Source: Bugula neritina (lineage: Eukaryota; Animalia; Bryozoa). From it: a stretch of DNA of 35,908 nucleotides. Below the pieces are notes generated by a model that saw only the letters and a list, made by a program, of their open reading frames with translations, ran no database searches and was not told the origin of the DNA. Shown piece by piece: positions 1-35,908 of this stretch. Position numbers and translations under genes: made by a program. The stretch is from contig CAXIUT010000092.1 in NCBI GenBank assembly GCA_964035545.1, positions 35,258 through 71,165 of the forward strand. Direction: 5' to 3'. How positions within the stretch are numbered: the first letter of the stretch is position 1; every line of letters starts with the position of its first letter.

Positions 1-75
1 CCCAACCCCAACCCCAACCCCAACCCCAACCCCAACCCCAACCCCAACCCCAACCCCAACCCCAACCCCAACCCC
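1..75 (+). repeat. Left telomere (CCCCAA)n
   Basis: Perfect C4A2 repeats at the window start, as in oligohymenophorean ciliate macronuclear telomeres. Confidence 0.98.
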
Positions 76-189
76 GAACACTAAAAATGATATTATTGAT
101 TTATTTAGAATAATAAATCAATACATTTAATTATTGTCATATTGATAGATATTTATTACTTAGAATATTAACTTATTTAAGATATAAAG

Positions 190-665
190 ATGGAGAATTC
201 TTCATTTGACATAAAAAATATCATCCATGAAAGGTTTTATCCTATTTTCAGAGCATATGATCTCGATGGCAACTCTACAATCGATTTGAGTGAGTTCAAA
301 AGTATGCTTGCTTAAAATTTGAACATATCCGAGTAAAGCATTTCAGAAGATCAACTGAACTGGCACTTTAAAAGAGTCGATGAAAATAGTGATGGAAAAA
401 TATCTTTTGAAGAATATGTAATCGTAATCTAAGATAGTTTGCTTACTTCTTTAAGGACAGATTGGCACATTCTAAGAAAAAAGCAGGTAAAGAAGATGAT
501 CTCATTGATATCGATGAATTTAGAAAACTGATGGCTTCAACTTTTGGCATATTGAACCTGAGTTAATAAATGATTCAACATCATTTCAGAAAGATTGACA
601 CGAATGGATCTGGAAAGATATCCACTAAGTAGTTTTCATTATTTGTCGATAAATACAATCCTTGA
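190..665 (+). CDS. Calmodulin-like EF-hand calcium-binding protein (~151 aa)
   Basis: With UAR=Glu the EF loops read DLDGNSTIDLSE, DENSDGKISFEE and DTNGSGKISTK(TAG=E)F. One 20-nt intron at 418-437; TGA stop. Confidence 0.9.
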
Positions 666-700
666 TTTAGATAGCGATTTAGAAGATAATTAACTAATAT

Positions 701-3518
701 TCAATCAATTTATACTACTTTAGGTGGTTATTATTTTGGTTCTTAATTATTTCTAAACCTTTTAGTTGGTTATTGTTTATAATCTGAAGGTCTTCTACTC
801 ATGGCATCTTATTTAGATTATTTGCCTATCCGTTAGATATATTTTTAGACAAATTTGAGTCGATGGTAGATCTATTCTAGCAGATCTTATCTCACGAAAT
901 CCTACATTAATAATGTTATACAGTTTTGAAGATATTGACTGTCCAATTGTCAATGATTTATATGAATCCAAACATCATGAGGGTTTGTTGTACGTGTTTG
1001 GGTTTATTTTTATATAATTTACTTATTTATCCCAAATCGAATTTATATCTTCTGATTAACCTGTTTTTATGATAAAATAAAACTCCATTTTGAAAGTTTA
1101 AACTTGTTGTCTTGCGATTCAACTATCTTCCTCTTCCATTGACCTTATTATAATAAACCTATATAACTCTAGTAATACCTCAACTATATTACAATGTCCT
1201 AGATCAAGTGCAGGTTCTATATCTATAAGTTTCTCACTTTTTACTAGCGTATCAATCTTTTAAAAGATTTATGAGTTATTGATTTAAATTGTTTTGTGAT
1301 CACTGATAACTAGTGATATTTTGATGTCATCTGATTTGAGATAAAGCAAAGAAAGATAGCTTTTGAGGGAGATGTCTATTGAATCAAGTAGTACACTTTA
1401 ATCATTATTGTCAATATGTTTTTTTTAGCAGCAAAAGATATCGTTATATCTAGCACTTTATTTGAGTTATAGTTATATTTATCCTCTTTAATTTTATATT
1501 TATTTCAAACCTGTAATGAATATGAAATTCCCAACAGACTATTTTTTTTAATTTACTATCTTTAAATATGGTTTATATTGTTCTTCGATGTATTTTTTGG
1601 CTGTTTCCATGAGGGGATCGATTAGTGATCCATTTTAGATGATATAGTAGTGGCATTGATAGGTTATATGTGTTTACTATGTTGATGTTTTTTAGATGAG
1701 GAAGACTCTTCTATATTACTGCATGGGTCCATATCTGCTGATTAGTAACATTTTATCTCCTATTCTTAGTGATCCTAACTTAATGTTTCTACTGTATTGA
1801 ATTTTATCTTGTTTTCTTTTTTGAAGGTTTTATTTTGCTATTTTCTTTCTTTTCTTTAACTACTTCTACAACTATTTATCTCTCGCTTATTTCTACTTTA
1901 TCTATTTCAACTATTTTGCCTCTTTTGTCTCTTTTATCTACTTCATCTATTTGTTTAGAATGTTGGTGTGGTGGTGAACTGGACTTTCTGGCCTCATCTT
2001 ATTCTAGTCCTATTTTTATTATTCTTATAAATGATCGATATTTTATTCAACATAGGTGTGAATGGACTTCATGTCGTTAAGGAAGTCTTGATTGCTGTTC
2101 CAAAGCTTATGAGTTGAACCTGTATCTTCGAAAAGACAATATTTTTATTTGAAAGTATGACCGAAAATAACTTTAGTCTATTTTGAATTAAGAATTAAGG
2201 CGTTATCTAGAAGTAATCCAAAAGCACTATAGACATAGTTGAGTTTATCTTCTAGTATTTATGGGAAAATAGTAAATTAGTCAGTTTTGTTTTTTACTAG
2301 ACTGTGAATCTACTATTTACATGACCAACATTAACTCTAAAGCAACTAGTAAGCTTACATCTTTCTTGTCTTCATACTTGAAAGAGTTGTATCGATCTAT
2401 TTCAACTACATATTCATGACAAGTAAACCTGAACTAGCTTATTAAATCAAAGAGCTGCCCTAATCTTTCATATCCTTTGAATCTTCGATACTTTGTTCTT
2501 TTAAGTCATATTGTCCAAAAATAAAACATTTATCTGCACTGTAATTGATCGAACAGCCTATATTTGGGAGCTTATTTGGTGATTATTTGAGAGTTATCCA
2601 TAGCCAGTTCGGAGAAGCAATGGTATACAGCCAAAATCCAGGTTAAACAGTATTTTATTCCTTGAGATTGCTGCCTCCCCAAAGAACAAGATACTTGTCA
2701 CCACAGTTGACCAAATTTGCTACTCTTTATTGAGGTGTTGAGTTGGTGATGACAGTTTTGACCCAGAGATCAGGTCTATTGCTCATAGGCCGATTGATAA
2801 GTTTGATTTGGTAAAAATCATCCAAACATTGATAATTCATACCTTCTTCTGAGATAGTTGCTTGTTCTCCACCAAAGAAATAGATATTATCGCCATGGGA
2901 GCAGATACCAGGTCGGATTCTACATGGTATTTTCATCTAGTAGCTAGGTTATTAGACTTGCATCCATAGTTTGTTGTCTATTTTGTAGATGTGGAAGTCG
3001 TTGAATATTTATTTTCCATTTCTGCCTCCATAGAGGATGATTGAACTTCTTTGGTGGACTGTCATGACTGGATGCTATCTCGGAGAGGGAGAGTATCCTT
3101 TAAGTTACTGTCTTTTCCAGTTATAGGACTAGAGGTTGAGACACCATAATCCTCCGATATATGTGTTTTATTGATAGTTTTTTCCTCCAAAAACGTACAT
3201 CATGTTATTGAATAGAGCAGTTCCATGAGCGCATATATACCCGAACGAGTTGTTGCTGAGGAAGTGTGTTTAGATTTTGTTCCAAACTTTAGATGAAAAA
3301 CTGTATCTATAAAGAGCTGTTTGTTCTGCTTAATGGTTTTATGGCAAAATTGATAATTTGCCTCCATAAATGTAAAGAGAAGATTTATGGATAACAGCCG
3401 AGTGAAATCTTCTTTGTGCTGGTTCTTATTGATTTCTTTTTGGAATGCTTTTGTTGCAGTATCCGAGTGTGATGGGAGGAGTTGCGAGTACAATATCTTT
3501 TGTTATTTGCTTTTACAT
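701..3518 (-). CDS. MORC: Kelch-repeat + MORC-family GHKL/S5 protein (~925 aa), degenerate ATPase
   Basis: N-terminal kelch blades (RRFHSAV..LYIYGG, MYVFGG, IILYGG, IYFFGG, LVLWGG). MORC motifs follow: YSAFGLLLDNA, FEDTG, QYSRNIKLGSLRIGDKMLLISR, GNFIFITGL, IDISLKSYLSLLYLK, NGVLFYHKNRLIRRY, MFGFIEI..FKTDF. Introns at 1159-1178 and 902-921 (20 nt each) give a continuous frame. Confidence 0.85.
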
Positions 3519-3549
3519 ATTTAAATATTTATAAATAATGAAGTATCAT

Positions 3550-5301
3550 TCAGTAGAGGCCGTTCAAAGAAGTGCGTACTTAGCACAGAATGACTAAGAC
3601 CCACTCGACATAGGGACAGTTATTGAGATCATCCAACTATATACATTTAAGAAGCAAATTCGCTATTATTTTTACGAGTTCTCCTCCTTTGCAGAGGAAG
3701 TATTCAGTTTAGACAGTCCACATTTTCATCCAGTCTTACTTGTTCCACTCTTCTTGCCTGTGAATGTTGTTTTAGAAGAAGGGAAATTTTTACATAAGAA
3801 TACGATAGAGACAAACTCCCAGACTCATGACATCACATTTTTAGTGTTGGAGATCATCTGGTTTGAGGAACCGATAGGGGAAAGAGATCAGCTATTCTGG
3901 ATTCATGACAATATGTGTGATTTTACCTTTTTATTCTTATTTGGTGGCATCTGGCCATTAGCTGATTTTAAAAGCTCTGTAGAACCCAGTAATTTTAACT
4001 TCTAGGCCTTTAGTAATCATTAAATTGTCTAGTTCTATAAAATACCCTATTCTAAGTTTATGCATATACTGCAGAAGTGAACATATTTGTGCCATGATAT
4101 GCAATTTAGTTGATAGACTCATAGTTCTACTATTTTTTCTCATAAAAGTTAATAAAGGAATTTCTTACTAGTATAAAGTAAACATATGATTTTATAGTTA
4201 TTTAGGCAGATTGCTAGGTACAAAATGTAGTAGCATATTAGGATGTTTTTTATCTATTATTTTTAATATTTATATCTAGTGACTATATTATATTTCATCC
4301 ATTTCTTATCCTCTTGCTAATATTAACTTATTCTAGAAGTGTAGTTAGTATAGATTTTTTTATTTTATGTAGTTGATGATGGTGATGGGAGTGGTATCGA
4401 TGGTTGGTGTTGTAAACTATTTTTAAATGCCCTAGTTGAGATGTTTTGCAAATTATATTTAGTTTTTTTACTACAGTTATATGTAGTCTTTAATAAAGAG
4501 TGAACCTTTATCTTTTTGTTTCTTTTATATCTAGAGATGTTTGCGATTGAATTTTGGTTCATATAAAAGAGCCAGTTATAGTACTTTTGGATTGGTAATT
4601 AGCTTTTTTTATTTATTGAGGAATATTTTTTTGAAGTATGATCTGTTCTTATGAGCAGTGGCTATATCTGATCTGATTTTATAGAATCTTGAAGTTGTGA
4701 TAAGAGATTTTATCTTGTCTAATAACTTCTCAACTTTCATATATCTGGGAAATCCTGGATTTATCTTTATAGCTGATTTGAGATAAGGTTCATTGGCTTC
4801 TTTCCCAAATATCATCTACAGCATAGTGTTGAATATCATTTCTGACTATTCTCCCAAAATGTGACACAAATCTGTTACTAATTATCTGAATTTATGTTCA
4901 TCTTCTAGTACTGTCTCGTCTGTCAGAAAGGAAAGAGTCACCATAACTTATCCATTCGTTGGGTTGGTCTTTATGAAAATATTCCGGAAAGAACGTTAGT
5001 TATAGCGGAAGGCGAAACGAGTTAGTTCGATGCGTTGGTATTGCCACTGTCCATGGACTATGTGTTATTGATCGAGTAGCCAGCAGATGAGATTAATTTG
5101 TCCTATCTTGAAATCTCCTTCAACTTGGCAGATACTAGAGTAGACTCTGTTTATCTTTTTGCAATTAAGAAGACAGCTAAAGGTTTTTTCTTTGAGATCT
5201 ACTTTGGAGACGTAGTTGTGGTCGTAGAGAGTGAACTTTTATAGTTTTTTGAAGATAGATTTATCTTATTTTGGGTAAGCTAGAGTTTCAATCCACTCCA
5301 T
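3550..5301 (-). CDS. Protein with C-terminal degenerate protein kinase domain (pseudokinase, 583 aa)
   Basis: Intronless ORF under UAR=Glu. Kinase-like segments: EIEILK..KHPNML, KLHIMAQICSLLQYMH, NLMITKGLEVKITGF, KCDVMSLGVCLYRILMEKFPF. The HRD and DFG motifs are absent. Confidence 0.75.
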
Positions 5302-5350
5302 GCCTTTATTCAAAGATATTCACAATTATTATGATAATAAACAATGACTA

Positions 5351-6389
5351 TCATTGAGTATATTTAGCCTACAGGTTCTCAATGCACTTCACAACACTGA
5401 AATCTTCCTTAGAACCATCTTCTTTGACTACGAACAGACATCTTGTATCCATGTACTGAGGATGCACATCCACTACAAAGTGTTTGAGGTTTTTAAGCTT
5501 TTCTTCTGATTTGTTGTGGTAGCCTAGCAATTCTTCTACTTGATCTGCTTCACTTTTCTTTAGTGGGACATTGTTTGGATTTCTGCAGAGAATATTTTTG
5601 AACTAACTTTTCAATTTGTTAATGTCATCGTAGTGCCTTCCTGCAAAATCAAATTCAATTTTTTTATTTTTGAGTTGTATTCTTTTTTCTTCTTTAGCTC
5701 TTTTGTTGAAATCTTTTTTCAAATTTTGAATGATACCGTTATAGTGGTGTCCATGCTTTTCCCAGAACTAGCTTAATTGTTCTGGAGTGGATTTATTGAC
5801 AATAAGAGTGGCTTAACCTACTTTGAGTCCATTTTGAGTTAGAGAAGTAAGATCTTCTTCTTTGTGGTTCTTTTTGTTGACAGCAAAATTACCTTATGTT
5901 TTATTGTATCTGACATATGGAGAGTGGATGTTGTGATTTTTCAACAGTGCTTCTTGGATGTATCGGAAGGGCACTGTTTGTTCTTTTTCAATCGATAAGG
6001 TGTATATCATTCTATATTGATGTTAAAGTACACTTAAAGGTTGTCGTATGGGTTGGGAGCTTGTTCATGTTTTCCTTAGCTTTTGACTTTTTTGATTGGT
6101 TTGAACTAAGGGAGATTTTATAGTTTTTTAATTCTGAGCATAGTTTTATCTGGATTGAGTTCAATAGATTAACAATTTTAGACTGCATCAGCTATTTGTT
6201 TAATAGAATTAATTCCTAGTTTTTTAACTTTGTTGCATTTGAGAAAGTTATCCAACTTGACGAAGTGTTATCTAGATGTTTGAGGATATACTTGTTGGAT
6301 GCGACTTCTTTGTAGAAGAACTAATCATTTTGTAGGTTATCTTCACTGAGATAGTATTAAATTTGTCTGACTAGGTTAGGGTTTGCCAT
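5351..6389 (-). CDS. La-motif protein with RRM2-like segment and C-terminal DUF3223/DCL domain (Tetrahymena Mlp1-like, ~332 aa)
   Basis: La motif LVRQIEYYLSEDNLQNDEFF...VKLDNFLKCNKVKKL. C-terminal HPQYMDTRCLFVVKEDGSKEDFSVVKCI matches DUF3223. Two 20-nt introns restore the frame. Confidence 0.85.
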
Positions 6390-6424
6390 CTTAATTTCTT
6401 TTATAACCAATCAACTATAACAAC

Positions 6425-6525
6425 TATCACCAAATATATCACTAAATATCATCAATATATATATCACTAAATATCATCACCATATATATATCACTAAATA
6501 TCATCACCATTTATCACTAAATATC
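6425..6525. repeat. Imperfect tandem repeat, core TATCACTAAATATC, 4 copies plus a degenerate one
   Basis: Visible directly in the intergenic region between the 6539-7081 gene stop and the La gene start. Confidence 0.85.
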
Positions 6526-6538
6526 TTTATATAAACTA

Positions 6539-7081
6539 TCATAGATCATCTTATGTTATTGTTATTCTACTCATTTTCTTACTTAGATTCTTTACTTCTT
6601 TCTATATTTTTGACTGAGCCTACTTTTTGATAAAATTGGGTTTTAACTCCTTTATTGATAACTTTTACACATCTTGTCTTAACTATTCAACTCTAGCTTT
6701 CTATAAAACTGTCTCTAAAATGCTATCGTCATCATAGTTGTCAGCAAGTTGATAGAATCCATGTTGTTCTACTTGATGGGTGTTATAGAAGTTGACTTGG
6801 TTTTGATCTAGTTGACTGATAAGATCATCTAATTTTGTTTTGAATTTATCACTGGAGTTGTTGAAGGATGATTGCATGTCGATGGGTTGTGAGTGTTTTT
6901 GTAGTTGTTCTAATTGTATGATTTAGTTTTAGTCTTCAATTCTGAAGTGGTAGTCGTGGATGAAGGGAAAGTCTTTTGTAGTTTAGTATTATTCTGATAG
7001 ATATCCTGAGTTGTTTTTGAGACTTATTTTAGTTCTAATGGAATCGTCGAAATCAGTTTCGTCCATTTGCATGCCGAACAT
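6539..7081 (-). CDS. Hypothetical protein (180 aa)
   Basis: ATG-to-TGA ORF under UAR=Glu (MFGMQMDETDFDD...RITITEDDL); no recognised domain. Confidence 0.7.
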
Positions 7082-7230
7082 TATTCTATTATAAATATTA
7101 TTATCGTATTTAAGAGTTTAAATATGATTATTGAAACAGTATCTATCAGATTAAATACATCTATATATCACTAAATAATTTATGCGTTTCAGATTAATAG
7201 AGGTGATTTTGAGCTATTTTATTATCATAA

Positions 7231-7965
7231 ATGTAGTCGATTCCTGGCATACAGGGAAGTACTCTTCGTTTTTAATAAATAACCTTCATGGAAGAATCAC
7301 AACCAGAAACACCAACTCATCCTTACAACTATATGCGACTCAATAAACATAATTAAAATAATTAGCCTTCACCTTGGAATACATATAAATAACGTCACAA
7401 ACAAGAATGCTTTGAACCAGTCACCAGATGCCATCATTCTTTCTTTACTAAAACTTCACACAAAGATCATTATCTTCATTCCAAACAATAACTTTTCAGA
7501 AAGAAACAATAAGGACATTAACTCTTTAAAATAAACAATAATTTTGTCCAATTCAAAGTCAATAAAACATCCAAAGGAAACAGAAATAAACTAAAAACTC
7601 ATCACTAGCATACCACTATTGATACAAGACAAATACCCACGCCTAATAAATATCATCTTCTCTCACAATAAAAACATGTTAAAGAAGGCTCATTGGAAAA
7701 AAATCCTAAAATAATCTTTTTATAAAGAAAATTCAGACTTAAATCTCAAGTGTCTACCAGACAAAATAATAGTAGAAGAAATAATATACATTATGAAGGC
7801 AAAAGAAAAGAGGACCTTAGCAGTTTGACTACAGTATAAAATGCATAGAGCACAATAGAGATATGCAGTAGTCCTAAAAAGGAAGAAAAAGGAATGAAGA
7901 TTGATTTATTGACTCATAAGTATGAGATGAGTCTTCAGCTGAGGAGAAAACCTATAATAGAATGA
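7231..7965 (+). CDS. Hypothetical protein (244 aa)
   Basis: Open frame MESIPGIQGST...LRRKPIIE-TGA under UAR=Glu; alternative start at 7288. Confidence 0.65.
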
Positions 7966-8001
7966 TATTATTCCAAGTCAATAATTTTAAACTATTATTA
8001 A

Positions 8002-8594
8002 ATGGGATGTAATTCGAGTAAGCAATATGTCTTACTTATATTGGTCGGTTCAGCTCGTAGAGAATCAGTAAACTGTGCTCTTGTAGAGGAAATGCAACGT
8101 CTAATTATTGATAAAAATTTACATCTTAAACTAATCATTCCTGATCTTGAAAAAATACCCATCTTTTCCACAGATGTCTAAAATCAAATCTGTAAATAGT
8201 ATTTTTTATTTCAGTTTTACCTAACGAAATTAAAAGTATAAGAGAGAAAGCTGATCAAGCTGATGCTGTTCTTTTCGTTACTCCATAAATGAATAGCGTT
8301 TCGCCTTTGATACTAAATGCTTTTGTTTGGCTTTCTCGTTCTTATTCTGATAAAGGATCTCCTCTGAATTCAAAGAAATCAGGAGTAATTAGTGCCTCAT
8401 ACTTAAGCTAAAATCAAATAGTAGACTGTATATAACTGGGAAAACATCTTGATATGAACTTCTACAAAGAAGCTTTTCATCTATTTTTAGGGAATAAAGT
8501 TACAGATGAGTCAGGACAATTGACTTCTGCATACGAAAAAGGAAGACTTGCAGATTGGTATAGATAATTTTTAACTTTTGTTATTTAAAAGTGA
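8002..8594 (+). CDS. NADPH-dependent FMN reductase (flavodoxin-like, ChrR/SsuE family) with N-terminal MGC acylation motif
   Basis: ILVGSARRESVN phosphate-binding loop and ADAVLFVTP(TAA=E)MN...ILNAFVWLSR. 23-nt intron at 8192-8214. Confidence 0.88.
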
Positions 8595-8658
8595 ATTATG
8601 ATTTTTATATCTTTTTTGAGTTCAATATTTAGATAGAAAATGACATAAGTAATAAAAA

Positions 8659-11600
8659 TCAAGACATCTATGGTTCTACGAGCATATTAATGACTGCTTC
8701 GATGAGGGATCTACCAGATTAAAGAGGATGTCCTACTCCTTCGACTCTAAAGGCTCTTTCTTTGACTTTAATCATTATTTTTTATAGAGAATCTTTCCAG
8801 AGATAGCAAATAGTAAAAGTATTGCTTTACTATTCATATGAACCATAAGGAAATAGATATTATAGATATTTTTTACCTTTTTTGAGTAGATCTTAGCAAG
8901 AACTATAAAGAGGAGTGATGTAGTGTGTTGTTCTATTTCTACTATTACTTTGACTTAATTCTGAATCTATTTTAAGAGGAATGGCAATATTGTAGGGAGT
9001 GAGAGGTATTTAAACAGAAGAATTGAATATTTTATTTTATAGGCCTTATTAGAAACATACTTTGACTTAAAGTTAGCTGGGAATAAATATATTTTAATGG
9101 TTTTTCGTTCCTTATACTTATGTTTTAAATTTCATCTGTTTTCCTACAAATACTTTATCGAATTATCTTTTGATATTTTATGAATAAATAATAGAATTGT
9201 TTTTCATATTGATATCTAGAGAATCACAATGATGTTTTAGAGTTAGATATAAAGTGATTATTTTATCTTTATAACTATAACCTATCTAAAACCATTCATT
9301 TTTTACTATTAAACATCTATTCGATACCATATTCTTCTTTGTTAATTTATCACATCCTTTTATATTTTATAATTTTAACTTTATTACTGAAGGATCATAT
9401 TCTTTTAAACTCATACTATTGTTCTTTATTGAACTTTATTTTAATTAACGAGCTAAAACTTTAGCTGAACTATGTGATAATAATAAAGGTTATACCTATT
9501 TTCTTTTTAACATTCCACGGATTATCTAATTTTATCTTTTTAAAAATGTTGGATCTTATTTAGTTAATTATCTTTTCTTTATTTTTAATATTTTTTGTTA
9601 ATTCTATTTTTATATTAATTGTTTTTGGACATTTTGTGTCTATTCTTTTAGTTTTCCAAGTTGATTTTATAATTATCTCATTTTCTTTAAATTAGGGATT
9701 TATACTGTCCTTTCAGCTATTCTTAATTTACGTAAAGAATGATTTAAGGATAAAGATGAAGCCTTTTCTCTTTTACTCTTACCTTTCTTTCTGAAAAGAG
9801 AGCTGAAATTGCTAGGAACTCGACTAGAATCACTTCCTGATACTGATTGTACTTCTGGTTCAACTGAAACTTCTTTGATGTAGCTGCTTTGATTGGAAAG
9901 AGGATGATCAAGATAGATAGATCTGATTTTATGTTATTATTATGATTTATATGGAGTTCTAAATTACTAGCTTCTAGGATTAGCCTTTGTATTTTATGTT
10001 TTTTTGTCATTTCCTTTTGATGATGGACTGATAGGTGATTTTATTTTATGCATGATTAAAGGTTATTGAATTTCTTAAGGAGTTAAATTAGGCTAAGATT
10101 ATCTTTCTAGTTTATTTTTGGGAGAAAGGCTCATACTTAAATCTTTGAGAATGTTTGATTAATCAAGAGTATCAGCTAATTTGAATCCAAATTTAGGTTT
10201 TTTGATTGTGGCAGGTAATTTAGCATTTTTATCTATTCCATATTAAAGAACAGCTTGACTATCTTACTTTTTTGTAGCTATACTATCTTAAAATTGTATT
10301 TATGATTCACTATTTCTACTTATTTATATTTTTTTAGTTTTATTTTTATTTGAAGATTTATTGAGAGATTATTTATCAAAATGAAGGAAAGAACCTGAAT
10401 CATCTTGACTATTTTTATTTTTACCCAAATAGATACTTTATACTTTATTATCTTTTTGACTGAATTGAGAAGAGTTAAGAGATATTGATTATTGAGGAGA
10501 TTATAGTGGAGTTTTTCTTGGCGTGCTATTCTTAGCATTAACTTTTTGTGCTGATAATTAATATACCTGCTTAAATGATTATTAAAATATCTATTTTCCT
10601 TTAAAACTGCTATCTTTATTCTTTATTTTGTTTGAAGTTGTTTTTACTATTGATGGCATTTTAGGATTTTATCTGTGATAGTATATATTCTAGTGGACTT
10701 TTTCATTTAGAGAGAGACTAGTTCCTGATTACTATGATTTTAGGTGGGCAGTGTTTCTGATTTAGCTGATATAACTCGAAGAATCAGCAAATTTTTTATG
10801 AGGAGGTCCTTTTATCTGATTTGATTATGTAGATCCATTGATTTATTCTCTATTTCTAACTGAATTCAAAAGACTTCTACTGAATGAGTTCAAAGATGAA
10901 TCACTTTTTTATGAAATAGTCAATGAATCTAAGACATTTTAATAAGCTATTTTATCTCTTTTTTGTCTTTTCAATCGAGATTCTGCTTCCTTTAGAAGTT
11001 TTATTGAATAACAATCGACATCTTGGTTAATGTCTATGATAAAAGACCTTTTGAGATCATTGCTACTTTTCATTTTATTAAGTTTATTGTTAAATCTAAA
11101 TAATGATATATTTTACAATTGTATCTATTGTTGATATTGTAGTTTCATGGGTTTTTTAACCCAACTTACCAAATCATAAGAATATTAATATATTTGAGTA
11201 GACAATCCTGACAATTTAGTTTTATCATACCATATAAAATAGTAATCTATCAACTTTTATTTATTTTATGGACTTAATGGATTCTTTATCTCTTGTAGAA
11301 CCATGTTATTTTTGAAATCAATAGGAATAATAAATTATAAAATAGCAGGCAGACATTTACTATTTATTGTTTCAATGGCTTATATTTAGGCTAAAGAAAA
11401 AATACTATTCAAAAACTAACAAGTATCTACCACTCTACTAGGTGAAAGGAAACAATAAGTTCGGTATACAATGGCTGTAATGCAATAACTATATTATCTT
11501 ATTTATACCTTTAAGCCATCTAAATGAGACTTAAAAGAAGAAAAGATGAATCTTGATATTTGGTTTGTTCTGTCAAACATTGTTAAACCTTATCACTGAG

Positions 11601-12232
11601 ATACTATGTCAGTTCATTTAGATGTTGTCGAAATAGAATATTATATTAACGAAGATTTCTTTGTAAAGTTGTACTTTATTTTTCAATAAAGTAGTCCAGA
11701 GATCGAGAGTAAGAACCTTCATTAAGCTCTTTTGCTAAAGAAGATTTGATTTTGTATTTACTGTATGGATGGAATTTTAGATTTTATCCGAAAAATACCA
11801 GAAATTCTGAGGCAAACTGTAAAAGTTATTTATAACTTTCATAACCAGCGTTAGTAACAGCTTTATTTGATCCAATTGCATCTTTCCATAGAAGCTCTGC
11901 TCTTTTATAAATAGTTCTATCTCGATAGAATCCGTTTATCGAGATGAGCCAAGGGAAGATATATACGTTGGTGAACAAATAAACAAGAAAAGAACCAGAG
12001 AGGAGCATTTATTTAAGAAGTTATAGGACCACTAGTTGAGAAGTGCAAGTAGACTCTTTTTTATAGAGAATGAAGCTTAATTATCGGATGAATTATTGTA
12101 ATTATTCTCTGTTTTAGAAGATTTATACAAGGATAGGTTGAGAGCTTTGCTGCAGACAGCTTTAATTTTCCTCTAGAGTTGTGAGCTTGGAGAGGATAAC
12201 AGCTATTAAAAGAGTTAGTTGACCGCTGACAT
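8659..12232 (-). CDS. Large hypothetical protein (~1177 aa): helical N-terminus, long Ser/Lys-rich low-complexity middle, coiled coil
   Basis: Continuous frame from MSAVNELFEELL to VEPEMS-TGA after removing two 20-nt GT-AG introns (near 12111-12130 and 11489-11508). Confidence 0.7.
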
Positions 12233-12303
12233 TCGACTTAACTATTATAAGGCTGCTGGAAAGAAGGTTATAGATGAAATAATAAAAAAAAAAGCTATAT
12301 AAA

Positions 12304-13251
12304 TCAATTTTGAGGAGTAATTTGTGAGGCTAGAGGTTCTACTAGACTTTAATCAGTGATATTAGCTGATTTATCTGAATCTGAGAAGTTATAGATTTTA
12401 AGTGTCCAGATAATGGGTATGATATGATTGACGATATTTCCTAGCCAAAGATATATGATAGAATAGGCTTTGTGATTTTAAAATTTAGAAATACAGCTAT
12501 TTTATTAAGAGGGAGAAGGAGCTGCCAGAAAGATAATATCTACAATAATTCTGATAAAACTAATAGAAATCATAATAAAATACTATTTTTTAAGATTATT
12601 TAGAAGTTATTTTTGTAGATGTTTTCCTTAGCTGAAGCGATTCATAAAGATCTTTAAAGAGAACATAAGAACTATATTTACAAGAGCTAGATCGAATAGA
12701 AATATGTATAGAAATATTTTTAGAAGAAATTTATAGTTAAAATCGTACCCAATAAAGATATTGATAAGAATTAAACTTATTATTTGAACTACTATTCTAA
12801 GTTTATAGTAAATTTTCAATAGTTTAAGGAAATTAATTTACCATTTAGGAATTTGAGAAATTGGAAAAGTACTTGTAAGTCCTCTGATAAAGAGAGAACA
12901 AATCTAGAGGAAGAGAGTTTGTTAAATAAAAGTAGGAAAAAATTAAAAGCGAGAAAAAATAAGCATTTAGTCTAAAATATCTTATCCTGTTGCCTTTTAG
13001 TCTGGTAGTAGTTTCGAAAAGAAAATTGCGGCTCCAAAGATTTGTAAAAATCCAAATACTACTGCCCACAGAATGATAAGAATATATATTTTGATAATTG
13101 CCCTTCCATGCTAGCCATATCTCATAACAGTTTTTAGTTTGACTGAGGCTATGACTAGAATAGCCATTATTATAGCAAAATTGATAGTGATGACGATTGA
13201 ATCTTCTAAACTCTTAGCCTACCATTCGCAAAACTGAGACTAACTTGTCAT
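12304..13251 (-). CDS. Seven-transmembrane protein (315 aa; GPCR-like or THH1/TOM1-like topology)
   Basis: Intronless ORF with about seven hydrophobic segments, the last ending NHIIPIIWTL before a polar tail. Family assignment is inferred. Confidence 0.75.
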
Positions 13252-13256
13252 TTATT

Positions 13257-13781
13257 ATGTAATTATAAACAACATAAAAAGATCCTCTTGATAATCACTA
13301 TGATTTCTAAGATTCAGAATTGTTCAAGTTGGAAATCAAGACATCGACTCTACCTTTCTCAGGTATGGGGCTATTTGCTACTAAAAAAATCAGTATCAAT
13401 GAGATCATTGCTGAATATTATGGATCTATTATGAAAACAAAACACTGTATGGATAGGGAATTCACTTATGAAGATAAAATGGTTCAGATTGATTCGTAGG
13501 TATGTGTAGTTAGTCGAGGACCAGCTTCAAGGGCAAACGATATTGTTCGTTGGTAGCCTTAAAATTACAATTCCCCTTAATTTAAAGTTTATCGAAGAAG
13601 ATAAAAGTTTCCAACACATTCTAGCTATTTACATAATGCAAAGATTAGCATTGATTCAAAGCAGAAGGCATTTTTGAAGGCTATTAAAACAATTTAAGCC
13701 GGATAAGAGATTTTTATTGACTATGGATTTTAATATTGGGATTTCTTTTATAAGGATTACCTCAGTCGCAAAAATCTTTGA
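13257..13781 (+). CDS. Stand-alone SET-domain protein (174 aa)
   Basis: LEIKTSTLPFSGMGLFATKKI..EIIAEYYG, ASRAND, HNAKI..AIKTIEAG(TAA=E)EIFIDYGFEYW. Confidence 0.88.
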
Positions 13782-13824
13782 TCTTAATGAAAGTTATGTA
13801 TAAAGTATATTAGATTATGAATAA

Positions 13825-14833
13825 TCAGATATATGAGTGTTTAGACATAGAGATCGAGTGATAATTTTTAGACATTGCTTTGAAATCAGAATTTAAAGGA
13901 AGTTATCTTTACTTTAAGCGAAATATCCTTTTCCATTGGTTTATACAGTTACTTTTGCTGGACAAACAGCACTACCTTTTCTAATAAAATCTTTCGCATA
14001 TGTAGTTTCTATATTAATATAAAAGTACTGAATCTAAGGCGATCTTAGGCTTTTTAATTCTTTTTTTCAACTACTTTAACTTTTTTAGCAAAATATTCTG
14101 GATTAGGTTGAGCAAAGTTATTTTCATAAGTTGTTGTTCCTAGCCAGTTAGAACCAGTTTTAAGTTGATCAGCCATATATTTGTAGTCATCTTTTTTCAA
14201 AGATTTATCAACGAAAGCTCCAGAATATGTACTTTTGCATCTAAGAGGAAATTTCCCTCTAGTATGTCTGTCTGTTGGTTTGACATATTGATTGCCTCCT
14301 TTATGACCTGGATACTGCGTTCCATACGAAGTGATTTTAGGCGCTGGACCTTAAGAATGTAGAAGATCTTCGGGATGAGGATGTTCTACATTTCCTCCAC
14401 TACGACCAGTGAAACCATCGTGATAGGTAGATTTGATATCTAGATGTGGTCCTTTGAGTTGATCATATTCTGGTGAAACAATGACAGGTCCGGTGCATGA
14501 TTTTTGTTGATAGAAACTTTTTTGGTAGACAGTGGCTTTGCTGAGATCTGGTTTGATAACATGCATTTTACAAAGATGCCTGCCACATTGACACTAGTTA
14601 CATAAACAAAGCGAAGGATTATGATGGTTGAAGTTGTACTTAGACAGCTGACGTGAACTTCTATCAAACTAATCATGATTGAATTATGTTCTTAGATGTA
14701 TGGGTTTGTACTTGACGTTGATGCTTTAATCTAGATTGGGATTGGTGATCATTGAATGTTTATTTCTGGTTTTGAATTTAGTTTGTAGTAGTTGTTTGTG
14801 TTTGCGGGTGGGGTAAGGGATATGTGGTCTCAT
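13825..14833 (-). CDS. SAXO/STOP(MAP6)-like microtubule-stabilising protein
   Basis: CLCNECQCGRHLC motif followed by repeated T/S-x-Y-xxx-F/Y units (TVYQKSF, STYHDGF, TSYGTQY, STYSGAF, TTYENNF, TTYAKDF) and a C-terminal CPA. The 3' end and last intron are uncertain. Confidence 0.8.
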
Positions 14834-14935
14834 ATTGCTATTTCTCAATATAAAAATTAATACTCTATTGCTATATTGATAAATTTATTTATATCTCACC
14901 TACCTCGATCCCTATCTTATTTATATCAATTATAT

Positions 14936-15451
14936 ATGCATCAAATTTCACAATCACCCAAAAATATAATAACAACTTGTCTTCTCTTGATGCTAACTGC
15001 TTCTACAGTCTACTATCTGACTCACTACGGATTGATATTGATAGTTTCGATAGCAAAAACCTGTATAACTCTTTTTTATCTTTTGGGAGGGATTTTTACT
15101 GATAAAGTTTGGTTGATCGTTGGCTGGATATTAATGCTAGGTCCATTTAAAAACGTGTCTTTTAATCGAATGGTGTATCGTAGTTTGTTATTGGTTTTGG
15201 AGGTCGATTAGCAGGAATGTTCTATCTGTCTTAATACTGGTTGTGATGCTATAATCTAGTAATGTCATCATTGCTATCATGTCAAATGTTTGTCTCTATG
15301 GCTTAAGCAGAGTTTGACTTGTCCTAATTGTAGAATAACTATTCGCAGTCCTAAATATCAGTTCAATATGGCTTTGATGTGCTATTTTGTGTAGAAAAAG
15401 ACATTGTGGGCTGTGTTTGTCTGTCTGACTTGGTTATTTATAATTTTTTGA
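14936..15451 (+). CDS. Membrane-anchored RING-H2 E3 ubiquitin ligase (171 aa)
   Basis: N-terminal hydrophobic segments, then CSICL..CHHCYHVKCLSLWL....CPNCR, then a C-terminal hydrophobic tail. Confidence 0.85.
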
Positions 15452-15486
15452 TTGTTTTTGATTTATTAATTTATAATAGGCGCGTA

Positions 15487-17483
15487 ATGCTCAATCATAA
15501 CCCTTTCGATACTTTGACTAATAATGGCATTCATCAACTCTTCACTGACTCTTTTGAAGGACAGCAGTTCACTCTTCAGATCATATCTGGTGCACCTAGT
15601 AGAGATTGGAAATCAAAGTAGTTCTTCCTGATTTAGAGTTTATATTTCTGATGGATATACCTGGATCAAAGGAGATTTTGAAGAATAAGCCTATAAACAA
15701 TGTTGCATGAGCGATCTAAAAAATTTTAATTTGATAAGAATCAAGTCGGAAGATATCAAGATGAATCAGTCTAAATATTAATTCAAGCTTAAGAAAATTT
15801 TGGAGATAAAAACCTCTATTCTTAAGATAATTGGAGAACCTATTCCTTACGAAGACTATCTGAAGAGGGTAAAAAGTGTTATATAAAGGGCTTAGAGAAC
15901 AAAGTAGGAAGCAATCAGGTAACAGAGGCCAATTCCTTTATTAAAATCAAAGATGTAAAGAATATGCCACTGGGAAAGGTGTTGGGCTGTGTGATAGGAA
16001 GGGTGATTAAAAAACCTGAGAAGATGAGTAAATTTTTGAATATTAATATTGAGGATGAAGAACAATAGAGAATTCAGGTTTGTTTTTTTGGAGGAATAGC
16101 TGATAAGTATTTTCCAATGCTTATTTGGGGAGCTTGGTATCGTTTTTAGGACCCTTTTTTGCAGATAAACAAGATGTCAAGTGATACTCTATAACTCAAA
16201 ATAACTGAGTATTCCAGAATAGAGAAGCATCGGATGATTTTGCAGAAAAAAGAATAATCTATTGGGATATTAAAGATAAACAACTTATCTCCTGTTGTAT
16301 CTGACAAAAAGAACTCAAAAAATAAGATAATACAAAGGGTGAATGAGATAGAATTTAACTAAAAAAACTTCATTAATTGTTAGAGCGTTAACTAAAATTT
16401 AGATTACTTCACAATAGCTCGTATTTTAAGTATAAAGAATATAACAGGATTACTGGGTAGGATTTGTAGTTGCGTTGATCGGCATGGAAGTTTGATAGAA
16501 ATAACTATTTGGAAAGAGTATGATTATGTTCACTTGCAGATCAATGAGACTTATCGTTTTGGATTAATGAGGCTTAAGTTATTTCGAGATCAGTTGTCTT
16601 TGACTTCTAGAAAGAGTAGTACTACTATTGATGTTTGTTTGGTAAAATTTATAGAAAAAGTTAGTTGGTCGATTCTAAAAATCTTGATTTATAAGATTTA
16701 GAGACTCATAATGGAAAATAAAAAATCTTAAAAGAAAATTAGTTTATAATGTCCATTTAGTAGACTTTGGATCATTTTAAAACTGGCGAAGAGAAGTATT
16801 CGATAACTTCTGGTAATTTGTTAATACCTTTACCTCCTTTGGGAAATAATCTCTAGCACAAAGAAGATATTCGTAAGAAATTATTTTATATAAATTGTTA
16901 GAAATGTCTTGCTAAATCAGATCCTGTTTTGTAGTAGGATGATAGATTGGTTTGTTCGTTGTGTAGTTAGTCTAAGTTGAAAGTTATGTGGAATATTAAA
17001 GGTAAAATAGTTGATTTGGAACATTAAATATTTTGTTCTATGAACTCTTAAGTGATAGAACACTTGATCTAAGTATAGCCAAAATAAGGTTTATACCATT
17101 ATATGAAAGAACCGTTGAAAGTGATTAAATTTTTACGCAGAAATTTGCATTTGATGGAGGGAGTGTTCAAACTAAATATCAAACAGACTGCGGGTAGAAA
17201 ATTTTATAATATTATTGATAATTATTACTTTGTGGAGGATAGTATGCTAAGCAAATCAAAAAGTCAATTGAACATGGCTATTTGTCTAAACAACGAGGCT
17301 ATGAGATTGATGTAGATATAGGCAGTAGAGAGGCGTAAAAGGGTGCCTAATATATATAGATTTCGGCTAAATCCGGGTGACATGAAAAAAGTGAAATATG
17401 AAAGAAGGGTTATTATAGAAGAATAGGACGATTCCAGTTCTAGTTCTGATTCTTCTGATGATAGAAACAAATGGTATTTATGA
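15487..17483 (+). CDS. Divergent RPA1(RPA70)-family multi-OB-fold ssDNA-binding protein
   Basis: RPA70N-like LTNNGI..FTLQII..VYISDG..IIGEPIPY. OB-A IGRVIKK..NINIEDEE..IQVCFFGGIADKYFPML. OB-B VDRHGSLIEITIW. OB-C with Zn ribbon FYINCEKC...CSLC..WNIKGKIVD. About 3 short introns. Confidence 0.8.
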
Positions 17484-17503
17484 AATAGATATGATTTAAA
17501 TTA

Positions 17504-20500
17504 TCATTTGAAAAGACTATTGGAAAAGCTGAAATCATTCAGCTGTTAAGTATTAATTGAACTTACCTTCTACTATAACTTCTTTAAGATCTTTTTGCTC
17601 TACGGCTAGATAGTCACCTTCGATTTTGGAAGTTTTACGTGGCATTCTTCCAAGTAATCAGTAAAAGATGTATTGAACGGAGGATTTATACTCTATATAT
17701 CATGCTAGTGCCATTTACTTATTATCAGATCGCAAACTTTGTTCCTAAGTCCTATGCTTGGTGCTAGTTTTCCATTATAATTCAAAAAGGTGAGGCCGAT
17801 GACTGACATGGATCGATTCCAGCTAGTTTTGATTCTGAGAGGAGCAAATTAGCCTGTACCAAGTTCGTTAAACTAAATAATAATAGTTATTACTTTATGG
17901 TTGATATCTAGGAGAGTTGGACTTTTGACTTTATCTATTGAGCTGTTAGTCCCCCACCAATATATCTTTTTGTTTGATAGCATGAGAATAGAACTGTTGT
18001 ATGAGGCTGCCACTTGTATGGGATTATAATTTTTAATTTAAATGAAATCTAGTATTTTAGGTTGTTCTACACTATGTAGATTATTGTGTCCAAGTTGTCC
18101 ATGTTTTCCACTTCCAAAAGAATAAACTTTTCTGGATGAGGTTCTCAGGATGGTATGATTGATGCCACAGGCAACTTCAATAACTCTTTAATTGTTTTGA
18201 GGTAATTTAACAAGTTTAAGAATATCAGATTTACACTAAAATAACTTTCCATTTTCTATTATCATTTACTTACCCACTGAATTGTATATTTTAGGCTCTT
18301 TTTTCTTATCAACCTGACTATCTTCATAAATTATATCTAAAGAATTATCCACTATTTTGATCTTTTACATTCTATTGTATTGTGGCTTTATTGTATTTAT
18401 GTTCTAATAGGTTTTGTACTAGCTGTTCATTCCCCATACATAGAGTTTGTTTGTACTGGCAGCTACTGTAAAAGTCTATCCTACTTCTAGAGTTTGAATA
18501 GGATTGTCTTTTTATAGAGTTTATTTGACGACTTGGAAGTAGTTGAGGAGCCAGCTGTTGTCGGGATAGCAGAGATCGAGATCGATGAAGGTTTAAAAGT
18601 CTACTATGATATAGAATATAGGACATTTTTATCTATATTTTTGAATATAGTTGTTATAGAGTAATCTTAAAGAGTTTTGCATTGAATTTTGATAAAGAGC
18701 ATTACAAATGTTAAGATTTTGGTCGTTAAGACTATATTGGTATTATCCGAAATTGATTTAGAATATTTATTTGGCAGTATTTTTGTTAAAATAATATTAT
18801 CGATATGCTTTTTGAATGACAATGGCTGCTTTTCTTAAATTTATAAACTTTTGTCTATAAATCCATGATCTGATAACTCTTTGAGTAAAACATATTTTTT
18901 TTATTAATTTTTAGTATTTAGTCCATTGTTGAAATCCTTTTATATATTTAATAAGTTTATTATGATATAGATTAGTTATTTTTTTATGAGTATTGAGATT
19001 GGCTTTATTAATATTATTTTTTTATTTAATTTGTATAATAAAGCTTTTAAGATATTTTTATAATATATTTTTTCTTTTTATTACTATTTTTCTCCAAGAT
19101 TTATCTATTATTATATTTTTTATCTTATTTATTGAAGCATATTTTGTTATATTTTTTCTTAATTGATATTTTTTTATTAAATTTATTATCTTTTGTAGTG
19201 ATAATAATACTTTTTATTTATTCTTTTTACTTATTGATTTCTTCATATATGCCTGAATTATTAATACGTTCTTTATCCTTTTCTAATTCTTCAATGTCCT
19301 CAACTTCACCTTTATCAATCTTTGAATAGTTACTAATCCTAAATATATTCTATTAAATCTATTACTAGCAACCATAGATTTCATATACTTTTTAATAGTT
19401 TTACTACCTGATCTCATTTTAGCTAATTTCCTAGAAAATAAATAAGAGTGTATTCTTTTTTGTATTAATGCGCAACTAGTATTCATTTGTTCTAGATACA
19501 AGGCATATTTTTTACTAAAAGTAGTAAAGGCATAATCTTTGAAGAAAACCATAGCAGTTCCGTATAAAATATCATCTTACCCATACCTAGGTAGACATTA
19601 TTGTATTCTTTATGCTATTTCTTTAGGAAATGCTTACATAGTATAATAAAACCTAACCATCCATTTGAATCTTCTATCTATTGCTTGATAAGATAATTTA
19701 ATACAATATCCTATCTTTTTTAATTTTATTGTATCTAATATGCCTAAATAGCATATCTGATTGTAAACTACTTCATCTTACATTGTTAATGGCTTTTTCT
19801 ATGAATTTGATTTTACACAGCGAATGAAATGAAGGTTACTTTTACCTATTAAATCGCTCATTAAGTTGTTTATTTCGTGTCGAAATTTAGTTGATAAAAA
19901 CTTTCTATACTTATGGTTTGTTTTACTTCCTTCCTATTTTGATTATCTGAACATAGAAGCAAGGCTATCAATACCTGACGATCCCATTGCCTGTTTGATT
20001 TATTCTCTGACAAGGTCTCTGTTCTTATCTCTGAATCCAAGAACTGTATATTCTATGTCTTTTGGGGAATGCTTGATGAGGAACATGGTAGAGGGTAGGT
20101 TGAAGTTTGAGGGAGGAAATTTGGGTTGTTTTTTATGTTTATGTCTGAGTTTAGTGATAAAACTTGAGTCATCTGGAGAGGCGACTGCACACCACTAATC
20201 AAGAAGGTTAAAGATGCTGAGTTGTTAGTAATCTATGAGTTCTAGAACTTGTATGTTATCAATATAGGGTATATTTTTGAATTTATGTAAAAGTCCTTAT
20301 TTTTTGAACAACATCTATTCTTCTTTAAATATTTTAGTTAGATAGATTTGATGGAGCCTTTCATTAGTATAGTTGATAAATAGTTGTTCTAGACTGTTAT
20401 TTTATAAAATTTAGAAACCATAAATATCTAAAAATCCTAGATTGACCATATTCTCATTGCCTTAGTAAGTTGATAATGAGTTTATTTCGTTGATAATCCA

Positions 20501-21806
20501 TTGAAATAATTTTTAGTATAATATTTTAGCTAGTGAATTTATGAGTTATTGCATTTATCTTCCATTGAAATATTTTGTTAAAATTTAACTGCCTATCTTT
20601 ATCTGATAACAAGTTAAAGCATTACTAAGAGTCTTTTTCTTTATCTTTAACAATTAACATATCTGATCCAAGACCTATTCATTTGATATCCTGCAAATAT
20701 CTATATTTTATGCTTATTACCTTCGTTTTAGCTTTAGTAAGGAACCAGATTGCCTAGAAGAAGTGTTGATGATAGTACTTTACAAACAAAATCGTAAACG
20801 TCTCCTGTTTCAAGTGTAAGTAGACTTTTTTTTACTTTTTAAAAGCTAATATCTGGATGTTGTTCATACTTAGTAACTGTTTTAGACCTCAAGTAGTTGA
20901 AATCTTCCATTTTGTATTATTTTCCTTGGGGACTACATAAAAAATACTTAGTTTTTTCAAAGTGAGTAAGTCCTTTGAGTAGCTAATAAAAGATATGGAA
21001 ATTTTGTTAATTATCAGCTCTACTGATGATTCTTGACTTCTCTAACAAATAATTAAAAATTCTAACATATTTGACTTCTAATTTAGAATTGAGTGACAAA
21101 CTGAGATATTTACCAAACCTGGATGAGTTGTTATTTCTGATGGTTTTGGAGTTGCCAAAAGCTTAAAGGATGGGATTGCTTAAACTGAGTACGTTATCTA
21201 TTTTTTAATCAATGCTGGCATGAGATTGTCTGAAATAGTATTGTAAAAATCTGAGACATTACTTGTTGGCTTATGTTTTACCTGCTCCTGACTACCCGCT
21301 GATAATGACTGCTTGATCTGAATTTGTTTTATGGAGCTAGCATAGCATATTGGAGGCAATTGAGTAGAGATGAGGCTAGAACTATTTTATCAAAGAGGTA
21401 CTTATTTGGCATTATCTTATGCCTTGATAATTTCTTATATGTAAAAATCTTTTAGTGTGTCTGAATAGAGTCCTTGGATGGGTGTGTATGGGTTGACAGA
21501 AATTATAGAGTTTTAGACAAAAGTGTAGATTCTGTTATTTTATAGACGTAGTTTTAGTGTTTTTAGAACTTATGGTTCATTGAGGACGTCTGTGTCCATT
21601 AAATCCCATCTATCTGGAGAAAATTGCTTATAAGCTGGATTTCTTTGAAATATTGATGTTTTTTTAGTTTGTGAGTAATTTCCATCTTAGAGTTGGCAAA
21701 TGACTATTTAGTTATTGATTGATTATACTATAGCTTTGAAGAAAGAACCTGTTTTTAGTATCCATACGGGTTCTTTTGGTGCTAGCCAGTGATATTAGTT
21801 CATCAT
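17504..21806 (-). CDS. Myosin heavy chain with IQ motifs and RCC1-repeat tail (~1400 aa)
   Basis: P-loop ISG(E)SGAGKT(E)A, IL(E)[18 protein letters not shown] and switch II LDIYGF(E). IQ motifs [29 protein letters not shown]1 repeats [32 protein letters not shown]. The frame is continuous from head to RCC1 tail. Confidence 0.92.
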
Positions 21807-21964
21807 TATAATTCAAATCAATAAAAACAACCAAATTTGAACTTTTCTATTTTTCAGATATTTTTTAGTAATTTTAGATTATTATGAAAATTTGATAAAT
21901 AAATAGATGGTAGTAAATAGAAGAATAGAACAATTATTAATTATTAATTTCTATTCTAAAGAAA

Positions 21965-22453
21965 ATGTCTTCATTGGTATTGTTTCTTATTTTATTAGCT
22001 TGGACTACTTCTGGAGCACTCATATTCTTTCCCTAGCTGCCTGTTGACCTACGTACTCTATATAAAGCTCAAATTGCTTTGAATAGATGGAAAAGATGTC
22101 TAGATAAAACCTATGGAACTTCCAAAGAATCTCCTTAGAGGATAAAAAAAAGAACAGATCTAGTAATTGGTCAGTTAGTGAAAGTGAAGAAACAGTTAGA
22201 TGCCTACAATAATGTGATTCTTGGTTCTAACAATGGATTATTGGGATCAAAGAACTTGATCATAGGAAATAAAAATTCAGTGTTCGGAGATGACAACTTT
22301 ATTTTTTCTGAGGGATTTCACTATACTGATGTGAATGGCAGACCTGAAAAGGCGATTAGCAATGTTTTGGTGAATGATAATTGGGTGGCTGAGTTGAATA
22401 AGAGAAAAAAAATTCTATAAAGATTACATAGTGTAATATATTCCTGGAAATGA
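21965..22453 (+). CDS. Predicted secreted protein with N-x-V/I-x-G heptad repeats (162 aa)
   Basis: Signal-peptide-like MSSLVLFLILLAWTTSGA; repeats NNVILGS NNGLLGS KNLIIGN KNSVFGD DNFIFSE. Confidence 0.8.
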
Positions 22454-22474
22454 TTTTTTTACGTCATATTTAAT

Positions 22475-22971
22475 ATGTTTTAAAACAATTCTTTTCATTC
22501 TTTTAGACTGTTTTGTTTAAAGATATAAAAGACACTCAACTAAATGGAAGGGTATTCGAGTCAGTATAAGGTAGATGTGGTTGTAGATAGGTTTTTGAGC
22601 ACTATTTGGCTAAGGAGCATGATGCTGAATATTTGTAGGTCGTGAATATTGATGAGTTTAGAATAATAAAAATTAATTTATGTTATTCGATAGCTTATCG
22701 AATTCCTGTTTTATACTTTATGGTTTATACGACGGATAGCCAGCCTCTATCTATTGAGTAGATTTACAAAAAATATTTAAATAAAAATGAAGAAAATAAT
22801 GAGCTGCATCCTCAAAATGAACAAAAAGGCATTTATTTAAGTCAAAATCCAATAAATAAGTAGTACTTTTATACTTTACATCACTGTGAGATGTAGATGG
22901 AGATATAGCGACTGATCCCATTTTATTTGAGTTTATTGAATCTTCATCCTCCTTTGATCATTTAGAAGTGA
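22475..22971 (+). CDS. ATG10: Atg10/Atg3-family autophagy E2-like enzyme (Atg10-like, 158 aa)
   Basis: INLCYSIAYRIPVLYFMVY..DSQPLSIEEIY...FYTLHHCE resembles the Atg10 YSxSYxVPVLYF and HPC motifs. One 20-nt intron. Confidence 0.72.
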
Positions 22972-23023
22972 TGTTATACAAACTTTTATTATTTAAAACC
23001 GTATAGTTATCGACTTTCGATTA

Positions 23024-23471
23024 ATGTACTAAGGAAAACCTATCCTGAAAAAAGTTAAACAAATCAACTTCAACAATCCCACTCTGTACTACTTCGGCCA
23101 TTTAGAAATTCAAGGGCTATCAATAGTATCATCTACCAATCAAAACCAACATCACCCGTACACTCTAAAAACTTCAAAAACAACTAGAACTTTAAAGACT
23201 CATTGTAGCAGACAGTGTAGCAGCATGATAAGATGGGTAGGTTGTCTTCTACTCCGAGGTAGTTGAGTTTGGATCGTTCTGATAATAAGAATAACCTGAA
23301 ATCTCAAAATTTATATTATAATAAGCGAGAGGTGATGGGCAAGATAACTCAGATTCCAATGGAAGGAAGATTTAACGCGATAAGTTTTTTGTAGGATCGA
23401 TGTAGGTATTTATTAATACAGCTATAAAAACTAAACAAAATAGGGCCTATGATATCATCAAAAATATATGA
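23024..23471 (+). CDS. Hypothetical protein (~135 aa)
   Basis: Frame restored by two 20-nt GT-AG introns; ends RAYDIIKNI-TGA. Confidence 0.55.
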
Positions 23472-23474
23472 TTC

Positions 23475-23590
23475 ATACTATTGATTTACTATTGATATAA
23501 ATTTATACTATTGATTTACTATTGATTTATACTATTGATTTACTATTGATTTATACTATTGACGTATTCTATTGATTTATACTATTGATA
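23475..23590. repeat. Minisatellite, 9 copies of CTATTGA core in mostly 11/13-nt units
   Basis: TACTATTGATT(TA) repeated directly in the sequence. Confidence 0.92.
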
Positions 23591-23637
23591 TTTGCAATAG
23601 ATGATGATTGATAGATTATTACAAAGATATAATAGCA

Positions 23638-24756
23638 ATGGAGGCAGATACAAAGTTGAATCTCTAGGTGGAGTAGATAACAGTGAAATTAAAAAAGAGA
23701 TATAATAAGGTGCTAACTATTTACCCCTTACCTAATAAAACCTTTGCCATGTTGGTGATGATAGGCATAGGAAAAGATGCTGTAGTTCATTGCGACATAG
23801 ATGGCAACATCCTTTATGAATATAAATTCTAATACCCAATATCTGATTCAATGGTGATGGTGAACAGTGAGTAGGTGGTAGTTTTGTAGTCGAGATAGAA
23901 TCAGGTGACTGTGATTAATATGAGTAGTCATTTGAGCTATCAGATTCCTTTCAATTTTATTAATTAAGAATCTGATCAAAATACTATCATTTCATTTAAC
24001 CATTCTAAATATGTGTGTGTAGTCTAAAATGGAAGATACAATGATAATCGATTCAAGTTGAGCTACTTTTCTACTCCTCTTTCTTAGCTTTCTAGACCGA
24101 TAGAAATATATTAATCTGATACTTAGTGGAATATACAATATCTAATTAAAAAGGGAAATTAAGATTCTATGATAGTTTGGTTTAAAGTCAGACATGATTT
24201 GTAATTTTAGATTAAAACTTTTTGTCTTACATAAAATAAAGGTCTTTTCAATCACTATAAAATAAAAAATACAATTGGAGTTCCTTACGACCATCCGACC
24301 TAGCTCCAGACAGCATTGATAAACGTGTGGCAGATAGATGCTAATAGATATTGTTTGGTATGTAATACTTAAAAGACAAATCATGCCTTTAAGAACAAAC
24401 AAGGAGTGGTCAATAATAATTTTATCTGGAACGTTCAAACTAACTAGCTGAGAGAAGCAAATTTCTTTTTCGATTAAAAATATAATGACTTCTTGATAGA
24501 TGTTCACTCTTTTGGTTAGTATTCTGTCTTTAGAACCTATTTTTTTGATATAAATGGACAAGTATAAACTTCTCCCTGCTACTATGTGCATAATAAAAGT
24601 TAAAAGATTGTTGCTGTTGATAGCTGGTAGTGTACTTATCTGACCAAGTGCTAGTACCCTGGATATTGTAAGATCGTGGTGGAAGTTGATTATGAGAATG
24701 GAGAGGTGGATTGGTTCAAAATGAAAATCAAACAGCTGCTATAAGTTAAAAAGTGA
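23638..24756 (+). CDS. Hypothetical beta-rich protein, possible beta-propeller (372 aa)
   Basis: Intronless ORF under UAR=Glu with alternating short hydrophobic strands. The fold is a guess. Confidence 0.65.
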
Positions 24757-24842
24757 TATCCGTAATTTATGATCATTATAAGATTAAACTAATATAAGTA
24801 TCAGGTTAGAAGTTGTTAATTTTAATATAGAAGTTATAAAAA

Positions 24843-24914
24843 AGGAACAGACCGGAATTGAACCGGTGACCTTAGGACCTGCAATCCCACGCTCTACCAC
24901 TGAGCTACTATTCC
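24843..24914 (-). tRNA. tRNA-Cys (GCA)
   Basis: GGAATAGTAGCTCAGTGGTAGAGCGTGGGATTGCAGGTCCTAAGGTCACCGGTTCAATTCCGGTCTGTTCCT folds into a cloverleaf with GCA anticodon, U73 discriminator and A/B boxes, followed by an oligo-T Pol III terminator. Confidence 0.96.
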
Positions 24915-25020
24915 TAACTAAACAACTCACACATACTATCTTTATTAGCTAGTTCTAAACTCCAGTCTTTTTCGATTTCATCTTTATCTCGTCCTTTATT
25001 TAAATTTATTATCTAAATAG

Positions 25021-25998
25021 ATGAACAGAGCGTAAATGAGTAGATCGCTGGAGATCCGTCCTCCAGATTTCCAAAAAGACGTCATCATACCTCAAATCTA
25101 CGACCTTAAAAACATAAAACTAATCCAAAGTCATAACTACAAAACCAGTCCCATAAATAAAGTAGTATAGTTGAAAAAGAAAAAGATCCAAGAAGTAATT
25201 AAGACAATAGTAAACAAACCAATAACTAAAACAATCAATTCTAACGCTTTACATCAAACCTTGTCAACTAAAATGGGTGAGAGTCAAATAAAAAGAAAAC
25301 CTCATTCTTAGATATTGGGAAATATGTAGAATGAAGCGCTTTTTATGGATATCGACTAACAAATAGGAGAAATGATCACTTTGGCCTAGTAAAATTTTGT
25401 GCCTTTTGCCTAAAGAGTCAAAAGCGTTCTTTAAAAAGCTAAATATAAATCAGAAAATCACTAGCTTAAAGAAAAATAAAAATAAGCCAACTATTTCATG
25501 AAAGTTATATGTTAAAATCCTAAGAAAGGCCTTGATCCTTAAAAAAATAAACCTATTAAAGGTCTTATTGATGAAATAAATGAACTGCAGAAGATAGGAA
25601 AAGGCAAAATTCAAAAAAGAAGAGTTCAATCTGCTGGTTTAGTTCGTAAGAAAGAAAACAGCTTTGGATCTGCTTCTCGTCTTTACTAGTCGAGGTATCA
25701 AGATCGAACAAGTTAGAACTTGAAGAAGAAGAAGTCGATGGGTGAGCAGTTGAATCATTCAAAGAGTATAATAAAGACAATAAACTAGTGTCTTGAGGAG
25801 CAGAGCAAGGCTAGCAAGAGGGTGAATATGTAGATGGGTGAGATGAAGTAGTAGTGGGGAAAGGAGGGTTGTTTGCGTAAGACATTTATCCGTTCAAGTA
25901 GTACAATAATAAATCCATCAACATTAAATACGTTGAAGTAGAAGAGGTTGCGAGTTCAGGCTTTGGTGAGGATGGACAACAATTATTTTAGAAAATGA
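25021..25998 (+). CDS. Hypothetical basic protein (325 aa)
   Basis: Intronless ATG-TGA ORF under UAR=Glu; no recognised domain. Confidence 0.7.
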
Positions 25999-26024
25999 TA
26001 TTAATATGGATGAATATATTAAAA

Positions 26025-27830
26025 TCATTTGAATTAATGAGATTAGATTCCAAAGATTTGATAGATGATTTATTTGGTTGTTTTATGTAGTTGTTTTTAT
26101 ATAAAAGTTGAATAGTTTATTCCTGGTAATTTGCCTTTAAGTAAATCGTTCTAATGATTGTTTTATATCAGTTATATCTTCTAGTTTTTTAATGATTATT
26201 TCAAATTCTATATATGCTATCGATCTTCTCTTGTTTGTTCGTTGTGATCAGTAGCTAAAAAGCTATAACGATAGCATGATGACATCTTGATTGTGATTTG
26301 TTTTGTAGTCTAAATGACTGATCTTTTAGTATCTTTATGTGTGTTTTTTATTCCTTGTCCTAATATCAGACTGAGATCTGAGTATCTGATTTATTTTTTT
26401 CTTAGTAAGGCTTCTTCTAGATATTTTATTTAAAAATTATTTTAGGTGCTTTTTTTTATACTTGCATTGAGTTATGTATCAAATTTTTTTTATAGAATTA
26501 ATTATCTTAATGAATCTATTGTTTTTTTGAGAGATGTTATTATTTTGTAGCTTTTCATGTTTTAGAATAAAACGTTTGATGATTTGAGTTAGTTTTCAAT
26601 AGAATCTATCTCTTTATAAACTTTAAAAATATCATTACTACATATGATTCCATTTTGATCGATATCCCAAAATCTAAAGGAACAAACAGCCCATACTCTA
26701 GAACTGGCTGTGACTATGATCTCTACTAAATGTTTATAATCTTCTATTTTGAGGTCGTCATAGATCTTACCGTTGAATTAAAAGAATTGGTAAAATAAAG
26801 AAGCTAAACTTTTAACCACATATTTAGGATTACTAAGATAATCCATAAATAATTATTTTGAGAATTGAGGTTTAAAAATAAAGTATTTAGATTTATCTAG
26901 TGTTGTTTGAAGGTTGGTTTTGCCTGAAGTAACATTAGTTAGCATTTGACTGTTATTCGATTGATTGGTGAGCATACCTGATTGGTCTTTAACCAGAATG
27001 GATGTGATATTATTTTAAAGTTAATTTTATTTTTTATTTTTTTTAGTAAAAAGTTACCAAAAACTATTACTAATTGAATACTTGTCTATTTATATTCTGG
27101 TGATAGATTTAGGACTTGATTTTATCTTTTACAACCTGCTTCTTCCATCGATTGTTTGAGCTATGGGTGTTAGTTTTGATTTTTTTCTATCATACACATG
27201 TCTATCATGTCTGTCATCTTATTATATAGCACTAATAAAACTTGAACCTTTATATCTATCTACATCGTCCATACTTTTATCTAGTGATTGATTAGAATTA
27301 TATTTATTTTAAAATGATGTTTTGTTTTTTCTTTGCCTATATGATAAAACTGACTCCTAAATCTAACCCATTGACTACCTATACCCTCTTGATTCTCTAT
27401 AACTACCGATTGATGATCTTTGACTCCCCATTTACTCTTTAATGCTATTTTTTTGTTGATTTATTCCATAACTTGTTTTCTTTACGAGATGAGGCAGATT
27501 GTGATTCATTCTTTTTTGCAGATTGGCTTTAACTTAGTTTAATCTTTTATTTTGCATGTCGATTGCTGATGTTGATTTGCTGTTGGTGATCAGGCTGCTA
27601 TCTAGAGTTAGATCTGGAGGGGTAAAGTTTGATTTTTTTGGGTTGAATTAACGGGTATAGTTGACCATATTTCCATATAGACGTTCTTTTATGAATTATT
27701 TTAGACAGTGTCCCATTAAAGTTTATGCCTATTTTTGCATAATAATGGGAGGTGGTGGTTCTGACTGAGCCGGATCTATGTGGGAGGTGAAGTTGGAGCT
27801 GTAGCCTTCAGGAATTTATCTTCTTTTCAT
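26025..27830 (-). CDS. EF-hand-containing protein (601 aa)
   Basis: SFRFWDIDQNGIICSNDIF EF-hand in frame with both the ATG and the TGA; calcineurin-B-like context. Confidence 0.7.
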
Positions 27831-27869
27831 AATTGATATTTGCTATAATTTTATTTACTATTATACATA

Positions 27870-28583
27870 TCATAATTTTTATCTGAATTTGTTTTTAAGT
27901 CTTAGCAATAGCTAGCAATATCTCTCTATTATTTTATTTTTTTAAGATACAGTTTCTTATAGTTTGCTAATCTCATTAACATTTCTAATTGACCCAGAAT
28001 AGTTGATTTTATTACTTTATAGTTCTAGTATTCTAGCTTAAATATACTTCATGTTATCATCTTTTCTATTAAGCTGTTGAATGATGGGTTAGATAGTATT
28101 TAGTTTATGTTTGTATTATTATTAATTTTTGATTAAAACTCTATCTTGTTTTTATTTGTATTATTGGAAGTTGATCTGGAAGGTTTGGATTTATTATTCG
28201 TAACGATTTTGCATATTTTTGAATGACTATATCAGTTATTATAAAATATTTACTAAACTTTAGGTCTATCTTTACTATACGATTGAGGTTTATATTTTCT
28301 TTTGATTTTTCTATTGATTATTCTCACTTTCTTTCCTTAGCCTCTATATCTAAGTGTTTAGTATTTCTATGTTATTGTGCATATCATGGATCTGTTGGCT
28401 TTGATATTAGTTTTGATTATTATCTTTATTGAACTACTATATTGATTACGTGAGTTCACTGTTGACCCGGATTAGTTCTTCAAGAGACTATTTCAGTAAG
28501 TTGTTTTACTATTCTAGTTAGTTTATTTTCTACTGGTATTTTACAATCTAGCTCTTCAAGTTATTCTTTAATTGATAAGTCAT
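27870..28583 (-). CDS. Coiled-coil protein (~237 aa)
   Basis: Heptad-rich E/K/N ORF (LKSEIVKYQEKINELEEENNLLKESLEEL); ends LKNKFREKL-TGA. Confidence 0.6.
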
Positions 28584-28632
28584 ATCTAATATTATAATCT
28601 GACTCAAAATAGTATTCAATTCAGCAATACAA

Positions 28633-28923
28633 TCACTTCTGGGTCTGAGAGGCTTCCACTGAGAAACTGAACATCGACATCATCTTGTTCAAATAGCTAA
28701 GCATGTCCTCTCCGTAGTTGTAGATGGCCGATTCTTGTCCTTCAATCTATTTTAAACACTATCATACCTGACTTGTATAGGAACAGATCTCATCCAACTC
28801 CTATAAACTGCTCTTCAACTCATCCAACAACTACTTCTTGGCCATATCGTTGGCCTACTCACGCATTTCGTAGAGATTTACGATCATGTCGCTTGCTGAA
28901 GTGTCAGGAACTTATTGGCTCAT
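28633..28923 (-). CDS. Small acidic helical protein (89 aa)
   Basis: MSQEVPDTSASDMIVNLYEMREE...EASQTQK-TGA with one 21-nt intron that contains an in-frame TGA. Confidence 0.65.
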
Positions 28924-29106
28924 TAAGTAATATTATAGTTAGACTCGATACAGTCTAAATTATATCTCAAAAGCAAGAGTCAAATGTTTAGTACTTTAAA
29001 TACATTATTTTTGTTATTTTTAATTATTTTTCTGTATTTATATTTATGAATATTATATATTATTCTTGGTGGTTTTTCTTGCTTGATATCATAAAAATTG
29101 ATATAA

Positions 29107-29733
29107 ATGTAATAAGAGAATTAGTAGAGAGAAAGCTAGCTGTATAAGTAATTATTTAGGCCTGAAGCTCTCTGCTATTTCTGTAAACTTCCTTAAGAAA
29201 TGCTACATTGTGATATTCTGATGGACTATACTTCTTGTAAAAAAAATATTTGTCTAAAATGTTTTAAAAAACAAAAAGATGATAGCTGTCAATGTGGACA
29301 TAAATACGAGTAACACTATTGGAGAGATAATAAAATGAAAATAACTCTGAAGAATAATGTGATGATAGAGGATGCTAAAAAGCTATTTCCTAAAGAAAAT
29401 TAGATAAGAAAGAACTAGCTATTTCAAAATTTAGATAGTGATTTAATTAATTTAATGACATATTTGAAAGTTAATAAAGTACCAATATCATCCAAAAGAA
29501 TAACATATGCTACTCTTGAAGATAGTATTAAGAGTGCTATTCGATAGAAAAAAAAGAAATAGGAAAGGAAGTTGAGTAATGAACGTTCTACAAGGAAAAA
29601 AGCTATTTATGTGAATCGTACTAAAGATCATCAATAAAATGGGTTGTAATCCTGTGGATATGATCGCACTTTCCATAAAGGATATCATATTGTACTTCAG
29701 TCTTTCAAAAATGATTTTAAATCTTAAAAATGA
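29107..29733 (+). CDS. Zinc-finger (RING-like) protein (208 aa)
   Basis: CYFC...C....CLKC......CQCGH cluster in an intronless ORF. Confidence 0.6.
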
Positions 29734-29841
29734 GTTTTATTCATATTAATATCAATAATATTTATCAATATAGTTTATGAGGGTATATTAAAATGAATCA
29801 TAACTACAAATCAAATCAATTAATTGTAAAAAATAATCAAT

Positions 29842-30312
29842 ATGATAAATAACAAACCTGCTCCTAAGAGTCCATAAGACCTGATCTACGACTAAGTTGA
29901 TGATTACAACCGTATTAACTTTGGAAAGGTGGCATAGAACGAGTTGAGCAAAATACCATAGGCAGCCAATAATTAAAAATTGAAGTTGGGAGAGCTGAAT
30001 AAGTATGAGTAAGTATTTAGAAATTATTACTATTCTAGTCAGATTTTAACTGATTCTAAAAATAATGATTTTTTTGATGAGGCCATTCGACAAGTACACC
30101 CTTCTGTTAAAATGAAAACTCCAGCCAAAAATCTATTGAGATTGATCAATAAAGTTTTTGTACAATAACTTGCTGAAACATGTTTTTAGGTGCTTCAAAA
30201 AAACAATGGAGAAGATATTGATGCAGAAGTAGTTGAAGATGCCTGGAGATTGATGTAAAAAAGAAAAAATAAAAATATAAAATATTCTAAATTGTTGAAT
30301 GATTGTAACTGA
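29842..30312 (+). CDS. TAF11-like histone-fold protein (156 aa)
   Basis: LNKYEEVFR...INKVFVQELAETCFEV...VVEDAWRLM resembles TAF11 LNRYExxRR...SKVFVGEVVEEA..V...REAVRRL. Confidence 0.62.
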
Positions 30313-30380
30313 CTTATTAAATTATAAATTATGTATCATTCGCCTTTAATTAGTATTGGTTGTTTATAATTTAGGTTTAT

Positions 30381-30463
30381 TTGGGGTTGGGGTTGGGGTT
30401 GGGGTTGGGGTTGGGGTTGGGGTTGGGGTTGGGGTTGGGGTTGGGGTTGGGGTTGGGGTTGGG
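30381..30463 (+). repeat. Internal right-end-type telomere (TTGGGG)n
   Basis: About 14 TTGGGG units, 68 nt after the last gene's stop. Confidence 0.97.
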
Positions 30464-31055
30464 ATGCCAAAGGACATCTTCTCGGAAGATTGGCCTCTTA
30501 CCTAGCTAAAACACTCCTTAGTGGTAAAAGTTTATTCATTCAGGACAAAGAGTAGCTGTTGTCAGATGCGAAGGTATCAATATCACTGGATCTCTCTTTA
30601 GAAATAAAGTTAAGTTCTCAGAGTTTTTGAGAAAAAGATTGTTAACCAATCCAAGAAGAACCTTCATCCACTACAGAGCACCATCCAGAATTCTCTGGAG
30701 AACAGTAAGAGGAATGATGCCTCACAAAACCAACAAAGGAGCTATTGCTCTTGGCAGATTAAAAGTCTTCGAAGGAGTTCCTGCTCCTTACGATACCAAG
30801 AAAAGAGAAGTTATCCCTGATGCTCTTAGAGCAGTTAAACTCTCATCTTTCAGAAAGTTCTGCAAATTAGGAGATCTATCTAAAGAAGTCGGATGGGGAA
30901 AGCGAGATTTGATATAAAATCTCTAGAACAAGAGAAGAGAAAGAGCTGAGGCATGGCATAAGAAGAGAGTATCAACTGCAAACACAGTTAGAAAGGCACT
31001 TAACTTGAAGGAAATTGATAAGGTGAAGGCTCAATTGGCAGAGTACGGCTATTGA
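30463..31055 (+). CDS. RPL13A: 60S ribosomal protein L13a (uL13), 5'-truncated at the telomere junction
   Basis: [70 protein letters not shown]. 20-nt intron at 30524-30543. No start codon in frame. Confidence 0.96.
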
Positions 31056-31122
31056 TCTCTATTTAAAAAATATGAATGACAATAATTTTCAATTCGTTAT
31101 AAGTAGATAATAAATAGTTTGT

Positions 31123-31374
31123 ATGGCTAGTAAAGAGGGAGATTTAAAGGAGGATAAGAAGAAGAGTGAGGGGAATGAGGTTCATTTGACGATCGGTCGT
31201 GATAACAGGAGACGTCAGAAATTCGATTCTATATTTAAGATGTAGGTGGAGCACCGTAAGACATTTAGTCATAGTCGTTATAATTCTCAGCCGGAAGTAA
31301 TCAATGATAGCTATATAACTTAACAAAAGCCATCTTCATAGACTTGGTGTACTGAAAAATGTCATATTTATTGA
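31123..31374 (+). CDS. Small protein (83 aa) ending in CaaX-like CHIY
   Basis: MASKEGDLKEDKKK...WCTEKCHIY-TGA. Confidence 0.55.
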
Positions 31375-31405
31375 GTCATATGCTAAATGATATTTTAAAT
31401 GTTAA

Positions 31406-31455
31406 TATATCAATTAGTTCATAACTGAAATATATCAATTAGTTCATAACTGAAA
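31406..31455. repeat. Perfect 25-nt tandem duplication TATATCAATTAGTTCATAACTGAAA
   Basis: Two exact copies immediately 3' of the kinase stop codon. Confidence 0.92.
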
Positions 31456-32802
<1,347 letters not shown>

Positions 32803-32947
32803 ATTTTCAATATTTTATAAATATAATCTTTTTCACTAGAAATAGAAGTCCCATTAAAAGGATACTTATCGAAAGTTAATTTCTATTCGAATCATAAACT
32901 ATTATGTTGAACTTTTGATTTAATACATTTGAACATATTTTACTTAA

Positions 32948-33942
32948 ATGACTACTAAAACTCCTGGAGATCACTCTGGTATCGACAGACAGATAGCATA
33001 AGTCCTTACATGCAAGCCTCTTCCAGAAGCAGAAATCAGAGCTCTCTGCTAAAAAGTATTTTTCTCTCAATCAGGCCAAAGAGATTTTAACAGAAGAAGC
33101 CAACGTAGTTCCAGTGAGAGCTCCTGTTATAGTTTGTGGAGATATTCATGGGCAATTTCATGATTTGATGGAGCTTTTCTAGATTGGAGGAAAAGTACCT
33201 GAATCAAACTATCTTTTCATGGGAGATTATGTCGATAGAGGTTAATTTAATGTAAATTAGGACATCATAGCGTTGAGACTGTTACTTTGTTAATCGCTCT
33301 TAAGGTCAGATACAAAGACAGAATCACTATCCTTAGAGGAAATCATTAATCAAGACAAATTACACAAGTGTATGGATTTTATGATGAATGTTGTCGAAAG
33401 TATGGTAATTCTAATGTTTGGAGATGTTTGACTGAACTATTTGACTTCCTTCCTTTGACTGCAGTCGTATAAAATCAATTTTTCTGTTTACATGGAGGAT
33501 TGTCTCCAAGCATATAGACTTTGGACAATATTAGAGCATTGAAGAGATTCCAATAGGTGCCTCACGAAGGTCCAATGTGTGATCTTTTATGGTCTGATCC
33601 TGACGATAGAGCTGGCTGGGGTATGAATCCTCGAGGAGCTGGTTATACATTTGGTCAAGACATTGCTGAACAATTCAACCATACGAACAACTTGAAGATG
33701 ATAGCTCGTGCTCATCAATTGATGATGTAGGTAAATGAGATATGATATAGGGATATACAAGTACTCATAACAAAAACGTTTCTACAATATTTTCTGCTCC
33801 TAACTATTGTTACAGATGCAACAATATGGCGGCTATAATGGATGTGGATTAGAATTTGAAGCAGACTTATATTCAGTATGACCCGGCTCCTCGGAAGGGA
33901 AATGAGGTGTTGAAGAAAAGAGTTCCTGACTATTTCTTGTGA
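32948..33942 (+). CDS. PP2Ac: Protein phosphatase 2A catalytic subunit (311 aa)
   Basis: GDIHGQ, GDYVDRG, RGNH(E)[15 protein letters not shown](E)[24 protein letters not shown] and C-terminal PDYFL. Introns at 33056-33074, 33241-33260 and 33731-33750. Confidence 0.96.
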
Positions 33943-34010
33943 TGGGTAAATAGATGGATATCGATCCAATATTATTTGAACACTATTTTTAATAATTTAA
34001 ATCATAGAAT

Positions 34011-34653
34011 ATGAGTCAGCTTAGTCAAAAATCATAAGAGTTTATGTAAAAGATATTGAAGTATTATCCGATGGCTGGCTAATAAAAATCTGAGCCAGTA
34101 AAACCGAAAGAACAGCATTTACATGATTACCGAAAAGTATAAATATTGTTAGATAGGAAAGATAGATTTATGACAAGACAACTAAATAGAAGTTATAGAA
34201 TATATATTTTTTAAGGAATAGGGAAATACTAATTATAAAAATGGTCGATTACAATAGGCAAGTTATTTTTACCAAAAAGCAATAGTATATTCAGATTATA
34301 CCTTTCCATAAAGTTAGCAATAGATATTAAAAATGTAGCAACTATTGCAACAAACTAATTGTAATTTAGCTATTTGCCTCATTAAATTGAACCAATGGTA
34401 AAAAGCTAAAGTTAATTTGTTAGAGGCTGCTCAAGGAAAAGATCTAAAAACAAAGTCTAAAGGACTATATTGGCTGAGTCAGTATCATCTCAATAGGGTG
34501 TAGATAGAATAGGCTCGAGAGGTGATAGATCGATTGAAACAAATGGGTGCTCCTCATGATGGATGTGTTGAGTAGTTGAGATAGAAGTTAAGATAGGTGT
34601 AAAGGAAGAGGAAATAGTAATAAGTAAAGATGTCAAATAAGATGTTTTCATGA
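34011..34653 (+). CDS. TPR-repeat protein (FKBP/cyclophilin-type TPR), apparent 1-nt frameshift near 34207
   Basis: KEEGNTNYKNG..A..FYQKAI..DYTFP...CNLAICLIKL. One 20-nt intron at 34137-34156; the frame needs one extra base in a T-run. Confidence 0.75.
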
Positions 34654-34751
34654 TAATAATATGATTCACTATTATTGTTTAATTATACTGATTTTTGCTA
34701 TTTCTTGGCAGTCGAGATCATTGATTCAGTATATAATATTCATCAATTGCC

Positions 34752-35759
34752 ATGTTCACTGACTATGTTTCTTCTCAACCTTCTAATCCACCTCATAATG
34801 ATAGTAGTCAGAATCAAGGAACAGGATTCTTGTCTCTCAATGTCCAGTATTAGATCTGCTCAAGATTTATGAAAAAAGCTGGAGAAGGGCTCCATCAAAA
34901 AGAACTTGAACTTATACAAAACACATCGAAATTTTTTGATAAAATACAAGATAACATGACTTTTCAGAAAGACATCTCTACAACTCAAGAAAGTCTGACT
35001 TAAACTTTCTTCGATGAGGAAGATCCCTTCTCGCAGCCCTCTAAAAGTAAATTGTTATTGCGAAAAAGTCGATCTAATTGTAATTTGAGACGTACAGAAA
35101 GTGGATTGAACTAGGCTTTAAGATAGGTTCAATCTAAATGTTCTGAAAGAACCTCATCTATGCTATCTAACTTGGCATCTTAGTTCAGAAAAAATAAGTA
35201 GAAACTAGCCTGTTCCGAGAAGTTGTACTTTCTATTTTATTCAGTGAGAAAGAACTTAAACGTTTGGAGATTAAATTCAACTGTTCGTAAGAGGAGTTGC
35301 TAGTGTAATTCTTTTTTATTGAAGACATCGGAAAAGAGTCAGCGACCTTTAAAACGATAATAAAATGATCAACTAACAACTTCAAACTTTAAGAAAACGT
35401 CTAAAATAAGTGAATGATCAAAGCAAGCCTTCCTCTCTTGCTTTATCAAAGTCTACAGATCAAATTAAAACCAGTAATACTGCTAGTCCTACAGACAAGA
35501 TGAGAAGATATCTTGAATAGAAATAGGCAAGGATCTTTAAGAAGGTATTTATGATATGATATAGTAAAAAGAGATAAAATCTATTCAAGATCGTATACAG
35601 CAGACATTGTAGAATGCATTATCTCCTTCTTGTTGTGATAAGTGTTGTGTGATGATGAAGAGGATAAAGGAGGCGATAATGAAGTATAGATCTTTTCTTT
35701 AGGAGGAAATAAATGCTGCTTAAAACTGTTATAATCAGTTTAAAAGTCAATTTTCTTGA
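34752..35759 (+). CDS. Hypothetical coiled-coil protein (~315 aa)
   Basis: Three 20-nt GT-AG introns give a continuous ATG-TGA frame. Confidence 0.65.
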
Positions 35760-35834
35760 TATTTATTTACAAGTAATCCTTCAATAATATAAATAAATTA
35801 TTTACAATTTATGATCTTAAAAAAGAATAATCAA

Positions 35835-35908
35835 TGGGGTTGGGGTTGGGGTTGGGGTTGGGGTTGGGGTTGGGGTTGGGGTTGGGGTTGGGGTTGGGGT
35901 TGGGTGGG
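35835..35908 (+). repeat. Right telomere (TTGGGG)n
   Basis: G4T2 repeats run to the window end. Confidence 0.98.

Follow-up and report, generated by a model that had tools for sequence, protein, structure and literature searches.

The window, which is the whole stretch of 35,908 nucleotides that was analysed, contains a minus-strand ciliate gene that joins a Kelch propeller to a MORC-like GHKL and S5 module in a single reading frame, and we consider that its product is probably a pseudo-ATPase derived from a MORC, with the propeller fused to it. The Kelch-MORC-like gene itself is a confirmed observation and is far beyond chance, because collinear orthologues with 42-55% identity cover its full length. 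Since its catalytic residues are lost and yet it is strongly conserved, the protein is apparently a MORC relative that lacks enzymatic function and had not been reported before. The gene span given in the first-pass annotation matches exactly the following model, which runs from the ATG to the TGA.

701..3518, minus strand: Kelch-MORC-like gene; ATG at 3518, TGA at 703-701, 925 aa with TAA/TAG read as Glu; collinear orthologues in L006, L008, L010, L011 and L016.
3518-1179 (exon 1), 1158-922 (exon 2) and 901-704 (exon 3), minus strand: exons.
1159..1178, minus strand: intron 1, 20 nt, phase 0, between codons 780 and 781; its excision restores ...NIVEVYYNKV...
902..921, minus strand: intron 2, 20 nt, phase 0, after ...NIFKT.

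The introns, each of 20 nt, have the ends GTA..TAG. Intron 1 is missing in L006, where the same residues are encoded without a break, and a 20-nt intron is likewise found at the position of intron 2 in L006, L008, L010, L011 and L016. Among the best 40 of 56 strain variants, one falls inside intron 1 (at 1174) and seven fall inside intron 2. The motif KTDF is obtained only once intron 2 is removed; it and the other motifs quoted earlier, SLKSYLSLLYLK and GVLFYHKNRLI, are all present in the translation. None of the listed sequencing runs is recorded as RNA, and the four that contain the locus align as unspliced, joint-free contigs and are DNA-like.

The gene uses TGA as its sole stop, and 81 TAA/TAG codons are read as Glu. 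In the orthologue alignment the residue that faces a TAA/TAG codon is Glu in 160 cases, Asp in 65 and Gln in 13, and one strain variant (among the best 40 of 56) changes codon 916 from TAA to GAA. These codon counts and this variant bear out the proposed table 30 code (UAR = Glu), which also holds at every locus of the family that was looked at in detail. Table 6, in which TAA/TAG are Gln, was rejected on the 160 Glu versus 13 Gln. As the first-pass annotation had also stated, the gene is invisible in the standard-code ORF track, because only one same-strand ORF of at least 70 aa lies within it. Tiling the stop-free pieces with MAFFT into a single long profile was given up, since short pieces landed in the wrong places and conserved Glu columns have TAR codons in several species simultaneously. 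The reassigned code, together with the decay of the motifs, is how the entire family stays hidden.

The orthologues, full-length or partial, come from about 10 environmental contigs. The sequence from the Kelch region through motifs I and II is in a single frame in the window and in L004, L005, L006, L008, L010, L011, L014 and L016. The family numbers 25 sequence clusters or more, every one from unannotated environmental DNA; the relatives recovered are metagenomic fragments, none with a Pfam annotation. Synteny is kept with an EF-hand gene, a DUF3223 gene and a gene for a 589-aa neighbour. Scans with the Kelch alignment found nothing in the bacterial/archaeal genome set or in the viral contigs. 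One candidate with a weak S5-like match (P0040/L019) was rejected as a member; it is a separate MORC/MutL-like fragment that belongs to a different organism, on a contig without the GHKL part.

The ATPase module is under strong purifying selection. Over the gene, strain differences number 24 synonymous versus 5 nonsynonymous (pN/pS about 0.05), and in the module 16 versus 3 (P = 4e-9), both among the best 40 of 56 variants. Between orthologues the synonymous sites are saturated, yet the GHKL region is 53-59% and the S5 region 71% identical.

From its N-terminus the protein has a Kelch propeller of six blades, a linker with CxxC, the divergent N-terminal half of a GHKL domain, an E/K-rich insert, a stretch recognised by none of the tools, a MORC-type S5 domain and finally a tail that is basic. 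All of the features below are on the minus strand.

2484..3428, minus strand: six-blade Kelch beta-propeller, aa 31-345, from Pfam Kelch models.
2265..2483, minus strand: linker, aa 346-418, poorly conserved, with an invariant CxxC (C397, C400).
2028..2264, minus strand: GHKL N-terminal half, aa 419-497, from HATPase_c_3 (in three family members) and ESM Atlas neighbours.
2214-2216 (Leu435) and 2202-2204 (Asn439), minus strand: motif I, AFGLLLDN.
2112-2126, minus strand: motif II, DTGST.
1803..2027, minus strand: E/K-rich insert, aa 498-572, about 78 aa, following motif II and preceding the putative G2 box; basic cluster KKRKK.
1401..1802, minus strand: putative remainder of the GHKL fold, aa 573-706, with IQYSRNIKLGSLRIGD, NFIFITGL and FCCEK; placed by position and motif spacing only.
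839..1400, minus strand: MORC-type S5 (transducer-like), aa 707-880, from Morc6_S5 matches; both introns lie within it.
704..838, minus strand: C-terminal tail, aa 881-925; a basic motif P-[KRT]-K-[KR]-[FVT]-[KR] and the hydrophobic-acidic end, ..IxID, are conserved.

The proposed in-frame fusion of Kelch and a MORC-like GHKL/S5 module holds, as there is one reading frame and the orthologues are collinear. The Pfam profiles suggested for checking it gave a mixed answer: Kelch is matched firmly, and Morc6_S5 and HATPase_c_3 are matched below threshold, all of the GHKL and S5 family matches being under the Pfam curated cut-offs. The Kelch models are weak for the pieces of the window, reach 1e-11 for pieces of orthologues and reach 1.7e-33, above the cut-off, for an unbroken 355-aa ORF of L016. 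The linker, with 26% identity to L006, has no family match. For the N-terminal half of the GHKL domain, profile positions 10-43 of HATPase_c_3 (PF13589) are matched by P0019 (E 0.037), P0022 (E 0.059) and P0023 (E 0.0056), all sub-threshold, and the window's own GHKL pieces have no Pfam matches. Of its 30 nearest ESM Atlas clusters by language model, 24 are PF13589 (score 0.96), and the structure neighbours of the GHKL region are HATPase_c families; the Atlas gave nothing usable for the L006 GHKL-N piece or the L008 GHKL-C piece. The 78-aa stretch of the E/K-rich insert has 19 Glu and 20 Lys, and among orthologues its centre varies in length and both of its ends are conserved.

Morc6_S5 (PF17942) is the sole or best family for seven pieces from five members, all collinear with the profile. 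An unbroken L016 piece of 180 aa matches profile positions 2-87 with E 3.5e-4 and 21.1 bits (cut-off 26.2); the window pieces have E 0.011 and 0.16, and L006, L010, L011 and P0026 have E 0.016-0.15. The only match in the PDB search is to residues 308-323 of MORC3 (5ix1), over the YHKNRLI motif of S5. When the PDB was searched by sequence with pieces of motif I, motif II, the lid and the S5 start, as well as two small profiles, the outcome was nothing or repeat artefacts; the artefacts were WD40 designs and a helical repeat design. AlphaFold2 returned an all-helical model for an 85-aa GHKL-N fragment (pLDDT 62), which is not credible, and a pLDDT of 38 for a 128-aa S5 fragment. The family ATPase-module alignment has no detectable relationship to the E. 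coli MutL N-terminal domain by hhalign (probability 0.5%).

The motifs can be read against MORC2, in which Glu35 is the general base, Asn39 binds Mg, Asp68 binds adenine and Lys105 contacts the alpha-phosphate, and Lys427 of the transducer domain contacts the gamma-phosphate (PMC5811534). Motif I, SAFGLLLDNA, occupies aa 431-440, and Leu435, four residues before Asn439, is at the position of Glu35. The replacement of Glu by Leu that had been described is thus present, and the same Leu occurs in 12 of 12 family members. Motif II is also as described, DTGS rather than DNGxG; it reads DTGST at aa 465-469 and DNG-x-[TSCPA] in relatives, so that the Asp and the first Gly persist in both forms and the second Gly, MORC2 Gly72, is lost in 11 of 11. 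The case of the lid is less complete. QYSRNIK is found at aa 574-580, after the long E/K-rich insertion, as claimed, and its equivalence to GxYGNG is based on the spacing and on a pair of conserved residues. The MORC2 G2 box is G98-x-Y100-G101-N102-G103-x-K105 and closes the ATP lid (PMC5811534). When the putative box IQYSRNIK is aligned with it by spacing, with no tool, the glycines 98, 101 and 103 are lost in 8 of 8 members, the Tyr100 equivalent is kept as Tyr or Phe and the Lys105 equivalent is kept. We infer this alignment because the C-terminal half of the GHKL domain is unrecognised by Pfam, PDB and the Atlas, although aa 573-706 are 53% identical to L006.

No family member departs from the equivalents of Asn39, Asp68, Gly70 and Lys105. 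The Lys in NIFKT (aa 858), a candidate counterpart of Lys427, is also conserved in the family, and the tool alignments stop short of that part of the S5 profile. Because the loss of the hydrolysis residues is conserved and the module is under purifying selection, the term pseudo-ATPase is fair at the level of sequence. The word dead, as used in the first-pass annotation, may mean hydrolysis-dead only, since the Asn, Asp and Lys ligands for Mg, adenine and phosphate are kept and nucleotide binding may therefore persist.

This last point leads to a different reading, in which the hydrolysis-dead module still binds ATP or another adenine nucleotide and forms a long-lived or constitutive N-terminal dimer, with the clamp locked shut, unlike a scaffold that is free of nucleotide. 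The invariant ligand equivalents, together with the Lys of the S5 loop NIFKT, would agree with it, as would the findings that dimerisation of MORC2 is driven by ATP binding and that a low-ATPase lid mutant dimerises constitutively (PMC5811534). However, three glycines of the G2 box and the second glycine of the G1 box are gone and about 100 residues stand where the lid was, and we regard the locked clamp as unlikely, if worth keeping in mind. An active ATPase with a non-canonical general base is very improbable. The strong conservation of the module would suit an enzyme, and a 2026 study argues for a second acidic residue in an early hydrolysis step of MutL and GyrB (PMC13614785), but the conserved Leu at the general-base position in 12 of 12 members, the loss of the glycine boxes and the fact that no canonical family model reaches threshold all speak against it.

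The origin of the module could also be questioned. The fusion might be an independent one, between a Kelch propeller and a GHL-type module of MutL-like or SMCHD1-like kind, and the likeness to the apicomplexan Kelch-MORC would then be convergent. In support of this, one piece matches SMCHD1_S5 and not Morc6_S5, HATPase_c_3 is common to MutL, SMCHD1 and MORC, the 5,142 word-sharing candidates include no canonical MORC at E <= 10, and a 2008 phyletic survey names apicomplexans and not ciliates among the holders of MORC (PMC2292703). We nevertheless think such an origin improbable, as Morc6_S5 is the recurrent best family over the seven matches, MORC3 is the only PDB match and the MutL comparison was empty. 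A decaying pseudogene or an annotation artefact is, for practical purposes, refuted by the selection data. The locus is DNA-like and unspliced in the sequencing runs, among which no RNA support was found, but 925 codons keep an intact frame at a pN/pS of about 0.05 (best 40 of 56 variants), and syntenic full-length orthologues exist despite saturated synonymous divergence.

If the preferred reading, a Kelch-fused pseudo-ATPase of MORC descent, is right, ATP turnover would presumably have been lost and the protein would act as a non-enzymatic scaffold, perhaps in the nucleus. The Kelch propeller would recruit partner proteins and the GHKL-S5 body would be a fixed platform for dimerisation or DNA binding. 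The charged segment of about 100 residues, which stands in place of a 25-residue ATP lid, and two NLS-like basic clusters could serve in nucleic-acid contact and nuclear import. Descent from the apicomplexan Kelch-MORC is a plausible hypothesis. A broader and more tentative proposal, which we find possible and rather doubtful, is that Kelch-MORC is older than the split between ciliates and apicomplexans and that in ciliates with UAR = Glu it became a multi-copy set of nucleotide-independent or ATP-locked chromatin clamps, in which a charged arm of about 100 residues replaced the ATP lid and CxxC...CC possibly replaced the CW finger. If true, this would give an example of a MORC pseudo-enzyme that occurs in nature.

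MORCs are ATP-driven chromatin compactors whose mechanism is debated, and they are master silencers in apicomplexan parasites. A conserved natural MORC-like protein without the hydrolysis machinery is a test case for which MORC functions require ATP turnover, and the Kelch-MORC architecture would reach beyond the Apicomplexa. In ciliates much DNA is silenced or eliminated, and a MORC-like scaffold is therefore a reasonable candidate for a part in these processes. The role put forward in the first-pass annotation, an ancestral alveolate scaffold for silencing that would act on macronuclear chromatin or in development, is a hypothesis of this kind. Our literature search found no paper on a MORC in a ciliate, and ciliates are not listed in the MORC distribution of the 2008 survey (PMC2292703).

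The resemblance to the apicomplexan MORCs, TgMORC and PfMORC (PF3D7_1468100), is that these are alveolate proteins with a Kelch beta-propeller N-terminal to a MORC-type GHKL domain, Kelch being followed by HATPase (PMC7820235; 10.1101/2023.09.11.557253). A CW-type zinc finger has been reported in them (10.1101/2023.09.11.557253), whereas Pfam scans of pieces covering the protein described here matched none. The protein described here also differs in having the E/K-rich lid insert of about 78 aa. The description apicomplexan-style is thus apt for the order of the domains and not for the CW finger. Their MORCs are described as catalytically active ATPases, whereas in this protein the glycine boxes and the general-base Glu have been lost. 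Beyond S5 there are 45 residues, and in place of a CW finger only the invariant CxxC and a CC pair are seen. Apicomplexan MORC proteins are much longer than 925 aa.

The likeness to MORC2 and MORC3 is in the module, a GHKL domain followed by S5, with GxxxYHKNRLI matching MORC3, and equivalents of MORC2 Asn39, Asp68, Gly70, Tyr100 and Lys105 are kept. In contrast to MORC2, Glu35 is Leu, Gly72 is Thr and Gly98/Gly101/Gly103 are Ile/Ser/Asn (G2 by spacing), and the distance from the G1 to the G2 box is 103 residues rather than 25. There is no CW domain or C-terminal coiled coil, and an N-terminal Kelch propeller is added. CC1 of MORC2 is a charged helical insertion in the ATPase module, and the E/K/R-rich insert is likewise a charged and putatively helical one. 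The sites differ, as the insert lies in the ATP-lid region of the GHKL domain and CC1 sits more C-terminal in the module. CC1 is critical for the function of MORC2 and has a link to DNA binding (PMC5811534). It offers a precedent for the insert as a putative nucleic-acid arm. The meiotic TopoVIB-like proteins, a separate GHKL branch with Spo11 as partner and without Kelch or a MORC-type S5, offer a possible parallel as degenerate GHKL subunits in which the Bergerat fold is kept for structural or regulatory use after the loss of the hydrolysis motifs.

The window begins with C4A2 repeats (bases 1-75) and ends with G4T2 repeats (the last ~70 bases, about 35836-35908), and therefore this 35.9-kb stretch is a complete, linear, telomere-to-telomere somatic chromosome. 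It carries many genes; the features considered here are the following.

Features of the Kelch-MORC-like gene and its conserved neighbours in the window
190-665, plus strand, EF-hand gene, convergent, downstream
701-3518, minus strand, Kelch-MORC-like gene
921-902, minus strand, intron 2, 20 nt, GTA...TAG
1178-1159, minus strand, intron 1, 20 nt, GTA...TAG
3553-5319, minus strand, 589-aa gene, family unassigned, upstream
5354-6064, minus strand, DUF3223 gene, upstream

The minus-strand frame is free of TGA from an ATG at 3518 and has TAA or TAG in frame 81 times. Excising both introns gives one frame of 925 aa that stops at a TGA (703-701). This model has exactly the limits proposed by the first-pass annotation, and its translation contains all of the motifs quoted there; the standard-code ORF list is near-empty across the gene, as was also stated. 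Intron 1 is supported by a relative (contig L006) that codes the flanking residues unbroken, and intron 2 by a 20-nt intron at the same position in all five long orthologues. Two contig sets with the same species label, in which ~1.5% of the bases differ from the window, served as a strain comparison; counts rest on the 40 best-supported of 56 differences. Among these 40, the variants cluster inside introns, with seven in the 20 nt of intron 2, which is a further line of support for the introns.

All introns located so far in the family measure exactly 20 nt and run GT...AG, mostly GTA...TAG. Those outside the window include:

L006 9836-9855, 20 nt
L006 10127-10146, 20 nt
L006 11992-12011, 20 nt
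L016 5649-5668, 20 nt

The position of the intron that follows ...FKT/FKN is kept among members at 42-55% identity, and other introns vary by species.

When the gene is aligned with its relatives, TAA and TAG codons pair with Glu in 160 cases, with Asp in 65 and with Gln in 13. One strain variant has GAA for the window's TAA at codon 916 (window 733), and a second exchanges TAG and TAA at codon 447 (window 2178). Such polymorphisms within the coding sequence are direct population-level support for TAA and TAG as Glu, and together with the alignment counts they bear out the earlier choice of table 30. TAR is also Glu in all of the relative loci examined in detail, where introns are 20 nt. Usage of these codons differs widely among the relatives (L016 and L017 compared with the window), from 81 of 925 in the window (third-position GC 0.33) to six in the GC-rich L016 orthologue, and relatives with few of them make the family searchable by standard tools.

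When the longest Kelch piece without a stop was searched against the whole library, only five fragments matched; from these, a metagenome scan and word searches, the relative contigs were collected. Full-length orthologues are present in L006, L008, L010, L011 and L016 (913-921 aa where modelled, 42-55% identity) and partial ones in L004, L005, L012, L014 and L018. L016 keeps the neighbour order (130-3071 and 5866-6362), and the other four full-length contigs keep part of it; therefore, the relatives are orthologues in a syntenic block. The L016 orthologue of the 589-aa gene has one weak, sub-threshold protein-kinase match. L016 also carries a TP6A_N (Spo11/TopoVIA-type) fragment (6795-7490, minus strand) and PNK3P plus AAA_33 (polynucleotide kinase-phosphatase-like) genes (8044-9204, plus strand), none with a match in the window region compared.

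The final profile search gave 29 matches, none with a precomputed Pfam domain and nearly all family fragments. A different protein among them, P0040 (contig L019, JGI Ga0315906_10277929, 342-725), contains ...GVLLYQNNRLISRF... and is S5-like but outside the family. Its frame, from an AT-rich organism, lacks TAA and TAG and has a weak Pfam DNA_mis_repair match; it is probably a MORC/MutL-like protein of another protist.

Searching domain models, a check suggested in the first-pass annotation, recovered Kelch, HATPase_c_3 (PF13589) and Morc6_S5 (PF17942); all GHKL and S5 scores in the family lie under Pfam's curated cut-offs, and they agree in family, order and position. A count along the window protein gives six Kelch blades; its pieces match Kelch weakly, and an unbroken 355-aa L016 ORF matches propeller models at 1.7e-33. 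In a comparison with all 24,736 Pfam models, two window pieces matched Morc6_S5 either alone or best (E 0.011, profile 71-87; E 0.16, profile 2-22). Pieces of L006, L010, L011 and the protein fragment P0026 match it likewise, an unbroken L016 piece covers profile 2-87 (E 3.5e-4), and one L008 piece matches the related SMCHD1_S5. In the PDB, the window S5 piece has MORC3 as its sole match, across YHKNRLI. As for the GHKL N-half, three distinct members match HATPase_c_3 over the identical profile stretch, 10-43 (E 0.0056-0.059). In the ESM Atlas, PF13589 occurs in 24 of the 30 clusters nearest an L016 fragment (score 0.96), and the structure neighbours of its low-confidence model are HATPase_c families. 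The C-terminal half (aa 573-706) was recognised by none of Pfam, PDB and ESM Atlas; its position, length and conserved motifs suggest the remainder of the Bergerat fold. Structure prediction on two fragments gave poor folds.

Every full-length member has a CxxC (CWSC in the window protein, aa 397-400, about 2319-2330) in the linker, which is otherwise poorly conserved, and a CC pair (FCCEK, aa 695-696, about 1431-1436) near the GHKL/S5 junction is invariant except in the divergent L018. These four cysteines, which no family model matches, could form a zinc site.

MORC2 residues, with roles from the structure paper (PMC5811534), and their counterparts in the window protein and family
Glu35, general base: Leu435; Leu in 12/12
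Asn39, Mg-binding: Asn439; kept
Asp68, adenine-binding: Asp465; kept
Gly70, G1 box: Gly467; kept
Gly72, G1 box: Thr469; Gly in 0/11
Gly98, Gly101, Gly103, G2 box: Ile573, Ser576, Asn578; Gly in 0/8, inferred alignment
Tyr100, lid: Tyr575; Tyr or Phe
Lys105, alpha-phosphate: Lys580; kept

The glycine boxes are 103 residues apart in the window protein versus 25 in MORC2. The additional residues include a helix-like stretch that is conserved (TYVEENID.LEE), a low-complexity stretch that varies, and a further conserved stretch, rich in E/K/R, that has a basic cluster. With the general-base Glu, the second G1-box glycine and, on the inferred alignment, the G2-box glycines missing, ATP hydrolysis is very unlikely, and to this extent the earlier proposal of a dead GHKL ATPase stands; nucleotide binding, however, would still be compatible with the motif states.

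The degenerate module is constrained as much as the Kelch propeller. Among the best 40 of the 56 strain differences, 24 coding changes are synonymous and five nonsynonymous (pN/pS 0.05, P = 1e-12), and in the ATPase module alone 16 are synonymous and three nonsynonymous (P = 4e-9). Between the window and L006, synonymous sites have reached saturation (pS about 0.9), and the proteins are 54% identical in Kelch, 59% in GHKL-N, 53% in GHKL-C and 71% in S5.

For this conserved architecture, we would propose a scaffold derived from MORC and without enzymatic activity, in which the Kelch propeller would be a face that recruits partners, and the GHKL-S5 body a fixed platform for dimerisation or DNA binding. 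The charged insert may be an arm that contacts nucleic acid, much like the charged coiled-coil insertion of MORC2, which is functionally critical (PMC5811534). Two basic clusters, KKRKK in the insert and a tail motif conserved in the family (P-[KRT]-K-[KR]-[FVT]-[KR]), may serve nuclear import. The main rival is a locked dimer, dead in hydrolysis yet nucleotide-binding; the retained Asn439, Asp465 and Lys580 are consistent with it.

Apicomplexan MORCs are described as active ATPases in which a HATPase domain comes after Kelch repeats and a CW finger is present (PMC7820235; 10.1101/2023.09.11.557253). A 2008 survey placed MORCs in apicomplexans and heteroloboseans, ciliates not being among them (PMC2292703), and our literature search on ciliate MORC found no paper. 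The description of the ciliate protein as apicomplexan-style fits its domain order, Kelch then HATPase, but not its lack of a CW finger and of catalytic residues. Descent of both from one alveolate Kelch-MORC would be plausible. We therefore call the ciliate protein MORC-like or MORC-derived and do not class it among the MORC ATPases.
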